Positions 1-64,000 of a DNA stretch of 64,000 nucleotides are shown here, one piece after another. This stretch comes from an uncultured Desulfurivibrio sp. (lineage in GTDB: Bacteria > Desulfobacterota > Desulfobulbia > Desulfobulbales > Desulfurivibrionaceae). The notes beneath the pieces were generated by a model. That model was given only the letters and a program-made list of their open reading frames with translations, ran no database searches and was not told where the DNA came from. The first letter of the stretch is position 1, and the number at the start of each line of letters is the position of its first letter. The DNA lies in assembly GCA_964441875.1 (NCBI GenBank), contig CAYTVV010000004.1:394-64393 (forward strand), in the 5' to 3' direction. Position numbers and translations under genes: made by a program.

Positions 1-1
1 G

Positions 2-2131
2 CAGTATCTGGTCCAGGCCAGGTACGCTATCCGCAACAATAAAACCGGGGTGCCCATGGAAAAAGACATGGCCCAGGTGCTGTTGCGCATCAGCAAGCAG
101 TTCAAGCACCCCGCGGTGGCCAAGGCCCTGATCCACGGCACCATCATTACTGCCACGCCCTTTCTGATGAACGGCGGCAACCCTTATACCCGCCGGGCCG
201 GTTTTTATTCCTGCTATCCCTTGGGCGACGTGGAAGACTCCACCGATGCGATCTTCGACATGGAGCGCGATCTGGTCAGCATCTTCCAACATGCCGGCGG
301 CGGCGGCATCGACGTGACCAAGATCCGGCCCAAGGGCACCATCGTTGATAACGGCCAGGGGCTTGCCTCCGGTCCGGTTTCCTTTGCCAAGGGGTTTTCG
401 CACCTCTCGGAGCGCATCAGCCAAGGCGGTAAGCGGCGGGGCGCCCTGATGATTCAGGCGGACTGGGATATCAAGGATATCAAGGAGTTCGTCACCTTCA
501 AGGGGGAGAATCCTGGCCGGTACAGCGGTTGTAACGTCTCGCTCAACGTGACCGATGAGAAGTTTTGGGATAATGAGGAGCTTACCACCTTGGTGGCCGA
601 GTACATCTGGAAATCCGGCGATCCCGGTCTGCTCTTTACCCAGAAAAGCCTGGCCAACACCCCGGTGCTCGCCAAGCATAATCCGATTTATTCCAACCCT
701 TGCGGAGAATACCTTTCCACCAAGGATACGGCCTGCAATCTGCTCACGGTCTGTCTGTCAAAGTGCCTCCACGAGGACAAGGGCAAGTTTTTCGACGGGG
801 TTTTCGAGGCGGCCAGGCTTGCGGCCATCGCCGGCAACGAGATCCTCGACCTGGGCGGCTTCCCCCCCATTGAACGGATCAAGGCCAATACCCTCAAGTT
901 CAGGCCCATCGGCATCGGCTTTACCGGTCTGCACCATGCTATGAACCATTTCGGGGTTTCCTATGCCGATGAGCACGAGGCGCCGCTCTTTGCCAAGGCG
1001 ACCCAGCTGGCCCTGATGCTGGGTTCCATGCAGGGCAGTATCGATTACGCCGAGTTTATCAAGAAGGAGGGCAAGCAGAAAAAGCTTACCCCCCAGGAAT
1101 GGAACATGACCTATGTCGACAAGATCGACAGCGAGGCCCTGTCCTTCATTGAGTCGGACATGCCCAACAAGGCCCAGTGGCGCAAGCGAACCGGCGATAT
1201 TTTCGGCCTCCTGCGCAAGCTTGGCGGTCTGTATAACTCGGTGACCACCTCCCAGGCCCCCACCGGCTCGATCTCCCAGTTGATGCGGGTGGCCTGTACC
1301 GGGGTGGAGCCCTATTTCTCCATGATCCAGCGCCGCAAGGTCAAGGATGTGGATGATACCTGGAAAGAGTTTATCCTTGTGCCCCTGGAGTTTTACCAGT
1401 ACGAGGAGGAGAAGCTGGAGTGGATTGCCGAGCAGACCGCGCACAAGATCGAACCGTACCAGCAGATTCGGATTCTTGAGGCCTGCCAGGCCTTCAATCA
1501 TACCGCGGTTTCCAAGACCATCAATCTGCCCGCCGACACCACGGTGGCCGATATTAAGAAGATCCTCCAGTATGCCCGGAAAAGCAATCTCAAGGGCATC
1601 ACCATGTTCCGCGATTCCTCCATGGAAGGGGTGTTGAGCGACCATGGCGGCAAGCTGGAAGATACTTGCGAATTCTGCGATATGGACGTGCGCAGCGGCA
1701 GCACCTACAAGTTCCGGGGGCCGGCGCCGCTGTATATCACCGCCAACAAGGGCGGACAGGGGCATGTGCGGGAGATTTTCCTCAACACCACCAAGTCCGG
1801 TTCGACCCTGCACGGGATGAGCGAGGCCCTGGGCCGGGTCATTTCCGTGGCGCTCCAGCACGATTACCGGCTGGTGGGCAAGATCGCCCGGACCCTGGAG
1901 GATATCTCCTCCGACGGCGCTTGGATCAGCGCCTCGCTGGGCCGGTGTTATTCCATCCCCGCGGCCTTGGCCAAGGTTCTTGACAAGAGCGGCGAAGGCG
2001 AGGTGGAGCAGGACCCGGAGCCGTACGCCGAGCCTTCCTCCTATGCCTCCTGCCCGGCTTGCGGCAAGCTGAGCCTGCGGCGCAGCGGCGGCTGCAACCA
2101 GTGCGTCAGTTGCGGCTACTCTTCGTGTTGA
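2..2131 (+). CDS. nrdJ: Class II (adenosylcobalamin-dependent) ribonucleotide reductase, 5' end cut by window edge
   Basis: Frame is open from nt 2 (QYLVQARYAIRNNKTG precedes the listed GTG at 50). Active-site IYSNPCGEY, AVSKTINLP, and a C-terminal CPACG...CNQCVSCG zinc-ribbon tail. Confidence 0.85.
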   Translation, partial: QYLVQARYAIRNNKTGVPMEKDMAQVLLRISKQFKHPAVAKALIHGTIITATPFLMNGGNPYTRRAGFYSCYPLGDVEDSTDAIFDMERDLVSIFQHAGGGGIDVTKIRPKGTIVDNGQGLASGPVSFAKGFSHLSERISQGGKRRGALMIQADWDIKDIKEFVTFKGENPGRYSGCNVSLNVTDEKFWDNEELTTLVAEYIWKSGDPGLLFTQKSLANTPVLAKHNPIYSNPCGEYLSTKDTACNLLTVCLSKCLHEDKGKFFDGVFEAARLAAIAGNEILDLGGFPPIERIKANTLKFRPIGIGFTGLHHAMNHFGVSYADEHEAPLFAKATQLALMLGSMQGSIDYAEFIKKEGKQKKLTPQEWNMTYVDKIDSEALSFIESDMPNKAQWRKRTGDIFGLLRKLGGLYNSVTTSQAPTGSISQLMRVACTGVEPYFSMIQRRKVKDVDDTWKEFILVPLEFYQYEEEKLEWIAEQTAHKIEPYQQIRILEACQAFNHTAVSKTINLPADTTVADIKKILQYARKSNLKGITMFRDSSMEGVLSDHGGKLEDTCEFCDMDVRSGSTYKFRGPAPLYITANKGGQGHVREIFLNTTKSGSTLHGMSEALGRVISVALQHDYRLVGKIARTLEDISSDGAWISASLGRCYSIPAALAKVLDKSGEGEVEQDPEPYAEPSSYASCPACGKLSLRRSGGCNQCVSCGYSSC

Positions 2132-2155
2132 TGCACTAAAAAAAAGGGAGTTTGC

Positions 2156-4108
2156 ATGCAAACAGGCCCGCAACAAGGTAGATACAGCAAGGCGGTCATG
2201 GCGTTCATGGCCGTCTTGTTGTTTTTTATGGCGGTGGGCGACATTATCATTGCCCGCCATCAACGGAATTTTTTGTTTTCCCAGGCGCAAGCTCAGGCCC
2301 GCGGCGATTTGCAACTGATGGCGGGCAATTTCCTCGATCCACTTCTCAAGTATGACTACGACTGGATACACGGCTTTGTCCTGCGGTGGGGCGAGGAGCA
2401 TCACGAGGTGGTGCGTCTGGCCGCCGTTGGCGCGGAAGGCCGGGAGCTGGTTGTTTTCAATCGTCCCAGGGAAGGGGCAAAAGTTTCTTATCTTGAAGAG
2501 AAGGTACTCTTTGAGGGTAAGCAGCTATTGACCTTGCAGCTGGAGTATTCCTCCGGCGAGGTGGATGTTCTCCTGCGCAAGCTTCACTGGCAGTTGGGGC
2601 TTGCCTCGTTTCTTCTCACGGCTATTGCCGGGATTGTCCTGTGGTTCACCCTGCGCCGTATCGCCCTCGCTCCCCTGGAAAGAGAAATCGTTTTGCGTTT
2701 GGAAACGGAGCAGAAACTGGCCACGGCCCATCACTGGCTTGAGGAGCGGGTCCGTGAGCGGACCGTCGATCTTGAGGACGCCAATCTCCTGTTGCACAAA
2801 GAAGTTCTCGAACGCCATGCCGCGGAAGAGCAGCTTTCCCGGCTGCATCGGGAATACGAGCTGATTCTGAACTCCGCCGGGGAAGGGATCTATGGGCTTG
2901 ACACCGAGGGCCGTATAACCTTTGTCAACACGGCTGGTTTGCAGATTCTGGGCTATGAAGAGATGGAATTGATCGGCAGGCATCTGCATGATGTTCGGCA
3001 TCACGTGCGCTGGGATGGCGAGGCGTATGACCGGGAGGATTGCCCGGTGTGCGCGGCCTATGCCGAGGGCCAAAAAAAGCAGGGAGAAGAAAGCTATTTC
3101 GGGAGAAAGGACGGTACTGTTTTTCCGGTGGAGTTTGTCGGCGCCCCCCTTGTGGAAGGCGATACGGTCATGGGGACGGTGGTGGTGTTTGAAGACATCA
3201 CCGTGCGCAAGCAGACCGAACAAGATCTGCTGGGGTTGACCGAAACCCTGGAGCGGCGGGTCATGGAGCGTACACTTCGCCTGGACGCCGCCAACCAGGA
3301 ATTGCGGGAAACCTTGGGCCAGTTGGAGCAGACCCAGACCCAGCTGGTTCAAGCCGGAAAGATGGCCGCCCTGGGCGATCTGGTGGCAGGGGTTGCCCAT
3401 GAGATCAACACTCCGGTGGGCGTGGGCGTTACAGCGGCCTCGCATCTGGAAAGCGAGACCAGGGCGATCGTGGCGCTCCATGAGGCTGGGCGCATGAAAC
3501 GGGGCGATCTTGACCGGTATTTTGCACTCTGTCAGGATGGCGCTAAATTGATTCTTTCCAACCTAAACCGGGCGGCGGAACTGATCCGCAGCTTTAAACA
3601 GGTGGCGGTGGATCAGTCCGGGGAGGCACGCAGGAAGTTTCGGGTTAAGGAGTATTTGGCCGAGGTCTGCTTGAGTCTCAGGCCGGTTTTAAAGAATACC
3701 GGCCACCGTCTGGAGATCTCCTGCCCAGAGGATCTGGAGTTGAACAGCTATCCTGGGGCTTTTTCCCAGATCGTCACCAACTTCATCACCAACTCGCTGA
3801 CCCATGCCTATGATGAGGGTGATGCCGGCTCTCTGCGTTTTGATATCAGGCTACAGGGCGGCAATGTCCTGTTTCGATACACCGACGACGGCAAGGGGAT
3901 GACCGAGGATCAGGTCAACCATGCCTTTGACCCTTTTTTTACGACCAATCGGAAAAAAGGAGGGAGCGGTTTAGGGCTACATATCGTATATAATCTTGTA
4001 ACCCAGAAATTGCTGGGGACAATCACCTGTGAAAGCAGGCCAGGGAAGGGAACAGCCTTTGTTCTTCTTTTTCCGGCCGTTATACCTGGGGGGGTAGCGC
4101 ATGGTTGA
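2156..4108 (+). CDS. Membrane sensor histidine kinase (2 TM segments, coiled coil, PAS, HisKA/HATPase)
   Basis: H-box VAHEINTPVGV, G-box GGSGLGLHIVYNL, PAS-like SAGEGIYGLD..TFVN. GGGAG SD upstream of the ATG. Confidence 0.8.
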   Translation: MQTGPQQGRYSKAVMAFMAVLLFFMAVGDIIIARHQRNFLFSQAQAQARGDLQLMAGNFLDPLLKYDYDWIHGFVLRWGEEHHEVVRLAAVGAEGRELVVFNRPREGAKVSYLEEKVLFEGKQLLTLQLEYSSGEVDVLLRKLHWQLGLASFLLTAIAGIVLWFTLRRIALAPLEREIVLRLETEQKLATAHHWLEERVRERTVDLEDANLLLHKEVLERHAAEEQLSRLHREYELILNSAGEGIYGLDTEGRITFVNTAGLQILGYEEMELIGRHLHDVRHHVRWDGEAYDREDCPVCAAYAEGQKKQGEESYFGRKDGTVFPVEFVGAPLVEGDTVMGTVVVFEDITVRKQTEQDLLGLTETLERRVMERTLRLDAANQELRETLGQLEQTQTQLVQAGKMAALGDLVAGVAHEINTPVGVGVTAASHLESETRAIVALHEAGRMKRGDLDRYFALCQDGAKLILSNLNRAAELIRSFKQVAVDQSGEARRKFRVKEYLAEVCLSLRPVLKNTGHRLEISCPEDLELNSYPGAFSQIVTNFITNSLTHAYDEGDAGSLRFDIRLQGGNVLFRYTDDGKGMTEDQVNHAFDPFFTTNRKKGGSGLGLHIVYNLVTQKLLGTITCESRPGKGTAFVLLFPAVIPGGVAHG

Positions 4109-5657
4109 GTCAGATGAGGCGGTTTTTTTTGCGGATGAGCCGGACGGGGCTGTTTCTTCCCGGCAAGGAGCGGGGGGCAAGGGCACCTGGAAAGTGCTGG
4201 TGGTTGACGATGAGGAAGAGGTGCACGCCGTCACCAAGCTGGTTCTCTCGGATTTTTCCTACGAGAACAAAGGGCTTTTTTTTCTGCACGCCTATTCCGG
4301 CAGGGAAGCCAGGGAGCTTATTGCCGAGCACCCCGACACCGCGATCATCTTTCTTGACGTGGTCATGGAGAAAAACGATGCCGGACTCGAAGTGGTCCGC
4401 TACATCCGGGAGGAGCTGAAAAACTTCTTTGTCCGGATCATCCTGCGCACCGGGCAGCCCGGTCAGGCGCCAGCCGAGAAGGTCATCGTTGAGTATGACA
4501 TCAACGATTACAAGGAGAAAACCGAGCTCACCGCCCAGAAACTTTTTACCACCATGGTGGCCTCCCTGCGCTCCTATCGGGATATCCTCACCATCGAGGC
4601 AAACCGCAAGGGGCTGGAAAAGATCATCGAGGCGGCCACCTATATCTGTCGGCTCAGGTCGATCAAAAATCTGGCCAGCGGGGTTTTGACTCAGTTGGTT
4701 TCCATCCTGCATCTCAGCGAAAATGCCCTCTATTGTCAGACCTCCGGGATTGCGGTGTCCAAGGTGCAGGGCAGTTTCAATGTGCTGGCTGCCACCGGAG
4801 CGTATGAGCCGTATATCGACGCGGAGGTCAGCGAAGAATTGCCGGCCAAGGTTCTTGCTGATGTTCTGCGGGCAACGACGCTCAAACAATCCATCTGTGA
4901 GGACAACCGGTATATCGGGTATTTCCGCAGTGAGCGCGGGGAAGAAACGGTTATCTATCTTGAAGGCTGGCGGGATCTCTGCGAGCTTGACCGCCGGATG
5001 ATCGAGATTTTTTGCGGCAACGTGCAGGTGGCCTACGAAAACGTGCTCCTGAACCAGGAAATCGAGGGAACCCAGAAGGAGATCATCTACACCCTGGGAG
5101 AGCTTGCTGAGATGCGTTCCCTGGAGACAGGCAACCATGTCCGCAGGGTGGCGGAATACAGTCATCTGCTCGCGGAAAAGCATGGCTTGAGTCAGCGGGA
5201 GGTGGATGTGATCCGCCTTGCTTCCTCCATGCATGACGTGGGCAAGGTTGCCATCCCCGATGCCATCCTCAACAAGACCGGGCCGTTGAGCACTGCCGAG
5301 TTTGAGGTCATGAAGACCCATACCATCCGGGCCCAGGAGATAATGGGCTTTTCCGATCGGGAGATCATCAAGACCGCCATTGTCATCGCTTTGCAGCACC
5401 ACGAAAAATTTGACGGCAGCGGGTATCCCAAGGGCTTGAAAGGGGAGGATATCCACATCAGCGCGAGAATCACCGCCCTTGCCGATGTGTTTGACGCTCT
5501 GGGCAATGACCGGTCCTACCGTGAGGCCTGGGAGATGGAGGCCATCCTTGATCTTATCCGCAGGGAACGGGGCGCACACTTCGACCCGGTTCTGGTGGAT
5601 CTCTTTTTTGAAAACATCGACACGATCCTGGCCATCAGAAAAAGGCTGGCTGGGTAG
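4101..5657 (+). CDS. Response regulator with REC + HD-GYP phosphodiesterase domains (RpfG-like)
   Basis: KVLVVDDEE...FLDVVM receiver; HD-GYP motifs SSMHDVGKVAIPD and HHEKFDGSGYPKG. The start overlaps the kinase stop by 8 nt. Confidence 0.85.
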   Translation: MVESDEAVFFADEPDGAVSSRQGAGGKGTWKVLVVDDEEEVHAVTKLVLSDFSYENKGLFFLHAYSGREARELIAEHPDTAIIFLDVVMEKNDAGLEVVRYIREELKNFFVRIILRTGQPGQAPAEKVIVEYDINDYKEKTELTAQKLFTTMVASLRSYRDILTIEANRKGLEKIIEAATYICRLRSIKNLASGVLTQLVSILHLSENALYCQTSGIAVSKVQGSFNVLAATGAYEPYIDAEVSEELPAKVLADVLRATTLKQSICEDNRYIGYFRSERGEETVIYLEGWRDLCELDRRMIEIFCGNVQVAYENVLLNQEIEGTQKEIIYTLGELAEMRSLETGNHVRRVAEYSHLLAEKHGLSQREVDVIRLASSMHDVGKVAIPDAILNKTGPLSTAEFEVMKTHTIRAQEIMGFSDREIIKTAIVIALQHHEKFDGSGYPKGLKGEDIHISARITALADVFDALGNDRSYREAWEMEAILDLIRRERGAHFDPVLVDLFFENIDTILAIRKRLAG

Positions 5658-5660
5658 CGA

Positions 5661-6614
5661 TTATCGTGTTTTCAATGCCTCGCCGATGAGCGGCCAAATC
5701 CGGCGCAGTTCTTCCCGGTTGGCAAAGGGAATGGAGAGCTGCATTTGATCCTGCTCAAAGGAGGGCGAGTGGCTGAGGGCCACCGCACTGGGCAGCTTGA
5801 GGGTGGCCACGAAGGTGCGAAATTCCTGTTCCGCCGCAGCGAGGCTGGGGAAGCGCTGATCGGTGAGCCACTGCATGAGCTTCGCTGTTTTTTGCGGGAT
5901 GTTCGTTTCCTTAGGGTCAAGGATTTCCCGCACCTCGGGCTGGCAGAGCAGGGCCATGACCGAGGTGTTGTGCCTAGCCGCCAGCTCCCGGCAACAGGCG
6001 GTGATCTTTTTCTGGTTGCTGACGCTGAGGCTGAGGATCTCCATGACCTCATGGAGGGAAAGGCGGTCGGTGAAATTCAGGCCCAGCAATTCCCTGGCCA
6101 CCCCATCGTGTAATCGTCCTTCGTGGACCGCGCCCAGCAGGTGCTCTTCAAGCCCGAGAAGCTGTAACAGATTGTGCAGGTGATGGCGGTGCGGTTCCAG
6201 CCCAAGGGCGGGGAGAAACCGGCGGGCCGCCTCATTCTCATCCAGATGGCCAAGGATTTTCTGGAAAAAGATCGCCTGCTCGACCACGGTGATGTTGCCC
6301 CGGAGCAAGGTGTCTTCCAGATTGATGGCCAGGGTTTCGGTGGGCAGGGTTTCCGCAGGCAGAACCAGGCAGATGGCGGAGATGCTGTGTTGGGTCTGCT
6401 GGGCCGCCAGCAATCGTCTGCGGCCCGTGACGATCTCCAGGCTGGTCCGGCCCTGTTCCCTGAGGATGGGGGGGTGGAGAATTCCGGTCCTGGCAACGGA
6501 TGCCAGCAACTCCGCACTTGGCTCCCGTGCTTCTTCCGGGGTCAGGCTGTTGCTGAAATCCTGAAAATTGATGTGGTGCAGGTTGACGAGGCTTGAACGG
6601 AAGGTCGGCGGCAT
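5661..6614 (-). CDS. ParB/Srx N-terminal-domain protein (orphan ParB-like)
   Basis: I place the start at the internal ATG (6612-6614, MPPTFRSSLVNLHHINF). ILHPPILRE and IVTGRRRLLAAQ resemble the ParB GxRR arginine patch. The listed ORF up to 7184 runs antisense through the next gene. Confidence 0.55.
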   Translation of the reverse strand: MPPTFRSSLVNLHHINFQDFSNSLTPEEAREPSAELLASVARTGILHPPILREQGRTSLEIVTGRRRLLAAQQTQHSISAICLVLPAETLPTETLAINLEDTLLRGNITVVEQAIFFQKILGHLDENEAARRFLPALGLEPHRHHLHNLLQLLGLEEHLLGAVHEGRLHDGVARELLGLNFTDRLSLHEVMEILSLSVSNQKKITACCRELAARHNTSVMALLCQPEVREILDPKETNIPQKTAKLMQWLTDQRFPSLAAAEQEFRTFVATLKLPSAVALSHSPSFEQDQMQLSIPFANREELRRIWPLIGEALKTR

Positions 6615-6722
6615 TGGCGTTCTCTTGGGCTGTTGAAGTCTAGGGTTGCTTGACTCTATGGGAAAAAAGGCCCATCTTGTCAATGAAAACCTGTAGGGAA
6701 TTTTAGAGAGGGAAGGACCGCC

Positions 6723-7367
6723 GTGTACGTAACCATCATTGTGGCCAGCACCATCTGCGGACGCATCGGCCCCGGTCTTACCGGCAGCCCAGTTGACCGC
6801 AGGCTTCTCGAAAATATGCGGGAGATAACCGATGCCAGCTTGCTGGGCGCGGAAACCCTGCGCTTGGGTGACCCGGAGATGCTGGGGCTGGAGGGGCGTT
6901 TCCTGCCCAACCGGATCAGAGCTTTCATCACCGAGTCCGGCGATATCCCGGTGGTCGGGAGAAAGATCTTTGCCCAAGGGGTGGCGCCGCTTATCTTTAC
7001 CGGCGGAGCGGCAGCTGCGGAATTGCGACAGAAGCTGGGGGATCTCGCCGAGATTGTGATCCTGCCGGCCATGCCCGGGGGAGGGCTTTCCTTGGCCGCA
7101 GCCTTTGCCTATCTGGCAGAACTCGGCGCGGCCTCGGTGCTGATCGAGGGCGGCGGCCGTTTGAACTATGCCTGCCTGCGGCAAGGGGTTGTCGATGAGA
7201 TTCTCCTCACCCTGACCCCGAAACTTTCCGGCGACCAGGGAGCTGCCTCTTTGTGCGGCGGGCCTGGTCCGCTGGGTGAGCCGTTTTTGCCGCTGACCCT
7301 GGTTTCCTGCGAGGCTGCGGCAACCGGGGAGGTGTTTTTGAAATATCGGGTGGGCAAGGAGGAATGA
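6723..7367 (+). CDS. RibD C-terminal-domain / dihydrofolate-reductase-like reductase
   Basis: VTIIVASTICGRIG and LIEGGGRLNYACLRQGVVDEILLTLTPKLSG match the RibD_C fold signature. GTG start with a GGGAAGGA SD. Confidence 0.6.
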   Translation: MYVTIIVASTICGRIGPGLTGSPVDRRLLENMREITDASLLGAETLRLGDPEMLGLEGRFLPNRIRAFITESGDIPVVGRKIFAQGVAPLIFTGGAAAAELRQKLGDLAEIVILPAMPGGGLSLAAAFAYLAELGAASVLIEGGGRLNYACLRQGVVDEILLTLTPKLSGDQGAASLCGGPGPLGEPFLPLTLVSCEAAATGEVFLKYRVGKEE

Positions 7368-8119
7368 CCATGCAGCAGGACCTGGCGATCTTGTATTCCG
7401 GCGGGACCGATTCCCTTGCCCTCTATGCCCTGGCCAGCGCCGGGCATCATCCGGGCCTGGCCAGGCCGGTGCGCATCCATTTGCTCCATATGCTCAACGG
7501 CATGGGACGCTTTGCCGATTTCCCCAGAAACCGATTTTTGGTCGCGCAAAAGATTCTGCTGGCCAACGCCGCTGATTCCCAAAAAATACCGGCAGCGGAG
7601 ATGGTGGAGCTTGACATGGGCAGGTTATTCCAGGGGCTATGGCTTGATCGTTATGAAGAATACATGCCCCGCTACAACGGGAAAAATCTTGTCTGCGTGG
7701 CCTGCAAGCTTGCCATGCACGCCCGGGCCATCATCTATTGCCACGAGCATTTCGTGCCTCATTTTGTGGCCGGGTACACCAAGAAGCAGGGCCATTACCC
7801 CGAGCAGACCCCTGTTTTCATGGCAAAGATCGGGGAGCTGTCGGCCCGGTTCGGGATCAGCACCACCTTTCCGGTGTACGAGGATTTTGACGACCAGATG
7901 ATCACCCGGCATGTGCTGGAGGATTTCGGCCTGCCCTCCACGGGCGGGGGCGAGAGGAAATGCCTGTTCTGTCAGACCTTGACCACGGCAACGGAGCAGG
8001 AGATCGGCCAGTATCTGGATGACATGCTGCCACGGGTTGGCGAGTATATCGATCACCGCTTGGCCGGTCGGGTTCGTGAGGCGGCCCTGTGTTTTCCTCC
8101 TGGCAATCGGAGCATGTAG
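7364..8119 (+). CDS. PP-loop (adenine nucleotide alpha-hydrolase superfamily) ATPase, function unknown
   Basis: N-terminal ILYSGGTDSL PP-loop; Cys pairs CVAC and CLFC. ATGA overlap with the upstream reductase. Confidence 0.55.
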   Translation: MTMQQDLAILYSGGTDSLALYALASAGHHPGLARPVRIHLLHMLNGMGRFADFPRNRFLVAQKILLANAADSQKIPAAEMVELDMGRLFQGLWLDRYEEYMPRYNGKNLVCVACKLAMHARAIIYCHEHFVPHFVAGYTKKQGHYPEQTPVFMAKIGELSARFGISTTFPVYEDFDDQMITRHVLEDFGLPSTGGGERKCLFCQTLTTATEQEIGQYLDDMLPRVGEYIDHRLAGRVREAALCFPPGNRSM

Positions 8120-8306
8120 TTCCCCGGCAGTAATGGGCGCAAGGTATCTTGCGCTGTTGCGCGGTTTTACCCATTTATTCCCACAAGTTACTCCACCTCC
8201 CTCCTGTCTCGTCAAAGTAGATTGCCCCCCTTTACCTCCGAGTTATGCTCCCACCATGCTGGGTTTGTTTCGATAAATTAGCCCTTTGTCTGTCCTTTTC
8301 CTGTGC

Positions 8307-8322
8307 TGGCACCTAATTTGCT
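8307..8322 (+). promoter_or_regulatory. Sigma-54 (-24/-12) promoter
   Basis: TGGCAC-ctaat-TTGCT matches TGGCAC-N5-TTGCW. It lies about 110 nt upstream of the cytochrome start. Confidence 0.6.
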
Positions 8323-8432
8323 ATACAACCTCCCTATATCAGTTGTTGCTGGGCATGATTTTTCTGCCTTCGCTCCGAGGCTAAGAAAGGGGGGGAGGAT
8401 AACTGTAATTTTTTTTAAAGAGGAGAGAAGCT

Positions 8433-9875
8433 ATGAAAAAACACCGTGTGTTTTCGGCAATGCTGGCGGTTTCCGCTGTGGTGGCGGGGGGAGCGGCGTA
8501 TGCCGGTGAGGCGCATAAGGCGATCACCGGGCCTTTTGCCACGCCCATGGATGTGACCAAGAAATGTTTGGAGTGCCATGCGGACGCAGCAACGGACATC
8601 ATGAAAACCACTCACTGGACCTGGGCCAGCGAGCAGGAGATTTCCGGCAAGAAAGGCAAAGTGATGCTGGGCAAGAAGAACGCCATCAACAATTTCTGCA
8701 TCTCCTTGGACGCCAACTGGCCGCGCTGCACTAGCTGTCATATCAGCTACGGCTGGAAGGATGCCAAGTTTGATTTCAGCGATAAAACCAAGGTGGATTG
8801 CCTGATCTGCCATGACAGCACAGGCACTTATAAAAAGGCTCCTCCTGCGGCGGGTATGCCCTTTGGCTTCACCGGCAACCCGGAGTTCGACGCCAAGCCC
8901 GTTGATCTAGTGGCTGTGGCCCAGGGCGTGGGCAAGCCCGCCAAGAAAAATTGCGTGTCCTGCCATGGTTTTGGCGGTGGCGGCAATAACGTCAAGCACG
9001 GGGACATCGATTCCTCCATGGCGAATCCCACCAAGGCCATTGATGTGCACATGGGCTCCGACGGTCTGAACTTCCAGTGCACTGAGTGCCATACCACCCA
9101 GAAGCACAATATCAAGGGCAATGCCATGGTGGTAATGCCCGGAGGCAAAAATCATATCGATTGCAATGGCTGCCACGATCCCAAGCCCCACAAGAATGCC
9201 AACTTGAACCGGCATACCGCCACCGTGGCCTGTCAGACCTGCCATATCCCCACCTTTGCCAAGGCCATGCCCACCAAGATGAACTGGGACTGGTCCACCG
9301 CCGGTCAGGATATCAAGGTGGAGGAGCAGGTGTTCGGCACGGAGAAGCGCGAGGGGTATGCAAAGATAAAAGGCCACTTTACCTGGGCAAAAGACGTGGT
9401 TCCCGCCTACAAATGGTACAACGGCAAGGCCACTGTCTATCTGCGCGGCGAGAAGATAGATCCGGCCAAGGTCACAGAGTTGAACGCGCCTACGGGCAGC
9501 ATCAAGGACAAGACCGCCAAGATCTATCCGTTCAAGGTGCATACCGGCAAGCAGATCTACGACAAGGAAAACAAGTACTTCCTGACTCCCAAGGTCTGGC
9601 CGTCCAACAAGGAAGACAAGGACGCCTACTGGAAGAACTATGACTGGGACAAGGCGGTCAGGGCTGGGAGCGAGGCTTCAGGCCTGCCATACAGCGGCAG
9701 CTTCGATTTTGCCCCCACGGTCATGTACTGGCGGATCAACCACATGGTTGCCCCGGCCAGCGAGGCATTGAAGTGCAACGATTGTCATGCCGCAAATGGT
9801 CGCCTTGACTGGAAGGCCCTGGGCTACAAGGGCGATCCCATGAAAACCAAAGGCGCCGCCAGGATGAAAAAGTAA
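8433..9875 (+). CDS. Octaheme c-type cytochrome, tetrathionate-reductase (Otr)-like family
   Basis: Signal peptide, then eight CxxCH motifs (CLECH, CTSCH, CLICH, CVSCH, CTECH, CNGCH, CQTCH, CNDCH) in 480 aa. GAGGAGAG SD. Confidence 0.8.
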   Translation: MKKHRVFSAMLAVSAVVAGGAAYAGEAHKAITGPFATPMDVTKKCLECHADAATDIMKTTHWTWASEQEISGKKGKVMLGKKNAINNFCISLDANWPRCTSCHISYGWKDAKFDFSDKTKVDCLICHDSTGTYKKAPPAAGMPFGFTGNPEFDAKPVDLVAVAQGVGKPAKKNCVSCHGFGGGGNNVKHGDIDSSMANPTKAIDVHMGSDGLNFQCTECHTTQKHNIKGNAMVVMPGGKNHIDCNGCHDPKPHKNANLNRHTATVACQTCHIPTFAKAMPTKMNWDWSTAGQDIKVEEQVFGTEKREGYAKIKGHFTWAKDVVPAYKWYNGKATVYLRGEKIDPAKVTELNAPTGSIKDKTAKIYPFKVHTGKQIYDKENKYFLTPKVWPSNKEDKDAYWKNYDWDKAVRAGSEASGLPYSGSFDFAPTVMYWRINHMVAPASEALKCNDCHAANGRLDWKALGYKGDPMKTKGAARMKK

Positions 9876-9902
9876 TATCCCTGGCCTTCGAACCATTTCT
9901 GC

Positions 9903-9935
9903 GTCCCCTTCCTCACGAGGAAGGGGACTTTTTTT
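9903..9935 (+). terminator. Rho-independent terminator of the cytochrome gene
   Basis: Perfect 10-bp stem GTCCCCTTCC/GGAAGGGGAC, 6-nt loop, then T7. Confidence 0.85.
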
Positions 9936-10084
9936 GTGCTTTATTCCCATTGGCACGCAGACGAGCACCGGAGAGGTTGCCTAGAAAGGAGTTTGCACTG
10001 TCTGAGGCATAGCTGAGTTTGCAAACTCCCGCCCACGGCGGGACAAGTGACACAGGGGGCCTTTTCTTCCCCGCTTCGCTGCTG

Positions 10085-10116
10085 GTTCATTTCTTTGGGC
10101 AAGCAAAGAAATGAAC
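10085..10116. other. Perfect 13-bp hairpin between convergent genes
   Basis: GTTCATTTCTTTG-ggcaag-CAAAGAAATGAAC. No U-run on either strand. Confidence 0.5.
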
Positions 10117-10185
10117 ATACTGAGACAAGCAATGGGGAGGATTTTCAGAGCGCTCGGAGGATAGGGGAGGAAAGGCGGGTAATGC

Positions 10186-10560
10186 TTAAGGCAAGGGTTT
10201 CCGGCGGCGCGCCAGAAAAATATACCCATAGATCATCAGGTTCACCACTATCAGGCCCAGGCCAAGCAGGTAACGCAACTCAATGGTGAGGTTCTCAGGA
10301 TAGAGAAAGAGAGCAACGTAATGCTCGATGAACCCTCCCGCATAGCCCGCCTCGCCGCCTTTTTCTCGCAGAAAATTCTCCAGCGGCGTAAGCGGACAGA
10401 CCCAATCCGCCCACTCGATCACCACCCCCCAGAAGACGGCTGCAAGATGCAGCCAAAGCAGGGAAGGGCGGCGCAGCACCAGCAAGCCCCCCAGCACGGT
10501 AAAAAGAGTGAAGGCGAGATGGAGCAGGAGGATACAGTCGGCGGTTATGCGGTAGATCAT
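10186..10560 (-). CDS. DUF2784-like small membrane protein
   Basis: Four hydrophobic segments and a conserved-looking WVCPLTPLEN motif. Confidence 0.5.
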   Translation of the reverse strand: MIYRITADCILLLHLAFTLFTVLGGLLVLRRPSLLWLHLAAVFWGVVIEWADWVCPLTPLENFLREKGGEAGYAGGFIEHYVALFLYPENLTIELRYLLGLGLIVVNLMIYGYIFLARRRKPLP

Positions 10561-10740
10561 CTTGCCTTATTTATAATGTGTTCGCATTCGAAGAACTTTC
10601 AGCCTCTTGATATTATCCGAGATTTGGCAAAAGAGGTTGGATTGGATATTGATTCTTCGAGCAATATTCCATAGTTCTTTAATCCTTTTTTGTCGAGCAG
10701 TTATTTTTGGTTATTGTCCTTGCTGTATCTCCTATGCCAA

Positions 10741-13278
10741 CTACGCAGGATTGTTGCAGAGAAGTTCTTCCATGGCCCTTGAGATTGTGGCAATGTCCAT
10801 GGGTTTCATGAGGAATTTTTGTATGCCGATGGATTTTGCCTTTTTTTCATTCACAATTTCGCTATGCCCCGTAACCATGATGATCGGAAGATTCGGGCGA
10901 ATCGCAAGCATCTTTTGTGCAAGCTCAAAGCCGGTGAAATATGGCATGGTTTGGTCCGTGATCACCAGATCGAATTTTTCCGGGTCTGCACAGAAATGGT
11001 CCAGGGCCTCCCTGCTGTCGGTGAGGGCTACAACATCACAGCCGATCCGTTTCAGGATATGTCTGCCCAGGGCCACATTGAATTCCACATCATCCACAAA
11101 AAGCACCCTGGCGCGTATCCTGGGCAAGGGAGGCTCCGGCTTCTGCTCTTCCTGTTTGGTAACAGTCTCTAGCGCCGGAAAAAATAGGGTGAAGGTCGTC
11201 CCTTCGCCCAATCTGCTCTGCACATGGATAGCCCCGTTGTAGCTGGATATGATGCTATGCACAATGGCAAGTCCCAGGCCGGTGCCTTCGCCTATTTCTT
11301 TGGTGGTGAAATATGGCTCGAAAATCCGCTGCTGGGTTATTTGGTCCATGCCGCAGCCGTTGTCGCTGATCGTGAGCCGCGTATATTTGCCCGGGTTTAA
11401 TTCCGGCAGTTGATCGAGGAGTTCCTTGTCCACCTCAACTTCGTCCAGTTTTACGGCAATGATCCCGCCCTGTTCCCGTAAGGCGTGGTAGGCGTTGGTT
11501 CCCAGGTTCATGACGATCTGGTGGATATGGCTGGAATCGGCCAGTGTCGGAGAGCAGGAAGGCTCAATGTTTTCCCGTAATTCGATGGTGCTGGGCAACG
11601 TTCTTCGTAGCAGCTTCAAGACCTCCTTGATCAGGTATTGTAATTTTAGTGGTTGTTTTTCCACTTCCGTCTGTCTGGTGAAGGTTAAAATCTGCTTTAC
11701 CAGTTCCGCTGCCGATTTCCCTGCTTCGGTAATCGCCAGGGCAAAACCGTACGATTCGCTTTCCTTGGGAAGCGTGTGGGTAAGCAATCCTCCAAAGCCC
11801 AGGATTGCCTGGAGCGTATTGTTGAAATCATGGGCAATGCCCCCGGCCATGGTGCCGATGGCCTCCATCTTCTGGGCTTGGCGGAGCTGGCCTTGCAAGG
11901 CCAGCCGTTCTTTTTCGTCCTGTACACGTTTGGAGATATCAAGAAAACTTTCCAGGAGATACTTGCGGCCGTTAAGTTCGAGTCGCACCACGGATTTCAG
12001 GATCGGCAGCTCTTCGCCGTTTGCTTTGAGGAGAAGTTTTTCGGAGTTGTCGATATCCTGACCCATATCCAGAATAGGACATTGTTCTTTATCCGCCGGA
12101 CAAATGAACCTGTGGCAGGTATGGCCAATAATTTTTTTTGGAGGAAGGCCGATCAATTTGGCCGCAGCTGTGTTGACATCCAGAATTTCTTTGGTCTCCT
12201 GGTTGATGAGGAGTATGCCGGTCTGAACCGTATCAAAGATGCATTTTAACCGTGTTTCGCTGGAGGCAAGGGATTTGGCAGATTTTGCATGTTTTATCTT
12301 TGTGCGTAGCGCCCAAATTCCATAAGAAAGGTCTTCGGAAAGTTCGGAAAGGAGCTGCACTTCATCGGCGTTGAAGGACTCAATTTCTTCCGCATAGATA
12401 TTGAGGGTTCCGAAAACTTTATGTTCTGAAAACAGGGGCAGCGCGATGGAAGAGAGATACCCGTAGCGTAAGGCGATATCTTTCCATGTCTCCCCGTATG
12501 GGGAGGTAAAGGTATTATTGTTGATAACGATTTTCCCGGTTCGGAGGGCCACCCCAGCCGGTTTCTGCCCGCATTCTTTCGTGGCGGACCAGCAAATCTT
12601 CAAATCGTGCAAAAAATTGAGGTTTTTGCCTTCCTTGGCGGCAACCCGCATGGATTTTTCTTCATCCTCCCTGGCATACCCTACCCAGGCCAGGGCATAC
12701 CCTCCTTGTTTCACAAGGATATGACAGATGTTTTCCAGCAGCCCCTGTTCCGTTGTTGACCGTACGAGGGACTGGTTGCACAGGCTGAGGGTTTTGTAGG
12801 CGCGGTTGGCCTTGGCTATTTTTTCCACCGCGTTTCTCTGTCCGGTAATATCGGTTACCAGTGCGTCATAGGCGAGGAGGGTGCTATCTTCCGCAAAGCA
12901 GGGGACAGTCGTGTTTTTGACCCAGCGGACAGAGCCGTCTTTATGAATGATCCGGTGTTCTATTGGCGGGATTGCCGAGCCGGTCAGGAGTTTGTCGAGA
13001 TATGTCATGACCCTCTCCCGGTCTTTTTCGTGGATCATCTCATACCAAAGAAAGGGGGATTTTTCGTATTCCTCCGGGATATAGCCGGTTATGGCAAAAC
13101 TTCTGGGAGAGTGCAGAGTCTCGACGGGTTTTCCGTCCTGATAGCGTACTGTGTAGGTGTAATCTGTTGCCGCCTCCAGGAGTTTCTGATAGCGCAAATT
13201 TCTCTGTTGATGATCATGAAGTGAACTGTAAAGATCGAGAGCAAATGTTGATCCCCGGTCGTCTTTCTGGTCTATCAT
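10741..13278 (-). CDS. Hybrid sensor histidine kinase (PAS-GAF-PAS-HisKA-HATPase-REC)
   Basis: I place the start at MIDQKDD (ATG 13276-13278, AGGAGA SD). H-box GGIAHDFNNTLQ, G-box GEGTGLGLAIV, C-terminal receiver VLFVDDVE...DLVITD. Confidence 0.85.
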   Translation of the reverse strand: MIDQKDDRGSTFALDLYSSLHDHQQRNLRYQKLLEAATDYTYTVRYQDGKPVETLHSPRSFAITGYIPEEYEKSPFLWYEMIHEKDRERVMTYLDKLLTGSAIPPIEHRIIHKDGSVRWVKNTTVPCFAEDSTLLAYDALVTDITGQRNAVEKIAKANRAYKTLSLCNQSLVRSTTEQGLLENICHILVKQGGYALAWVGYAREDEEKSMRVAAKEGKNLNFLHDLKICWSATKECGQKPAGVALRTGKIVINNNTFTSPYGETWKDIALRYGYLSSIALPLFSEHKVFGTLNIYAEEIESFNADEVQLLSELSEDLSYGIWALRTKIKHAKSAKSLASSETRLKCIFDTVQTGILLINQETKEILDVNTAAAKLIGLPPKKIIGHTCHRFICPADKEQCPILDMGQDIDNSEKLLLKANGEELPILKSVVRLELNGRKYLLESFLDISKRVQDEKERLALQGQLRQAQKMEAIGTMAGGIAHDFNNTLQAILGFGGLLTHTLPKESESYGFALAITEAGKSAAELVKQILTFTRQTEVEKQPLKLQYLIKEVLKLLRRTLPSTIELRENIEPSCSPTLADSSHIHQIVMNLGTNAYHALREQGGIIAVKLDEVEVDKELLDQLPELNPGKYTRLTISDNGCGMDQITQQRIFEPYFTTKEIGEGTGLGLAIVHSIISSYNGAIHVQSRLGEGTTFTLFFPALETVTKQEEQKPEPPLPRIRARVLFVDDVEFNVALGRHILKRIGCDVVALTDSREALDHFCADPEKFDLVITDQTMPYFTGFELAQKMLAIRPNLPIIMVTGHSEIVNEKKAKSIGIQKFLMKPMDIATISRAMEELLCNNPA

Positions 13279-13368
13279 TGGTCGCTCTCCTGTCGTATTT
13301 GCCGGTCGATACACGCAAAACAGTAGTGCGTTGCACACGAAAAACCATCCATGGGTATTGCCGGTTTG

Positions 13369-13809
13369 TCAGCCGAAGCATTCTTCCAGGCCGACAAACT
13401 GCAGGGCATTGGCCGGAAGGCCTATCTCCCCGAGGATTTCCTGATGTTCCGGGCCAAGACAGAGGCTGACCTGATGCAGCAGTTCGCTTGCCAGGAAAGG
13501 CTTGGCCAAAAAGCTGTCCGCTCCGCATTTAAACGCCATGTCGATTGTTTCGTATACAATGTCACCGGAAGAGAGAATCACCTTTGTTTTTGGCTGCATG
13601 GCCTTGCAGGCAGCGAGAACGGCAAAGCCGTCCTTGCCATCCATGTGGAGATCACAAAGAGCCAGGTCAAAGCGGTGAAGTTTCAGAAAAGAGAATGCTT
13701 CGTCGCCGCTGTTTGCCGTGGTTACCGTATAGCCGTTTGCCATCAGGATGCGGCTGATGATTCTCATCAGCAGAGTGTTGTCGTCAATCACAAGGACATG
13801 CTGCTTCAT
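13369..13809 (-). CDS. Single-domain response regulator (CheY-like receiver)
   Basis: VLVIDDN...DLALCDLHMDGKDG...KVILSSG...AKPF. ATG at 13809 lies 8 nt after GAGAGG. Confidence 0.8.
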   Translation of the reverse strand: MKQHVLVIDDNTLLMRIISRILMANGYTVTTANSGDEAFSFLKLHRFDLALCDLHMDGKDGFAVLAACKAMQPKTKVILSSGDIVYETIDMAFKCGADSFLAKPFLASELLHQVSLCLGPEHQEILGEIGLPANALQFVGLEECFG

Positions 13810-13902
13810 AATATGCACCTCTCGACCGCATAAGTTATTTTGTGGAGACTTTTTCCGGGAGGGCGGGGCATTGTGCCCCGCCCTTGATTTCCCCGGGTTA
13901 GG

Positions 13903-14454
13903 TCAGACTGCCGCAGCAACACTCTCTGTTGCCTGTGTTGCCGTTCTTTCTGTCAGGGCCGTGTTTAGATCAAGGCAGAGGCGGAGATCTTCACCTCCCT
14001 GGGAAAGGACCTTGTCGATATTCAGGATGACAAGAAATTTATCACCCTGTCTGCCCATGCCATTGATGAAGTCGGTGTTGATATCTGTTCCCATCCGCGG
14101 TACTTCTTCGATTTCCGAGGTCTGCAGATCCAGCACCATCTGCACCGAGTCCGCCACGGTGCCCATTGCAACAATTGCTTCGTCGATCGTGGTTTCCACG
14201 ATCATCACACAGGTGTTCTTGGTCGGGACAACAGGTTCCATGCCCAGTCGGCATCCCAAATCCAGCACCGGCACCACATTGCCGCGCAGATTGATGACCC
14301 CGCTGATGAAAGAGGGCATCTGGGGAATCTTGGTCATGGTAGTTACGTCCAGCACCTCGCGCACCTTGGCGATGTCGATGGCAAAATCCTCATCGCGCAG
14401 GGTGAAGGTCAGATACTGATTGCTTTTGTTTTCATCGGGATTTAATGCGGTCAT
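13903..14454 (-). CDS. cheW: Chemotaxis coupling protein CheW
   Basis: YLTFTLRDEDFAIDIAKVREV...GVINLRGNVVPVLDL...FLVILNIDKVL. I place the start at MTALNPDE with an AAGGAG SD. Confidence 0.85.
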   Translation of the reverse strand: MTALNPDENKSNQYLTFTLRDEDFAIDIAKVREVLDVTTMTKIPQMPSFISGVINLRGNVVPVLDLGCRLGMEPVVPTKNTCVMIVETTIDEAIVAMGTVADSVQMVLDLQTSEIEEVPRMGTDINTDFINGMGRQGDKFLVILNIDKVLSQGGEDLRLCLDLNTALTERTATQATESVAAAV

Positions 14455-14513
14455 GATTTTCTCCTTTGCAGGGAAGAAAGCAACGCCCCGTTTATATGCT
14501 GCGCTCAATTGGT

Positions 14514-17354
14514 TTAATACCGGACAAATTCGGCATCAGACACCGTTTCCTGCATGGCCACTTGAAAACCGGCGTTGGCCTTACCCTTATCTTCATCAAC
14601 AACTTGACGGGCGAGGAGCACCGCTCCGGTTTCCTGGAACTTGGGCAGCCCCTTTTTCACTACCTTCAAGCGGGCAGCCCCAGGTCGGCTTTCCATTTGT
14701 GGGCGGGCAGCAGGCTGTGCCTTTGCCGCGCTGCGGTCTGTCTTGAAAAATCCTGCGGTTTCCATGAGCTGCGCCCCCTGGCTGGACAATTCTTCGCTGG
14801 TGGAGGCCATCTCCTCGCTTGCTGCGGCGTTCTGCTGGATCACCTGATCAAGCTGTTCAATGGCCTTGGCGTTCTGGGCGATACCCTGGGCCTGCTCACT
14901 GGCCGAGGCATTGATTTCCGAAACCAGATCCGCAGTTTTTTGGATTTCCGGAACCATTTTTGCGATAAGCGTTCCTGCTTTTTCCGCGATCTCGACACTT
15001 GAGCCCGCCAGGCTGCCGATATCTTTGGCCGCATTCTGGCTTCTTTCTGCAAGTTTGCGCACCTCGGCGGCAACCACGGCAAAGCCCTTGCCGTGTTCAC
15101 CGGCCCGGGCCGCCTCGATGGCGGCGTTTAAGGCCAGCATGTTTGTCTGCCGGGAAATTTCCTCGATAATCAGGATATTTTCCGCGATATTTCGCATGGC
15201 GGCAACGGTTTCGACCATGGCCTCGCCGCCCTCCTTGGCGTCGGCGGCAACCTTGGTTGCTATTGTCGTGGTCTCCCGGGCATTGTCAGCCGTATGCGCT
15301 ACGGTGCTGCTCATCTCCTCCATGGCGCTGGAAATTTCTTCTATAGAGGCTGCCGCCTGGGTTCCGCCTTGGCTCATGCTCGCGGCGGAAGAGCTTATCT
15401 GCTGACTGCCGGCGGCAACCTGTTCTGCCGCCTCCTGGCAATGGAGAGCGAAATTGGAGAGGTTATCAACCATGGAGTTCAGGTTGTTCTTGATCTCGTT
15501 GAAGTCGCCGTTGTAGCTGTCCGTGATTTTTGGCGGGATATCGCCCTTGCTAATACGGTCCACGTACTCGGCGGCCACGTTCAAGGGGCCGATCACTGCG
15601 TCCAGGGTATTGTTGACCCCTTCCACAACCTTGCGAAAATCGCCCTGGTGCTTGGTGGCATCGGCCCGGGTCGCAAGTTCGCCTTCCGCTGCCGCCTTCA
15701 CCAGCATCCCGGCGTCGGATACTAGGCCGTTGACGGCGTCGAGGCAAGTGTTGTACGAATCAGCAATGGTCTGGAAAGTATTGCGTACTGCCGCAGTCTC
15801 GGCGTCTCCCGCAGCAGGCGTGATGGTGCTGGTGGTTTCTCCGAGAGAAAGTTTTGTGAGGCAGTTGACAACTTTTTCTGTTTCGGCGTTTTGATAGTCG
15901 GCAATCTTTTGCGCCAGCCGGGCAGCCTTCTTAATAGCGGTCTGGTCGGAAACCACCTCAAAGGCGCCGATAACCTTGCCCGCTTCATCGCGGAGTGGTG
16001 TTCCGCTGTAGGCGATATCCAGATCAACGCCGGCAGCCGGATGGGCGTCGGTTTCGCTGTTGGCAATGCGTCCGTCCCTCATGGCCTGGCCACAGGCGCA
16101 TCTGTCTGTTCTACAGTCGGAGGTCTTGAAATGATCGTAGCACTTGCTACCGATCAGCTGGGCCTGGGTCTTGCCGCCTGCCTTGGCGCCCAGTTCGTTC
16201 ATGTACTGAATGGTGAAGTCGTTGTCGATGATCATTGCCGGGGCCGGCATGACATCCAGCAAGCCGACCAACCGGGAGATGGTGTTATTGACCCCCTCCA
16301 CGATCTTATGGAAATCCCCCCGGTGCTTGGAGGTGTCGGCCCGGGTGGCGAGCCTGCCTTCCACTGCCGCCTGGGAGAGCATCGAGGCGTCGGCAACCAG
16401 GCTGTTCACTGCGTCGATGCAGCCGTTGAGGTTGTTCTTGATCTCATTGAAATCGCCGTTGTACGAGTCGGTGATCTTGGGTGGAATGTCGCCCTTGCTG
16501 ATCCTGTCCACATATTCGCCGGCCACGTTCAAGGGGCCGATGACCGCATCCAGGGTCTGGTTGACCCCTTCCACGATCCCGCGGAACTCGAAATTGATCT
16601 TCTCCACATCGCCGCGGGTGGCCAGTTGTCCCTTCACCGCCGCCTCGGTCAGGCGGCTGGACTCGTCAAGCAGCGACTTGAGGATGGCGCCGATGTTGCC
16701 CTTGAGATAAAAACCGATGGCCAGAGCCAGCCCGATCACCGTAATGACAACGACGATCATGCTCTTTTTGATCAGGCCGGATCGGGTCTCGGCCGCCAGG
16801 GCGGCATCTTCCGCGACTTTTTGATTGATATCCACAATCTTGTGCAGCAGGTTTTCGGCGGTACGGAAGGTTACCCCGGAAACCTCCAGCGCGTGGTGGC
16901 TCAGCTGTTTGTAGGCCGCGCTTTCGTTCCCGGCGCGGTAAGCCTGGCTCAGGCGGATGGTTTCCAGGGCATCTTTTTTCCATGCCCCCCAAGCCGGGAC
17001 GAACTCTTTCCAGAGTGCCGCCTCTTCCGTGGTCTGGGGGAGCGGTTCATATATTTTCCAGGCTTGCTCCGCCTTTGCCAGTTCGTCGGTAATATGCTTA
17101 TACTCACGCTCGGCTCTGGCCATCGGCAGATCGGGAGTGTTCAAGGTCCGCTCCGCCGCCTTGACCGCGGTCTGTGCCTGTTGGATGATCAGCAGGTTCT
17201 GGATACTCGGCAGACGAACCACGGAGATCTCCTCCTGAAATCCCATGAGCTGGTTGATGCCGTAGTAGCCGAAGATGCCCATGGCTGCGGAAATAACGGT
17301 TACCAGACAGAAGCCGGAGATGATTTTTTGTCCTAGTCTCATGGTCTTGAACAT
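14514..17354 (-). CDS. Methyl-accepting chemotaxis protein with repeated HAMP-type modules and an internal Cys-rich PAS-like domain
   Basis: N-terminal TM, ligand-binding region, second TM. Repeated ...[61 protein letters not shown] units. Conserved signalling hairpin [41 protein letters not shown]. Confidence 0.85.
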
Positions 17355-17433
17355 GGCGGATACCCTCTCTTTTTAGTGAAGTAGCAGACTGTGATGAACG
17401 TGAAGTCGCTCCACAACGGCCCACGATACCTCC

Positions 17434-18042
17434 TTATGGCTCTGTTTTTTTGTAGACCTGGGCGTCAGGTACCACCTGGGTGAACAGACCGGCCACCTCA
17501 CCGGGCAGCTTTTGGGTGTTCTCCGTGGTCAGATATCCACCAGGCGCCAAGGCCCGGTGAAACATTTTGAACACCTCCACCCGTTCCTTGGGTTGAAAAT
17601 GCAGGAGCACGTTCTTACAGACCACCAGGCAGTAGTCATTCTCCGCCGGCGTCAGCGAGAGCAGATCATGGTAGCGGAACCGCACCCGGCTGCGCAGCTC
17701 ATCCCGCACCCGGTAATGCCCCGGTTTTGCGGCAGGCTCGAAATATTTGCCCAGCAGGTTCGCAGGCGTACGCTTCAGCTCATCGCCGTGATAGATCGCC
17801 TCGCTGACCACCTCGCCGAAGCGATTGGCGCTGTCATGGTCGGTGGCATCGATCCGCACGTTCTTGAAGCCGAAGCGGTTCATCCGTTCGGCCAGGATCA
17901 TGGCCAGGGTATAGGTCTCTTGCCCCAGGGCGCAGCCTGCATCCCAGATCTTGATTTTGCTCCTGCCGCTGGCGTAGGGGATCATCTGGTCGACTGCGTG
18001 CTCCAGGGTGGGCTGATCGCGCATGAAGAAGGTGAAAGCCAT
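17434..18042 (-). CDS. CheR-type SAM-dependent methyltransferase, short form lacking the N-terminal helical domain
   Basis: I place the start at MAFTFFMRD (AAGGAG SD). TFFMRD, IWDAGCALGQETYTLAM, VVCKNVLLHF. Confidence 0.7.
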   Translation of the reverse strand: MAFTFFMRDQPTLEHAVDQMIPYASGRSKIKIWDAGCALGQETYTLAMILAERMNRFGFKNVRIDATDHDSANRFGEVVSEAIYHGDELKRTPANLLGKYFEPAAKPGHYRVRDELRSRVRFRYHDLLSLTPAENDYCLVVCKNVLLHFQPKERVEVFKMFHRALAPGGYLTTENTQKLPGEVAGLFTQVVPDAQVYKKTEP

Positions 18043-18053
18043 GGTAGCGCTCC

Positions 18054-18371
18054 TTATGGCCGGCCCACGGCCGCCTGGTGACATAACGGGGCAACCGTCC
18101 GCTGTGTTGCCGGGTCGACCGATATTCCCCGGCAGGCCTTGATCACCTGCTGCATCCGATTCCGGTAACATGCCTCATGGGTTTTGCGGACATTCTCCCG
18201 GCAGCTGGGGTGGCCGGCCATCTGCTCGGCCAGTTGGAATTTCAGCTCCAGGCTGCGCAGCTTGCGGATATCGAGGAAGGGGCAATCCTGGGTTGCCTCG
18301 CGAAAGGGGCATTTGATGAACAATCCGAAAAGGCGCATGGTAAGGAGATACTGCTGATTGTCGGAATGCAT
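18054..18371 (-). CDS. Small (105 aa) six-cysteine protein of unknown function, first gene of the chemosensory-like operon
   Basis: I place the start at MHSDNQQ (GGAGG SD). Duplicated CPF motif (KCPF...DCPF) plus four more Cys. The stop lies 11 nt from the CheR-like start. Confidence 0.45.
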   Translation of the reverse strand: MHSDNQQYLLTMRLFGLFIKCPFREATQDCPFLDIRKLRSLELKFQLAEQMAGHPSCRENVRKTHEACYRNRMQQVIKACRGISVDPATQRTVAPLCHQAAVGRP

Positions 18372-18691
18372 TTGCCCTCCTCCATGTAAGTGGCTCTGGG
18401 TTAATATTGTTAATTTTTTTTGGTGAATAAACGGGGCTGGGTTTTGCCTATGAGTTGATTCTAGAGAAAGACGACAACATAAAGCCATACGAGGGAATAC
18501 GTATTACTGCTAGGGGAAAATTGCAGGGATGATAAGTGGTAAACGAATACGTTGTTTTTAACTTCTTGTCTTCTTTATCAATCTTGCTGCTTAAATCTCA
18601 TTGACAGCGTGATTTTTATTCTTCATCATTTTGTTATGATACCAACGGAAATGGTGTCCCAGTTTCCATTTTTGGTTACGTGAGGATGTTT

Positions 18692-21214
18692 ATGGCCGGA
18701 AGACCGACGTACGCGGAATTGGAAAAACGGGTGAGGGAGTTGGAGGATCGTTGTGCCTGGCTTTCCGCGGACATGGACTCTTTTTTTGTGGAGGCGCCGG
18801 CCGGGCTTGGCCTGTTCGACAGGGAATTACGGTATGTCAAAATCAACCAGACCCTTGCCGATTTTGCCGGGAAAAGTGTGGCGGAACACCTCGGCAGACA
18901 GCTCCACGAGATGGTTCCTGGTGATGTTGGCCTAGAAGCCGAAGAGGGACTCCGGCGGGTGTTGGCAACCGGCGAGGCGTCCCTCAACAGAGAGATCTGC
19001 GGTGAAATGGCGGGGCAGCCTGGAGTTGTGCGCCACTGGCTGCATTCCCAGTTCCCCGTTTATGATCACAACGGGGAAATTGTCGGAATAGGGGTTGTCG
19101 TTGTAGAGGTGACTCCGTACACGCGCTTGCTTGACGAGACAAGGAAAAAGGAGATTTTTTTGAGATTGCTGCTCGAGAATCTCCCCGAGAAGATTTTCAT
19201 GAAGGATTCCAATTCAAGATTTTTGTTCTGCAATAATAATCTTGCCAATGACCTAGGCCTTACTCCTGACGAGATAGTCGGCAAGTCTGATCTCGATTTT
19301 TTCCCCGAGGACCTTGCTGAAAAATACAGGGAGGACGACAAGCGGGTAATGTCTTCCCAAAAAACAGAAGAGATGGAAGAGCGTTATCTGGCGGAGGGGA
19401 AAGAATTTACCGTTCACACGGTGAAAGCTCCTGTTATTTCCGAGCAGGGGAAGGCGATTGGCCTGCTCGGAATTGCCCATGATATTACGGCTCGTAAGCA
19501 GGCTGAGATGGAGCTGCGACATTACCAGATAGGATTGGAAAAGTTGGTTGCGAAGCGGACTGCGGCCCTGCAAAAAACACGGGACGAATTGCAACGAGTT
19601 TGCGCCAATCAGGAAAAGACAATTGCCGAGCAGACCAGGGAGTTGGAAGAGAAGGTTGCCGAGTTGGTTCAGGGCATTGAAAATCAAAAGGAAACCGAGG
19701 TGGAGCTTCGTGAAAGCGAGGAGCGTCTCCGGCAGATAGCGGAAAACATCAACAGCGTTTTTTGGATTCGCGACCTGACTGACGAACAAGTGTTGTATGT
19801 CAGCCCAGCCTATGAAGCGATCTGGGGAAAAACCACCGAAAGTCTCTACCTGAAATCAGACTCCTGGCTTGATGGTGTTCATCCTGAGGATATTGGCTGG
19901 GTTCGGGGAAAACTTTTTTATCAGAAATCCCGAGAGCAAGGTCTAGAGTTCCGGATAATCCGGCCCGACGGGGCCATCCGCTGGATTCGTACCAAGGGGT
20001 TTATGGTTTGCGATCAGACCGGTAAGAAATACCGGGAGGTCGGTATTGCCGAGGACACCACCCCCTATATGGAAATCCTTGACAGATTGCAGGAGTCGGA
20101 ATCCCGGTATCGTACGTTTTTTGAGACCAGTATCGACGGAGTCAGCATCTACGAAATAGCCAAGGCGAGCGGGGAGCAAAAGATTGTTGACTGCAATGAG
20201 AGCTATCTGAAGTTGGCCGGGCGCAGTAAAGAAGAACTGTTTGGTTATCCCGATATAAAAACCTTGAAAAAAAACCAGCAGAAAATAATGAGCCGGGAGG
20301 CTTACCGCCCCTCTCTGTGTTCTTCCAGAGGTGTTCGGTGTGTTGGGCTGTATTCCTGGTTGCGTCCGGATGGCCGGACAAATTTTATTGAATGTCGGGG
20401 AAAACAGATTTTCTTCAATGGCGCAGAATTTATACACTGTATGCACCGAGATATGACGCAGGTAAAACTTACGGAAGAAAAAATTCGGCATCTTTCCCGG
20501 CGGATAATCGAATCGGCGGAGGAAGAGCAAAAACGAATCGCTGGGGATCTACATGATGAATTCGGGGAGATTCTGCTTTCTCTGCGTCAGCAGGTTGACT
20601 CTCTACAGAAAAAAAGCATCTTGCCCGAAGGAGATACGTCGCGGGAACTTGTGAAGATCGGCGAGATTGTCGACATAATCGGGGCTGCTATTCGTGGGGC
20701 CACAAACAGACTCAGGCCGGACCTGCTTGACAATCTGGGGTTTATGCCGGCGTTGGAATGGGGACTGCAAGATTTTGCCGGCCGTTATCCAACGATCCAA
20801 ACCTCTATGAAAATAAAAGGGGCACAGAGGAAAATACTGCCTGAATATGAAATCGCCCTCTATCGTTTAGTTCAGGAGAGTCTCACCAATATCGGTAAAC
20901 ACGCCGGGGCGAGCACCGTTTCCGTCCGGTTGATATTTAGTTATCCCTCGCTCATAGTGACGGTTGGCGACGATGGTCGGGGTTTTGAGCCGGAGTATCT
21001 TGCCGGGATGCCCTCGGGAAGTCATGGCGGGCTTGGTTTGCGGAGTATGCATGAAAGGATGCTGGCGATCGGCGGAGTTCTTTCTGTTCGTTCACGCCCT
21101 GGTGTAGGGACAAAAATCCGGGCGGAAGTGAGATGGTTGGATCAGGGGAAAGAGGTGTCTGCTGATTCCGGGATAGATGATAACCCATATGCGGAGTTGC
21201 AACATGATCGGTAA
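18692..21214 (+). CDS. Multi-PAS sensor histidine kinase, HisKA_3 (NarX/DegS-type)
   Basis: Several PAS modules and coiled coils. H-box IAGDLHDEFGEILLSL, ATPase GGLGLRSMHER. ATG 18692 lies 5 nt after GAGGA; GTG 18680 is also possible. Confidence 0.8.
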   Translation: MAGRPTYAELEKRVRELEDRCAWLSADMDSFFVEAPAGLGLFDRELRYVKINQTLADFAGKSVAEHLGRQLHEMVPGDVGLEAEEGLRRVLATGEASLNREICGEMAGQPGVVRHWLHSQFPVYDHNGEIVGIGVVVVEVTPYTRLLDETRKKEIFLRLLLENLPEKIFMKDSNSRFLFCNNNLANDLGLTPDEIVGKSDLDFFPEDLAEKYREDDKRVMSSQKTEEMEERYLAEGKEFTVHTVKAPVISEQGKAIGLLGIAHDITARKQAEMELRHYQIGLEKLVAKRTAALQKTRDELQRVCANQEKTIAEQTRELEEKVAELVQGIENQKETEVELRESEERLRQIAENINSVFWIRDLTDEQVLYVSPAYEAIWGKTTESLYLKSDSWLDGVHPEDIGWVRGKLFYQKSREQGLEFRIIRPDGAIRWIRTKGFMVCDQTGKKYREVGIAEDTTPYMEILDRLQESESRYRTFFETSIDGVSIYEIAKASGEQKIVDCNESYLKLAGRSKEELFGYPDIKTLKKNQQKIMSREAYRPSLCSSRGVRCVGLYSWLRPDGRTNFIECRGKQIFFNGAEFIHCMHRDMTQVKLTEEKIRHLSRRIIESAEEEQKRIAGDLHDEFGEILLSLRQQVDSLQKKSILPEGDTSRELVKIGEIVDIIGAAIRGATNRLRPDLLDNLGFMPALEWGLQDFAGRYPTIQTSMKIKGAQRKILPEYEIALYRLVQESLTNIGKHAGASTVSVRLIFSYPSLIVTVGDDGRGFEPEYLAGMPSGSHGGLGLRSMHERMLAIGGVLSVRSRPGVGTKIRAEVRWLDQGKEVSADSGIDDNPYAELQHDR

Positions 21215-21887
21215 ATTGAAGGTAATGGTGGCTGATGATCATGCCATCGTCCGCGATGGAATTCGTCAACTTCTCCTGGGGCACCCGGAGTTGGATCTGG
21301 TCGGCGAGGCTTTTGACGGCAGGGAGGTGGTGCGGAAAGCCAAGCAAATGAGGCCAGATGTCATCCTTCTGGATATTGGCATGCCCGGGTTAAACGGCCT
21401 TGAGGTGGTGCCCTTGCTCAAAGAGGCGGCGCTGGATAGCAAGGTGGTGATTTTTTCCATGTACGACAAGGATGCCTATGTTCATCAAGCGCTTGCCTCG
21501 GGTGCTGTCGGCTATGTCTTGAAAACCGATTCGGGCGATGATATTATTGCCGCCATCCTGAAAGTGGCAAACGGCCATTATTTTTTGAGCGCAAAACTCA
21601 ATACCGCAGTGATCATGAAATACCTGTCTCCAAAGTCCGGGGATGATCACGGTGCTACGTCCTATGACAGCCTGTCCGAGCGGGAACAGCAGATTTTTCG
21701 CCTCGTGGTCGAAGGGCATGCGACAAGGGAGATAGCCCAGATGCTCTTTCTCAGCCCGCGAACCGTGGAAAAACACCGTTCCAATATCGTCAAAAAGCTT
21801 GATATTCACGATCCCATGGCTTTGGTGCGCTATGCCGTTAAAATCGGCGTTGTCGATCCGGAACTTTGGTCGCAGGCAGAGTGTTAA
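21204..21887 (+). CDS. NarL/FixJ-family response regulator (REC + LuxR-type HTH)
   Basis: KVMVADDHAIVRDG...DVILLDIGMPGLNG; LSEREQQIFRLVVEGHATREIAQMLFLSPRTVEKHRSNI. Overlaps the kinase 3' end. Confidence 0.85.
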   Translation: MIGKLKVMVADDHAIVRDGIRQLLLGHPELDLVGEAFDGREVVRKAKQMRPDVILLDIGMPGLNGLEVVPLLKEAALDSKVVIFSMYDKDAYVHQALASGAVGYVLKTDSGDDIIAAILKVANGHYFLSAKLNTAVIMKYLSPKSGDDHGATSYDSLSEREQQIFRLVVEGHATREIAQMLFLSPRTVEKHRSNIVKKLDIHDPMALVRYAVKIGVVDPELWSQAEC

Positions 21888-22237
21888 AAGAAAAGAGCAA
21901 GGCGAGCTTTTGGGCTAGATGTTGACCGCCGGGCGGCTGGATTTTTCGTTGCGGCTGGGGTAATTTTTGATAGTTAGTTAATCTTGGACAAGCAGATGCT
22001 TGAGCAGTCGATCATGCCGCTTGTCGTTGATATCTATTCCTGCTCCCTGGTCCGGGGGCAATTTCCCCCTCCCGTAGAATCGGTGGCGTAATTTTTTTTT
22101 CTCTCTCGATCTCTCTCCCGTCCGTGGAGCAGTCCTTTTTTTGTGTTATGCTGAAAAATACAGAGAAGGCAGGCCGTGCCTTCCTATCCGACACAGCGCG
22201 CAATCACAAGACGGATCATGAGGAACCACCACGGGCC

Positions 22238-23038
22238 ATGCGGATCAGCTGCGTAATCCCCACGAGAAACCGACCGGAAATGACCTGCCGGGCCATTGCC
22301 AGCGTGGTCGGTCAGGATACGCCGGTGAGCGAGATCATTGTCGTGGACGATGGCTCGACGGATAACACCGTTGCCCTAGTGGCCGCCCGCTTTCCCGAGG
22401 TGCGGCTGCTGCAACGCTCCGGCCTTGGGCCGGGGCTGGCGAGAAATGTCGGGGCTGCCGCGGCCTGCGGCGAGGTGGTCATGTTTCTGGATTCGGACGA
22501 TGTCTGGCTGGAGGGCCATGTGGCAAACCTGGTGCGGATCATGGCCCGTGGCTATTCGGTGGCCTATGGGGTGACCAGAAACAGCGACCAGGTTGGGGGC
22601 GGGGAGTTTTGCATCCCCGAGCCGGGTATGGCCGTGGAAGGTGAATGCCTCGCCGGTCTGGCCCGCTGGTGTTTTCTCGTCCCTTCGGCAATGGCCGTGG
22701 AGAGAGATGCCTTTGTTGCGGTGGGTGGTTTCGGGGGTGGAGATCTGGGCGAGGATTGGTCTTTTTTCATCCGGCTTGCCCACCGATTTCCCTTTGGCTT
22801 TTGCGGGGAGGAGCCCATCACCCTGCGCTATCTCCATGCCGGCAGCCTGTGCAATTGCGCGAACAGAGAACGGCTTGAGACCCTGCTGGTCTCGGTGGGT
22901 TTTGCCCTGGCGGAAACCGGGGCCTCGTCCGAGGAGATAAACCGGTTTCAGGCCCTGGTCGACTGGACCAGGCAGCAAGGGGATTGGCAGACCATTCAGC
23001 AGTGGTATATTTCCTTGAAACAGGAGGAGCTTATTTGA
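22238..23038 (+). CDS. Family 2 glycosyltransferase
   Basis: ISCVIPTRNRPEM...IIVVDDGSTDNT...FLDSDD. I place the start at MRISCVIP; it could lie further upstream (listed ORF starts at 22124). Confidence 0.7.
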   Translation: MRISCVIPTRNRPEMTCRAIASVVGQDTPVSEIIVVDDGSTDNTVALVAARFPEVRLLQRSGLGPGLARNVGAAAACGEVVMFLDSDDVWLEGHVANLVRIMARGYSVAYGVTRNSDQVGGGEFCIPEPGMAVEGECLAGLARWCFLVPSAMAVERDAFVAVGGFGGGDLGEDWSFFIRLAHRFPFGFCGEEPITLRYLHAGSLCNCANRERLETLLVSVGFALAETGASSEEINRFQALVDWTRQQGDWQTIQQWYISLKQEELI

Positions 23039-23928
23039 AACCATCCATATCCCCCCAGGACCATGCTCGGGTGCTGGCGGAGGGCCTTGATATCCCTCAG
23101 CAGTGCCCCTCTTTTGCCCTGCCTCTGCCGGAGGTAGGTATCTGCGGGAAAACCGTCTGGGTCAGGCTGCCCGAGGGTTTGATTCCGTTTACGGCCCGGC
23201 TTGAGGTGAACCTTGCCGCAGAGGTCCGGGGCATCCATATGTCCCGCATGGAAGAGGTGATCGCCGCCCTGTATGATCAGGAGTTCACCGATCTTCGTGA
23301 GTACGGGTTGCAGCTTGGCCGGGAGATGATGGCGCGTCAAGGCGCGAACAGCGGCAGGGTGCGGCTGGCCGGGCAGTTGCCGCTTATCCGAACGGCCAAG
23401 GTCAGCGGCAGGCAATCGGTGGATTCCATAGCGGTCAGTCTTGACCTGAAGCTGGTCGGGCAGGGAGAGGCGCTGGAAAGCGTGGCCATGTTCGGGGTCG
23501 GCGTGGCCCACATCACTGCCTGCCCTTGCACCCAGGCCTACAACCAGACCCTGTTTTGCAAGGAGGGTGAGGATTGCCCCCTGCCCACCCATTCGCAGCG
23601 TTCTCAGACCACCCTTTCCCTGCAATCTGCCGGGCTTTCTCCGAGCATTGCCGAGTTGTTGGCCTGCCTGGAAGAGGCCCTGCATGTGACCCAGGATTTG
23701 CTGAAAAGAACCGATGAGGCGCAACTGGTCTACACCTCGCACAGCCTGCCGCAGTTTGCCGAGGACGCAGTGCGGGAGGTGGCCCGGCAGGCAGGGGAGC
23801 GGTTCGGTAAGACATTGCCGCCGAAAACCCTGGTGGTTATTGACTCGTTGAGCCTGGAAAGCATCCATATTCACGATGTTTGCTGTCGGCTGGAAACCAG
23901 CCTGGCGGAAATCGTCAGGCATTTGTGA
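23035..23928 (+). CDS. folE2: GTP cyclohydrolase FolE2/MptA family (type IB)
   Basis: RGIHMSRMEE, HITACPCTQ, THSQRSQTTLSL, LLKRTDEAQLV, SLESIHIHDV. TTG start lies 5 nt after GGAGGAG and overlaps the GT2 stop (TTGA). Confidence 0.7.
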   Translation: MKPSISPQDHARVLAEGLDIPQQCPSFALPLPEVGICGKTVWVRLPEGLIPFTARLEVNLAAEVRGIHMSRMEEVIAALYDQEFTDLREYGLQLGREMMARQGANSGRVRLAGQLPLIRTAKVSGRQSVDSIAVSLDLKLVGQGEALESVAMFGVGVAHITACPCTQAYNQTLFCKEGEDCPLPTHSQRSQTTLSLQSAGLSPSIAELLACLEEALHVTQDLLKRTDEAQLVYTSHSLPQFAEDAVREVARQAGERFGKTLPPKTLVVIDSLSLESIHIHDVCCRLETSLAEIVRHL

Positions 23929-24118
23929 TTTTGCGGGGGAAGGTCAGTGGGGGACAACTGCACGTGGAGGCAATCTCCTCTTTGACATCATCTTCTGTTC
24001 GTAGATTTGGCAGAAGAGCTCCCTTTGTTACTGCGAGAAGGATAAGTTCCCCACTTTGAAAAAGGGGGGTTAGGGGGGATTTGGCAGTTCATGATTTAGA
24101 AATAAAATAAGGATATCC

Positions 24119-25591
24119 ATGGTAACGGAATTAACCCAGGATTGGCTGCAAACGTACCCCGAGGAGCTGCGTCGAGCCCTGGGCCAGGTTGTGCAACGCA
24201 GCGGACAACCCATGTATGTGGCAGGTGGACCGGTGCGGGACTGGCTGTTGGGAGTAGCGGCCAAGGATCTGGATTTCACCGTGCCCAAGGGCGCCGTGGC
24301 CTGCGCCCGCGAGGTTAGTGCCCTGCTGGGCGGCACCTTTGTCCTGCTCGATGAGGGGGAGGACGTGGCCAGGGTTGTTTGGCAGGGCCTTACCCTTGAT
24401 TTTTCCGGGTTCAGAAATCACACCGTCACCATTGAAGACGATCTTGGCCAGCGGGATTTCACCATCAATGCCATGGCCGTTTCCCTTGCCCCTGAGACTG
24501 GAACTCTTGCCGAGCGTACGGTTATTGATCCTTTCGGCGGCGCGGCCGATCTTGCGCAAAAAAAGATCCGCATCCTGGCTGTGGCCAATCTGCTGGCCGA
24601 TCCCCTGCGGCTGTTGCGGGCCTATCGCTTTGCCGCCACCCTGGATTTTGCCATCGAGGCGCAGACCGAGAAAGCCATTGCCGCTCACCGCGAGCTGCTG
24701 GCCGATCCGGCCATGGAGCGGGTGGCCTATGAACTTGGTCTGATCATGGCCTCGCCTCAAGCCTGGCAGACGATCAGCCGCATGGCACAAGGCGGCCTCC
24801 TGTGGGTGGTCTTTCCAGAGCTTGTTGCTGGCCGCGGGCTGGCTCAGCCTGCCAGTCATCATCTCGATGTGTTCGAGCACAGTCTGGAGGCCTTGCGCTG
24901 TCTGGAAAAAATCCTGCTCGATCCAGAGGGGTATTTCCCGGGGCAGGGCGGGTTGTTCAGCGAAATGGCCCAGGGAAAACCAGCCGTCTTGCTGAAGTGG
25001 GCAGCCCTGTTCCATGATCTGGGCAAACCGGAGACCCACCGGCTGGTTGAGGAAAAAATAACCTTTTATAACCACGATCAGGCTGGGGCCGCGATTTTTG
25101 AGGCCATTGCCGAAAGGCTTCATTGGCCCAAGGACGACCGCAACCGGGTGGCTCGACTCATTGCCCTGCACATGTGGCCCTTTCATCTCAGCAATGCCCG
25201 GTTGCGAACCGGAATCACGCGCAAGGCCTGTCTGCGTCTGGTCAAGGCGATTGGCGATGATTTGACCGGCCTCTTCCTGTTGGCCATGGCGGACAGCCTT
25301 GCCGGGCAGGGGCCGGGTAAGCCCGAAGGCATGGAGGAAAATCTGGCCGCGCTTTTGCTTGAGGTGCATGGGGTATATGCGGAGTATATCCAGCCGGTCT
25401 TTGCCAGCCCACCGTTGATCACCGGCCATGATCTGATTACGGTCTTTGCTCTCGAACCCGGCCCAATTTTCAAGAATATCCTCGATGGCCTTGTATTGGC
25501 GCAGGTGGAAGGTCAGGTGGCGGACCGGGAACAGGCTCTTGCCTGGGTTGAAATCTTCCTCAAGGATGGGGCGGCATCAGCGCCGTTATAA
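24119..25591 (+). CDS. cca: CCA-adding tRNA nucleotidyltransferase (polyA polymerase family with HD domain)
   Basis: YVAGGPVRDWLLG..KDLDF, RDFTINAMA, LFHDLGKPET. Confidence 0.8.
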   Translation: MVTELTQDWLQTYPEELRRALGQVVQRSGQPMYVAGGPVRDWLLGVAAKDLDFTVPKGAVACAREVSALLGGTFVLLDEGEDVARVVWQGLTLDFSGFRNHTVTIEDDLGQRDFTINAMAVSLAPETGTLAERTVIDPFGGAADLAQKKIRILAVANLLADPLRLLRAYRFAATLDFAIEAQTEKAIAAHRELLADPAMERVAYELGLIMASPQAWQTISRMAQGGLLWVVFPELVAGRGLAQPASHHLDVFEHSLEALRCLEKILLDPEGYFPGQGGLFSEMAQGKPAVLLKWAALFHDLGKPETHRLVEEKITFYNHDQAGAAIFEAIAERLHWPKDDRNRVARLIALHMWPFHLSNARLRTGITRKACLRLVKAIGDDLTGLFLLAMADSLAGQGPGKPEGMEENLAALLLEVHGVYAEYIQPVFASPPLITGHDLITVFALEPGPIFKNILDGLVLAQVEGQVADREQALAWVEIFLKDGAASAPL

Positions 25592-25609
25592 CGGCATAAG
25601 GGGCCGTAA
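25592..25609. repeat. Solo 18-bp copy of the family-2 repeat core
   Basis: CGGCATAAGGGGCCGTAA is identical to 25689-25706. It starts one nt after the cca stop. Confidence 0.8.
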
Positions 25610-25644
25610 ATAAGGTCCAAAAATACAGATTATTTCCTGGCGGC

Positions 25645-25766
25645 TCCTAAGCCGTTGTTCAATGTGTGTCACATTGAAATGTTGTGATCGGCATAAGGGG
25701 CCGTAATGAAGCAGCGTTAGCGGCGATGATGAAAAATCTAATGATTATTTCATGACGGCCCATAAA
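25645..25766 (-). repeat. Family-2 palindromic intergenic repeat (~120 bp)
   Basis: Its reverse complement aligns with 62198-62322. In the core, 65 of 76 positions are identical with no gaps, by hand alignment. Internal hairpin TTCAATGTG-tgt-CACATTGAA. Confidence 0.75.
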
Positions 25767-25879
25767 TTAAGTTTGACTGTTTTTTCAGCCCCGTTGTACC
25801 CTGAATAAAGCAGATGTTGTCGCAGACGCTGGGGGTGTTTTTTCTAAACAGATCAACTTCAAGGAAGCAGGCCGCAATC

Positions 25880-28354
25880 ATGAATGATAAGACTCCGCAA
25901 GGCCCGTATTGTGCTGTTTTTAAATCGCTCACCAAAAATGATTTCTTGACCACGATCAATCATCACATCTTGAGTTTTCTTGGCCGTGACCCCCAACGGG
26001 CCGGGAGCAGGGATGTTTACAAGGCTCTGGCCTACACCATTCGTGATTTTTTGGTCGAGCGCTGGATTTCAACGCAAAAAGGCTATTACGCAAAAGCCAA
26101 GAAGCGGGTCTATTACCTGTCCCTGGAGTTTCTTATTGGACGGTCCTTGGGCAACAGCCTCATCAACCTGGGCTTTTATGACGAGCTGGCCGGGGTTATG
26201 CAGGAGATGGGCTACGATCTCGAGGAGCTCAGGGAGGAAGAGGATGATGCCGCTCTCGGCAACGGAGGCCTTGGTCGCCTGGCCGCCTGTTTTATGGATT
26301 CGCTGGCAACCTTGGGCGTTCCTGCATACGGGTATGGCATCCGTTATGAGTACGGGCTGTTTTATCAACGGCTTGTGGACGGATTCCAGGTGGAGCGACC
26401 GGACAACTGGCTGCGTTACGGTACTCCCTGGGAGTACGAGAGACCCCAGAATCTCTATCCGGTGAAGTATTACGGGCGGGTGCAGCGGTATCGAAACAAC
26501 AAGGGCGAGCTTCGCACCGAGTGGATCGAGACGGAAGAGATCATGGCCATGGCCTGTGATGTTCTGGTGCCTGGTTTTAATAATAACAATGTCATCAATA
26601 TGCGCCTCTGGACAGCCAAAGCTTCCCGTGAGCTTGATCTCAGCTCGTTCAATCGGGGCGACTACATTTCGGCTGTGCATGATAAGGTGCTGTCGGAAAC
26701 TATTTCCAAGGTTCTCTATCCCTCGGACGATATCCGGGAGGGCCAGGAGCTGCGCCTGAAGCAGCAGTATTTTTTCGTGGCCGCTACTTTCCAGGACATC
26801 CTCCGGCGGCACAAGAAAAAACATGATGATTTTGATTCGTTCGCCGATGAAATCGCCGTGCAGCTCAACGATACCCATCCCTCCATCGCCATTCCGGAAT
26901 TCATGCGGCTCCTGGTGGATGATGAGTCGGTTCCCTGGGAAAAGGCCTGGCAGATCTGCGTTGGCACCTTTGGCTACACCAATCATACCCTGATGCCCGA
27001 GGCTCTGGAAAGCTGGCCCGTGGAGCTGCTGGGCAAGGTGCTGCCCCGGCACCTTGAGATCATCTACGAGATCAATCGTCTGTTCCTCGAAGAGGTTGCG
27101 GCCCGGTATCCTGGCCGCGACGATCTGTTGCGTTCCATGTCTATTATCGAGGAAGGGCCGGTGAAAAGGGTGCGCATGGCCTATATGGCCATCGTGGGCA
27201 GCCATTCGGTCAATGGGGTGGCCGAAATCCATACCCATCTCCTGAAGACCCGGTTGTTTAAGGATTTCCACGATTTTTACCCCGGTCGCTTCAATTGCAA
27301 AACCAACGGTATCACCCAGCGGCGCTGGCTGCTCAAGTGCAACCCCGGCCTGGCCGGCCTGATCACCGACACCATCGGCGGGGAATGGGTCACCGATCTC
27401 GACTATTTGCGCAACCTTGAGGCCTATGCCGACCAGCCGAAGTTTCAAAAAAAATGGGCCAAGGTGAAAACGGAGAACAAAAAACGCCTGGCCGCCATCA
27501 TCAAGCGGGATTGCGGGGTGGTGGTCAACCCCAACACCATGTTCGATGTGCAGGTGAAGCGGATTCACGAGTACAAGCGGCAGCTGCTCAATGTTCTGCA
27601 TGTCATCACCTTGTACCACCGGATCGCCAACGGGGAGGACACGGATTCTCCCGCGCGGACCATTGTTTTCGGGGGCAAGGCCGCGCCTTCGTATTTCAAG
27701 GCAAAATTGATCATCAAGCTGATCAATTCTGTGGCCGAGGTGGTCAACCATGATTCACGGGTGGGAGATCGGCTCAAGGTGGCGTTTATCCCCAACTATG
27801 GCGTGTCTGTCGCCGAAAAAATCTTCCCGGCTTCCGATCTTTCCGAGCAGATTTCCACTGCGGGCACCGAGGCCTCCGGCACCGGCAACATGAAATTCTC
27901 TTTAAATGGCGCTCTTACCATCGGCACCCTGGACGGAGCCAACATCGAGATCCGCGATGAGGTCGGGCCTGAGAATATGTTTATCTTCGGCATGACCACG
28001 GAAGAGGTCGAGGAGGCCAAACGTGATCCCCGCCGCAACGCTTTTGACGTGTATCGCGACAACGCCGAGGTGAAGCGTACCCTGGACAGCATCCGCAACG
28101 GCTATTTCAGCCGGGGCGACACCAACCTGTTTGCCCCCATCGTCGAGAGCCTGCTCAACCTCAACGACCCGTATCTGCTGCTGCTTGATCTGGAGGATTA
28201 TCTCCGCTGCCAGAGAGAGGTGGGCGATCTGTACCGGGATCAGCCGAACTGGATTCGCAAGTCCATCCTCAATGTGGCCAGGATGGGTAAGTTTTCCAGC
28301 GACCGGACCATCCGGGAATATGCCCGAGATATCTGGGGAATCCCGGTTGATTAG
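25880..28354 (+). CDS. glgP: Glycogen/maltodextrin phosphorylase
   Basis: EASGTGNMKFSLNGALTIGTLDGANIE (PLP lysine), LGNGGLGRLAACF. I place the start at MNDKTPQG. Confidence 0.9.
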   Translation: MNDKTPQGPYCAVFKSLTKNDFLTTINHHILSFLGRDPQRAGSRDVYKALAYTIRDFLVERWISTQKGYYAKAKKRVYYLSLEFLIGRSLGNSLINLGFYDELAGVMQEMGYDLEELREEEDDAALGNGGLGRLAACFMDSLATLGVPAYGYGIRYEYGLFYQRLVDGFQVERPDNWLRYGTPWEYERPQNLYPVKYYGRVQRYRNNKGELRTEWIETEEIMAMACDVLVPGFNNNNVINMRLWTAKASRELDLSSFNRGDYISAVHDKVLSETISKVLYPSDDIREGQELRLKQQYFFVAATFQDILRRHKKKHDDFDSFADEIAVQLNDTHPSIAIPEFMRLLVDDESVPWEKAWQICVGTFGYTNHTLMPEALESWPVELLGKVLPRHLEIIYEINRLFLEEVAARYPGRDDLLRSMSIIEEGPVKRVRMAYMAIVGSHSVNGVAEIHTHLLKTRLFKDFHDFYPGRFNCKTNGITQRRWLLKCNPGLAGLITDTIGGEWVTDLDYLRNLEAYADQPKFQKKWAKVKTENKKRLAAIIKRDCGVVVNPNTMFDVQVKRIHEYKRQLLNVLHVITLYHRIANGEDTDSPARTIVFGGKAAPSYFKAKLIIKLINSVAEVVNHDSRVGDRLKVAFIPNYGVSVAEKIFPASDLSEQISTAGTEASGTGNMKFSLNGALTIGTLDGANIEIRDEVGPENMFIFGMTTEEVEEAKRDPRRNAFDVYRDNAEVKRTLDSIRNGYFSRGDTNLFAPIVESLLNLNDPYLLLLDLEDYLRCQREVGDLYRDQPNWIRKSILNVARMGKFSSDRTIREYARDIWGIPVD

Positions 28355-28429
28355 GTGAATTCTGGCCTTGGGCACGACGGCGCTGTCCCCCAAAAGGCAT
28401 TGACTTTTCGCCCTATTGTTGATAGCTAG

Positions 28430-28475
28430 CAGGATGTTAAAAAAGCTGGGTTTCGCTTTTTTAACATCCTGTTTT
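28430..28475 (+). terminator. Rho-independent terminator after glgP
   Basis: Perfect 17-bp stem CAGGATGTTAAAAAAGC/GCTTTTTTAACATCCTG, 8-nt loop, then TTTT. A second small GGCGCG/CGCGCC hairpin follows. Confidence 0.75.
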
Positions 28476-28524
28476 GCAATCGGGCGCGCAAAAATCGCGC
28501 CTTTCCTTGATACTGGAAAAAGTT

Positions 28525-29622
28525 ATGAGCCAAGACAATCCATCCTCCCGCTTCCAGGCCAATGGCCTGGCGACTCTCATCGGCAGCCTGCCGGTTACAG
28601 ATCACCGGGAAGCGTTTTCCCTCATCTTCGAGCACACCCCCGACATCCCGCTGTGGCCGCAACTGCCGAGCAACCCCAAGGAAGGGATGCTCAGTCAGTT
28701 CAGCGAAGGGATGCCCGGCATCATCGAAGAGGATGGCCGCACCTATTTCGACATCCAAACCGAGACCTTTGCCGATGAGATGCTGGCCTATTTCGAGCAG
28801 TATCTCGCTGCCCTCGAAGACCCAAGCCTTCTGCCGAACTCGCCCTTTGCCGTGAGCCCGGACAGGGCCCAGGGCCTTTTTGCCCTTAAGGAGGCTGTCG
28901 CCGTTGAAACTGCTGCCGGGAGAACCGTGGCTGCAGTCAAGGGGCAGATGACCGGGCCGTTCACCCTGCTCACCGGGCTCCATGACCGGGAGGGAAGAGC
29001 TGCTTATTATGAGCCGACCATCCGGGAAATGGTGGTGAAGGGGCTTTCCCTCAAGGCCGCCTGGCAGGTGCAGATGCTTGCGGAGTCGCAGGCCCAGGTC
29101 ATCCTTTTTATCGATGAACCGGCCCTGGCCGGTCTTGGTTCCTCCGCGTTTCTCAGTGTTTCCCTGGATGAGTTTGGTCAGGAACTCAATGAGATTATCG
29201 GCGCGGCCCAGGCTGCGGGCGGGCTGGTGGGGGTGCATGTCTGTGCCAATACAGACTGGGAATTTCTCTTGTCCACCTCCCTTGATATTGTCAGCTTTGA
29301 CGCCTACAGTTTTTTTGACAAGCTGGTCGCTTGCAAGGATGTGCTGTTCGCCTTTCTGGAACGGGGCGGCATAATTGCCTGGGGGATCGTGCCCACCTCG
29401 GAGAAGGAGTACATCGAACAGGAAACGGCGGAGTCCCTTTTGGCGCGCTGGGAGGCGCAGGCTGCCCAGCTGGTCGGCGGGGCCTGGGATTATAAGTCCC
29501 TGCTGCAACAGACCCTGATCACCCCAAGCTGCGGAACCGGCTCCCTGCCTCTGGTCCACGCCAAAAAGGTGCTGGCCCTAACCAGGGATCTTTCCAAGCT
29601 GTTGCGGGACAAATATCTCTAG
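28525..29622 (+). CDS. Cobalamin-independent methionine synthase (MetE C-terminal / URO-D-like) family protein, specific function unknown
   Basis: Zn-site-like GVHVCAN (HxC) and ITPSCGTG (compare PDCG of MetE). TIM-barrel-like alternation. I place the start at MSQDNPSS. Confidence 0.5.
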   Translation: MSQDNPSSRFQANGLATLIGSLPVTDHREAFSLIFEHTPDIPLWPQLPSNPKEGMLSQFSEGMPGIIEEDGRTYFDIQTETFADEMLAYFEQYLAALEDPSLLPNSPFAVSPDRAQGLFALKEAVAVETAAGRTVAAVKGQMTGPFTLLTGLHDREGRAAYYEPTIREMVVKGLSLKAAWQVQMLAESQAQVILFIDEPALAGLGSSAFLSVSLDEFGQELNEIIGAAQAAGGLVGVHVCANTDWEFLLSTSLDIVSFDAYSFFDKLVACKDVLFAFLERGGIIAWGIVPTSEKEYIEQETAESLLARWEAQAAQLVGGAWDYKSLLQQTLITPSCGTGSLPLVHAKKVLALTRDLSKLLRDKYL

Positions 29623-29684
29623 GCGCAGATGCGGCCTGGCTATTTTTTATCCAACCACTATTAAAAAGTTTGAGTATTGATGCT

Positions 29685-31160
29685 ATGGAAGAATTGAATC
29701 AGGTATTGACGCAGCGCCGTCAAAAGGCCCAGGAGCTGGCAGAGCTGGGCGTTAATCTCTATGCCAACGATTTCAAGCCCGCCCATCGGATCAGCGATGT
29801 CCTGGCGAAAAACGACAACCCGGACGCGCCGTTGGAAGAGGGGATCAAGTCAGTGGCTGGCCGGATCATGGCGCTACGCAAGTTCGGCAAGGCCGCCTTT
29901 GTCCAGATCCAGGATGAAACAGGCCGCATCCAGGTGTATGTCAAGCGCGATGAGCTTGGGGTGGAGGTCTACCAGATCTTCAAGAAACTCGACGTTGGCG
30001 ACATCGTCGGTTTTGGCGGGGTCCTGTTTCGCACCCAGACCGGCGAGCTCACCATCGATGCGGCAACCCTGAAGCCGATCACCAAATCCCTGCGGCCCCT
30101 GCCGGAGAAATTCCACGGCCTCACCGATGTGGAAACCCGCTACCGCCAGCGCTATGTCGATTTGATCATGAACCCGGAGGTGCGCGACACCTTCAGAAAA
30201 CGGGTGGAGATCATCCGTTTGATCCGCGAGTTTTTGATAAATCGGGGCTTCATGGAGGTCGAAACCCCGATGATGCAGGCTATTGCAGGCGGGGCCACGG
30301 CCAAGCCCTTCAAGACCCACCACAATGCCCTGGGTATGGATCTCTACCTGCGCATTGCCCCGGAGCTGTACCTCAAGCGGTTGCTGGTGGGCGGCTTTGA
30401 AAAGGTCTTCGAAATCAATCGCAATTTCCGAAACGAAGGCCTCTCCACCCGGCATAATCCCGAATTCACCATGCTTGAGTTCTACCAGGCCTTTGCCACC
30501 TACGAGGATCTCATGGATCTTACCGAGGAGATGGTTTCTTACGTCGCCGCCGAGGTCACCGGCTCCATGGTCGTGAATTACCAGGGGCAGGGGGTTGATC
30601 TTTCCCCGCCCTGGAAACGCTATACCATGGATGAGGCGTTGGTCGAGGTGGGCGGGGTTGACCCGGCTGTGCTCGCCGATCCGGATCGCACCCGGCAGTT
30701 TGCCAAGGAAAAAGGCATTGCCCTTGAGCCTTTGTCCGGGCACGGCAAGGCCAAGACCGAACTGTTTGAACTGCTGGTGGAAGAAAAGCTGATCAATCCG
30801 ACCTTTGTGACCCAGTATCCCACCGAGGTCTCGCCCCTGGCCCGCCGCAACGAGAAGAATCCCGAGGTCACTGACCGTTTCGAGCTTTTCGTGACCGGCC
30901 GCGAAATTGCCAATGCCTTCAGCGAACTCAATGATCCCATTGATCAGAAAGAGCGGCTGACCAAGCAGATTGCCGAACGGGGCAACGACGAGGAGATTTT
31001 TCCCGAGATGGATGAGGATTTTGTTCGGGCCCTGGAATACGGTATGCCTCCCGCGGCAGGGGAAGGGATCGGCATCGATCGCCTGGTCATGCTGTTGACC
31101 GATTCTGCCTCGATCCGTGACGTTATCCTCTTTCCGCATTTGCGCCCGGAGAGCAAGTAA
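29685..31160 (+). CDS. lysS: Lysyl-tRNA synthetase, class II
   Basis: RYRQRYVDL, FMEVETPMMQ, NRNFRNEG, GIGIDRLVMLL. I prefer ATG MEELNQ over the listed TTG at 29670. Confidence 0.9.
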   Translation: MEELNQVLTQRRQKAQELAELGVNLYANDFKPAHRISDVLAKNDNPDAPLEEGIKSVAGRIMALRKFGKAAFVQIQDETGRIQVYVKRDELGVEVYQIFKKLDVGDIVGFGGVLFRTQTGELTIDAATLKPITKSLRPLPEKFHGLTDVETRYRQRYVDLIMNPEVRDTFRKRVEIIRLIREFLINRGFMEVETPMMQAIAGGATAKPFKTHHNALGMDLYLRIAPELYLKRLLVGGFEKVFEINRNFRNEGLSTRHNPEFTMLEFYQAFATYEDLMDLTEEMVSYVAAEVTGSMVVNYQGQGVDLSPPWKRYTMDEALVEVGGVDPAVLADPDRTRQFAKEKGIALEPLSGHGKAKTELFELLVEEKLINPTFVTQYPTEVSPLARRNEKNPEVTDRFELFVTGREIANAFSELNDPIDQKERLTKQIAERGNDEEIFPEMDEDFVRALEYGMPPAAGEGIGIDRLVMLLTDSASIRDVILFPHLRPESK

Positions 31161-31165
31161 ACCGT

Positions 31166-31287
31166 GTAAACCGTCCAGGAGCACGGCATCTGCTTCGCCG
31201 CTTTGCTGCTGTCATCGGCCGGCTCATGTGCTACAGCACATTTCGCCGGCCTCTTCCGCGCATCTGCGGCGCTCCTGAACGGTTTAC
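31166..31287. repeat. Family-1 palindromic intergenic repeat (MITE/REP-like), 122 bp
   Basis: Terminal inverted repeats GTAAACCGTCCAGGAGC / GCTCCTGAACGGTTTAC. A 60-nt internal block matches 43257-43316 at 54 of 60 positions. GTAAACCGT is tandemly duplicated at the left edge, overlapping the lysS stop. Confidence 0.8.
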
Positions 31288-31533
31288 ACCTCCCGAGGAG
31301 CCGGGAACCTCGCCGATCCTTTTTCGGACTGTTCCAGAGAGAGACGGCGTTGCCCGCTGAGACATTGCCGAAGGCAAAAAAGTCCCCTCTCCCCTTGCGA
31401 GAGAGGGATAGGGTGAGGGGGAAGGTGCATGAGGTGATGCTGTCGGCACCTCCACCATCCCCAATTCCCTCCCGCCAAGGGAGGGGGCAGTACAAAATCA
31501 TAATCGGCCACTACTGGGAAAAAGAGGAAAATT

Positions 31534-32769
31534 GTGAATTTTGAATGGTTTGTCTGCCTGCGGTACTTGAAGGCCAAGCGCAAGCACGGCTTCATCTCGC
31601 TTATTTCCTTGATCTCCATTGCCGGGGTCATGGTCGGGGTCATGGCCCTTATCGTGGTGCTGGCGGTGATGACCGGCTTTACCTCCGAGTTCCGGGACAA
31701 GATCCTGGGCATCAACTCCCATGTGGTGGTCCAGGATTATACCGGCAATATCAGCGACTACGAACAGGTTGCCGCCAAGGTGCGCGCGGTTGAGGGGGTA
31801 AGCGGGGTCACCCCCTATCTCTACAGCCAGGCCATGATCACCAGTGGCGAGGGCGGTACCGGCGCTGTATTGCGGGGGCTTGATCCTGCCACCGCCCAGG
31901 GAGTGCTCAATCTGGAAAAGAATCTTCGCTCAGGTTCTCTCGCGGATTTGTCGCCTGTCCAGGGCGATGGCGCAAGAAGGCTGCCGGGCATCATCCTGGG
32001 CAAGGAGCTTGCCGTCCAGTTGCATGTCTCGACCCATGACCGGGTGCGGCTGATCTCGGCCTCCGGCCCCCTCACCCCCATGGGGGTAATGCCCAAGGTT
32101 TCCACCTGTCAGGTGGTCGGGATTTTTGAAACCGGCATGTACGAGTATGATTCCGCCCTGGCCTATGTCTCCCTGGAAACGGCGCAGCGCTTCTTTGATC
32201 TGCCCGGCGCGGTGCATGGCCTGGAGGTGAAAACCACCGATCTCAATCAGGCGGACCGGGTTGCCAAACGGATCGAGCAGGCCCTGGGACCGAATTATTT
32301 TGCCAAGGACTGGATGCGGATGAATCGGAATATCTTTTCCGCCCTCGCCCTGGAAAAAACGGCCCTCTCGGTGATCATGGCCCTGGTGGTGATGGTCGCC
32401 GCCTTCAATATCGTCAGCACCCTGATCATGGTGGTCATGGAGAAGACCAAGGATATCGCCATCTTGAAATCCATGGGCGCCACCTCCGCCAGCATCATGC
32501 GGATTTTTATTTATGAGGGGCTGATTATCGGTCTGGTCGGCACCTTTCTCGGGGTGTTGGGGGGGCTGGGGCTCTGCGCGATCTTGAGCCGTTATCAGTT
32601 CATCAAGCTGCCCGACGTCTACCCGATTTCCACCCTGCCGGTGCTGGTCCTGCCTTCGGATGTCATCCTCATTGCCCTGTCGGCAACGGTTATTACCCTG
32701 GTCGCTACCCTGTATCCTTCCTGGCAGGCGGCCAAGGTCGATCCGGCCGTGGCCCTGCGTTATGAGTAA
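31534..32769 (+). CDS. Lipoprotein-releasing ABC transporter permease (LolC/LolE family)
   Basis: MNFEWFVCLRYLKAKRK..ISLISLISIAGV; FtsX-like C-terminal TM bundle. GTG start after AGAGGA. Confidence 0.85.
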   Translation: MNFEWFVCLRYLKAKRKHGFISLISLISIAGVMVGVMALIVVLAVMTGFTSEFRDKILGINSHVVVQDYTGNISDYEQVAAKVRAVEGVSGVTPYLYSQAMITSGEGGTGAVLRGLDPATAQGVLNLEKNLRSGSLADLSPVQGDGARRLPGIILGKELAVQLHVSTHDRVRLISASGPLTPMGVMPKVSTCQVVGIFETGMYEYDSALAYVSLETAQRFFDLPGAVHGLEVKTTDLNQADRVAKRIEQALGPNYFAKDWMRMNRNIFSALALEKTALSVIMALVVMVAAFNIVSTLIMVVMEKTKDIAILKSMGATSASIMRIFIYEGLIIGLVGTFLGVLGGLGLCAILSRYQFIKLPDVYPISTLPVLVLPSDVILIALSATVITLVATLYPSWQAAKVDPAVALRYE

Positions 32770-32782
32770 CGGAGTTTTCCCT

Positions 32783-33502
32783 ATGCCCAGTGGCGCACAA
32801 GAACCAACCTTTTTTTTCGAAGCGCGGGATATTTACAAGGAATACAGCGACCACGGCAGCCTACAGGTGCTCGCCGGGGTAAACCTGCGGCTTATTGCCG
32901 GGGAAATGGTCGCGGTGGTCGGCGCTTCCGGCACTGGAAAAACAAGCCTGCTCCATATCCTGGGCGCCTTGGATCAGCCCAGCCAGGGGCAGGTTTTGTA
33001 CCGGGGCGAAAATGTTTTTGAGAAAAATGCTGACCAATTGGCGCTGTTCCGCAATCAGGTTATCGGGTTTGTTTTTCAGTCCCACCATCTGCTCCCGGAG
33101 TTCAACGCCCTGGAAAACGTTCTGCTGCCAGGGCTTATCGCCGGGCAGAAGAGGGCAGAGTTGGTCGGGTATGCGGAATATCTCTTGGGGCGGGTGGGGG
33201 TATTGAATCGCTCCAGCCACAAAGTGGGGGAGCTTTCCGGCGGCGAGCAGCAGCGGGTCGCCCTGGCCCGGGCTCTGATCATGAAGCCTGCGGTTTTATT
33301 GGCGGATGAGCCCACCGGGAATCTCGACCCCAAAACCGGGCTCAAGGTTTTTGAGCTTATCCGGGAGTTGAGCGTAACCCTCTCTTTGGCAACGGTCATG
33401 GTGACGCATAACCTTGAGCTGTCCCGGCGGATGAGCCGTTGTCTCACCTTACGGGACGGGGGCTTGCACGAAACTCTGGATGAGGTAATTACCCAGCTTT
33501 GA
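32783..33502 (+). CDS. lolD: Lipoprotein-releasing ABC transporter ATP-binding protein
   Basis: Walker A GASGTGKTS, signature LSGGEQQRVALARAL, Walker B VLLADEPTGNLD. I place the ATG 8 nt after GGAG. Confidence 0.85.
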   Translation: MPSGAQEPTFFFEARDIYKEYSDHGSLQVLAGVNLRLIAGEMVAVVGASGTGKTSLLHILGALDQPSQGQVLYRGENVFEKNADQLALFRNQVIGFVFQSHHLLPEFNALENVLLPGLIAGQKRAELVGYAEYLLGRVGVLNRSSHKVGELSGGEQQRVALARALIMKPAVLLADEPTGNLDPKTGLKVFELIRELSVTLSLATVMVTHNLELSRRMSRCLTLRDGGLHETLDEVITQL

Positions 33503-33529
33503 GCCGAGAAGTAACGTAAACCAAGAAAT

Positions 33530-33589
33530 GTAACTGCCCAGCAGCGCCACTTCGCTGCTGCCGCAGATGCGGTGCTGCTGGGCAGTTAC
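33530..33589. repeat. Family-1 repeat, short (60 bp) member
   Basis: Perfect 16-bp termini GTAACTGCCCAGCAGC / GCTGCTGGGCAGTTAC. The core carries CTTCGCTGCTG and GCAGATGCG, also seen (the latter as its complement) in the long copies. Confidence 0.75.
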
Positions 33590-33718
33590 GGGATAACAGC
33601 AAAGATTCTTGACACTGGGTTCAATGCCTGATAATTCTGATAAGCTAATTAACAGATCGCCAACACGTCCGCACACTTTGGGCGGTCACTTAAGTTCCTT
33701 TACAGCTAAAGCGAGAGT

Positions 33719-36433
33719 ATGAAACAAGACAACTCAGCCCGGCACATAGTACCCTCCCTCGGTTTTTTGGGTGTTGTTACAGCCCTTGTCCTCATTGTGG
33801 TCCAGAGCCTCCTGCCGTTGGCAGGGGAAGCATTTGCCGCAGGGACAGAGCCGAATACCGTCATGGTTCCCCCTCGGATCAATGCCCAGACCGGGGTTGA
33901 GCCGCTTCTCGCCTTAAGCGACAAGACCTTGCTGGAGGTGGTGCAGAGCAAGGGCCTGGTGATGCTGTCCAGGGAGGAAGTGCAACAGAAACTCGGTTAT
34001 GAGCATTGGCCTCCCAAGGCCGAGGCCCTGAAGCCTTTGATCACCTCGCCTGCGGTCAACTATGTGGCGGTGGGCAGTATCACCAAGCTTGGCGAACAGC
34101 TCAGTCTGGACTTTGTTGTCTATGACATCCTCGGCAATACTCCGCCCAAATTTTATTATCAGGTCAGCAATAACGAGACCGATTTGCAGAAATCCATGGG
34201 CCAGATGGTCAATGACATTCTTGCAAGCACCGGGCAATATTTTCTCATTCAGTCCATTGGTGTTGCCGGAAACACCCGCACGGATTCCGGGGCCATCATG
34301 CGCCAGGTGAAAAGTCAGGCCGGGGAGCGCTATGCCCCGGAACTTTTGCGGGCGGATCTGAAAAATATCTTTCAGATGGGCTACTTTGATGATGTGCAGA
34401 TCCTTGTCACCGATACGGAAAAAGGCAAAGAGGTTGTCTTTCAGCTCACGGAAAAAGCAGTAATCGGCCAGATTCTCATCAACGGCGAGAAAGAGCTTGA
34501 TGAAAAAGACGTGAAAGAGGTGGTGAGCGTTTCGCCCAATACCATCATCAATACCAAGGAGGTGCAGACCTCCGTTGAAAATATCCGCAAGCTATACAAA
34601 GATAAGGGTTTTTATCGGACCAACGTTGCCGCCAAACTCGACTATCCCACGCCTGACAAGGTGAATGTTACCTTTGATGTAGAAGAAGGCGTCAAGATGT
34701 ATATCAAGGGCATCCGTTTTGTCGGCAACAAGGCCTTCAGCGAGAAGGAATTGCGCAAGGAGATGACCACCTCGGAAAAAGGGTTGCTCTCCTGGTTTAC
34801 CGAGTCGGGCAAGTTGAAACGTGATCTGCTGGAGCAGGATCGTTCCAAGATTGGCGCCATGTATCACAACAGCGGCTACATCGAGGCCAGGATCAGCGAA
34901 CCGGAGATAACCGATGAAGGCGATTGGCTCTATGTCACCTTTGATATCCAAGAAGGCGACCGTTACCGGGTCGGCACCATTGAAATCGAGGGGGACATCG
35001 TTGGCGATAAGGACGAACTCTTCACTCTGGTCGAGTTGAGCAAGGAAAAATTCTTCAGCCGGAAGATCTTGCGGGAGGATGTCCTGCGCCTTACGGACCG
35101 TTACGCGGAAAGTGGCTATGCCTTTGCCGAGGTGGACCCAAAGCTTACCAAGAATGAGGAAGACAAGCGCATGGATTTGTCCCTCAAGATTGCCCAAGGG
35201 AACTTGATCCACATAAACCGGATCAACATCAAGGGCAACACCAGAACCAGGGACAAGGTCATCCGCCGGGAGATGCAGGTCAAGGAGGGCGGTCTGCTTG
35301 ACGCAAGCGCGGTGAGAAAGAGCAGCGAGCGGCTGCAACGGCTTGAGTTCTTTGAAGAGGTGAACGTAACCCCCGAGGCCACGGTGCAGGAAGATCTCAT
35401 GGATGTCGTGGTCGAGGTAAAGGAAAAGGCCACCGGCACCTTCAGTGTTGGGGCCGGTTACAGCTCGGTGGACAACATGATGTTCATGGGCGAGATCAGC
35501 GAAAACAACTTTCTTGGCAAGGGCCAGCGCCTCTCTCTGCAGGCCAACGTGAGCGGCACCAGCAATCGATACAACTTCAGCTTTACCGAGCCCCATCTCA
35601 ATGACACCAAGCTGTTGTTCGGCTACGACCTCTATAACTGGTCCAGGGAATACGACGATTATACCAAGGATTCCACCGGCGCAGCCCTGCGCTTCGGTTA
35701 TCCGGTCTGGAACAAGTGGAATCTCGGTTGGGGCTATGGCTTTGATGATACCAAGATGACCGATGTGCTGGTGACCAATGTCCCACAAAGTTTGCTGGAT
35801 TCCATGGAGATTGAGACCACAAGCTTTGCCCGCATCGGCCTTGCCAAGGACACCCGGAACAAACAGACCGACGCCTCAAAGGGCTGGCTCACCAACTATT
35901 CCATCAAGTACGCGGGGGGACCCCTGGGCGGGGACAGCGCCTTTACCAAGTACGAGGCCACTTCCGGCTGGTACTATCCGTTGATGTGGGACACAACCTT
36001 CCACATTAAGGGGTCCATGGGTTATGTGGTTGAAAACGAAGAGAAAAAATTGCCAGTGTATGAAAAATTCTACCTGGGCGGACTCAGCACCATCCGGGGA
36101 TTTGACAGCGGCAAGATCAGTCCCCTGGAGAGCAATCCTGATGGCGTCACGTATTCCAGGGTGGGCGGGGAAAAGATGTGGTATTCCAACGTGGAATTGA
36201 TCTTCCCCATTGTCAAGGATATCGGCCTGAAAGGCTTGGTGTTCTTCGATATGGGCAACGTATACACTGATTCGCAAACTTGGAGTGTTTCAGATCTGCG
36301 CTATAGCGCCGGCCTTGGTTTCCGCTGGCTGTCGCCCATGGGTCCCCTGCGCCTTGAGTGGGGCTATAATCTCGATCCGAAAGAGGGTGAGAAACAGGGG
36401 GTCTGGGATTTCAGCATCGGCGGTGGTTTTTAG
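33719..36433 (+). CDS. bamA: Outer membrane protein assembly factor BamA with an N-terminal extension
   Basis: POTRA repeats (e.g. IQSIGVAGNTRTDSGAI, IKGIRFVGNKAFSEKEL, INRINIKGNTRTRDKVIRRE). C-terminal barrel ending ...VWDFSIGGGF. Confidence 0.9.
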   Translation: MKQDNSARHIVPSLGFLGVVTALVLIVVQSLLPLAGEAFAAGTEPNTVMVPPRINAQTGVEPLLALSDKTLLEVVQSKGLVMLSREEVQQKLGYEHWPPKAEALKPLITSPAVNYVAVGSITKLGEQLSLDFVVYDILGNTPPKFYYQVSNNETDLQKSMGQMVNDILASTGQYFLIQSIGVAGNTRTDSGAIMRQVKSQAGERYAPELLRADLKNIFQMGYFDDVQILVTDTEKGKEVVFQLTEKAVIGQILINGEKELDEKDVKEVVSVSPNTIINTKEVQTSVENIRKLYKDKGFYRTNVAAKLDYPTPDKVNVTFDVEEGVKMYIKGIRFVGNKAFSEKELRKEMTTSEKGLLSWFTESGKLKRDLLEQDRSKIGAMYHNSGYIEARISEPEITDEGDWLYVTFDIQEGDRYRVGTIEIEGDIVGDKDELFTLVELSKEKFFSRKILREDVLRLTDRYAESGYAFAEVDPKLTKNEEDKRMDLSLKIAQGNLIHINRINIKGNTRTRDKVIRREMQVKEGGLLDASAVRKSSERLQRLEFFEEVNVTPEATVQEDLMDVVVEVKEKATGTFSVGAGYSSVDNMMFMGEISENNFLGKGQRLSLQANVSGTSNRYNFSFTEPHLNDTKLLFGYDLYNWSREYDDYTKDSTGAALRFGYPVWNKWNLGWGYGFDDTKMTDVLVTNVPQSLLDSMEIETTSFARIGLAKDTRNKQTDASKGWLTNYSIKYAGGPLGGDSAFTKYEATSGWYYPLMWDTTFHIKGSMGYVVENEEKKLPVYEKFYLGGLSTIRGFDSGKISPLESNPDGVTYSRVGGEKMWYSNVELIFPIVKDIGLKGLVFFDMGNVYTDSQTWSVSDLRYSAGLGFRWLSPMGPLRLEWGYNLDPKEGEKQGVWDFSIGGGF

Positions 36434-36496
36434 AACATGGCCGTCCCGGAAATTGGTCATCTGTTCCCGGCGTTCCCGCCATCTCTATGACAAAAA

Positions 36497-39400
36497 ATGG
36501 ACAATAGGCTGACGGCCCTCTTCACCGAGGGCCGTTCCGTTAATATCATCGGCCTGCGCGGAAGCGCCGCGGCCTTTCATCTTGGCCGCACAGCCCGGCT
36601 CGGGCAGCGGTCCATCCTCTGCCTTACGCCAAGTGAGACCGCAGCCCAGCACCTTGTCCAGGATTTAACGCTTTTCAGCGATACCCAGGTTCTCTACTTT
36701 CCCGGCCATGAAATTCCCCCCTATACCCCGTTGTCGCCGGACAGCCGGACCGTGGCCGAACGTCTTGCCACCCTGTTTCAGATCCATGGCGCGGACAAAC
36801 CGTTTATTCTGGTCATGTCCATTGAGGCCCTGCTGCGGAGGGTTCTTCCCCGTACCACCCTTGCCAATCTGGCCGAGTTGGTCATGCGGGGCGAAGATAC
36901 CGATCTCGACGGTTTGATCGCCTCCCTTGCTGCCTGCGGCTACGATGCCGCGGCCCTGGTGCAATCCGTGGGCGAGTTCAGCCTGCGGGGCGGTATTCTC
37001 GATATTTTCCCTACGGGCTTTGAGATGCCCGTCCGTCTCGATTTCTGCGGCGATCTTGTTGAGTCCATTCGCAAGTTTGATCCCATCAGTCAGCGTTCGG
37101 TGGAAGATCTTGAGGAGATCGTTCTTCTGCCGGTCAGTGATATCCTTTATCCTGCCGGGGAGCAGGAGCTGCGGCAACTGGTCGATCGTTTCAAGGCCTT
37201 TGCCGAGGATCTTGCCTGGGACAGCGAGCGGGTCAGGGTCATGGAGGATTGTCTCCAGCATCGCCAGCGTTTTCCCGGGGTTGAATTTCTCCTGCCGCTC
37301 TTCTGCGAAACCTCGACCGTGCTTGACTATCTGGCGGACGATACCCTCGTCTTTTTTTCCTCGCCCACCGCCATTGCGGAAAGTCTTGCCCTCTGCCGGG
37401 AAAGGATTGGGGCCAATTTTGCCGAGGCATCCGCCGCCTGCCTGCCTGTTTTGCCGCCGGAGCAGATCTTTCTGCCGGAAGATGAATGGCGTGAGCGGCT
37501 GGTCCGTTTTCAGCAGGGCCGATTCTACGATTTTGCCCATCCGGAGATGGAAGAGGGTGAAACCCTGGAGATACCCTGCGGCAACCATGTCCTGCTCCGG
37601 CAGCAGCTTGAGTTGCAACGCAAAAATCAAGGGATGATGCCGGAACTGGCCCGGCAGCTGCATATCTGGCTTGAGGCCGGAGATACTGTTTTTTTTGCCT
37701 GTCGGACCAGGCGGCATGCGGAGCACACGGCGGAATTGCTCCGGCAATACGATCTGCCGGTGGCCATAAACTCGGCCCCGGTGCCGGAGGCCGCTGCTGC
37801 TGGCCGCGAGATTATCTTGGTGGATTCGCCGTTGGCAGCAGGCTTCGATCTGCCTGCTGCACGATTGCACTGGGTTTCGGAAAGCGAGCTTTTCGGCCAG
37901 CTTCGCCTGGGCGCGGGCAAGAAGAAGGGCGTCCAGCGGAGTCGGCCTGCGGTAAGCTTTGCCGAGCTTACGATCGGCGATATTGTGGTCCACACGGCCC
38001 ATGGCTTGGGCAGGTACGAAGGGCTGATCAATATCGAGTTGGGCGGCATAGCCAACGATTTTTTTCAGCTGGTGTATCGCGACGAAGACAAGCTTTATGT
38101 GCCGGTGGACCAGCTCAAGGTGATCAGCAAGTATCAGGGGCTTTCCGACACCGAACCGAAACTCGACAAGTTGGGCGGCAAGGTCTGGCAGACCCGACGG
38201 GAAAAGGTCAAGGAAGAGGTCTGGAAGGTGGCCCAGGACCTGTTGGGCCTCTATGCCCGGCGGGCCATGGTGGAAGGCCATGCCTTTTCGCCGCCGGACG
38301 AGTTGTTCCATGAGATGGAGGAGTCCTTCCCCTATGATGAGACCGCAGGCCAGCTCAAGGCGATCAACGAGGTGCTCGACGACCTGACCGCGCCCCGGCC
38401 CATGGATCGGCTGGTCTGCGGGGATGTGGGCTACGGCAAGACCGAGGTTGCGATCCGGGCGGCCTTCAAGGTGGTGGCTGATAATTTTCAGGTCGCCATT
38501 CTGGTGCCGACCACGGTACTGGCCGAGCAACATGCCGCCACCTTTCGGGAACGGTTGCAGGGCTTGCCCGTTCGGGTGGAAAGCCTTACCCGTTTTCGCA
38601 GCCCAGCGGAGCAGAAGCAAATTATTCAGGAGGTGCGCCAGGGAAGGGTCGATATTGTGATCGGCACCCACCGGTTGCTGTCCCAGGATGTGGCCTTCAA
38701 ACGGCTCGGACTCCTGATTATTGACGAAGAACACCGTTTCGGCGTGTCCCATAAGGAAAAACTCAAAAAACTCAAAAGCCAGGTGGATGTACTGACCCTG
38801 ACCGCCACTCCGATTCCTCGCACCCTGCAACTCTCCCTGCTCAGTATCCGCGACCTTTCCGTGATCAGCTCGCCGCCGGAGTTCCGGCGACCGGTGAAAA
38901 CCTTTGTCGCCCGGGATGATGAGCTGGTGATCAAGGAAGCCGTGGTTCGGGAGATGCAACGGGGCGGGCAGGTTTTTCTCGTCCACAACCGGGTCCATTC
39001 CATCCAGGAAATGGCCTCCAGGGTGCAGAAACTGGTCCCGGAAGCGCGGCTGGCCGTGGCCCATGGTCAGATGCCGGGGAAGGCCCTTGAAGAGATCATG
39101 GTCCGTTTTATCAAGGGAGAGATCGATGTGCTGGTCTGCACGACCATTATTGAATCAGGCCTTGATATCCCCAACGCCAACACCATTGTCATTACCAGGG
39201 CGGACCGGCTCGGCCTGGCGGAAATCTATCAGCTGCGCGGCAGGGTGGGGCGTGGGCGGGAGCAGGCCTATGCCTATCTGCTGGTTCCCTCCCTGGACGG
39301 CTTGTCCAAGGATGCCCAGCAGCGCTTGCGGGCGCTCATGGATTATAACGAGCTTGGCGGCGGCTTCAAACTGGCCATGAGTGATCTGCAAATCCGGGGG

Positions 39401-39985
39401 GGCGGTAATATCCTGGGGATCTCGCAAAGCGGCAATATTGCCGCAGTGGGCTATGACCTGTATCTTGAGTTGCTACAGCAGACCGTTCTCGACCTGAAGC
39501 GAAAAGGCGCTGCTGTGGAACAACCCCTTGAGCAGCTCGAGCCTGAAATCAATCTCAAGCTTTCGGCATTCCTCCCGGAACGCTATATTCCTTCGACGGA
39601 ACAACGCTATATTGCTTACCGCCGCCTGACCAACGCCGAGCAGGTGGAAGAGCTGCTGGACCTGAAGGATGAATTTACCGACCGCTATGGCCAGCTTCCC
39701 CAGGAGGCGCTCAATCTCTTTGAGGTGCTGGCCCTGAAAACCTTGCTCAGGCGCTTGTGGATCAGCAAACTGGAGCAGGGGCCTGCCAATCTTGTTTTCT
39801 CCTTCCATGAGAAAACCCCGGTGACTCCGGAGAAGATCATGCGTCTGCTTGAAAAATATAAAAATAAGGCGCGCTTCACCCCTGAATTCCGTTTGATTGT
39901 CCCAACCGAGCCTGGTGTCTTGCCGGAGCAAACCCTCCAGAATGCGCAAAATATTCTTGACTTGCTCGCGAAAGATGACATTTGA
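36497..39985 (+). CDS. mfd: Transcription-repair coupling factor
   Basis: CGDVGYGKTEVA, LIIDEEHRFGV, QLRGRVGRG, TRCF-type N- and C-terminal regions. Confidence 0.9.
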   Translation: MDNRLTALFTEGRSVNIIGLRGSAAAFHLGRTARLGQRSILCLTPSETAAQHLVQDLTLFSDTQVLYFPGHEIPPYTPLSPDSRTVAERLATLFQIHGADKPFILVMSIEALLRRVLPRTTLANLAELVMRGEDTDLDGLIASLAACGYDAAALVQSVGEFSLRGGILDIFPTGFEMPVRLDFCGDLVESIRKFDPISQRSVEDLEEIVLLPVSDILYPAGEQELRQLVDRFKAFAEDLAWDSERVRVMEDCLQHRQRFPGVEFLLPLFCETSTVLDYLADDTLVFFSSPTAIAESLALCRERIGANFAEASAACLPVLPPEQIFLPEDEWRERLVRFQQGRFYDFAHPEMEEGETLEIPCGNHVLLRQQLELQRKNQGMMPELARQLHIWLEAGDTVFFACRTRRHAEHTAELLRQYDLPVAINSAPVPEAAAAGREIILVDSPLAAGFDLPAARLHWVSESELFGQLRLGAGKKKGVQRSRPAVSFAELTIGDIVVHTAHGLGRYEGLINIELGGIANDFFQLVYRDEDKLYVPVDQLKVISKYQGLSDTEPKLDKLGGKVWQTRREKVKEEVWKVAQDLLGLYARRAMVEGHAFSPPDELFHEMEESFPYDETAGQLKAINEVLDDLTAPRPMDRLVCGDVGYGKTEVAIRAAFKVVADNFQVAILVPTTVLAEQHAATFRERLQGLPVRVESLTRFRSPAEQKQIIQEVRQGRVDIVIGTHRLLSQDVAFKRLGLLIIDEEHRFGVSHKEKLKKLKSQVDVLTLTATPIPRTLQLSLLSIRDLSVISSPPEFRRPVKTFVARDDELVIKEAVVREMQRGGQVFLVHNRVHSIQEMASRVQKLVPEARLAVAHGQMPGKALEEIMVRFIKGEIDVLVCTTIIESGLDIPNANTIVITRADRLGLAEIYQLRGRVGRGREQAYAYLLVPSLDGLSKDAQQRLRALMDYNELGGGFKLAMSDLQIRGGGNILGISQSGNIAAVGYDLYLELLQQTVLDLKRKGAAVEQPLEQLEPEINLKLSAFLPERYIPSTEQRYIAYRRLTNAEQVEELLDLKDEFTDRYGQLPQEALNLFEVLALKTLLRRLWISKLEQGPANLVFSFHEKTPVTPEKIMRLLEKYKNKARFTPEFRLIVPTEPGVLPEQTLQNAQNILDLLAKDDI

Positions 39986-40053
39986 AAATGACTGTGGTAA
40001 AATTTGCCGGTTATGAAGTTAAATAAGATTAAAAACAATATTTTCAAACTGTT

Positions 40054-41043
40054 ATGAGTGTGTCAGTGAAAATCACCTTACATGTTTTATGCGCGGCCCT
40101 GTGTTTTCTTGCTTTTTTCCATCCGCCCGTTGCCAGGGCGGAGATGGTGGACCGAATCATCGCTATCGTTAACGATGATGTCATTACCTTTTCCGACCTC
40201 AATCGGGAAGGGGCGGCGCTGTTTCGCCGGATCACCCAGGAAGCTCCGCCGGAACAGGTTGAACGGACCCTGCTGAAGGCCAGGGAGGAGATGCTTTCCA
40301 GCCTTATTGATAAGCTCATTGTTGCGCAGCGGGCCAAGAAGATGGGGGTTTCGGTGAGTAATCCCGAGGTGGACGCTGCGATCAAAAGTATCATCGAGCG
40401 TAATAAGACCACCCCGGAAAAGTTTTGGAAGCAGATGGCGCTCATGGGTTCCAACGAGCAAGACTACCGGGAACTTATCAGGGGCCAGATGTTGCAGGAC
40501 AGGCTGATCGATTACGAAATTCGTTCGCGGGTTGTGGTGAACGAGGAACGGATACGTGAATTTTACGAAAAAAATTATGCCCAGAAAATGAAGGAAGACG
40601 CCTATCATGTTTTGCAGATGGGTTTTGTCTGGAAGGAAAATACCCAGGCGGCCAAGGATGACGCCCGGCGGCGGGCTGAAGAGGCTCGGCAGCAGGCTCT
40701 TGCCGGCCAGGATTTCCGCACCCTGGCGCGGCAGTCTTCCGATCTGCCTTCGGCCAAGGATGGGGGAGATCTCGGGGTCTTCAAGAAGTCGGAAATGGCG
40801 GCCTATATGAAGGCAAGCATTCTCAGCCTACAGCCGGGACAGATCAGCACCATTCTGGAGACTCCGGCCGGGTACCAGTTTTTCAAGCTTCTTTCCGATA
40901 AGGGCGATGTCGGTCTTCAGGCTTCATATGAGTCAGTGAGAGAACAGATCAAGCAGCGTCTGTATGAGGAGACGATGAACAGTCAGTTCCAGAAGTGGGT
41001 AAAAGAGCTTCGCGATCAGGCGTATATCAAAAAAATACTTTAG
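40054..41043 (+). CDS. Periplasmic SurA-like chaperone / PpiC-type peptidyl-prolyl isomerase
   Basis: Signal peptide; DRIIAIVNDDVIT SurA_N-like region; parvulin GGDLGVF...PAGYQFFKL. Confidence 0.75.
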   Translation: MSVSVKITLHVLCAALCFLAFFHPPVARAEMVDRIIAIVNDDVITFSDLNREGAALFRRITQEAPPEQVERTLLKAREEMLSSLIDKLIVAQRAKKMGVSVSNPEVDAAIKSIIERNKTTPEKFWKQMALMGSNEQDYRELIRGQMLQDRLIDYEIRSRVVVNEERIREFYEKNYAQKMKEDAYHVLQMGFVWKENTQAAKDDARRRAEEARQQALAGQDFRTLARQSSDLPSAKDGGDLGVFKKSEMAAYMKASILSLQPGQISTILETPAGYQFFKLLSDKGDVGLQASYESVREQIKQRLYEETMNSQFQKWVKELRDQAYIKKIL

Positions 41044-41127
41044 GAGCCGTTACGGCGTCTGGCGTCGCGAACATCGCTGTCTGTTTCGTCAGTTGGAATG
41101 ACACGATTTTTTGTTACAACGGCTTAG
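41038..41127 (+). repeat. Family-2-related repeat, diverged copy
   Basis: Left end CTTTAGGAGCCGTTACG matches CTTTAGGGGCCGTTACG at 62198. Right end ...TGTTACAACGGCTTAG matches ...TGTTACGGG..ACGACGGCTTAG at 62295-62322. Its TAG serves as the stop codon of the SurA-like gene. Confidence 0.6.
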
Positions 41128-41159
41128 TCTAGTCTGTCCCAATAACCTCTGGATAAGGG

Positions 41160-42293
41160 ATGTCTCACATGACCAAGGACTCACCATCTGCTGATGATGC
41201 AACCGGCCAACCCACCGCTTTATCACGATCCGATGAAACCCTTGGCAGTTTTTTGAAAAGGCATCGACAAAACCAGGGAAAAGAGCTCGAAGAAATTGCG
41301 GAAAAGACGCGCATTCATGCTTCAACTCTTCGGGCCATTGAGGAGGACAATCCCAAGGCTTTGCCTGCGGAGGTTTTCGCCCGTGGGTTTGTGAAAAATT
41401 ATGCGCAGTATCTTGGTCTTGATCCCAATGAGGCCTTGGCCTGGTATATCGAACAGAACGCTGGAGAAGCCAGGCCAACGGAAAAAATCAATGTTCAGGA
41501 GGTTCTTGCCGGCGAGGCCATGGCCGAGGCACAGACTTTTCCTGTGGGACGTTTCATCATCTTTTTTATTGTCGCGGGCGTCCTTTTGTTTGCCGGGTAT
41601 CTGGTTTTGAGTTTTTTAAATTCTTCCGCCCCTCCCGTCGATATCTCCACGAAAGAGACGATTCCTCAAGTTCAAGTTGAGCCGCAATCGCCGCCGACTG
41701 TTCCGGTGCCAGGCGAGCCAGGCACAGAGCCCATCGTCGGTAGCGTGGGAACAGAGCAGGCCCCGCCTGTGACGCAGAGTGGGACACAAGCTCCGGCGCT
41801 TCCCCTTCCGCTTCCGCCTGTGTCCAGCCCTGTAAAATCAGGGCCAGAAGAGAAGGCCGGGCAGGTGGAACCCCAGAAGGTTGACGGGGAACAGGGCCTG
41901 GGAATTAAAAAAAAAACAGATGACGGAAAACCAATAATTTTTCCGCAGGCTATTAAGGAAAAGCCGGTGCCGACCCCGGAGCATCAGGAGATGACCAAGC
42001 CAGCTCCTGTATCGGTTGTTGCACCAACACTTTCCACGGTAAAAGCCCCAGGGATGAATTATGTCCTTGAGGCAAAGTTTACCGAATCAACCTGGCTTTC
42101 CGTGCAGATAGACAAGGAAAAGAAAAAATCCGCCATTTACCAGCCTGGGGATCATATGGTCTGGCAGGCGGAAAAAAAGATTGCCCTTTTTGTCGGGAAT
42201 GCCGGAGGTGTCGTCCTGACGCTGAATGGTAAACCGGTTCCTTCCCTTGGCAAGTCAATGGACAGCGCCCGGATTTCCTTTCCGACTGAGTAA
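41160..42293 (+). CDS. rodZ: RodZ-like cytoskeleton protein (HTH + TM + Pro-rich linker + DUF4115-like C-terminus)
   Basis: LGSFLKRHRQNQGKELEEIAEKTRIHASTLRAIEEDN...ARGFVKNYAQYLGLD; a single TM; C-terminal ...WLSVQIDKEK...TLNGKPV. Confidence 0.7.
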   Translation: MSHMTKDSPSADDATGQPTALSRSDETLGSFLKRHRQNQGKELEEIAEKTRIHASTLRAIEEDNPKALPAEVFARGFVKNYAQYLGLDPNEALAWYIEQNAGEARPTEKINVQEVLAGEAMAEAQTFPVGRFIIFFIVAGVLLFAGYLVLSFLNSSAPPVDISTKETIPQVQVEPQSPPTVPVPGEPGTEPIVGSVGTEQAPPVTQSGTQAPALPLPLPPVSSPVKSGPEEKAGQVEPQKVDGEQGLGIKKKTDDGKPIIFPQAIKEKPVPTPEHQEMTKPAPVSVVAPTLSTVKAPGMNYVLEAKFTESTWLSVQIDKEKKKSAIYQPGDHMVWQAEKKIALFVGNAGGVVLTLNGKPVPSLGKSMDSARISFPTE

Positions 42294-42382
42294 ATGCTGA
42301 ACTCGCAAAAAAAATAAAAAAAGTCACAGGTCCGTAACTCAACAGCTAAGAGTTACAGCAGCGAAGCGGCGAAACACTAACC

Positions 42383-42428
42383 GTTGTAATCGCGGCTTTT
42401 CGAAGTCAGCGCTTATCTGCGATTTCAA
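42383..42428 (-). repeat. Family-3 intergenic repeat
   Basis: Its reverse complement TTGAAATCGCAGATAAGCGCTGACTTCGAAAAGCCGCGATTACAAC matches 52136-52181 at 40 of 46 positions. Preceded by a GTAACTC...GAGTTAC hairpin (42335-42357). Confidence 0.7.
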
Positions 42429-42449
42429 CCATAGTCACAGTGAGAGCAG

Positions 42450-43199
42450 ATGTCCTTGCAGCAAAGCCTGGCCATTGTGCTCCAGGTTAAAGACCACGGT
42501 GATTCCGACAAGATTGTCACCGTGTACACCCTGGAGCACGGCAAAGTCGTGCTCATCGCCAAGGGCGCCAAGCGCAGCAAGAAACGTTTTGTTAACAAGC
42601 TTGAGCTGTTTTCCCTCCTCTCCATCCAATTTGCCCCAAGTCGCCACAGCACGCTCATGCGTCTGGATCAGGCCGATTTGCTGGACCCTTTCCCCAGGCT
42701 GCGGGAAAACTACGAATTGTATATCGGCGCTTGCCTCCTGTGTGAACTTGTCCTGCACTGGACCAGGGAGCAAGACAGTGACGAAGAGCTTTTTCGCCTG
42801 CTTGTTTGGGCGTTGGAGGGGTTGGCCGGGGCGGGGGGGAGTGTCAACCGCACGATCATCTTCTTCCATGTCAAAATGTTGGATATCCTCGGCTATCGTC
42901 CCGATCTGACAGGCTGTCTCGATTGCCGTGTCCTTGGGGCACCTGGGGTCTTGTACCGTTTTAGTCCCCTGCGCAACGGGTTGGTTTGCAGCCGTTGTGA
43001 ACCCCAGGCCACAGCCAACTCCCAGCCGCTTTCCATCCAGACCATTCAATTGTTGCGCAGGGTTCAGGATATGGAGCAAGGGAAACTTGAACGGCTCCAT
43101 TTTTCCTTGGCGTCTACTCAGGAGGCTATTGCCCTGCTGAAACGATATGACACCCATCTGTTGCAGCGGGAGGTGCAGTCCTGGAATTTTCTGGGCTGA
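42450..43199 (+). CDS. recO: DNA repair protein RecO
   Basis: OB-fold N-terminus (VLQVKDHGDSDKIVTVYT.EHGK). Zn motif CLDC...CSRC. Confidence 0.8.
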   Translation: MSLQQSLAIVLQVKDHGDSDKIVTVYTLEHGKVVLIAKGAKRSKKRFVNKLELFSLLSIQFAPSRHSTLMRLDQADLLDPFPRLRENYELYIGACLLCELVLHWTREQDSDEELFRLLVWALEGLAGAGGSVNRTIIFFHVKMLDILGYRPDLTGCLDCRVLGAPGVLYRFSPLRNGLVCSRCEPQATANSQPLSIQTIQLLRRVQDMEQGKLERLHFSLASTQEAIALLKRYDTHLLQREVQSWNFLG

Positions 43200-43200
43200 G

Positions 43201-43347
43201 GGCAACTGTCCAGCAGCACCACATCTGCTTCGCAGTCTCGCTGTGCTCGCTTAGCTGTCATCGGCCTGCTCGTGTGCAACAGCACACTTCGCAGGCCTCT
43301 TCCGCGCATCTGTGGCAGCAGTGAAACGGCGCTGCTGAACAGTTACC
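43201..43347. repeat. Family-1 palindromic intergenic repeat, 147 bp
   Basis: Termini GGCAACTGTCCAGCAGC / GCTGCTGAACAGTTACC. It fills the gap between convergent recO and the flavoprotein gene. Confidence 0.8.
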
Positions 43348-43396
43348 GTTCTGGGACTGCCTTGGGCCGAATCGGAGAGTCCCTCGGCTCATTTGC

Positions 43397-43975
43397 TTAT
43401 TCCGCTTTGATTTTCTGGAGGAGCCAGGCCATGTTGCTTCCCAGGTCGCGCATGGTTTTCATGCCTTCCTCGTCGTTGGCCACCTCGCCTGGTTCCCTGC
43501 CGATGCCGATGTTCCAGTAGGATGAGCCCACCACGATCATCTGGCCGATGAGGAAAAAGGCGTTGAGGGAGTTGAAGACCTGAATGGCTCCGGCCCTGCG
43601 GACCGCGACCACCCCGGCCCCGGCCTTGCGTTTGAACAAATCGCCGTTGGCCCGGGAAACCATGCCGCACCGCTCGATCAGGGCCTTCATCCCTGCGGAG
43701 ACATCGGCGAAGTAGGTGGGGGAGCCCAGGAGGATGCCGTCCGCAGCGATCATTTTGGCAAGGCAGTCGTTGATGATATCTTTTTCCACGGCGCAACGAC
43801 TGTCTTTGTTCTTGAAACACTGGTAGCAGGCGATGCAGCCGGAGACCGACTGGCCTGACAACTCGACCAGCTCTGTGTCGATCCCTTGGCGAGACAGCTC
43901 TTCCAAAGCGGTATTCAGCAATTTCGCGGTGTTTCCTCCCTTGCGGGCGCTTCCGTTAAACGCGACGACTTTCAT
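43397..43975 (-). CDS. Iron-sulfur flavoprotein (Isf) / NADPH-dependent FMN reductase family
   Basis: MKVVAFNGSARKGGNT flavodoxin-like start. Compact CIACYQCFKNKDSRC cysteine cluster, as in Isf proteins. Confidence 0.7.
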   Translation of the reverse strand: MKVVAFNGSARKGGNTAKLLNTALEELSRQGIDTELVELSGQSVSGCIACYQCFKNKDSRCAVEKDIINDCLAKMIAADGILLGSPTYFADVSAGMKALIERCGMVSRANGDLFKRKAGAGVVAVRRAGAIQVFNSLNAFFLIGQMIVVGSSYWNIGIGREPGEVANDEEGMKTMRDLGSNMAWLLQKIKAE

Positions 43976-44096
43976 GGCATTCTCTCCTCATGTTTTTCCA
44001 GCTTACGGTGTCGGGGTGTTATGCGGCGTTTGGGAGTGCATCTGGCATGATATTGTAATCGAGATTGGCAAGGACAGGAAGAATTTCGAGAAAAAA

Positions 44097-44126
44097 CCAG
44101 CCGGGGAAGAGCCCCGGCTGGTTTTT
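44097..44126 (-). terminator. Bidirectional-type intrinsic terminator after the radical SAM gene
   Basis: CCAGCCGGGG-aagag-CCCCGGCTGG flanked by A6 and T5. On the minus strand a U-run follows the stem 11 nt after the stop. Confidence 0.75.
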
Positions 44127-44137
44127 GTGGGAAAAAG

Positions 44138-45529
44138 TTACTTCCAGCAGTAGGACATTTCTGTTTCGGTCCGCCAGCTGTTCCAGAGATAGGCATCCTC
44201 CCGTTGTTGGGCGATGATCCGGAAGGCATGGCGCACCTGTTCCTCAAAAAAGCTACAGTAAGGGCTCGGTGCATTGATGTCGCCGGAGACCTTGTAGATC
44301 TCGGCAGGGCAGGGCGCCCCGCAGAAATGCCTGATGGCGCAGCCTGCACAGGGGATAATTTTTTCCACCTTTCTGTTTGTTACTTCCTGGAAAGGCTTGC
44401 TGGCAAGAATATCTGCGGGATCATCACGGAAGATGTTTCCGCCGGAAAACTCGTTCATGCCGATGAATTCGCTGCACGGAACGACCTCGCCGTCCGCGGC
44501 AACGGCAAAGAAACAACGACCGCCTCCGCAGGGAGAGATGTCGCACATCAGTCTGCGGCCGGTCGGGCCGATAACCCCGGCCAGAACATTGGCGAAGTTG
44601 GCGATGACCAGCTTTCTGCCGGTTTGCTCAAAAAGCTCAAAAGAGCGGTCCAGAGCCTTGAAAAAAGCCTCGGCCAGGACATGGTTGTCTGGTTTTAGAT
44701 CCATTCCACCTTGACGTGTGCAGCGCACCGGATTGAGCATGACCACCCGCACCCCCAGCCCGTGATAAAAATCCACCATTTCAGTCAGGGTGTGCACGTT
44801 GGCTTGGGTTACGGTGGTTATGACATTGAGAGCCGGGTAATCAACGAGTTTTTTGATCACCGAGACCACGGTGTCGTAATAGCCGTTGCCCTGCCAGTTC
44901 TTTCTGGTGCGGTTGGCGACCTCTGCGGTGGGGGCGTCCAGGGATAGGCCGATGCCGACCTTGTGCTCCCGTAAAAAGCTGATTGCCGTGTCGTCGAGCA
45001 GAGTGGCATTGGTCTGGATGCCGAAATGGAAGTCGTCTTTAAAACGTGCAATCGCGGCAAACACAGCATCCCTGGCCACCATGGGTTCGCTGCCGTGGAA
45101 GATAAGCTGCGGTTTTACCCCTTCCGGCAAAATCTTCCGGAAATGTTGCAGCAGCCGTTCAAGGGCGAGCATCAGCTTTTCCTCCCCCATGTCGATGCCG
45201 TTTTTGCGCATCTCTTCGGGAAGGTAGCAGTAGCTGCAATTCAGGTTGCAGCGTTCGGTTGGGTTCACATATGCGGCGGAGAGCTTCAGGCCCGAGCGCA
45301 GGTGGTCCATTTCCGTGTGAAATTCCGCCTCGCGGGCCATGAAGTCTTGGGCCATGGAGCCAGCCAGGGCCTGGGGCAGGTCATCTCTGTCAACCAAGGC
45401 CCAGTAGGCCGTGTCCGCCTCGACAACCGCAACCCGATCAGGATCGCCGATCTCCAGCACGGAGAAATTCGGGCCATGGCCGGTATTGGCGAAAACGGTC
45501 GTTGCTGTCTGTTTGTCTGTTTGTGCCAT
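44138..45529 (-). CDS. Radical SAM enzyme with C-terminal SPASM domain (peptide-maturase type)
   Basis: ERCNLNCSYCY (CxxxCxxC). SPASM cysteines CGGGRC..VPC and CAGCAIRHFCGAPC (Cx2Cx5Cx3C). About 95-aa N-terminal extension. Confidence 0.85.
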   Translation of the reverse strand: MAQTDKQTATTVFANTGHGPNFSVLEIGDPDRVAVVEADTAYWALVDRDDLPQALAGSMAQDFMAREAEFHTEMDHLRSGLKLSAAYVNPTERCNLNCSYCYLPEEMRKNGIDMGEEKLMLALERLLQHFRKILPEGVKPQLIFHGSEPMVARDAVFAAIARFKDDFHFGIQTNATLLDDTAISFLREHKVGIGLSLDAPTAEVANRTRKNWQGNGYYDTVVSVIKKLVDYPALNVITTVTQANVHTLTEMVDFYHGLGVRVVMLNPVRCTRQGGMDLKPDNHVLAEAFFKALDRSFELFEQTGRKLVIANFANVLAGVIGPTGRRLMCDISPCGGGRCFFAVAADGEVVPCSEFIGMNEFSGGNIFRDDPADILASKPFQEVTNRKVEKIIPCAGCAIRHFCGAPCPAEIYKVSGDINAPSPYCSFFEEQVRHAFRIIAQQREDAYLWNSWRTETEMSYCWK

Positions 45530-45657
45530 TACTTGCTGCCGTCCTCTGGTGTTGTGTCCGCGCTGGGGGCGAGCAGGATATAATGGGAAAGTCCGGTTCC
45601 CTGGCCGATCAGGTTGCAGCGCCGACGGTATGAAATGATCTGTTTCTGTGCCTTCAT
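45529..45657 (-). CDS. 42-aa candidate precursor peptide (not in the supplied ORF track)
   Basis: Hand translation gives MKAQKQIISYRRRCNLIGQGTGLSHYILLAPSADTTPEDGSK. AGGAGA SD 5 nt upstream of the ATG. Stop TAA overlaps the rSAM ATG (TAATG). Confidence 0.6.
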   Translation of the reverse strand: MKAQKQIISYRRRCNLIGQGTGLSHYILLAPSADTTPEDGSK

Positions 45658-45690
45658 GGTTTTCTCCTGTTATTGTTGGTCAGTGTGCAT

Positions 45691-45728
45691 AAAAAAACCC
45701 GGAGCAACCCCATAGGAGTCACTCCGGG
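45691..45728 (-). terminator. Intrinsic terminator forming the riboswitch expression platform
   Basis: Minus strand reads CCCGGAG-(17 nt)-CTCCGGG followed by U7. It lies between the aptamer and the SD of the small ORF. Confidence 0.7.
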
Positions 45729-45784
45729 TTCTGTTTCCATTAGAATACCCAGACGAACAGCAATACAAACGTGCGAAACATTAT

Positions 45785-45942
45785 CACCAGGTCTTCTGAC
45801 TTTCGGATCGTCTGCTGGTCGGCGGTCTTCCCCCCACAGTGATACGCTCTGGGAGTGACCGGGAAATTCCCTGTGCTGACCAGCATCCCCGATTACAGCG
45901 GCGGGACCGCCACGGATTTACACCGTGTTCCGGGATGATGAA
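45785..45942 (-). promoter_or_regulatory. Cobalamin (B12) riboswitch aptamer
   Basis: Minus strand reads GGUGUAAAUCCGUGGCGGUCCCGCCGCUGUAA ... AUCACUGUGGGGGGAAGACC ... B12 box AAGUCAGAAGACCUGG. Order and spacing are as in Rfam RF00174 members. Confidence 0.8.
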
Positions 45943-45961
45943 ATGCTTATTCTTTTTTGCT

Positions 45962-45990
45962 TTTAAACCCTTTTTCCCCTGGCTTGTCAA
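45962..45990 (-). promoter_or_regulatory. Sigma-70-like promoter for the riboswitch transcript
   Basis: Minus strand reads TTGACA-N17-TTTAAA, ending about 20 nt upstream of the aptamer. Confidence 0.45.
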
Positions 45991-46147
45991 GTGGGGCGGT
46001 GACGAATTTCAGGAATGAAAAAGCGGGTATCCGTATTTGTTTTTTTGAAAAGGTTTGGGGTATACGCCCACGGCGGGAAAGCGGTCCATTTCCCTCTCAT
46101 CTCGGGGAGCAATTGGCTTTAAATCGGGACAAAATCGTAAGCCGTCC

Positions 46148-46176
46148 TTGACTGTGACCCGAAAGTTGGTTATTTT
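46148..46176 (+). promoter_or_regulatory. Sigma-70-like promoter for tRNA-Leu
   Basis: TTGACT-N17-TATTTT. The tRNA 5' end lies 12 nt downstream. Confidence 0.4.
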
Positions 46177-46187
46177 TCCATGTTCAA

Positions 46188-46271
46188 GCGAGAGTGGCGG
46201 AATTGGTAGACGCACTGGTCTTAGGAACCAGCGCCTTTGGTATGGGGGTTCGACTCCCCCCTCTCGCACCA
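46188..46271 (+). tRNA. tRNA-Leu (anticodon TAG)
   Basis: Acceptor GCGAGAG/CTCTCGC, anticodon loop CTTAGGA, long variable arm, T-loop GTTCGACTC, encoded CCA. Confidence 0.9.
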
Positions 46272-46407
46272 ACAAGAAAACAGCTCCGGCTCGAAGGCCG
46301 GGGTATAGGCAAATATCTCATCCATACCGTGAGGCGAAAATCTCGAAGACGTTCCTTTACGGTATGACTGTGTTGTTGAAAAAAGTTTGAAACAAGGAAG
46401 GTGTTGC

Positions 46408-47703
46408 ATGCAGATCAATGTCGAAGATGTCAGCCCGCTTACCAGAAAAATGACTATCACCCTGCCGGAAGCCCAGGTTGCCCAGGAGTTGGAGTCCGCC
46501 TATAAGAAACTGAACTCTGAAGTTTCACTGAAGGGGTTTCGCAAGGGGAAGGTGCCCCGTCAGGTGCTGGAAAAAAATTATCGGCCAAAGATTGAGTATG
46601 ACTTGGCGGAGAAGTTGATCCAGGATACCTATTTTGACGCCCTTGAGAAAAGCAAGATCGACGCGGTTGTGCATCCGGATATCCGTGAACAGAAATTTGC
46701 CGAGAACGGCACCTTTGTCTACACTGCGGAGGTGGATGTTCGGCCCCAGTTCGAATTGGCTGAGTATAAGGGCCTTGAGATCGAACAGGCCGCGCTTGAG
46801 GTGACGGACGAGGAGATTTCCCAGGAGCTTGAGGTGCTGCGCAAGCAGATGGCTCCCCTGCAAAGCGTTGAAGACCGCGCCATTGAGGCCGGGCACTTGG
46901 CGGTGGTTGATTTTCAGGGGTACCATAACGGCAACCCCCTCAAACAGGTGGTTGGAGAAAATTATTCGGTTGAGGTGGGGAGCGGCCAGAACGGAAACGA
47001 GTTTGAAGAAAAACTTCTTGGCCTGAAAAAAGGCGAGGAAACTTCTCAGGAGATAGATTTTCCGGCAAACTTCGCCAATCCGATCCTGGCAGGCAAGAAG
47101 GTGGAGTTCAAGCTCAATGTCAAGGATGTCAAGGAACGGCTGCTGCCTGCTCTTGATGACGAATTCGCCAAGGAAGTGGGCGAGGACTTTGCCAGCCTGG
47201 AGGCGCTCAAGTCCCATATCCGTGAAAAAAAGCTACAGGCCAAGAAGGACGCCCAGCGTGGCGATCTCACCGATAAGTTGATGCGGGTATTGATCGAAAA
47301 CCATGATTTTGAGATTCCGCCTCGGCTGGTGGCCTATGAAATAGAGGCCATGATCAAGGAGCTTGAAAGCAACCTGGAACGGCAGGGGATGACTCTGGAA
47401 GCTGCCGGGTTCAATCGGGACGCCCTGATTGAGCAATATAAGCTTGCGGCGCAGGCACGGGTCAAGGGCGATTTCCTTTTGAAGAAGGTCGCGGAAAAGG
47501 AAGGGCTCAAGCTGGAAAATGAAGACATCGACAAAGGCTTTAAACGCATCTCCGAACAGTACAACATGCCGGTCAGCGAAGTGAAAAAATATTTTTCCAG
47601 CCGGGATGACCTGCTGCCGTTCATGGCGGAGCTGCTGAACGAAAAAATCTTAAGTTTTCTGCTTGACGCAGCCAAGATGAAAACCGTGCCGGCTGCTGCC
47701 TAG
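46408..47703 (+). CDS. tig: Trigger factor
   Basis: MQINVEDVSPLTRKMTITLP...GFRKGKVPRQVLEK. AAGGAAGG SD. Confidence 0.9.
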   Translation: MQINVEDVSPLTRKMTITLPEAQVAQELESAYKKLNSEVSLKGFRKGKVPRQVLEKNYRPKIEYDLAEKLIQDTYFDALEKSKIDAVVHPDIREQKFAENGTFVYTAEVDVRPQFELAEYKGLEIEQAALEVTDEEISQELEVLRKQMAPLQSVEDRAIEAGHLAVVDFQGYHNGNPLKQVVGENYSVEVGSGQNGNEFEEKLLGLKKGEETSQEIDFPANFANPILAGKKVEFKLNVKDVKERLLPALDDEFAKEVGEDFASLEALKSHIREKKLQAKKDAQRGDLTDKLMRVLIENHDFEIPPRLVAYEIEAMIKELESNLERQGMTLEAAGFNRDALIEQYKLAAQARVKGDFLLKKVAEKEGLKLENEDIDKGFKRISEQYNMPVSEVKKYFSSRDDLLPFMAELLNEKILSFLLDAAKMKTVPAAA

Positions 47704-47744
47704 GGTGTAAGTGATCCCCAGTAACTTCTTGAAGGAGTAAGTGT

Positions 47745-48365
47745 ATGAATCTCGTCCCCATGGTTGTTGAGCAGAGTCCCCGCGGAGAGCGGGCCTATGA
47801 TATCTATTCCCGGCTGTTGAAAGAACGGATTATTTTTTTGGGTTCGGCCATAAATGACGATATAGCCAATATCATCATCGCCCAGATCCTTTTTCTGGAA
47901 GCCGATGATCCGGACAAGGATATCACCTTTTATATCAACTCTCCTGGGGGAGTCGTGACGGCCGGCATGGCTATTTATGATACAATGCACTATGTGAAGT
48001 GTGATATCGCCACCCTGTGCATGGGGCAGGCGGCCAGCATGGGCGCAGTGCTTCTCGCCGCCGGGACGGAGGGGAAACGGTATGCGTTGCCGAACTCCCG
48101 GATCATGCTGCACCAACCCATGGGTGGTTTTCAGGGGCAGGCCAGCGATATTGATATCCACGCCAAGGAGATTTTGCGGATGCGGCAGGCCCTAAACGCC
48201 ATTTTGGCGCATCATACCAAGCAAAAAATCAAGAAGATTCAAGTTGACACAGACCGGGATTTTTTCATGGGCGCCGACGAAGCCAAGGCCTATGGCGTAA
48301 TTGACAAGGTGCTGGTGAAGCGGACGAATCCTGAAGAGGAGAAAGGTCATGGCAAAAGATCATAA
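47745..48365 (+). CDS. clpP: ATP-dependent Clp protease proteolytic subunit
   Basis: [29 protein letters not shown] (active Ser), MLHQPMGG. Confidence 0.95.
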
Positions 48366-49614
48366 CGGCGAAGTGGAAGTGACCTGTTCCTTTTGCGGCA
48401 AAAGCCAGGATGAGGTCAAGAAGCTGATCGCCGGGCCGACGGTGTATATCTGCAACGAGTGCATAGACCTGTGCAATGAGATTGTCACCGAGGATCGGCA
48501 GCAGGCGCTGGAATCGCAACTGGAGGCCTCGACCCTCAAGCCCCATGACATCAAGGCCCACCTTGATGAGTATGTGATCGGTCAGGACAAGGCCAAGAAG
48601 GTTCTCGCGGTGGCGGTGCACAACCATTATAAGCGGATAGAGGCTCAGAGCAGCACCGACGGTAGCGATGTCGAATTGCAGAAAAGCAATATCCTGCTGG
48701 TCGGCCCGACCGGCTGCGGCAAGACGCTTTTGGCCCAGACCCTGGCGAAGATTCTTAATGTCCCCTTTGCCATGGCCGATGCCACCACTCTGACCGAAGC
48801 AGGTTATGTCGGCGAAGATGTGGAGAATATTCTGGTTAACCTGCTTCAGGCTGCGGATCACGATATCCAACGGGCCAGTCGCGGCATCATCTATATCGAT
48901 GAAATCGACAAGATCGCCCGGAAATCAGACAGCGCTTCCATTACCCGCGATGTCTCCGGCGAAGGGGTGCAGCAGGCCCTGCTGAAGATCATCGAGGGGA
49001 CTGTGGCCAGTGTTCCCCCCAAGGGCGGGCGTAAGCATCCCCAGCAGGAATATATCAAGATCGATACCACCAATATTCTCTTTATCTGCGGCGGGGCCTT
49101 TGTCGGACTTGATGGCGTGATCAAGCAGCGGACCGGCACCAAGTCCATCGGGTTTGGGGCCAAGGTTGTCGGCAAGCCTAAGAAGACGGTGGGGGATATC
49201 CTCGCCCAGGTTCAGTCGGAAGACCTGCTGCGTTTTGGCCTGATTCCCGAGTTGGTTGGTCGCTTGCCCGTGGTGGCGACCATGGAAGAACTGGATGAAG
49301 AGGATATGATTCGTGTTCTCCGTACGCCAAAGAATGCGCTGACCAAGCAGTATGAGCGTCTTTTTGCCTTTGACAATATCCGATTGCGCTTCACCGAGGG
49401 CGCGCTCAAGGCCATCGCCCAGCAGGCGATCAAGAGAAAGTCCGGAGCGCGAGGCTTGAGAACGGTCATGGAGCAGGCAATGCTTGACATTATGTACGAA
49501 TTGCCTTCCAAGGAAAATGTGCGGGAATGCGTGATCAGCGAGCAGGTGGTGCTGAACGGCGATTATCCGGTGATTTTGTACGATAACGACGCAGAAACAA
49601 AGAAAAGCGCTTGA
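48349..49614 (+). CDS. clpX: ATP-dependent Clp protease ATP-binding subunit ClpX
   Basis: Zn finger CSFCGK..CNEC, Walker [18 protein letters not shown]. Confidence 0.95.
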
Positions 49615-49658
49615 GTCGTCGAGCAGTTAATTAACCCAGCAAGGGTGTATTCAACATT

Positions 49659-52070
49659 ATGGTTGAGTCTGATTCCGAACAGAAAATTGCCTATCCGATG
49701 ATGCCCTTGCGGGACATCGTGATCTTCCCCTATATGGTGGCGCCGTTGGTGGTTGGCCGGGAGCGCTCCATAAAGGCCCTTGAAGAGGCGATGGCCAAGC
49801 GCTCGGAGATTTTTCTCGTAACGCAGAAAGACGCGGCCGAGGATGATCCAACCGAGGAGAGCGTGCATGCGGTGGGCACCATTGCCACGGTCATGCAACT
49901 GCTCCGTCTGCCGGATGGCACGATCAAGGCCCTGGTCGAAGGCAAAAGAAGGGGCCGGATCGTAAAGCATCTGTCCAATCCCGACTATTTTGTTGTGCAG
50001 CTTGATGGTGAAGAGGCAGAGGACGAGGGCGGTCTTGAAGCAACCGCCTATGTGCGGGAGATCCAGACAAGCTTCAAGGAGTACGTCAAATACAACAAAA
50101 AGGTGCCGGCCGAGGTTATCAAATCCTTGGCCCGCATTGAAAGACCCGCAAAATTTGTCGATGTTCTGGCCGCGCATCTGCCCCTGAATGTGCAGGAAAA
50201 ACAGGGTATCCTGGCAAATTTTTCCGTTGTTGCGCGGCTGGAACAGGTATTGACCCTTATCCATAAGGAAATTGAGATCGCCGAGCTTGAGGAGATTATC
50301 CGGGCCAGGGTGAAGAAAAAAATGGATAAGACCCAGAAGGATTACTTTCTGGCGGAGCAACTTCGCGCCATTCAGAAAGAGATGGGGAGCGCCGAGGATG
50401 CTTCTTCCGAGCTTGAGGCGCTGGACAAGGCGATACAGGAGAAAAATCTCCCCGAGGCGGCTCGCGCTAAGTTGGAGCAGGAATTTAAAAAGCTGAAGAT
50501 GATGCCTGCCATGTCGGCTGAGGCCACGGTGGTCCGCAATTATATCGACTGTATCCTTAGCCTGCCCTGGCGGGAAAAAACCGAAGAGAAGATCGATATC
50601 CTGGCGGCCGAGGAAATCCTGGCCCAGGACCACCATGGGCTATTGAAGCCCAAGGAGCGGATACTTGAATACCTTGCCGTGCAGGCCCAGGTAGAGAAAA
50701 TCAAGGGGCCGATTCTCTGCCTGGTTGGTCCGCCCGGAGTTGGGAAGACCTCATTGTGCAAGTCTTTGGCCCGCGCCATGGGGCGCAAATTTGTCCGGCT
50801 CTCTCTCGGTGGGGTTCGTGACGAGGCGGAGATCCGCGGGCATCGGCGTACCTATATCGGGGCCTTGCCGGGCAAGATTATTCAGTCCATGCAGAAGGCG
50901 AAGGTGGTGAATCCGGTTATCTGCCTTGACGAGGTGGACAAGATGAGCATGGATTTCCGGGGGGATCCTTCTTCCGCTCTGCTGGAGGTGTTGGACCCGG
51001 AACAGAATGTCGCTTTCAATGATCATTATCTTGATCTCGACTATGATTTGTCCGGGGTTTTTTTCGTGACCACCGCCAACAATCTGCATGCCATCCCTGC
51101 TCCGCTTCAAGATCGGATGGAGATAATCAAGCTCAATGGCTATACGGAAGAGGACAAACTGAACATCGCTCAGGGCTTTTTGGTGCCGAAACAACTGGAG
51201 GCCAACGGCTTTGGGCCAGAGGACATCACCTTCAACGATGGGGCGATTCTTGAGATTATCCGGAGATACACCCGGGAGGCAGGGGTTAGGAATCTTGAGC
51301 GCAGCATTGCCTCGGTCTGTCGTAAGGTGGCTCGGGACCGACAAAAGAAAAAAACGGAAAAACGATACCGGCTGAACGATGCCGCCATCGCCAAGTATCT
51401 GGGCGGGGTCAGGTACCGTTTCGGCCTGGCCGAGGAACGGGATAAGGTGGGGCTTACCACCGGTCTGGCCTGGACCGAGGTGGGAGGCGAGTTGCTACAG
51501 ATCGAAACGGCCTTGATGCCTGGAAAAGGGAATCTGACCGTGACCGGCAAGCTTGGCGACGTCATGCAGGAATCCGCCCAGGCGGCTTTGAGTTATGTGC
51601 GGACCCGTGCCTTGCAGCTTGGCCTGTTGCCCGATTTTTATCAGAAGCTTGATATCCATATCCATGTGCCGGAAGGGGCCATTCCCAAGGATGGGCCGTC
51701 TGCCGGGATTACCATGGCGACCTCGATGGTTTCCGCCTTGCTCAAACTTCCGGTCCGGCGGGATATCGCCATGACCGGCGAAATTACCCTGCGGGGCCGA
51801 ATCTTGCCCATTGGTGGACTCACCGAAAAACTTCTTGCTGCGCGACGGGGGAATATCAAGCATGTTCTGATTCCTCGGGAAAATGAAGCGGATCTTAACG
51901 AGATACCGGCAAAGATACTCAAGGGACTCACCGTGGAATTGGTTGAGCATGTGGACGAGGTGCTGGCCAAGGCCTTGGTGCTCCAGGAGGGGGAGATTCT
52001 TTTTAAGGATATTCCCTTTGGCGACTTTGGCGTGGAAGGTGTGCTTCCCTCCCGCAATGTGGCTCATTAG
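49659..52070 (+). CDS. lon: Lon protease
   Basis: LON N-domain PLRDIVIFP, Walker [10 protein letters not shown], catalytic [11 protein letters not shown]. Confidence 0.95.
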
Positions 52071-52135
52071 GAGAAGAGAACTTTGCTCGCAGACAGGCAA
52101 AGGATTTTTCAGCATAGTCTGCGACTTTTATTTTT

Positions 52136-52181
52136 TTGAAACCGCAGATAAACGAAGATTTCGAAAAGCCGCGATTGCAAC
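52136..52181 (+). repeat. Family-3 intergenic repeat
   Basis: TTGAAACCGCAGATAAACGAAGATTTCGAAAAGCCGCGATTGCAAC. Matches the reverse complement of 42383-42428. Confidence 0.7.
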
Positions 52182-52326
52182 ACTGGCACTTTGTAACAAT
52201 TTTGAATTGTGTGTCGCGGACCTTTGCCCTCGTTCCTTTTCACAAGCGCATCATTTTTGGAATGGGGTAAGTTTTTTGCTTGACGGATGTGGGGTGGCAA
52301 GGGTATATCTTGCCACACTTCATGTG

Positions 52327-52402
52327 GGGCGAATAGCTCAGCTGGGAGAGCATCGGCCTTACAAGCCGAGGGTCACAGGTTCGATCCCTGTTTCGCCCAC
52401 CA
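52327..52402 (+). tRNA. tRNA-Val (anticodon TAC)
   Basis: Acceptor GGGCGAA/TTCGCCC, anticodon loop CTTACAA, T-loop TTCGATC, encoded CCA. Confidence 0.9.
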
Positions 52403-52408
52403 CAAAGA

Positions 52409-52485
52409 GGAGTGGTAGTTCAGTTGGTTAGAATACCGGCCTGTCACGCCGGGGGTCGCGGGTTCGAGCCCCGTCCACTCCGCCA
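52409..52485 (+). tRNA. tRNA-Asp (anticodon GTC)
   Basis: Acceptor GGAGTGG/CCACTCC, anticodon loop CTGTCAC, T-loop TTCGAGC, encoded CCA. Confidence 0.9.
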
Positions 52486-52497
52486 AAAAAAGAAATC

Positions 52498-52533
52498 AAG
52501 GGATTAGCCATTACAGCTAATCCCTTTTTTTTT
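52498..52533 (+). terminator. Rho-independent terminator after the tRNA pair
   Basis: AAGGGATTAGC-cattaca-GCTAATCCCTT followed by a T-run. Confidence 0.8.
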
Positions 52534-52664
52534 AATTTGTTTTCCGGTTTTCTTTGGAGCAAATGCTTGACACCGCCTGCACCCCATGAGTAACATTGAT
52601 GCTTTATGGGATGTTCGGTCCCATGCGAAAGCATGAAGTTTGCCATTCGTCTTTGTTGTGACGC

Positions 52665-53480
52665 ATGAGCAAACTCACACAAGAGGATTTTATGATCCGT
52701 TACCTGGAGAAAATAGGGAAAAATACCATGTGGTCCTTAGAAGATTTGGGGCGCATGGGGGCTTTTCTGTTTTTTGGTCTGGGTGGCGTTTTCAAAAGAC
52801 CGTTTCGATTTTCTGCCATGATCCGACAGGTCCGCCTGATCGGAGCCAATTCCTTCTGGGTTATATTCTTTATCGCTGGCTTCACCGGGATGGTCCTTGG
52901 GTTGCAGGGGTATTACACTTTGCGTAAGTTTGGCTCGGAAGGCGCCTTGGGCTCGGCGGTTTCTCTTTCCTTGATCCGTGAGCTTGGCCCTGTTTTGACG
53001 GCCCTGATGGTTACCGGGCGGGCTGGCTCGGCAATGTGCGCCGAAATCGGGATCATGCGCAATACAGAACAGCTTGATGCTCTGGAATGCATGGCCATCG
53101 ATCCTTTCCGTTATCTTATCACCCCAAAGTTTCTTGCCACGCTGATCTCCGTTCCGATCCTTACTCTGTTTTTTAATGTTGTCGGCATATTCGGCGGGTA
53201 CATTGCCGGATGCGGCTTGTTAGGGGTCAATCCCGGCGCGTATTGGTCTGGCATGGAACAGAGCGTTGTGAATCAGGATATAAACATGGGCATCATAAAA
53301 TCTTTTGTTTTTGCCCTGGTGATTGTCTGGGTGTGCGCGGGGAGAGGGTATTTTGTTCACGTTATCAAGGGGGCTGGTTTTGGCGCCGAGGGCGTGAGCA
53401 AGGTGACAACGCAGGCTGTTGTTCTCTCGTCCATTGCAATTCTCATCTGGGATTATCTGCTTACGGCGATACTGCTATGA
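52665..53480 (+). CDS. mlaE: Phospholipid ABC transporter permease MlaE
   Basis: Typical MlaE blocks IRELGPVLTALMVTGRAGSAM.AEIG.MR..EQ.DAL..M. Five or six TM segments. Confidence 0.85.
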   Translation: MSKLTQEDFMIRYLEKIGKNTMWSLEDLGRMGAFLFFGLGGVFKRPFRFSAMIRQVRLIGANSFWVIFFIAGFTGMVLGLQGYYTLRKFGSEGALGSAVSLSLIRELGPVLTALMVTGRAGSAMCAEIGIMRNTEQLDALECMAIDPFRYLITPKFLATLISVPILTLFFNVVGIFGGYIAGCGLLGVNPGAYWSGMEQSVVNQDINMGIIKSFVFALVIVWVCAGRGYFVHVIKGAGFGAEGVSKVTTQAVVLSSIAILIWDYLLTAILL

Positions 53481-54253
53481 ATCAAGTGGCTATCGAATTT
53501 AAAGATGTTGTGAAAACATTTGGTTCGCAGACTGTTCTCGACAGGGTGAACCTAACGATCAGTTCTGGCAAAACCACGGTTATCGCCGGGCCGAGCGGCC
53601 AGGGAAAGAGCGTGACCATGAAGCTCATTTTGGGGCTGTTGCGACCGGATTCCGGCCAGATTCTGGTGGATGGGCAGGATATCTCCAGAATGCGCGGCAA
53701 GGCGCTGAATGCAATTCGGACGAAATTCGGCGTCCTGTTTCAGGGGTCTGCGCTGCTTGATTCCTTGAGTGTTTTTGCCAATGTCGCTTTGCCACTTGAA
53801 GAGCGAACACGTTTGCGGAGTGAGGAGATTCGGACACGGGTTCTTGCCACTCTGGCGCAACTTGGCCTCACTGGCCATGAGGATAAATATCCAGCTCAAT
53901 TGAGCGGTGGCATGAGAAAAAGGGTGGGGCTTGCCAGGGCGTTGATGTTGCAGCCGGAAATAATGCTTTTTGACGAGCCAACCACGGGTCTTGATCCTGA
54001 AAAATCATTGGAAATTTATAAGCTTTTTCTGGAGACCCAGAAGAAATTCGGCTATACGTCAATAATAGTGAGTCACGATATTCCAAAAATCTTTAATTTG
54101 GCGGATCAGGTTATTCTGGTTAATAAAGGCAAATTTACTACCTTTGCTAGCCCTGAAGACATTCAACAGAGCGAGCTTCCTGATGTTCAGGCCTTTGTGC
54201 AGAGCACTATGGGGAAGGTGTATTTAAGCAGGGAGATGGACGAAAGAGTATGA
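53477..54253 (+). CDS. mlaF: Phospholipid ABC transporter ATP-binding protein MlaF
   Basis: I place the start at MNQVAIEF (ATGA overlap with mlaE). Walker A GPSGQGKS, signature LSGGMRKRVGLARAL, Walker B MLFDEPTTGLD. Confidence 0.85.
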   Translation: MNQVAIEFKDVVKTFGSQTVLDRVNLTISSGKTTVIAGPSGQGKSVTMKLILGLLRPDSGQILVDGQDISRMRGKALNAIRTKFGVLFQGSALLDSLSVFANVALPLEERTRLRSEEIRTRVLATLAQLGLTGHEDKYPAQLSGGMRKRVGLARALMLQPEIMLFDEPTTGLDPEKSLEIYKLFLETQKKFGYTSIIVSHDIPKIFNLADQVILVNKGKFTTFASPEDIQQSELPDVQAFVQSTMGKVYLSREMDERV

Positions 54254-54696
54254 AGAAGATAAATTTTGACGCGATTGTTGGCCTTTTCGTTCTGTCAGGG
54301 TTTCTGGCTTTTGTTTACATGTCGTTGCAGTTGGGAGAGTTCTCGGTCTTTTCCATGGAAAAAACATATTCTGTGCAGGCGAAGTTCGGGAATGTTTCCG
54401 GTCTGAAGCGCGGTGCAATTATTGAAATGGCCGGAGTGAATGTGGGCAAGGTAAGTAGCATCTCTTTGGGCGAAAATGATCAGGCCCAGGTGCAGCTTCA
54501 GATCAATAATGGGGTAAAGATTACCGATGATGCAATCGCTTCCATTAAAACCCAAGGGATTATCGGGGATAAATATATAAAGATTTCCCAGGGTGGTTCT
54601 GGAGAATTGGTGGTTGATGGCGGTTTTATCGATGAAACAGAATCGGCGGTTGACCTTGAAGAACTGGTGAGTAAGTATATTTTTGGCAAAGTCTGA
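54250..54696 (+). CDS. mlaD: MCE-domain substrate-binding protein MlaD
   Basis: N-terminal TM, then F.NVSGLK.GA.I..AGV.VGKV. ATGA overlap with mlaF. Confidence 0.8.
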   Translation: MKKINFDAIVGLFVLSGFLAFVYMSLQLGEFSVFSMEKTYSVQAKFGNVSGLKRGAIIEMAGVNVGKVSSISLGENDQAQVQLQINNGVKITDDAIASIKTQGIIGDKYIKISQGGSGELVVDGGFIDETESAVDLEELVSKYIFGKV

Positions 54697-54876
54697 TTTC
54701 GTTTGTCTTTAGGGGTGAGCGAGTTGTTGTTTAATTTCTTTTAAAAAAATACCGTATCTGGCATACAATAAAGGCGGCACTGTTTTTTTTAGCTTCCGCT
54801 TGTCTGTTCAGTTCAGTTTGGCCTGACGGATAACGATTTCTCCTGCCTTCAGCAAATTCGGTTACAGAGGACGACC

Positions 54877-55974
54877 ATGAAAAATCATGACAGCTTTTCT
54901 CCTCAACTCTACAGAGTATGTTTTTGTTGTTTTGCAATTTGGTTGGGATCGATGACCATTGCCTTTGGGCAGGGCGTGGCGGTTGACGATGAACCGGCTT
55001 TTGGGGAAGAGCGGGATATTGGCCTAGTTTCTGATCCTCTGGAGCCAGTCAATCGTGTGTTTTTTCATTTTAACGACAAGCTCTACTTTTGGGTGGTCAA
55101 GCCAGCATCTCAAGGATATTCTTATCTTATTGCCGAAGATGTGCGCATGTGTGTGCGGAGCTTTTTGAAGAATCTTCTGGCTCCGGTTCGGATTGTTAAC
55201 AATCTTCTTCAGGGAAAAGTTGCGGATAGCGGGATCGAAACCGCCCGCTTTGTTATCAACTCCACTCTTGGGATTGCCGGGCTGGCCGATCCTGCAAAAA
55301 AGGAGTTCGGTCTGCCTCCCAAGGATGAAGACTTGGGGCAAACCTTGGGAGTGTATGGGGTTGGAGAAGGCATTTATTTTTGCTGGCCTTTTTTCGGGCC
55401 TTCGAATGTGCGTGACACCGTTGGGCTGGCGGGGGATTTCTTCTTGAGCCCAGTGTCTTATCTTGCCATGTCTGACGCTGGTGCTGGGGTGGCTGTGGAG
55501 GCTGGCAAGGAGGTGAATAACACCTCTCTTACTTTGGGGGATTATGAAGATTTTAAGGAGTCTGCCATTGATCCGTACGTAGCCTTGCGCGATGCATACC
55601 GGCAGTATCGGCAGAAGAAGATGCGCGATGTTGCGGTGGGTAGCGATTCCATGTACATTTCTTCCTTTGGCAAGATTGAAAAAGTATACGCTCAGGATAT
55701 GCCTGGTCAGAGTCCGTCGGAATTGAATTCCGTCCGGGTTCCTGCTGATGATTATTTTGTTCAGGTTGGAACCTCGTTTGATACCGAAAAAGTTCTTTAT
55801 ATGCGGGAAGCCTTGCTTGCCATGAATAAAGAGTCGGTTGTTAAGGTGTATGATCGGGGAGGAGAGAATTTTTACGTTTTAGAGGTGCCAGCCGGCAAAA
55901 AGTTTGCGCTGGCCAAGCAGGAGGCGAAAAGGCTCTGCGCCTCTGGGTTCAGCGAGGCCAGAGTTGGTCAATAA
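54877..55974 (+). CDS. mlaA: MlaA/VacJ family lipoprotein with a C-terminal SPOR-like domain
   Basis: DPLEPVNRVFFHFNDKLY, NNLLQGK, NSTLGIAGL.DPA (VacJ blocks). C-terminal YFVQVGTSFD...FYVLEVPAGKKFALAKQEAKRL resembles a SPOR repeat. Confidence 0.7.
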   Translation: MKNHDSFSPQLYRVCFCCFAIWLGSMTIAFGQGVAVDDEPAFGEERDIGLVSDPLEPVNRVFFHFNDKLYFWVVKPASQGYSYLIAEDVRMCVRSFLKNLLAPVRIVNNLLQGKVADSGIETARFVINSTLGIAGLADPAKKEFGLPPKDEDLGQTLGVYGVGEGIYFCWPFFGPSNVRDTVGLAGDFFLSPVSYLAMSDAGAGVAVEAGKEVNNTSLTLGDYEDFKESAIDPYVALRDAYRQYRQKKMRDVAVGSDSMYISSFGKIEKVYAQDMPGQSPSELNSVRVPADDYFVQVGTSFDTEKVLYMREALLAMNKESVVKVYDRGGENFYVLEVPAGKKFALAKQEAKRLCASGFSEARVGQ

Positions 55975-56009
55975 TGTTGTCACGTCATGGAATGATTTTA
56001 GAGGCGAAA

Positions 56010-56642
56010 ATGAAAAACAGTAACGTGTGGTTTCTAAAGGTTTTTGCGGTGATTGTTTTGGCAGTTGCGATCCCTGTCTTGTGTCATGATATTTCCTATG
56101 CTGCGGTAACTGATCCTGTCGTTGTCATAAAGGATGCCGTTGACGAAATTATCTCGATTCTTCAGGACGAAAAGCTCGTCACGCCAAATCGCAGGGCGGA
56201 GCGGAAAAGTCGTGTGGTTACTATTGTCGAAAAGAAATTTGATTTCCGCGAGATGTCCATGCGCACATTGGCCAGGCATTGGCATGAAAGAAGCCCGGAA
56301 GAGCAGGACCGATTCGTCTTCTTGTTTAAGACTCTTTTGGAAAACACATATATCGCGAAGATAGAAACCTACTCCGGCGAAAAAGTCGTTTTTAAGAAGT
56401 CTGCCCTCCAGGGGAATAAGGCTATAGTTTATAGCGAGTTAGTCCGGAAAAATGTTGAAACCCCAGTTAATTACAAGCTTAAAAATAGTGACGATCGCTG
56501 GATGGTTTATGATGTGGAGGTGGAGGGCGTGAGCCTGGTGAATAATTACCGGACTCAGTTTGCCAGTATTCTGGACAAAGAAAATTTTGCCGGACTCCTT
56601 GCCAGGCTTGAAGAGAAGGTCAAGAAAGGGGCTGTTGAATAA
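56010..56642 (+). CDS. mlaC: Phospholipid-binding periplasmic protein MlaC (Ttg2D family)
   Basis: Signal peptide; FDFREMSMRTLARHW, F..LLENTY, RWMVYDVEVEGVSLVNNYRTQF. I place the start at MKNSNV after GAGG. Confidence 0.8.
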   Translation: MKNSNVWFLKVFAVIVLAVAIPVLCHDISYAAVTDPVVVIKDAVDEIISILQDEKLVTPNRRAERKSRVVTIVEKKFDFREMSMRTLARHWHERSPEEQDRFVFLFKTLLENTYIAKIETYSGEKVVFKKSALQGNKAIVYSELVRKNVETPVNYKLKNSDDRWMVYDVEVEGVSLVNNYRTQFASILDKENFAGLLARLEEKVKKGAVE

Positions 56643-56648
56643 ACGCGC

Positions 56649-57122
56649 ATGGGCACTGTTGAAGGAATGCTTTTTGGGAAATACCTTCCTGATGAGTTAA
56701 AAGATATATTTTCTTTTTTGACCGCTGAAGAGATGGGGGAGTTGTTTGCCTATCTCGAGTTTCGTGAATGGCAGTCTGCGGAAATTGTGATGAAAAGCGG
56801 TGATCCCGGTGATTTCATGGGATTTTTGGTTGGGGGAAAGCTCGCCGTCAAGATGGAGGCGATATTCCCGGATAAATTCATTTTGGTTGCCGTGCTTGAG
56901 CGCGGAAGCATGGTGGGTGAGATTTCTGTTGTGGAAGGGGGGCAGCGTCATGCCATCGTCGTTGCCACGGAAAAAAGTCAGCTCCTCACCCTCTCTCGAG
57001 AAAATATGGAGCTGATGCTCAGGCAGTCCCCTGCACTTGGTTTGAAATTTTTTCGACGAATTATTCATGTGCTTGGTCATCGCTTAGGTAAGGCGAGTGA
57101 TCGTCTTGCAAGATTGCTGTAA
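56649..57122 (+). CDS. Stand-alone cyclic-nucleotide-binding (cNMP) domain protein
   Basis: GDPGDFMGFLVGGKL...GSMVGEISVVEGGQRHAIVVA (GE...R.A phosphate-binding cassette). No DNA-binding domain. Confidence 0.7.
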   Translation: MGTVEGMLFGKYLPDELKDIFSFLTAEEMGELFAYLEFREWQSAEIVMKSGDPGDFMGFLVGGKLAVKMEAIFPDKFILVAVLERGSMVGEISVVEGGQRHAIVVATEKSQLLTLSRENMELMLRQSPALGLKFFRRIIHVLGHRLGKASDRLARLL

Positions 57123-57224
57123 CCTCTTGTAATCCCCTATTTTTCAGGCTGTTGTTGGTCGTGATTGTCGGAGATTTCCTCTTGGGCGTGGTGTCAATGG
57201 GGAAAATTCGGCAGGTGAATTTCC

Positions 57225-57252
57225 TTGACAATGCGCCGCGTTTATTTATATT
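57225..57252 (+). promoter_or_regulatory. Sigma-70-like promoter for yceD-rpmF-plsX-fabH
   Basis: TTGACA-N16-TATATT, about 40 nt upstream of the yceD start. Confidence 0.5.
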
Positions 57253-57289
57253 GATCTGTTCCAATTTTTGGATTGCGAACAGGTGATGT

Positions 57290-57808
57290 GTGCGGGTCAG
57301 ATGGGATGAAATACCAGTAGGCGGCCTTTCTTTTAGGCTAGACGATGATTCTTGGTTGCCTGGGGATGAGATCCTTTGCCAAGGATCGTCGCAGTGCGCC
57401 GTTTCCCTTAAAAAAGAGGGCGAGCGGGTTCTGTTTGCGGGCACTTTGCGTCTTCCCGTTGTTCTTGAATGTGATCGATGTCTTGATTCTTTCGTTTATA
57501 CCTTGACGGAAGAGTTTGAGGTTGTTTTTGAGTTGCTTGCCAAAGAGGACGAGGTTGGTGTTGCTTCGGAGCATTTGTGCAAGGACAGTGAATTGGATGT
57601 TGTTTGTCTTGCTGAGCCGGTTGTGGATGTTTTTTCCGTGCTTGCGCAACAGGTGTATCTTGGTTTACCTGGAAAAAAGCTTTGCAACGATACGTGCCTT
57701 GGTTTGTGTGCAAAGTGCGGGGTAAATTTGAATCGTTGCTCGTGTGATTGCGCCAAGGGGGGAAGCGCATCCCCCTTTAGTATCTTGGCAAAGCTGAAAA
57801 CCCAGTAG
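57290..57808 (+). CDS. yceD: YceD/DUF177 family protein (large-subunit rRNA accumulation)
   Basis: Conserved position upstream of rpmF. CDRCLDSF...CNDTCLGLCAKCGVNLN motif. GTG start. Confidence 0.75.
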   Translation: MRVRWDEIPVGGLSFRLDDDSWLPGDEILCQGSSQCAVSLKKEGERVLFAGTLRLPVVLECDRCLDSFVYTLTEEFEVVFELLAKEDEVGVASEHLCKDSELDVVCLAEPVVDVFSVLAQQVYLGLPGKKLCNDTCLGLCAKCGVNLNRCSCDCAKGGSASPFSILAKLKTQ

Positions 57809-57976
57809 AAGGGCGTCCTTTTTTTTCTGGAGTTTTTGTTGGGATGGATGTGGCTTCCGTGCGTGGGCTGCGGAGCAAAAAAACGTGTTGCTTGTGTTGA
57901 ACCTGTTGAATTTTTTTGAGAAACCCGTTACAGACAACAAGCTGTAACCGAGATCTTTCCAATTGGAGGAAAAGTA

Positions 57977-58159
57977 ATGGCTTTACCGAAAAGAAGACAT
58001 TCCCATGCTCGTACCAGAATCCGTCGTTCCCACGATGCGTTGTGTGGCGTAACCGTTTCCACTTGCTCCGAGTGTGGCGAGCCGAAGCTTCCGCATCGTC
58101 TTTGTCCTGGCTGCGGGTCATATAAGGGCCGTACCGTCGTCAAGCTGACCGCAGAGTAA
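57977..58159 (+). CDS. rpmF: 50S ribosomal protein L32
   Basis: MALPKRRHSHARTRIRRSH... with a CSECGE..CPGCG zinc ribbon. GGAGGA SD. Confidence 0.95.
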   Translation: MALPKRRHSHARTRIRRSHDALCGVTVSTCSECGEPKLPHRLCPGCGSYKGRTVVKLTAE

Positions 58160-58171
58160 TAGAGTTACGCC

Positions 58172-59230
58172 ATGGCGTTGCATATTGCCTTGGATGCCAT
58201 GGGCGGGGACCGAGGCCCGGAAGAAATGGTTTCCGGGGCAGTCATGGCTGCGCACGGTTCGGATCTTGAGATCAGCCTGATTGGTGATCAGGCCAGGCTC
58301 GGGGCCATTCTAGCAAGCCATGGCACTCCTTCATCCCGGATTCATCTGGTCCATGCCTCCCAGGTTGTTGGCATGGATGAATCCCCCTTTGACGCCATCC
58401 GCAAGAAAAAAGACTCATCCATCATGAAGGCCTTTGCCCTCCACAAAGAGGGTAGATGCGACGCTGTTGTCAGCGCCGGCAATTCCGGGGCGACCATGGC
58501 CGCAGCCCTTAAGTTGCTTGGCCGCTTGGAGCATGTCTCCAGGCCAGGAATCGCGGGCATTTTCCCCACCTTGAAAGGGCCGGTTGTGATGATGGATGTG
58601 GGTGCCAACGTTGATTGTCGCCCCGAACATCTGTTTCAATTCGGGGTCATGGCCACCGCTTTTTCTCAGATACTCTTTGGCCTGGACCGACCCCGGGTCG
58701 GTCTGCTCAGTATCGGGGAAGAGGGGGGGAAGGGCAATGTCCTGGTGAAAAAATCCCACGAGCTGTTTCAGCAGAGTTCCTTGAATTACATCGGCAATGT
58801 CGAGGGCCGCGACACCTTTCAGGGGGATGTTGACGTCATGGTCTGCGATGGCTTTGTCGGTAATGTTTGCCTCAAACTCAGTGAGGGGTTGGCCGAGGCG
58901 GTCATGGGCATGCTGGGGGAGGAGATTGCCAAGAGCTTCAAGGCAAAACTCGGCTATCTGCTTGCCAGGGACGCCTTTGTTTCCTTTAAAAAACGGGTTG
59001 ATTATGCCGAGTATGGCGGCGCCCCCCTGCTCGGCATCCGGGGCAACGCCATTATCTGCCATGGCCGCTCCAATGCCGTGGCAATAAAAAATGCCATTCG
59101 GGTTGCTTCTGAAATGGCCCGCAATAAGGTCAATGACCGAATCCTCGAGCTTTTTTCCCTTGATCATCTCTTGGTGCAACAGGATGAACTCCTGCCGGCT
59201 GAAGCCGCTGTTGTCGGGGTAACTCCATGA
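58172..59230 (+). CDS. plsX: Phosphate acyltransferase PlsX
   Basis: IALDAMGGDRGP, VSAGNSGA, GAPLLGIRG..I.HG.S. Confidence 0.9.
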   Translation: MALHIALDAMGGDRGPEEMVSGAVMAAHGSDLEISLIGDQARLGAILASHGTPSSRIHLVHASQVVGMDESPFDAIRKKKDSSIMKAFALHKEGRCDAVVSAGNSGATMAAALKLLGRLEHVSRPGIAGIFPTLKGPVVMMDVGANVDCRPEHLFQFGVMATAFSQILFGLDRPRVGLLSIGEEGGKGNVLVKKSHELFQQSSLNYIGNVEGRDTFQGDVDVMVCDGFVGNVCLKLSEGLAEAVMGMLGEEIAKSFKAKLGYLLARDAFVSFKKRVDYAEYGGAPLLGIRGNAIICHGRSNAVAIKNAIRVASEMARNKVNDRILELFSLDHLLVQQDELLPAEAAVVGVTP

Positions 59231-60204
59231 GCCGTGCGGTTATCATTGGGACAGGTTCCTGTCTTCCCGAAAGAATCCTCACCAACGCGGATCTTGAAAA
59301 GATAGTTGATACCTCCGATGAGTGGATTACCACCCGGACGGGGATCAAGACCCGGCATATTGCCCAGGCAGGCGAGGAGACTTCCAAGCTCGCCAGCGAG
59401 GCAGCCCGTCGTGCCCTGGACATGGCCGGGGTCACCCCGGCGGAAGTGGACATGATCGTCGTCGGGACGATCTCCTGTGAAAAGGCCATGCCCTCCTGCG
59501 CCTGTCTTGTGCAAAAGGAGCTGGAGGCGGTCAACGCCTTTGCCTTTGATATCAACGCTGCCTGTTCCGGTTTTCTCTACGGCCTTGATCTTGCCGACAA
59601 ATACATCCATCATAACCCGGACATGAAGATTCTGGTGATCGGCGCGGAGAATCTTTCCGCCCGGACCAACTGGCAGGACCGCAATACCTGCGTGCTTTTT
59701 GGGGATGGGGCCGGAGCCTGCCTGGTGACCGGCAACGACCAGGGCCGGGGCATTCTGGCGAGCAAGCTCTATGCGGATGGCCGGTTGTGGGAGTTGCTCC
59801 ATATGGACAGCGCCCCCAGCCTGAACCCCGATCTCTGCACCCTGCCAAGCGATGGCTCCTTCATCAAGATGGTGGGGAAGGATGTTTTCCGCTACGCGGT
59901 CCGGGCCATGGCGGAGGCCATCACCGCCGTCCTTGAAAAAGAGGGTCTTGCCATCGCTGACATCTCCCTCATTGTGCCCCATCAAGCCAATATCCGTATC
60001 CTGAAAAATCTGGCGGATCACCTCAGTGTGCCGCTCGAAAAAATCTATATTAATGTGCATAAATATGGTAATACATCGGCGGCGACCGTGCCGATTGCCA
60101 TGGACGAGGCGAACCGGGAAGGCCGATTGCAGCAGGGAGATCTGCTTCTCATCTGCACTTTTGGCGGCGGTTTTACCTGGGGTGCAGCCCTGGTCAGGTG
60201 GTAG
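59227..60204 (+). CDS. fabH: 3-oxoacyl-ACP synthase III
   Basis: TSDEWITTRTGIKTRH, active-site NAACSGF, HQANIRI, GNTSAAT.P. Confidence 0.9.
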   Translation: MSRAVIIGTGSCLPERILTNADLEKIVDTSDEWITTRTGIKTRHIAQAGEETSKLASEAARRALDMAGVTPAEVDMIVVGTISCEKAMPSCACLVQKELEAVNAFAFDINAACSGFLYGLDLADKYIHHNPDMKILVIGAENLSARTNWQDRNTCVLFGDGAGACLVTGNDQGRGILASKLYADGRLWELLHMDSAPSLNPDLCTLPSDGSFIKMVGKDVFRYAVRAMAEAITAVLEKEGLAIADISLIVPHQANIRILKNLADHLSVPLEKIYINVHKYGNTSAATVPIAMDEANREGRLQQGDLLLICTFGGGFTWGAALVRW

Positions 60205-60262
60205 GCACAGGGAGCGCCATTCCAACCGCATATATCAAAGTAATTGAGGACAAGGGGGCAGA

Positions 60263-61420
60263 GTGGATTATTTCTTGAGCGAAGAGCAGCAGATGATCGT
60301 TGATGTTGCTCGGCAGATCACCGATGAAATGATTGTTCCGCAAAGGGCGGAATTGGATGAAACCGAAGACTATCCCCGTGATATCTTAACCGCTATCGCC
60401 AAGGCCGATTTGTATGGCCTCTATATCCCGGAAGAATATGGTGGTCTGGGTGGGGGGTGCTTTGAGATCGTCCTGGCCCTTGAGCAGTTTGCCCGCGGCT
60501 GTACCGGGGTGGCCACCGCCTTTGCCGCCAGCGCCCTGGGCGCATACCCGATTCTTATCTCCGGCAGCGAAGAGCTGAAACAAAAATACATGCCCCTCAT
60601 CGCCAGCGGCGAGAAATTGGCGGCCTTTGCCCTCACCGAGGCCAATGCCGGCAGCGATGCCTCCGGCATCCAGACCACCGCGGTGCTCGACGGCGATGAG
60701 TGGGTCTTGAACGGCACCAAGCAATGGATCACCAATGCCGGAGAGGCCCAGATCTACACGGTTATTGCCATCACCGACAAAAGCAAAGGACCCCGTGGCG
60801 CCACCATGTTTGTGGTCGAGGATACCGACCCTGGTTTTTCTTACGGGGTCAAGGAAAAGAAGCTGGGTATCCGCTGCTCCTCAACCCGGGAGCTGATCTT
60901 CAAGGACTGTCGTATTCCCAAGGACCGGGTCATCGGCCGGATCGGCATGGGCTTTATCACCGTGATGAAGACCCTGGATCAATCCCGCCCTGGCATCGCT
61001 ATTCTTGGGGTCGGTCTGGGGCAGGGTGCTCTGGATGAGGCGGTTACCTATGCCAAGCAGCGAGTGCAGTTCGGCAAGCCCATTATCTCCTTCCAGGCTG
61101 TGCAGCATATCTTGGCCGATATGGCCATCCAGGTCGAGGCGGGCCGCGCCTTGGTATATTCTGCGGCCAAGCATATCGACGCCCACAAAAATGACATGTC
61201 CAAAGCCTCCTCCATGTGCAAGGTGTTTGCCACCGACATGGCGATGAAGGTCACCGTCGATGCGGTCCAGGTCCTTGCCGGCTATGGGTATATGCGTGAT
61301 TATCCGGTGGAGAAGATGATGCGTGACGCCAAGATCCTCCAGATCTACGAGGGCACCAATCAGATCCAGCGTAATGTTATCGGGCAGGAACTCAACAAGG
61401 AGTACATGAGGTCCTCATGA
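60263..61420 (+). CDS. Acyl-CoA dehydrogenase (butyryl-CoA dehydrogenase-like)
   Basis: MDYFLSEEQQMI, FALTEANAGSDA, QILGGYGY-type LAGYGYMRDYPVEKMMRDAKI.QIYEGTNQIQR. Confidence 0.85.
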   Translation: MDYFLSEEQQMIVDVARQITDEMIVPQRAELDETEDYPRDILTAIAKADLYGLYIPEEYGGLGGGCFEIVLALEQFARGCTGVATAFAASALGAYPILISGSEELKQKYMPLIASGEKLAAFALTEANAGSDASGIQTTAVLDGDEWVLNGTKQWITNAGEAQIYTVIAITDKSKGPRGATMFVVEDTDPGFSYGVKEKKLGIRCSSTRELIFKDCRIPKDRVIGRIGMGFITVMKTLDQSRPGIAILGVGLGQGALDEAVTYAKQRVQFGKPIISFQAVQHILADMAIQVEAGRALVYSAAKHIDAHKNDMSKASSMCKVFATDMAMKVTVDAVQVLAGYGYMRDYPVEKMMRDAKILQIYEGTNQIQRNVIGQELNKEYMRSS

Positions 61421-62196
61421 AGATCATCGTTTGCGTAAAACAGGTGCCGGATGCCAAGGATGTCCGCCTGGACCCCAAGACCAACACCCTGTCCAGAGAA
61501 GGGGTGCAAGCCATTATGAACCCCTACGACCGCCATGCCCTTGAGGAGGCGGTTCGTTTGAAGGAGCAGCACGGCGGCACGGTAACCGTGCTCAGCATGG
61601 GGCCTCCCCAGGCCGAGGAGATGCTGCGCGAGGCTGTATCCTGCGGGGCGGACGAGGCGGTGCTCGTTTCGGATCGGGCCTTTGCCGGGGCGGATACCTG
61701 GGCCACCACCTATACCCTGTCCCAGGCCATTAAAAAGATAGATGATTTTGATCTGATCCTGTGCGGCAAGCAGGCCATTGATGGGGATACCGCCCAGGTG
61801 GGTCCCGGCCTGGCAGAGCGTCTGGATATCCCTTTTGTCGCCTATGTGCGCAAGATCAATGACTGCACCGCCACCACCATCCGGGCGGAGCGTTTGATGG
61901 ATGACGGCTACGACCTGGTGGAGGTGCCGTTGCCCGCGCTGTTCACCGTGGTCAAAGAGATCAACGAGCCCAGGATTCCTTCCCTCAAGGGGAAGATGAA
62001 GGCAAAAAAGATCGATATCACCAAGCTGACTGCGGTGGATATCGAGGCAGATCTCGAACAGTTGGGGCTCAAAGGCTCTACTACCCAGGTGGTCAAGGTC
62101 TTCTCGCCGGAATTGCGGGGGGAGCGGTGCATGCTGGCCGGCACAGCCAGTGAGCAGGTTGCCCAGCTCTATGCAAAATTGTCGCCTTTCTTGTAG
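61417..62196 (+). CDS. etfB: Electron transfer flavoprotein beta subunit
   Basis: MKIIVCVKQVPD, ILCGKQAIDGDTAQVGP. ATGA overlap with the acyl-CoA dehydrogenase gene. Confidence 0.85.
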   Translation: MKIIVCVKQVPDAKDVRLDPKTNTLSREGVQAIMNPYDRHALEEAVRLKEQHGGTVTVLSMGPPQAEEMLREAVSCGADEAVLVSDRAFAGADTWATTYTLSQAIKKIDDFDLILCGKQAIDGDTAQVGPGLAERLDIPFVAYVRKINDCTATTIRAERLMDDGYDLVEVPLPALFTVVKEINEPRIPSLKGKMKAKKIDITKLTAVDIEADLEQLGLKGSTTQVVKVFSPELRGERCMLAGTASEQVAQLYAKLSPFL

Positions 62197-62197
62197 A

Positions 62198-62322
62198 CTT
62201 TAGGGGCCGTTACGAAATAACTATTCGATTTTTGATCATCGCCGTTAACACTGCTTCGTTACGGCTCCTTATGCCGGGATGACGACATTTTAATGTTACG
62301 GGTATTTTAAACGACGGCTTAG
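62198..62322 (+). repeat. Family-2 palindromic repeat inserted between etfB and etfA
   Basis: CTTTAGGGGCCGTTACG...CCTTATGCCG...ACGACGGCTTAG. Aligns with the reverse complement of 25645-25766. Confidence 0.75.
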
Positions 62323-62338
62323 ACGAACGGAATTCTCT

Positions 62339-63532
62339 ATGTTACAAATTGATATAGAAGCCTGTATTGGTTGTGGTGTCTGTGAAAGTACCTGCACCTT
62401 CGGGGCTATCAAGGTTGAAGGCGGTATCGCCGTGGTCGGTGAGACCTGTACCCTGTGCGGCAGTTGCGTGGATGTCTGCGAGGTCGGCGCCCTTTCCATC
62501 AAGCGAGAGGAAAAAGCCACCAAGGGCAACCTGGCTGACTGGTCCGGGGTCTGGGTCTATGCGGAATGCAGGCATGGCAAACTCGCCCCCGTCGCCCTGG
62601 AATTGCTCGGGGCAGGGCGTAAGCTGGCCGAAAAAAGAGGAGTTCCCCTTTCCGCTGTTCTTTTGGGTTCAAAAATCGAGGGCATGGCCGAAGAGCTCAT
62701 TGCCTGCGGCGCGGACAAGGTCTTTGTCGTCGATGATCCGGCCCTGGCCTCTTTCACCGATGACGCCTATGGCAATGCCTTGAGTGCCCTGGCCAAAAAA
62801 CATAGGCCCGAGATTATTCTCGCCGGCGCCACGGCCATCGGCAGATCCTTTATCCCCCGGGTTGCCACCACTCTGGCCACCGGTCTTACCGCCGACTGCA
62901 CGGACTTGGCGATCCGCGATGAGGATGGGGCCTTGCTCCAGACCCGTCCGGCTTTTGGCGGCAACATTATGGCCACCATTGTCTGCCCGCATACCCGCCC
63001 GCAGATTTCCACGGTGCGGCCGTTGGTGATGAAGCCCCTTGCCAGGGATGCTGGGCGCAAGGGGGAAATCATTACAGTGAATCTTGACCCGGACCTGCTT
63101 AAGCCCCGGGTCAAGGTGCTTGAGTCGGTGGTGGAAGATCTCGACCGGGTGAACCTTTCCGAGGCCGATATTGTCGTGGCCGGCGGCCGGGGGTTGGAAA
63201 ATGAAAAGGGCTTTGCCATGATCCGCGAACTGGCCGATGTGCTGGGTGGGGCGGTTGCCGCCTCCCGGGCCGCGGTGGACAGCGGCTGGATTCCCTATCC
63301 CCATCAGGTCGGGCAGACCGGCAAGACCGTGGCCCCCAAAATCTATATTGCCTGTGGAATCTCCGGCGCGATCCAGCATCTGGTGGGCATGCAGTCTGCC
63401 GACACCATCATCGCCATCAACCGTGACGCCGATGCCCCGATCTTTGACGTGGCCACCTACGGTATTGTCGGGGATGTCTTCGAGATCGTGCCCATGCTTA
63501 TCGAGAAATTTAAAGATAGGAAGAGCGCATGA
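62339..63532 (+). CDS. etfA: Electron transfer flavoprotein alpha subunit with N-terminal 2x[4Fe-4S] ferredoxin domain
   Basis: [11 protein letters not shown] and [11 protein letters not shown] motifs, then an EtfA core ([20 protein letters not shown]). Confidence 0.85.
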
Positions 63533-64000
63533 GTCTGAGCGGAAAAATTGCCGTAGTCACCGGAGGCAGCCGGGGCATTGGCCGGGCTATCTGTCAGCGC
63601 TTGGCAGCCCAAGGCGCCATGGTCATCGTCAACTATGTGAGCAATCCTTCCGCTGCGGAAGAGACGGTGCAGAGCATCCTGAGCACGGGCGGCAAGGCCG
63701 AAGCGGTCCAGTTCAACGTCGCGGTTGCCGCAGAGATCGAAGCGGCTTTCAAGAAGATTCTTGATACCCATGGCCGGGTGGATATCCTGGTGAACAACGC
63801 CGGCATCACCAGGGACGGTCTGCTCATGAAGATGAAGGACGAGCAGTGGGACGAGGTTCTTAATACCAACCTCAAGGGCGTGTTTCTCTGCACCAAGGCG
63901 GTGAGCCGGGGTATGATGAAACAGCGGTGGGGCAGGATCATCAACATCACCTCGGTGATTGGCTTTGCCGGCAACGCCGGACAGGCCAACTACGCCGCCG
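63529..64000 (+). CDS. fabG: 3-oxoacyl-ACP reductase, 3' end cut by window edge
   Basis: Hand translation gives [21 protein letters not shown]...VNNAGITRD...NITSVIGFAGNAGQANYAA. ATGA overlap with etfA. The frame is open to the window end, so it is absent from the ORF track. Confidence 0.85.
   Translation, partial: MSLSGKIAVVTGGSRGIGRAICQRLAAQGAMVIVNYVSNPSAAEETVQSILSTGGKAEAVQFNVAVAAEIEAAFKKILDTHGRVDILVNNAGITRDGLLMKMKDEQWDEVLNTNLKGVFLCTKAVSRGMMKQRWGRIINITSVIGFAGNAGQANYAA

What the first reader, a model, noticed from the sequence alone, without database searches (positions are those of the whole stretch)
44138..45990. Cobalamin-riboswitch-gated precursor-peptide + radical SAM/SPASM cassette
Reading the minus strand from 45990 to 44138 gives, in order:
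- a TTGACA-N17-TTTAAA promoter-like pair
- a ~160-nt element carrying the hallmark cobalamin riboswitch blocks
- a stem-loop plus U7 terminator
- a strong AGGAGA SD
- a 42-codon ORF missing from the ORF track
- a 463-aa radical SAM enzyme overlapping that ORF's stop in TAATG, with CxxxCxxC and a full SPASM cysteine array

A small ORF next to a SPASM rSAM is the classic RiPP precursor/maturase logic. B12 riboswitches normally gate B12 synthesis or uptake, or B12-independent isozymes. A peptide-modification cassette in that regulon is therefore unexpected and hints at a peptide product linked to corrinoid or cobalt physiology.

I have an unverified recollection of a TIGRFAMs model pair nicknamed 'cobopep' (CbpA/CbpB), defined on a similar context in Deltaproteobacteria. 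Even if this locus belongs there, I know of no product structure, chemistry or role.
Basis: partly seen in the sequence, partly recalled or inferred. Interest (0 to 1): 0.85.

Follow-up and report, generated by a model that had tools for sequence, protein, structure and literature searches.

The report
B12-riboswitch-gated CbpA/CbpB peptide-modification cassette
A vitamin-B12-sensing RNA switch controls a tiny peptide gene and the radical-SAM enzyme that modifies it; the pair belongs to a database-curated but never characterised family (CbpA/CbpB) that is tied to B12 uptake and salvage genes across bacteria, so its product probably acts in B12 physiology, although neither its chemistry nor its role is known.

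Summary
These are a TTGACA-N17-TTTAAA promoter, an RF00174 cobalamin riboswitch (69.6 bits, cutoff 31.5), an intrinsic terminator with U7, an AGGAGA Shine-Dalgarno site, a 42-codon ORF, and a 463-aa radical SAM/SPASM enzyme overlapping it in TAATG. The enzyme is an equivalog-level match to NCBIfam TIGR04163 (CbpB; 676 bits, cutoff 375). The peptide hits only TIGR04164 (CbpA), below its cutoff.

The riboswitch-peptide-enzyme module is conserved in 29 of 29 intact related Thermodesulfobacteriota loci, while the flanking genes are not. In divergent CbpB clades (Nitrospirota, Omnitrophota and others), cbpAB either keeps a leader riboswitch or sits inside riboswitch-headed cob/btu salvage and transport operons. 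Of 29 such loci with long flanks, 26 show a B12 link. An archaeal-clade locus has the peptide but no riboswitch.

The family-wide invariant residues in the peptide are one Cys and G-L-[ST]-H-[YF]. The enzyme model most resembles the thioether synthase CteB.

The locus is a new member of a known, uncharacterised kind. The B12-OFF regulation is well supported. The proposed thioether crosslink and the corrinoid-handling role are inferences. I found no publication on the family.

The parts
45962..45990 (-). Sigma-70-like promoter: TTGACA (45990-45985), 17-nt spacer, TTTAAA (45967-45962)
   Evidence: Read directly from the sequence. A TTGACA box at the equivalent position recurs in leaders of other lineages. 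Not called by the generic scan. Function not tested.
45791..45931 (-). Cobalamin riboswitch aptamer (RF00174), with B12 box AGUCAGAAGACC at its 3' end; a P1-like pairing extends to about 45945 and 45780
   Evidence: cmscan 69.6 bits against GA 31.5, E 4e-15. Homologous hits occur in the same position in 28 related loci, plus one that is partly masked.
45730..45790 (-). Expression-platform linker with a GGG-containing hairpin (candidate P13/L13) and the invariant motif C..AUGG.AA
   Evidence: Alignment of 17 leaders. In nascent-RNA folds the GGG segment pairs with the CCCGG of the terminator's 5' arm in 9 of 15 leaders. Its role as kissing loop or antiterminator is inferred.
45691..45732 (-). 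Intrinsic terminator (attenuator): 18-bp hairpin over about 45732-45694 whose base pairs with the first four U of the U7 run (45697-45691)
   Evidence: Found by the scan. MFE -29.1 kcal/mol. The hairpin is conserved, with 9 of 15 pairs showing double compensatory changes.
45663..45668 (-). Shine-Dalgarno AGGAGA, 5 nt upstream of the cbpA ATG
   Evidence: Sequence.
45529..45657 (-). cbpA: 42-aa precursor peptide MKAQKQIISYRRRCNLIGQGTGLSHYILLAPSADTTPEDGSK
   Evidence: ORF. Its only NCBIfam hit is TIGR04164, 25.9 bits, below the 35-bit cutoff. Core conserved in 25 loci with pN/pS 0.07. A CbpA-like ORF occurs upstream of 75 of 76 divergent cbpB genes.
44138..45529 (-). cbpB: 463-aa enzyme with an RRE-like N-terminal domain, a radical SAM core and a SPASM domain
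   Evidence: TIGR04163 676.2 bits against cutoff 375. Pfam Radical_SAM and SPASM. AF2 model pLDDT 85.9. Best fold match is CteB 5why/5wgg over the full length. Invariant cysteines mapped.
44092..44126 (-). Intrinsic terminator ending the two-gene operon
   Evidence: MFE -27.2 kcal/mol, 15-bp hairpin whose base pairs with part of the T run. It separates cbpB from the FMN-reductase gene (43397-43975), which is syntenic only in close relatives.

Best explanation
This is a self-contained, B12-repressed two-gene operon, cbpA-cbpB, belonging to the curated but uncharacterised CbpA/CbpB ('cobopep') family.

Shown:
- A cobalamin riboswitch with an intrinsic terminator lies between a promoter-like pair and the cbpA Shine-Dalgarno site.
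- cbpA encodes a short peptide under strong purifying selection.
- cbpB encodes an enzyme with a CteB-like architecture (RRE-like domain, radical SAM core, SPASM domain) and cysteines for three Fe-S clusters.
- The module, and in other phyla its embedding in cob/btu operons, is conserved.

Inferred, regulation: when a corrinoid (probably adenosylcobalamin) is bound, the aptamer holds the GGG loop of the platform, the terminator forms and transcription stops before cbpA. When B12 is scarce, the GGG segment pairs with the CCCGG arm of the terminator and the operon is read through.

Inferred, chemistry: CbpB docks CbpA through its N-terminal domain. It uses the 5'-deoxyadenosyl radical to install an intramolecular crosslink. 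The most likely product is a thioether from the single invariant Cys (Cys14) to a carbon of the invariant G-L-[ST]-H-[YF] block (Ser24 or a neighbour), giving a ring closed by two residues 10-13 positions apart in the window peptide.

Inferred, role: the mature peptide acts in corrinoid acquisition or handling during B12 limitation, possibly by binding a corrinoid through the invariant His. No dedicated protease or exporter was found next to the 18 stand-alone loci examined or in the L034 operon.
For: Regulation:
- RF00174 hit at 69.6 bits.
- Terminator plus U7 between aptamer and Shine-Dalgarno site, structurally conserved with covariation.
- Riboswitch directly upstream of cbpA in 28 Rfam-confirmed loci plus 1 partly masked, out of 29 intact related loci.
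- In the reporter study PMC9600662, all 38 functional Cbl riboswitches repressed and 37 had terminators.

Peptide as substrate:
- pN/pS 0.07.
- A CbpA-like ORF precedes 75 of 76 divergent cbpB genes.
- The only NCBIfam hit is CbpA.

Enzyme:
- TIGR04163 at 676 bits.
- Full set of cluster cysteines.
- Good-confidence model (mean pLDDT 85.9) with an N-terminal three-strand plus helix domain.
- Top fold and sequence matches are the thioether synthase CteB, followed by anSME and ChlB.

Thioether guess:
- Cys and GL[ST]H[YF] are the only family-wide invariant peptide residues.
- In the closest structural relative, CteB, the crosslink runs from a Cys to a Thr (my recollection of the CteB literature; the review read states only that CteB installs gamma-thioethers).
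- PapB- and NxxcB-type enzymes make thioethers from single Cys residues (PMC9389541).

Corrinoid role:
- 58 of 80 divergent-clade loci, and 26 of 29 with at least 3 kb of flank on both sides, carry a leader riboswitch, an operon-head riboswitch, or same-strand CbiB/CobU/CobT/CobA/BtuFCD/TonB-receptor neighbours.
Against: - No modification, ligand response or phenotype has been measured.
- The crosslink type cannot be read from homology. Scores to DynA, PapB, QhpD, HxsB, anSME and the SCIFF maturase are all similar (108-139 bits) and far below their cutoffs.
- CbpB has five candidate ligands for auxiliary cluster I (C329, C334, C339, C352, C407). The open coordination site that I recall being reported for CteB may therefore be absent.
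- The Cys-to-GLSH spacing varies from 5 to 7 residues.
- The antiterminator pairing appears in only 9 of 15 nascent folds.
- In the window's own lineage no B12 gene lies nearby.
- L033 (archaeal clade) and L035 lack a riboswitch.
- Three long-flank loci show no B12 link.
- No export or cleavage machinery was identified, so the site of action is unknown.
Confidence: 0.6

Rival explanations
1. B12-sparing substitute. The modified peptide, or a small molecule cut from it as with PQQ or mycofactocin, replaces or bypasses a B12-dependent function. It would be repressed by B12 for the same reason as metE or nrdDG.
For: B12-OFF control of B12-independent alternatives is an established regulon category (PMC545781; PMC3766115). 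In Thermodesulfobacteriota the module is stand-alone with unrelated flanks. The peptide is as strongly conserved as cofactor precursors tend to be.
Against: In other phyla cbpAB lies in the middle of uptake and nucleotide-loop-assembly operons, not next to isozymes. No partner processing enzymes of the PqqB/C or MftD/E type accompany it. No redox-active residue pair such as Glu/Tyr or Val-Tyr is conserved.
Confidence: 0.12
2. Secreted corrinoid- or cobalt-scavenging peptide (a 'corrinophore'). By analogy with the copper-binding RiPP methanobactin, it would be recaptured through the TonB-dependent receptor and BtuFCD encoded in the same operons.
For: TonB-dependent receptor and BtuFCD genes share the operon with cbpAB in many loci. 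A riboswitch-driven TonB receptor directly follows cbpB in L055 and L095; in L038 a riboswitch also follows cbpB but is cut off at the contig end. The invariant Cys and His are classic cobalt ligands (my own knowledge).
Against: There is no signal peptide, no Gly-Gly leader motif, and no exporter or leader peptidase in the cassette or in the 18 stand-alone loci examined. The peptide is 31-55 aa and very basic.
Confidence: 0.12
3. The small ORF is not the substrate. It would be a regulatory upstream ORF, and CbpB would act on a protein or small molecule, for example a step in corrinoid or lower-ligand biosynthesis.
For: The cbpB position between cobU/cbiB and cobT/cobA is typical of a pathway enzyme. 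SPASM enzymes such as anSME act on proteins.
Against: Amino-acid-level purifying selection, pN/pS 0.07. The motif is conserved from archaea to Nitrospirota regardless of how the operon is regulated. The enzyme has an RRE-like peptide-binding domain. The curated family definition treats the two genes as a pair.
Confidence: 0.08
4. An ordinary bioactive RiPP (antimicrobial or signalling) whose link to B12 reflects nutrient-stress regulation only.
For: Most characterised rSAM/SPASM RiPPs are antimicrobials or signals (PMC9389541). Its closest structural relative, the SCIFF maturase CteB, belongs to a system that, from my own knowledge, is likewise a conserved two-gene cassette of debated function.
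Against: The B12 link recurs in two independent genomic arrangements across phyla. Antimicrobial cores usually diversify, whereas this one is nearly frozen. There are no immunity or export genes.
Confidence: 0.08

Closest known systems
NCBIfam TIGR04163 (rSAM_cobopep, CbpB) and TIGR04164 (cobo_pep, CbpA)
   Same: The enzyme passes the equivalog cutoff (676 against 375 bits). The peptide's only hit is CbpA. Gene order is the same, and NCBI and JGI use the same names for homologs.
   Different: The peptide scores 25.9 bits, under the 35-bit cutoff, as do all sister peptides tested. The window lineage has a longer Cys-to-GLSH spacer and an acidic C-terminal tail. The family has a name but no known product, chemistry or role.
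SCIFF system (ScfA/ScfB; CteA/CteB, PDB 5wgg/5why)
   Same: CteB is the best sequence and fold match, aligned over the full length including the N-terminal peptide-binding domain. It also has three Fe-S clusters, and it is a thioether-forming enzyme. From my own knowledge, SCIFF is also a two-gene cassette with a short, highly conserved peptide and no protease or exporter.
   Different: Identity is only 21-22%. The score to the SCIFF maturase model is 107.8 against a cutoff of 425. CbpA has one Cys; from my own knowledge SCIFF peptides have six, occur in Clostridia and have no riboswitch or B12 context. CbpB carries extra upstream cysteines aligned with anSME's full ligand set.
Single-thioether rSAM maturases PapB and NxxcB, and QhpD
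   Same: SPASM enzymes that link one Cys sulfur to a side-chain carbon of a nearby residue (PMC9389541). PapB and QhpD are the second- and third-ranked below-cutoff NCBIfam hits after DynA.
   Different: Their acceptors (Asp, Glu, Asn) are not conserved in CbpA. Scores are far below family cutoffs.
Anaerobic sulfatase-maturating enzyme (anSME, PDB 4k36-4k39)
   Same: Second-best structural match. C329 and C339 align with anSME's auxiliary-cluster-I Cys255 and Cys261 (residue numbers from my recollection), and C352 aligns with a Cys shared by anSME and CteB.
   Different: From my own knowledge, anSME oxidises Cys or Ser to formylglycine in a C/S-x-P-x-R sulfatase motif, which is absent from CbpA. 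anSME aligns only from residue 91 on, so it has no counterpart of the N-terminal RRE-like domain.
Canonical cobalamin-riboswitch regulon (btuB, cob/cbi, cobalt transporters, metE, nrdDG)
   Same: Same RNA family, and a terminator-type platform that is expected to repress.
   Different: Published regulon categories are biosynthesis, B12 or precursor transport, cobalt transport, and isozymes of B12-dependent enzymes (PMC3766115; PMC545781). A RiPP-like cassette is not among them.
Methanobactin (MbnA/MbnBC with TonB-dependent MbnT) - functional analogy only
   Same: A ribosomal peptide modified to serve metal or cofactor acquisition and encoded with a TonB-dependent receptor (my own knowledge). 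cbpAB shares operons with TonB receptors and BtuFCD.
   Different: The enzymes are unrelated (MbnBC is not a radical SAM enzyme). CbpAB has no exporter and no evidence of secretion or metal binding.

Membership tests
Rfam RF00174 cobalamin riboswitch | Covariance-model score at or above the gathering threshold (31.5 bits) | tested here: met
   69.6 bits, E 4e-15, best in clan CL00101. Only model positions 47-167 aligned.
Rfam RF00174 cobalamin riboswitch | Conserved B12 box and placement in a 5' leader with an expression platform | tested here: met
   AGUCAGAAGACC at the 3' end of the aptamer. Terminator and U7 lie before the Shine-Dalgarno site.
Rfam RF00174 cobalamin riboswitch | Binds a corrinoid and changes expression | not testable with these tools
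   Needs in-line probing or ITC, and a reporter assay. Repression is inferred from the terminator-type platform and from PMC9600662.
NCBIfam TIGR04163 CbpB | HMM score at or above the curated cutoff (375 bits), full length | tested here: met
   676.2 bits, profile positions 2-428 of 428.
NCBIfam TIGR04163 CbpB | Radical SAM CxxxCxxC plus the SPASM seven-Cys array | tested here: met
   C94/C98/C101, and C339, C352, C394, C397, C403, C407, C425. All are invariant in 25 homologs.
NCBIfam TIGR04163 CbpB | Encoded next to a CbpA peptide gene | tested here: met
   cbpA ends inside the TAATG overlap. The same pairing occurs in 25 related loci and in 75 of 76 divergent loci.
NCBIfam TIGR04164 CbpA | HMM score at or above the curated cutoff (35 bits) | tested here: not met
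   25.9 bits, E 5e-6, and the only family hit. All 10 sister peptides next to bona fide CbpB also score 20-32 bits, so the cutoff appears too strict for these lineages. By the curated criterion alone, membership is not established.
NCBIfam TIGR04164 CbpA | Conserved core motif and position immediately upstream of CbpB | tested here: met
   The motif [SA]-[YFI]-[RH]-x-x-C-x(4-7)-G-L-[ST]-H-[YF] is shared from the archaeal clade to Nitrospirota. JGI names homologs 'modified peptide precursor CbpA'.
RiPP (ribosomally synthesised, post-translationally modified peptide) | The peptide is actually modified by the neighbouring enzyme | not testable with these tools
   Needs co-expression and mass spectrometry.
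RiPP maturase with an RRE-type recognition domain | N-terminal three-strand sheet plus helices ahead of the catalytic domain | tested here: inconclusive
   The model shows strands 22-26, 32-37 and 42-47 and helices 48-56 and 58-80 at pLDDT about 90. The CteB match spans the full length. No dedicated RRE profile was run.
Sactipeptide or ranthipeptide (thioether) systems | Donor Cys in the peptide and a Cys-to-carbon thioether formed by the rSAM enzyme | tested here: inconclusive
   One invariant Cys is present and the closest structure is a thioether synthase. However, the SCIFF, PapB and QhpD model cutoffs are not met, and the bond itself cannot be tested here.
RrrB-type Arg-Tyr crosslinked peptides | Conserved Arg and Tyr partners in the core | tested here: not met
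   Tyr10 becomes F, I or C, and the RRR run becomes RLK, HMK, RYT or RME in other clades.

The most novel reading that the evidence does not exclude
The mature CbpA peptide is a corrinoid-binding factor, which would be the first RiPP dedicated to vitamin B12 trafficking. The CbpB-installed ring would present the invariant His (and possibly the Cys sulfur) as an axial cobalt ligand. The peptide could then capture, protect or hand over incomplete corrinoids such as cobinamide between BtuFCD and the CobA/CobU/CobT/CbiB salvage enzymes when B12 is scarce.
Probability: 0.22. Interest if true: 0.85.

Novelty: new member of a known kind. Interest (0 to 1): 0.55.

Why it matters
Published cobalamin-riboswitch regulons contain four kinds of genes: B12 synthesis, B12 transport, cobalt transport, and B12-independent isozymes. 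A peptide-modification cassette would be a fifth kind. Here it is tied to B12 in two independent ways. In some lineages it has its own leader riboswitch. In others it is embedded in salvage and transport operons. It occurs across several bacterial phyla and an archaeal clade.

Corrinoid acquisition shapes many anaerobic communities, so a conserved, unexplained component of these operons is a concrete and directly testable open question. The precursor is short, the enzyme is a single polypeptide, and co-expression with mass spectrometry should reveal the chemistry.

There is also a practical point. The curated peptide model misses all 11 peptides tested here, so the peptide gene is routinely left unannotated.

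Tried and rejected
- RrrB-like Arg-Tyr crosslink in YRRR: rejected, because Tyr10 and the Arg run are not conserved in other clades.
- Resemblance of RRRCNLIG to what I recall of the NrdD glycyl-radical motif: dropped. As far as I recall, the residue that would correspond to the radical Gly is Asn here, and CbpB is a SPASM enzyme rather than a glycyl-radical activase. No database similarity was found.
- A window-specific antiterminator, aptamer GUCACUCC pairing with GGAGUGAC in the terminator arm: by eye it is not conserved in other lineages, so it is not adopted.
- The downstream FMN-reductase gene as a third cassette member: rejected. A strong terminator separates it, and it is syntenic only in close relatives.
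- L021 (Geoglobus, 36% identity) as an ortholog: rejected. It has no peptide and no riboswitch, and proteins at about 30% identity fall below the CbpB cutoff.
- Deciding open versus closed auxiliary cluster I from alignments to CteB and anSME: inconclusive.
- Literature searches for cobopep/TIGR04163/TIGR04164, for cobalamin riboswitch with SPASM and precursor peptide, and for RiPP with corrinoid terms found nothing on this family. One search failed on phrase length.
- Two B12-regulon reconstructions do not mention the cassette.
Full report
**Observation**

Reading the minus strand from 45990 to 44138 gives, in order:
- TTGACA (45990-45985), a 17-nt spacer and TTTAAA (45967-45962).
- An RF00174 cobalamin riboswitch at 45931-45791, 69.6 bits against a gathering score of 31.5, E 4e-15.
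- An 18-bp hairpin (about 45732-45694) that runs into a U7 tract (45697-45691), found by the scan and folding at -29.1 kcal/mol.
- AGGAGA (45668-45663).
- A 42-codon ORF (45657-45529).
- A 463-aa ORF (45529-44138) overlapping it in TAATG.
- A second strong terminator (-27.2 kcal/mol).

The generic promoter scan did not call the promoter. However, a TTGACA box at the same relative position recurs in leaders from other lineages.

**Identity of the two genes**

The enzyme matches NCBIfam TIGR04163, 'peptide-modifying radical SAM enzyme CbpB' (model name rSAM_cobopep), at 676.2 bits against a cutoff of 375. It carries Pfam Radical_SAM and SPASM domains. The peptide's only hit in NCBIfam is TIGR04164, 'modified peptide precursor CbpA', at 25.9 bits, below the 35-bit cutoff. 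NCBI and JGI give homologs the same names.

Ten sister peptides that sit next to bona fide CbpB genes also score only 20-32 bits. The peptide model is too strict for these lineages, which explains why gene callers and annotators usually miss the small ORF.

**Conservation in close and mid-distance relatives**

The closest loci are Desulfurivibrionaceae and other Desulfobulbales MAGs at up to 98% identity, so the window most likely comes from that group. I examined genome loci L001-L023 and contexts L024-L032, which include Thiovibrio, Desulfoferrobacter, Syntrophobacteraceae and Desulfobacteraceae at 58-79% identity.
- A cobalamin riboswitch lies directly upstream of cbpA-cbpB in 28 Rfam-confirmed loci. 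L019 adds one more, where the aptamer is partly masked by N but visibly present. That makes 29 of 29 intact loci.
- L020 is truncated. L021 (Geoglobus, 36%) is not an ortholog. L023 is a remnant in which the promoter, riboswitch and cbpA are gone and cbpB is reduced to a fragment.
- Flanking genes differ completely between lineages, and no protease or exporter accompanies the pair. The unit is an autonomous riboswitch-peptide-enzyme module.
- The FMN-reductase gene downstream in the window lies behind the terminator and is syntenic only in close relatives.

**The peptide is a real, constrained product**

Across 23 distinct nucleotide versions of the core, pS is 0.51 and pN is 0.036, a ratio of 0.07. 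In this clade the invariant residues are Y10, R11, R13, C14 and G22-L-S-H-Y-I27. There is exactly one Cys and no Trp, and the net charge is +3 to +11.

**The leader**

Seventeen diverse leaders share these elements:
- the aptamer;
- the B12 box;
- an invariant C..AUGG.AA motif;
- a GGG-containing segment;
- a hairpin followed by a U run.

The hairpin differs in sequence between lineages but keeps its pairing; 9 of 15 pairs show double compensatory changes. When the platform is folded without the terminator's 3' arm, the conserved CCCGG of the 5' arm pairs with the GGG segment in 9 of 15 leaders.

This fits a standard model. The GGG loop would kiss the aptamer's CCC loop when a corrinoid is bound, letting the terminator form. 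Otherwise it would act as an antiterminator. That step is inferred. In a published reporter study, all 38 functional cobalamin riboswitches repressed expression and 37 had intrinsic terminators (PMC9600662).

**The enzyme**

An AlphaFold2 model built with 25 homologs has mean pLDDT 85.9. It shows an N-terminal three-strand sheet plus helices (residues 22-80) ahead of the radical SAM barrel and the SPASM domain.

The best structural and sequence match is CteB, the thioether-forming SCIFF maturase (5why/5wgg). It aligns over the full length. The next matches are anSME, the triceptide maturase ChlB, TigE, SuiB and SkfB.

Invariant cysteines are C94/C98/C101, the seven SPASM cysteines, and C329 and C334. 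C334 aligns with a CteB cysteine. C329 and C339 align with two anSME cysteines, which I recall as its cluster-I ligands Cys255 and Cys261. Whether auxiliary cluster I has an open site cannot be decided from sequence.

**The wider family**

At 50% clustering the family is compact.
- Clusters at 40-54% identity (P0147, P0151-P0154, P0160) still pass the CbpB cutoff. Proteins at about 30% identity do not.
- A profile of the divergent clusters finds CbpB-named proteins in Nitrospirota, Omnitrophota, Bacillota and Methanomassiliicoccales-type archaea.

Three context look-ups gave different arrangements.
- L034 (Nitrospirota): two tandem cobalamin riboswitches head an operon reading TonB-dependent receptor, CbiB, two amidotransferase-like genes, cbpA, cbpB, a second rSAM, BtuF, BtuC, BtuD, CobA/BtuR, CobU, an unknown gene and CobT.
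- L033: its enzyme is 72% identical to a CbpB annotated from a Euryarchaeota archaeon. It has a peptide (…MCRMECKVDGNGLSHYIIYDE…) but no riboswitch.
- L035: a peptide and no riboswitch.

**Survey of 80 further divergent-clade metagenome loci**

- A CbpA-like ORF precedes cbpB in 75 of the 76 loci that have more than 200 nt of upstream sequence.
- Across all clades the invariant peptide features reduce to one Cys, a 4-7 residue spacer, and G-L-[ST]-H-[YF]. Tyr10 and the Arg run are not conserved. This argues against an RrrB-type Arg-Tyr link (precedent in PMC9389541).
- A profile of the aptamers finds a same-strand riboswitch in the cbpA leader of 13 loci, and 4-7 kb upstream at an operon head in 12 loci. 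All 12 that I re-tested with Rfam were confirmed at 42-116 bits.
- Three loci carry a riboswitch right after cbpB; in L055 and L095 it precedes a TonB receptor, and in L038 it is cut off at the contig end.
- tblastn with the L034 proteins finds same-strand CbiB, CobU, CobT, CobA/BtuR, BtuF or BtuC homologs next to cbpAB in 38 loci, and BtuD alone in 5 more.
- Overall, 58 of 80 loci show a B12 link. Among the 29 loci with at least 3 kb on both sides, 26 do. Most of the rest are short contigs.

**What it most likely is and does**

Shown: a B12-riboswitch-controlled operon encoding a conserved short peptide and a CteB-like rSAM/SPASM enzyme. It is a member of a curated family whose genomic association with corrinoid salvage and uptake holds family-wide.

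Inferred:
- repression by corrinoid through premature termination;
- modification of CbpA by CbpB;
- a single thioether from Cys14 to the GL[ST]H[YF] block, based on the invariant residues and the nearest structural relative;
- a role in corrinoid acquisition or handling when B12 is scarce.

The invariant Cys and His are the two classic protein ligands of cobalt (my own knowledge). That makes direct corrinoid binding an attractive but untested idea.

Rivals are a B12-sparing cofactor or substitute, a secreted scavenger, an enzyme with a different substrate, and an ordinary bioactive RiPP. Each is weighed in the rival section of this report.

**Comparison with what is known, and novelty**

The locus is a new member of the CbpA/CbpB family and not a new kind of system.
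- No paper in the searchable library mentions cobopep, TIGR04163 or TIGR04164. None links a cobalamin riboswitch or corrinoid genes to a RiPP cassette.
- Two B12-regulon reconstructions list only biosynthesis, transport, cobalt uptake and isozymes.
- I could not read the NCBIfam family description. The model name suggests that its curator already noted a cobalamin-operon context (my inference).

The interest lies in the open question. The system is conserved, experimentally tractable and B12-linked, and nobody knows what it makes or why.

Noticed in passing
window 45529-45657 (-); peptides of L015-L032: The curated TIGR04164 (CbpA) cutoff of 35 bits is missed by all 11 peptides tested (20-32 bits), although each lies next to a CbpB scoring far above its own cutoff. 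As a result the peptide gene is mostly uncalled or labelled 'hypothetical' in public annotation.
   Followed up: yes
L023:5700-6334: In one close relative the promoter, riboswitch and cbpA are absent and cbpB is reduced to a fragment of about 334 nt beside the same tRNA gene. The cassette has been lost in that lineage and so appears dispensable.
   Followed up: partly
L033:5730-5860: The archaeal-clade locus has no riboswitch. It carries two near-identical palindromes (GTTGG..ATACATCCAAC) just upstream of cbpA, possibly a protein operator. cbpB is followed by a 2x[4Fe-4S] ferredoxin and a PrsW-like protease.
   Followed up: no
L034:411-1081 and 7352-8071: Two tandem cobalamin riboswitches (88.8 and 52.9 bits) head the Nitrospirota cob/btu operon. 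A second, 239-aa radical SAM gene directly follows cbpB. Homologs of the operon's Diphthami_syn_2-family (PF01902) gene recur near cbpAB in 11 metagenome loci.
   Followed up: partly
L055:8301-8514; L038:8343-8430; L095:1226-1500: A cobalamin riboswitch lies immediately downstream of cbpB. In L055 and L095 it precedes a TonB-dependent receptor gene; in L038 it is cut off at the contig end. This is a third type of B12 adjacency.
   Followed up: partly
window 45730-45790 (-) and alignment A1: An invariant C..AUGG.AA motif and a GGG-containing segment lie between the aptamer and the terminator in 17 leaders. These are candidate P13/L13 kissing-loop and antiterminator elements. CCCGG at the base of the terminator stem is also conserved in nearly all leaders.
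   Followed up: partly
L032:1827-2038 (-): A second, stronger cobalamin riboswitch (108.9 bits) sits on the opposite strand ahead of Peripla_BP_2 and FecCD (BtuF/BtuC-like) genes, about 3.5 kb from the cbpAB leader.
   Followed up: no
L027:7607-12861; L028:7815-13392: In two related loci a PP2C-type phosphatase gene lies directly downstream of cbpB. A RACo-type reductive activator of corrinoid proteins lies 3.5-5 kb further on.
   Followed up: no
L057:2999-3117: A convergent pair of Acido-Lenti-1 sRNA matches (RF01687, 45-50 bits) lies about 2 kb upstream of a riboswitch-led cbpAB.
   Followed up: no
window 41160-43975 and 46188-47703: Flanks of the cassette are housekeeping genes unrelated to B12. 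They are an FMN reductase (43397-43975, -), RecO (42450-43199, +), a RodZ-like protein (41160-42293, +), a tRNA (46188-46268, +) and trigger factor (46387-47703, +).
   Followed up: yes

What the first reader, a model, noticed from the sequence alone, without database searches (positions are those of the whole stretch)
45529..45657. Unannotated 42-aa ORF with unusual composition for a RiPP precursor
The hand translation is MKAQKQIISYRRRCNLIGQGTGLSHYILLAPSADTTPEDGSK. It falls below the 60-aa cutoff of the supplied track, so automated calling would miss it.

Evidence that it is translated is the AGGAGA SD with 5-nt spacing and the 1-nt TAATG coupling to the maturase.

The composition is polarised:
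- a strongly basic N-terminal third (K2, K5, RRR) with the single Cys
- a Gly-rich GQGTG hinge
- a hydrophobic HYILLAP stretch
- an acidic C-terminal tail

One Cys plus Tyr, His and Thr gives several possible rSAM crosslink chemistries (thioether, C-C or C-O). None can be assigned from sequence.
Basis: seen in the sequence. Interest (0 to 1): 0.7.

Follow-up and report, generated by a model that had tools for sequence, protein, structure and literature searches.

The report
B12-riboswitch-controlled CbpA precursor peptide gene
The 42-codon ORF is a real, strongly conserved gene for a small peptide of the database-curated but biochemically uncharacterised CbpA family, which sits with its radical-SAM partner CbpB behind a vitamin-B12 riboswitch, so it is a known kind of gene whose function is still open.

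Summary
The ORF (45657..45529, minus strand), the AGGAGA Shine-Dalgarno with 5-nt spacing and the TAATG overlap are all present.

It is a coding gene. In 16 close orthologues, codons 8-29 show 0 of 44 variable first and second positions against 18 of 22 variable third positions (p=1e-12).

A homologous peptide precedes the orthologous radical-SAM gene in about 100 loci, down to 52% enzyme identity.

It is not a new kind of gene:
- The enzyme is NCBIfam TIGR04163 CbpB (676 bits).
- The peptide hits TIGR04164 "modified peptide precursor CbpA" at E=5e-6, but at 25.9 bits it falls below the 35-bit cutoff.
- GenBank already holds the identical peptide as "hypothetical protein".

A cobalamin riboswitch (45931..45791) with an intrinsic terminator sits directly upstream. 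It is conserved in 43 of 48 loci examined. The other five lie inside cobalamin-biosynthesis gene clusters.

Only R11, C14 and G-L-(S/A)-H-(Y/F) are invariant across the family. The acidic tail is specific to this clade.

Best reading: a B12-repressed precursor peptide, cross-linked by CbpB, that acts in cobamide metabolism. The chemistry and the function are untested.

The parts
45962..45990 (-). Promoter-like element: TTGACA (45990..45985), a 17-nt spacer, then TTTAAA (45967..45962). Function is inferred.
   Evidence: Read from the sequence. The -35 TTGACA and the T/A-rich -10 are conserved in relatives (alignment A2). The simple promoter scan did not call it because its -10 rule was not met.
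45791..45931 (-). Cobalamin riboswitch aptamer (Rfam RF00174)
   Evidence: 69.6 bits against a gathering score of 31.5, E=4e-15. The same element lies upstream of cbpA in 43 of 48 loci examined.
45691..45732 (-). Intrinsic terminator of the riboswitch expression platform: an 18-bp stem, a 3-nt loop and a U7 run. It ends 34 nt before the cbpA start codon.
   Evidence: RNA fold. The terminator scan found part of it. The stem and T-run are conserved in relatives.
45663..45668 (-). Shine-Dalgarno AGGAGA, 5 nt upstream of the cbpA ATG
   Evidence: Sequence. A (G/A)GGAG(A/C) core (AGGAGA or GGAGGA; AGGAGC in L008) sits at the same distance in the orthologues whose 20-nt upstream sequence was examined.
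45529..45657 (-). cbpA: 42-aa peptide gene of the CbpA family, long-spacer subtype. The stop codon is included.
   Evidence: Translation. TIGR04164 E=5e-6, 25.9 bits, below the cutoff of 35. Purifying selection. Family-wide conservation.
45571..45636 (-). Conserved core module, codons 8-29 (ISYRRRCNLIGQGTGLSHYILL). It contains the family invariants R11, C14, G22, L23, H25 and Y26.
   Evidence: 0/44 first and second positions vary against 18/22 third positions. Invariant columns are listed. The whole module is duplicated in tandem in Sedimenticola peptides.
44138..45529 (-). cbpB: 463-aa radical SAM/SPASM enzyme. It has the CxxxCxxC motif at C94/C98/C101 and invariant SPASM cysteines at C329, C334, C339, C352, C394, C397, C403, C407 and C425. 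Its N-terminal 85-aa domain has three strands followed by helices.
   Evidence: TIGR04163 676 bits against a cutoff of 375. Pfam Radical_SAM plus SPASM. Invariant cysteines. AF2 model with pLDDT 86.9. Foldseek top hit CteB over 450-470 columns.
44087..44126 (-). Intrinsic terminator directly after the cbpB stop codon (15-bp stem plus U6). It closes the two-gene operon.
   Evidence: RNA fold, z=-2.8.

Best explanation
The ORF is cbpA. It encodes a ribosomally made 42-aa peptide that is the dedicated partner, and most likely the substrate, of the radical SAM/SPASM enzyme CbpB encoded immediately downstream. The two genes form a discrete bicistronic operon.

Transcription starts at a promoter near 45990 and passes through a cobalamin riboswitch. 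When (adenosyl)cobalamin is plentiful, the aptamer favours the 18-bp terminator at 45732..45691 and the operon is switched off. When corrinoid is scarce, transcription reads through. cbpA is then translated from its own AGGAGA, and cbpB is translated by coupling at the TAATG overlap.

CbpB has an N-terminal three-strand-plus-helices domain that probably docks the peptide. It cleaves SAM at its CxxxCxxC cluster, and the resulting 5'-deoxyadenosyl radical abstracts a hydrogen atom from the 25-residue core module. The likeliest outcome is one intramolecular cross-link that joins the invariant Cys14 to the invariant G-L-S-H-Y segment. A thioether is the favoured chemistry, at roughly 0.4 conditional probability. 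A C-C or N-C link through His25 or Tyr26 is the alternative. The two SPASM clusters handle the electrons.

The mature peptide most likely stays in the cell and serves cobamide (B12) biosynthesis or cobalt/corrinoid handling. It is unlikely to be an antibiotic.

Shown here: the ORF, SD, overlap, riboswitch and terminators; purifying selection; family membership of the enzyme; co-occurrence of peptide, enzyme and riboswitch; linkage to cob genes.

Inferred: the off-switch logic; peptide binding by the N-terminal domain; that the peptide is modified at all; the cross-link chemistry; the cellular role.
For: **Coding.**
- In codons 8-29, 0/44 first and second positions vary against 18/22 third positions. 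Core pN/pS is 0; p=1e-12.
- The ORF has its own SD.

**Pairing with the enzyme.**
- A homologous peptide lies upstream of the orthologous enzyme in every locus with at least about 150 nt of upstream sequence. That is about 100 loci, with CbpB identity from 98% down to 52%.
- A profile search finds 2107 clusters, many of them named 'modified peptide precursor CbpA'.

**Enzyme type.**
- TIGR04163 at 676 bits. The next-best families are all peptide maturases (DynA, PapB, QhpD, HxsB, SCIFF maturase) plus anSME.
- The closest solved structure is the thioether-forming CteB, both by sequence and by fold over the full length.
- The radical SAM and SPASM cysteines are invariant.

**The module as a unit.**
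- Sedimenticola peptides carry two tandem copies of the whole R-x-x-C...GLSHYILM module, each matched by TIGR04164.

**B12 control.**
- RF00174 at 69.6 bits followed by a terminator.
- The riboswitch lies upstream in 43 of 48 loci.

**Cobamide link.**
- The 5 loci without a riboswitch sit between cobB/cbiA-cbiC and cbiK/cbiX, or next to cobT.
- CobT (DBI_PRT) is the most frequent family among 142 neighbouring ORFs (7 members). CbiC, CobU and CbiX are among the many families seen in two ORFs each.
- In L112 the pair is immediately followed by a second riboswitch that heads a cbiA-cobA-cbiM-...-cbiD operon.

**No antibiotic-type partners.**
- No protease, exporter or immunity gene recurs near the pair.
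Against: - No experiment on CbpA or CbpB was found in the held literature. Modification, chemistry and function are therefore all untested.
- The peptide scores below the curated TIGR04164 cutoff (25.9 against 35 bits).
- The N-terminal domain of CbpB has no detectable sequence similarity to PqqD/RRE domains. Modelled alone, it has no significant structural match. The best hit is the RRE protein TbiB1, but at E=0.6.
- In this window no cob gene is nearby, so the cobamide link rests on the riboswitch here and on gene linkage in other lineages.
- B12 repression would also fit a B12-sparing function rather than a biosynthetic one.
- SPASM enzymes that act on tetrapyrroles exist: AhbD gives a 68-bit hit. 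The peptide might therefore not be the substrate.
Confidence: 0.72

Rival explanations
1. CbpB acts on a corrinoid or tetrapyrrole intermediate of the anaerobic B12 pathway, as the SPASM enzymes AhbD and NirJ act on haem precursors. CbpA is then an unmodified helper, for example a Cys/His peptide that carries cobalt or a corrinoid, or a small subunit of the enzyme.
For: - The pair is embedded in cob operons and sits behind B12 riboswitches.
- CbpB gives a weak AhbD hit (68 bits).
- The invariant residues include one Cys and one His, both typical metal or corrin ligands. The two-module Sedimenticola peptides would offer two Cys and two His.
- No sequence-level RRE was found.
Against: - Every better-scoring relative of CbpB is a peptide- or protein-modifying enzyme.
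- The best structural match over the full length is CteB, which includes an N-terminal peptide-binding domain.
- A small peptide gene strictly coupled 1:1 to a SPASM enzyme is the signature of precursor/maturase pairs.
- Invariant G-L-x-H-Y-I adjacent residues are more than a two-ligand metal site would need.
Confidence: 0.12
2. The ORF is a regulatory leader ORF. Its translation only serves to load ribosomes onto cbpB, or to tune the riboswitch read-out. The peptide itself has no function.
For: It lies between the riboswitch terminator and the enzyme gene and overlaps the cbpB start by 1 nt (TAATG). cbpB has only a distant SD-like GAGGA upstream.
Against: - Amino-acid identity is maintained while third codon positions are saturated.
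- The same residues are invariant across Thermodesulfobacteriota and Gammaproteobacteria.
- In many loci the ORF ends 40-140 nt (up to about 300 nt in L068/L070) before cbpB, so coupling is not conserved.
- The module is duplicated in tandem in some species.
Confidence: 0.04
3. It is the precursor of a secreted antimicrobial or signalling RiPP, a sactipeptide- or ranthipeptide-like bacteriocin. The B12 control is incidental.
For: The enzyme resembles CteB, PapB and DynA. The peptide is short, cationic in most lineages and contains Cys.
Against: - No leader peptidase, ABC exporter or immunity gene recurs beside the pair in about 60 divergent loci.
- Sequence conservation across phyla is far tighter than is usual for bacteriocin cores.
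- The B12 riboswitch or cob-gene context is essentially universal.
Confidence: 0.06
4. It is a chance open frame in the leader of the radical SAM gene.
For: Short ORFs are abundant here: 127 of at least 30 aa in 12 kb.
Against: The codon-position test gives p=1e-12. The SD is conserved. The frame is preserved in about 100 loci. The overlapping plus-strand ORFs would take the observed substitutions at their first or second codon positions (coordinates).
Confidence: 0.01

Closest known systems
CbpA/CbpB pair of NCBIfam/TIGRFAMs (TIGR04164 'cobo_pep, modified peptide precursor CbpA' and TIGR04163 'rSAM_cobopep, peptide-modifying radical SAM enzyme CbpB')
   Same: The enzyme matches at 676 bits. 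The peptide carries every family-wide invariant (R-x-x-C ... G-L-S-H-Y-I), lies directly upstream of the enzyme and sits behind a cobalamin riboswitch.
   Different: The peptide is of a long-spacer subtype, with 7 residues between Cys and GLSHY, an ILLAP motif instead of ILMDKK, and a 13-residue acidic tail. It scores 25.9 bits against a cutoff of 35. Fourteen peptides of the long- and intermediate-spacer (non-ILMDKK) types were tested and all scored 20-32 bits, whereas the short-spacer type scores 54-65 bits. The family is defined only bioinformatically. No product or function is known from the held literature.
SCIFF peptide and its thioether-forming maturase CteB (PDB 5WGG/5WHY)
   Same: A peptide gene of about 45 aa directly precedes an enzyme with an N-terminal domain, a radical SAM domain and a SPASM domain. 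CteB is the closest solved structure by sequence (E=7e-24) and by fold (E=1e-19, full length). There is no dedicated exporter or protease, and an intracellular role is suspected.
   Different: SCIFF has six Cys; CbpA has one. Identity to CteB is only 22%. CbpB scores far below the SCIFF-maturase cutoff (108 against 425 bits). SCIFF is not known to me to be under B12 control (own knowledge).
Peptide-derived cofactor systems PqqA/PqqE and MftA/MftC
   Same: A small conserved peptide with an essential Tyr is processed by a radical SAM/SPASM enzyme for an intracellular metabolic role, and is tightly conserved across taxa (own knowledge of these systems; general background in PMC5682303).
   Different: Those systems need a separate PqqD/MftB chaperone, peptidases and further tailoring enzymes encoded in the same cluster. 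CbpAB is a bare two-gene cassette. PqqE is only a distant structural hit.
B12-riboswitch regulons (cob/cbi, btu and cobalt transport genes, and B12-independent isozymes such as NrdDG and MetE)
   Same: An RF00174 aptamer plus terminator lies upstream. The logic described for delta-proteobacteria is repression by Ado-cobalamin of B12 synthesis and transport genes and of B12-independent isozymes (PMC545781).
   Different: The regulated genes here are a peptide/maturase pair. That class is not listed in that regulon reconstruction.

Membership tests
CbpA (NCBIfam TIGR04164, cobo_pep) | HMM score at or above the curated cutoff of 35 bits | tested here: inconclusive
   25.9 bits, E=5e-6, covering residues 8-29 against profile positions 2-21 of 25. 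The hit is significant but below the cutoff. Fourteen peptides of the long- and intermediate-spacer (non-ILMDKK) types score 20-32 bits, although their partners were retrieved as CbpB homologues. The short-spacer subtype scores 54-65 bits and two-module peptides score 102-104 bits. The threshold reflects the model's seed subtype and not an absence of homology.
CbpA (NCBIfam TIGR04164, cobo_pep) | The conserved module R-x-x-C-x(4-8)-G-L-[SA]-H-[YF]-[ILV] within a peptide of about 30-50 aa | tested here: met
   R11, C14, G22, L23, S24, H25, Y26 and I27 are all present. These are the invariant or near-invariant columns of 45 diverse family members.
CbpA (NCBIfam TIGR04164, cobo_pep) | Encoded immediately upstream of a CbpB (TIGR04163) gene | tested here: met
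   There is a 1-nt overlap with a gene that scores 676 bits against a cutoff of 375.
CbpA (NCBIfam TIGR04164, cobo_pep) | Cobalamin context: a riboswitch or a cob operon | tested here: met
   RF00174 at 45931..45791, 69.6 bits. Across the family, 43 of 48 loci have the riboswitch and the other 5 lie among cob genes.
CbpA (NCBIfam TIGR04164, cobo_pep) | The peptide is post-translationally modified by CbpB | not testable with these tools
   This needs co-expression and mass spectrometry.
CbpB (NCBIfam TIGR04163, rSAM_cobopep) | HMM score above the cutoff, a CxxxCxxC radical SAM motif, and a full SPASM cysteine set | tested here: met
   676.2 bits against 375. Pfam Radical_SAM plus SPASM. C94/C98/C101 and nine SPASM-region cysteines are invariant in 42 homologues.
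RiPP precursor/maturase pair, radical SAM-SPASM class | A short ribosomally translated ORF under purifying selection | tested here: met
   Core pN/pS is 0.00, with 18 of 22 third positions variable. Translation itself was not measured.
RiPP precursor/maturase pair, radical SAM-SPASM class | A peptide-recognition (RRE/PqqD-like) domain in or beside the maturase | tested here: inconclusive
   The AF2 model has three strands followed by helices at residues 22-79, and the full-length model aligns end to end with CteB. There is no Pfam or PDB sequence hit for the domain. Modelled alone, the domain's best match is the RRE protein TbiB1, at a non-significant E=0.6.
RiPP precursor/maturase pair, radical SAM-SPASM class | A leader peptidase and/or exporter encoded in the cluster | tested here: not met
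   None recurs among 142 neighbouring ORFs from about 60 divergent loci, or in 7 annotated contexts. Here, terminators bound the two-gene unit on both sides. This argues against a secreted product. It does not argue against modification.
SCIFF (six-Cys-in-45 peptide) | Six conserved Cys and a cognate SCIFF maturase | tested here: not met
   The peptide has one Cys. The enzyme scores 107.8 bits against a cutoff of 425 for TIGR03974.
Cobalamin riboswitch (Rfam RF00174) | Covariance-model score above the gathering threshold | tested here: met
   69.6 bits against 31.5, E=4e-15. Ligand response was not tested.

The most novel reading that the evidence does not exclude
The CbpB-modified CbpA peptide is a so far unrecognised component of anaerobic cobamide biosynthesis. 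It could be a peptide-derived cofactor, or a Cys/His cobalt or corrinoid carrier. Its frequent placement next to cobT/cobU also allows a role in supplying or presenting the lower ligand, with the invariant His-Tyr pair as the reactive part. It would be the first ribosomal peptide with a role in making vitamin B12.
Probability: 0.15. Interest if true: 0.85.

Novelty: already known. Interest (0 to 1): 0.38.

Why it matters
The gene itself is ordinary in the sense that curated models (TIGR04163 and TIGR04164) already describe this pair. IMG already names close orthologues CbpA.

What remains open is what the pair does. It is a very tightly conserved peptide plus radical SAM enzyme. It is switched off by B12 and repeatedly placed inside cobalamin-biosynthesis operons of anaerobes. 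No published product or function was found in the held literature.

If the peptide takes part in cobamide synthesis or in cobalt or corrinoid handling, it would add a new type of player to a pathway regarded as essentially complete.

On the practical side, the analysis shows that the curated CbpA model misses the long-spacer subtype (20-32 bits against a cutoff of 35). PGAP therefore labels these peptides 'hypothetical', or they are not called at all.

Tried and rejected
- **Chance ORF.** Rejected by the codon-position test.
- **Overlapping plus-strand ORFs** (45411..45638 and 45502..45633). The variable sites fall on their first or second codon positions, so they are not the constrained frame (coordinates; variation).
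- **Downstream FMN-reductase / iron-sulfur-flavoprotein-like gene (43975..43397) as a third member of the system.** Rejected. It is syntenic only in the Desulfurivibrionaceae/Thiovibrio clade. A strong terminator follows cbpB. The gene has its own SD.
- **L021 (Geoglobus, 36% identity).** No peptide and no riboswitch. It is treated as a different SPASM family.
- **L019's 'missing' riboswitch.** This is an artefact of masked Ns in the stored sequence.
- **AF2 of a CbpA-linker-CbpB fusion with a paired alignment**, meant to locate the peptide in the active site.
- **Sequence-level RRE/PqqD detection in CbpB residues 13-85.** Nothing was found in Pfam or PDB. Foldseek on the isolated domain was not significant.
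- **Literature.** Seven full-text searches and look-ups of Haft & Basu 2011 and the CteB paper found no text on CbpA/CbpB.
- **Antiterminator.** The aptamer segment GGUCACUCC (within 45861..45832) is complementary to the 5' arm of the terminator (GGAGUGAC; duplex -17.6 kcal/mol). Thermodynamic folding always prefers the terminator, so the switch mechanism stays inferred.
Full report
**Observation**

AGGAGA lies at 45668..45663, 5 nt before the ATG. The TAA stop shares its last base with the ATG of a 463-aa radical SAM/SPASM gene at 45529..44138. A 42-codon open frame means little on its own, because 127 ORFs of at least 30 aa overlap the surrounding 12 kb. The test therefore has to be conservation.

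**Is it a gene?**

A scan of species-representative genomes with the enzyme returned 23 loci, mostly Desulfurivibrionaceae and other Thermodesulfobacteriota. In every bacterial locus with upstream sequence, the same frame is open and is preceded by a purine-rich SD (AGGAGA or GGAGGA).

Among 16 close orthologues, codons 8-29 show no change at 44 first and second positions but changes at 18 of 22 third positions. pN/pS is 0.00 for this core, 0.63 for codons 30-42 and 0.20 overall. Fisher p is 1e-12. The variable sites fall on the first or second codon positions of the overlapping plus-strand ORFs, so the minus frame is the constrained one.

A metagenome scan added 80 loci, with enzyme identity down to 52%. 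A homologous peptide was found in all of those with enough upstream sequence. The same holds for seven genomic contexts fetched by exact protein look-up. The ORF is therefore a protein-coding gene, although translation itself was not measured.

**What family?**

The enzyme is NCBIfam TIGR04163, 'peptide-modifying radical SAM enzyme CbpB' (676 bits, cutoff 375). The peptide hits TIGR04164, 'modified peptide precursor CbpA', at E=5e-6, but its 25.9 bits fall below the 35-bit cutoff.

This shortfall is a property of the model:
- Fourteen peptides of the long- and intermediate-spacer (non-ILMDKK) types score 20-32 bits.
- Short-spacer peptides (VIAYRKxCxxDGTGLSHYILMDKK) score 54-65 bits.
- Two-module peptides score 102-104 bits.

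A profile of 45 peptides finds 2107 clusters in the large protein collection, and NCBI or IMG name many of them CbpA. The identical 42-aa sequence is GenBank MCX5876006.1, 'hypothetical protein'. IMG names 81-83% identical orthologues CbpA.

So the gene is known as a kind. The claim that it is unannotated holds only in part. Gene callers did skip it in 4 of 7 contexts inspected.

**Anatomy of the peptide**

Across the family only R11, C14, G22, L23 and H25 are invariant. Y26 is nearly so (F once), S24 may be A, and I27 may be L or V. Tyr10 is replaced by F, I, L, C, S or T. The spacer between Cys and GLSHY varies from 4 to 8 residues. The tail is usually a short Lys-rich stretch. The 13-residue acidic tail is peculiar to the window's clade and evolves almost neutrally.

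In Sedimenticola (Gammaproteobacteria) the whole R-x-x-C...GLSHYILM module occurs twice in tandem in peptides of 67-80 aa. This shows that the two conserved blocks form one functional unit, not a leader plus a core. It also makes a link between Cys14 and the GLSHY segment the most economical guess for the modification.

**The enzyme**

CbpB has the CxxxCxxC motif (C94/C98/C101) and nine invariant cysteines in the SPASM region. It has no B12-binding domain.

Its best non-self HMM hits are the maturases DynA, PapB, QhpD, HxsB, anSME, the nif11-peptide maturase and the SCIFF maturase, all far below their cutoffs. The closest solved structure is the thioether-forming CteB, by sequence and by Foldseek on an AF2 model of pLDDT 86.9. 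That alignment covers about 460 columns and therefore includes the N-terminal domain.

The N-terminal domain (strands 22-25, 32-37 and 42-47, then helices 48-79) has the strand-strand-strand-helix order of peptide-recognition elements. No sequence similarity to them is detectable. Modelled alone, its best structural match is the RRE protein TbiB1, at a non-significant E=0.6. I treat peptide docking there as plausible and not shown.

**Regulation and operon limits**

Rfam finds a cobalamin riboswitch at 45931..45791 (69.6 bits). Fifty-nine nucleotides downstream is an 18-bp hairpin followed by U7 (45732..45691), ending 34 nt before the cbpA start codon. A TTGACA-17-TTTAAA promoter-like element at 45990..45962 is conserved in relatives. 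A second strong terminator (44126..44087) follows the cbpB stop. cbpA-cbpB is thus a self-contained bicistronic unit.

The FMN-reductase-like gene downstream has its own SD and is syntenic only within this clade. Repression by cobalamin is inferred from the standard behaviour of this riboswitch class (PMC545781).

**Link to cobalamin**

Including the window, 43 of 48 loci examined carry RF00174 directly upstream of cbpA. One apparent exception, L019, is masked sequence.

The five loci without a riboswitch, confirmed at E<0.1, lie inside cobalamin-biosynthesis clusters:
- cobB/cbiA-cbiC-[cbpA-cbpB]-cbiK or a cbiX-like gene in L092 and L106.
- [cbpA-cbpB]-cobT in L078, L079 and L094.

Among 142 neighbouring ORFs from about 60 divergent loci, the most frequent Pfam family is CobT/DBI_PRT (7 members). 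CbiC, CobU and CbiX each occur in two ORFs, as do many unrelated families. In a Sedimenticola contig the pair is immediately followed by a second riboswitch that heads a cbiA-cobA-cbiM-methylase-cbiX-cbiC-cbiD operon. No protease, exporter or immunity gene recurs.

Two independent lines, regulation and gene linkage, thus tie the pair to cobamide metabolism. They argue against an antibiotic role. Embedding within cob operons also favours a role in making or handling B12 over a B12-sparing isozyme, although the latter is not excluded.

**Mechanism proposed**

When B12 is low, transcription reads through the riboswitch. CbpA and CbpB are then made together. CbpB binds CbpA and, through SAM-derived radical chemistry, installs one intramolecular cross-link in the 25-residue module. 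A Cys14 thioether is favoured, given the single invariant Cys and the CteB/PapB/QhpD affinities of the enzyme. General thioether chemistry is reviewed in PMC5682303. The product then acts inside the cell in cobamide synthesis or in cobalt or corrinoid handling.

Everything after 'made together' is inference.

The main rival is that CbpB modifies a corrinoid, with CbpA as a helper. I give this about 0.12, because AhbD-type SPASM enzymes act on tetrapyrroles and because Cys and His are classical ligands.

**Novelty and score**

The finding is real and well supported, but it is an instance of a curated family. No paper on its chemistry or function was found in seven searches.

The value added here is:
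- proof of coding;
- the true set of invariant residues;
- the tandem-module variant;
- the operon boundaries;
- a quantified link to B12 riboswitches and cob genes;
- the observation that the curated CbpA model misses the long-spacer subtype.

Interest is moderate. The system is an attractive, directly testable open problem, but finding it in this window is not a surprise.

Noticed in passing
window 43397..43975 (-): A 192-aa FMN_red (PF03358) protein with a compact CxxCxxCx7C motif (CIACYQCFKNKDSRC), typical of iron-sulfur flavoproteins. It is 91-99% identical in the close (Desulfurivibrionaceae-type) relatives and 86% in Thiovibrio (L024); in many of the close loci it is more conserved than CbpB. 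It is syntenic only in the Desulfurivibrionaceae/Thiovibrio clade. A terminator separates it from cbpB.
   Followed up: partly
L111 8001-8243; L112 8001-8231 (Sedimenticola): These CbpA peptides of 76-80 aa carry two tandem copies of the whole conserved module. In L112 the pair is followed by a second cobalamin riboswitch and a full anaerobic cbi operon.
   Followed up: partly
NCBIfam TIGR04164 versus peptides from L015-L030, the window, and P0142/P0160/P0174: The curated 35-bit cutoff rejects every long- or intermediate-spacer (non-ILMDKK) CbpA tested (20-32 bits). NCBI therefore labels them 'hypothetical protein', or the ORF is not called. The model appears to be built on the short-spacer ILMDKK subtype.
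   Followed up: yes
L106 3581-3744 (+): A cobalamin riboswitch lies downstream of the cbiX-like gene that follows cbpB. This locus has no riboswitch in front of cbpA, so another B12-regulated unit is adjacent.
   Followed up: no
L078/L079/L094, ORF just upstream of cbpA (e.g. L079 1043-1306): A TIGR04076-family small protein of unknown function (37.7 bits, L079; the L078/L094 ORFs start with a similar sequence) and an Omp85-type gene precede the cbpA-cbpB-cobT arrangement in three related metagenome contigs.
   Followed up: no
window 46188..46271 (+): A tRNA-Leu(TAG) gene is transcribed divergently from the cbpAB promoter region. The arrangement is conserved in the 15 closest relatives (L001-L014 and L019). 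tRNA-Val and tRNA-Asp lie at 52327..52485.
   Followed up: no
protein cluster of the exact peptide: The 90% identity cluster holding the 42-aa peptide also lists a 481-aa 'Ni/Fe hydrogenase subunit alpha' (P0245). This is presumably a clustering artefact of the collection.
   Followed up: no
L105 2909-2954 (-) and 3064-3109 (+): Two Acido-Lenti-1 sRNA hits (48 and 41 bits) lie just downstream of cbpB in one metagenome contig.
   Followed up: no
window 44087..44126: The terminator after cbpB has an A-run on its 5' side and a U-run on its 3' side, so it could work in both directions.
   Followed up: no
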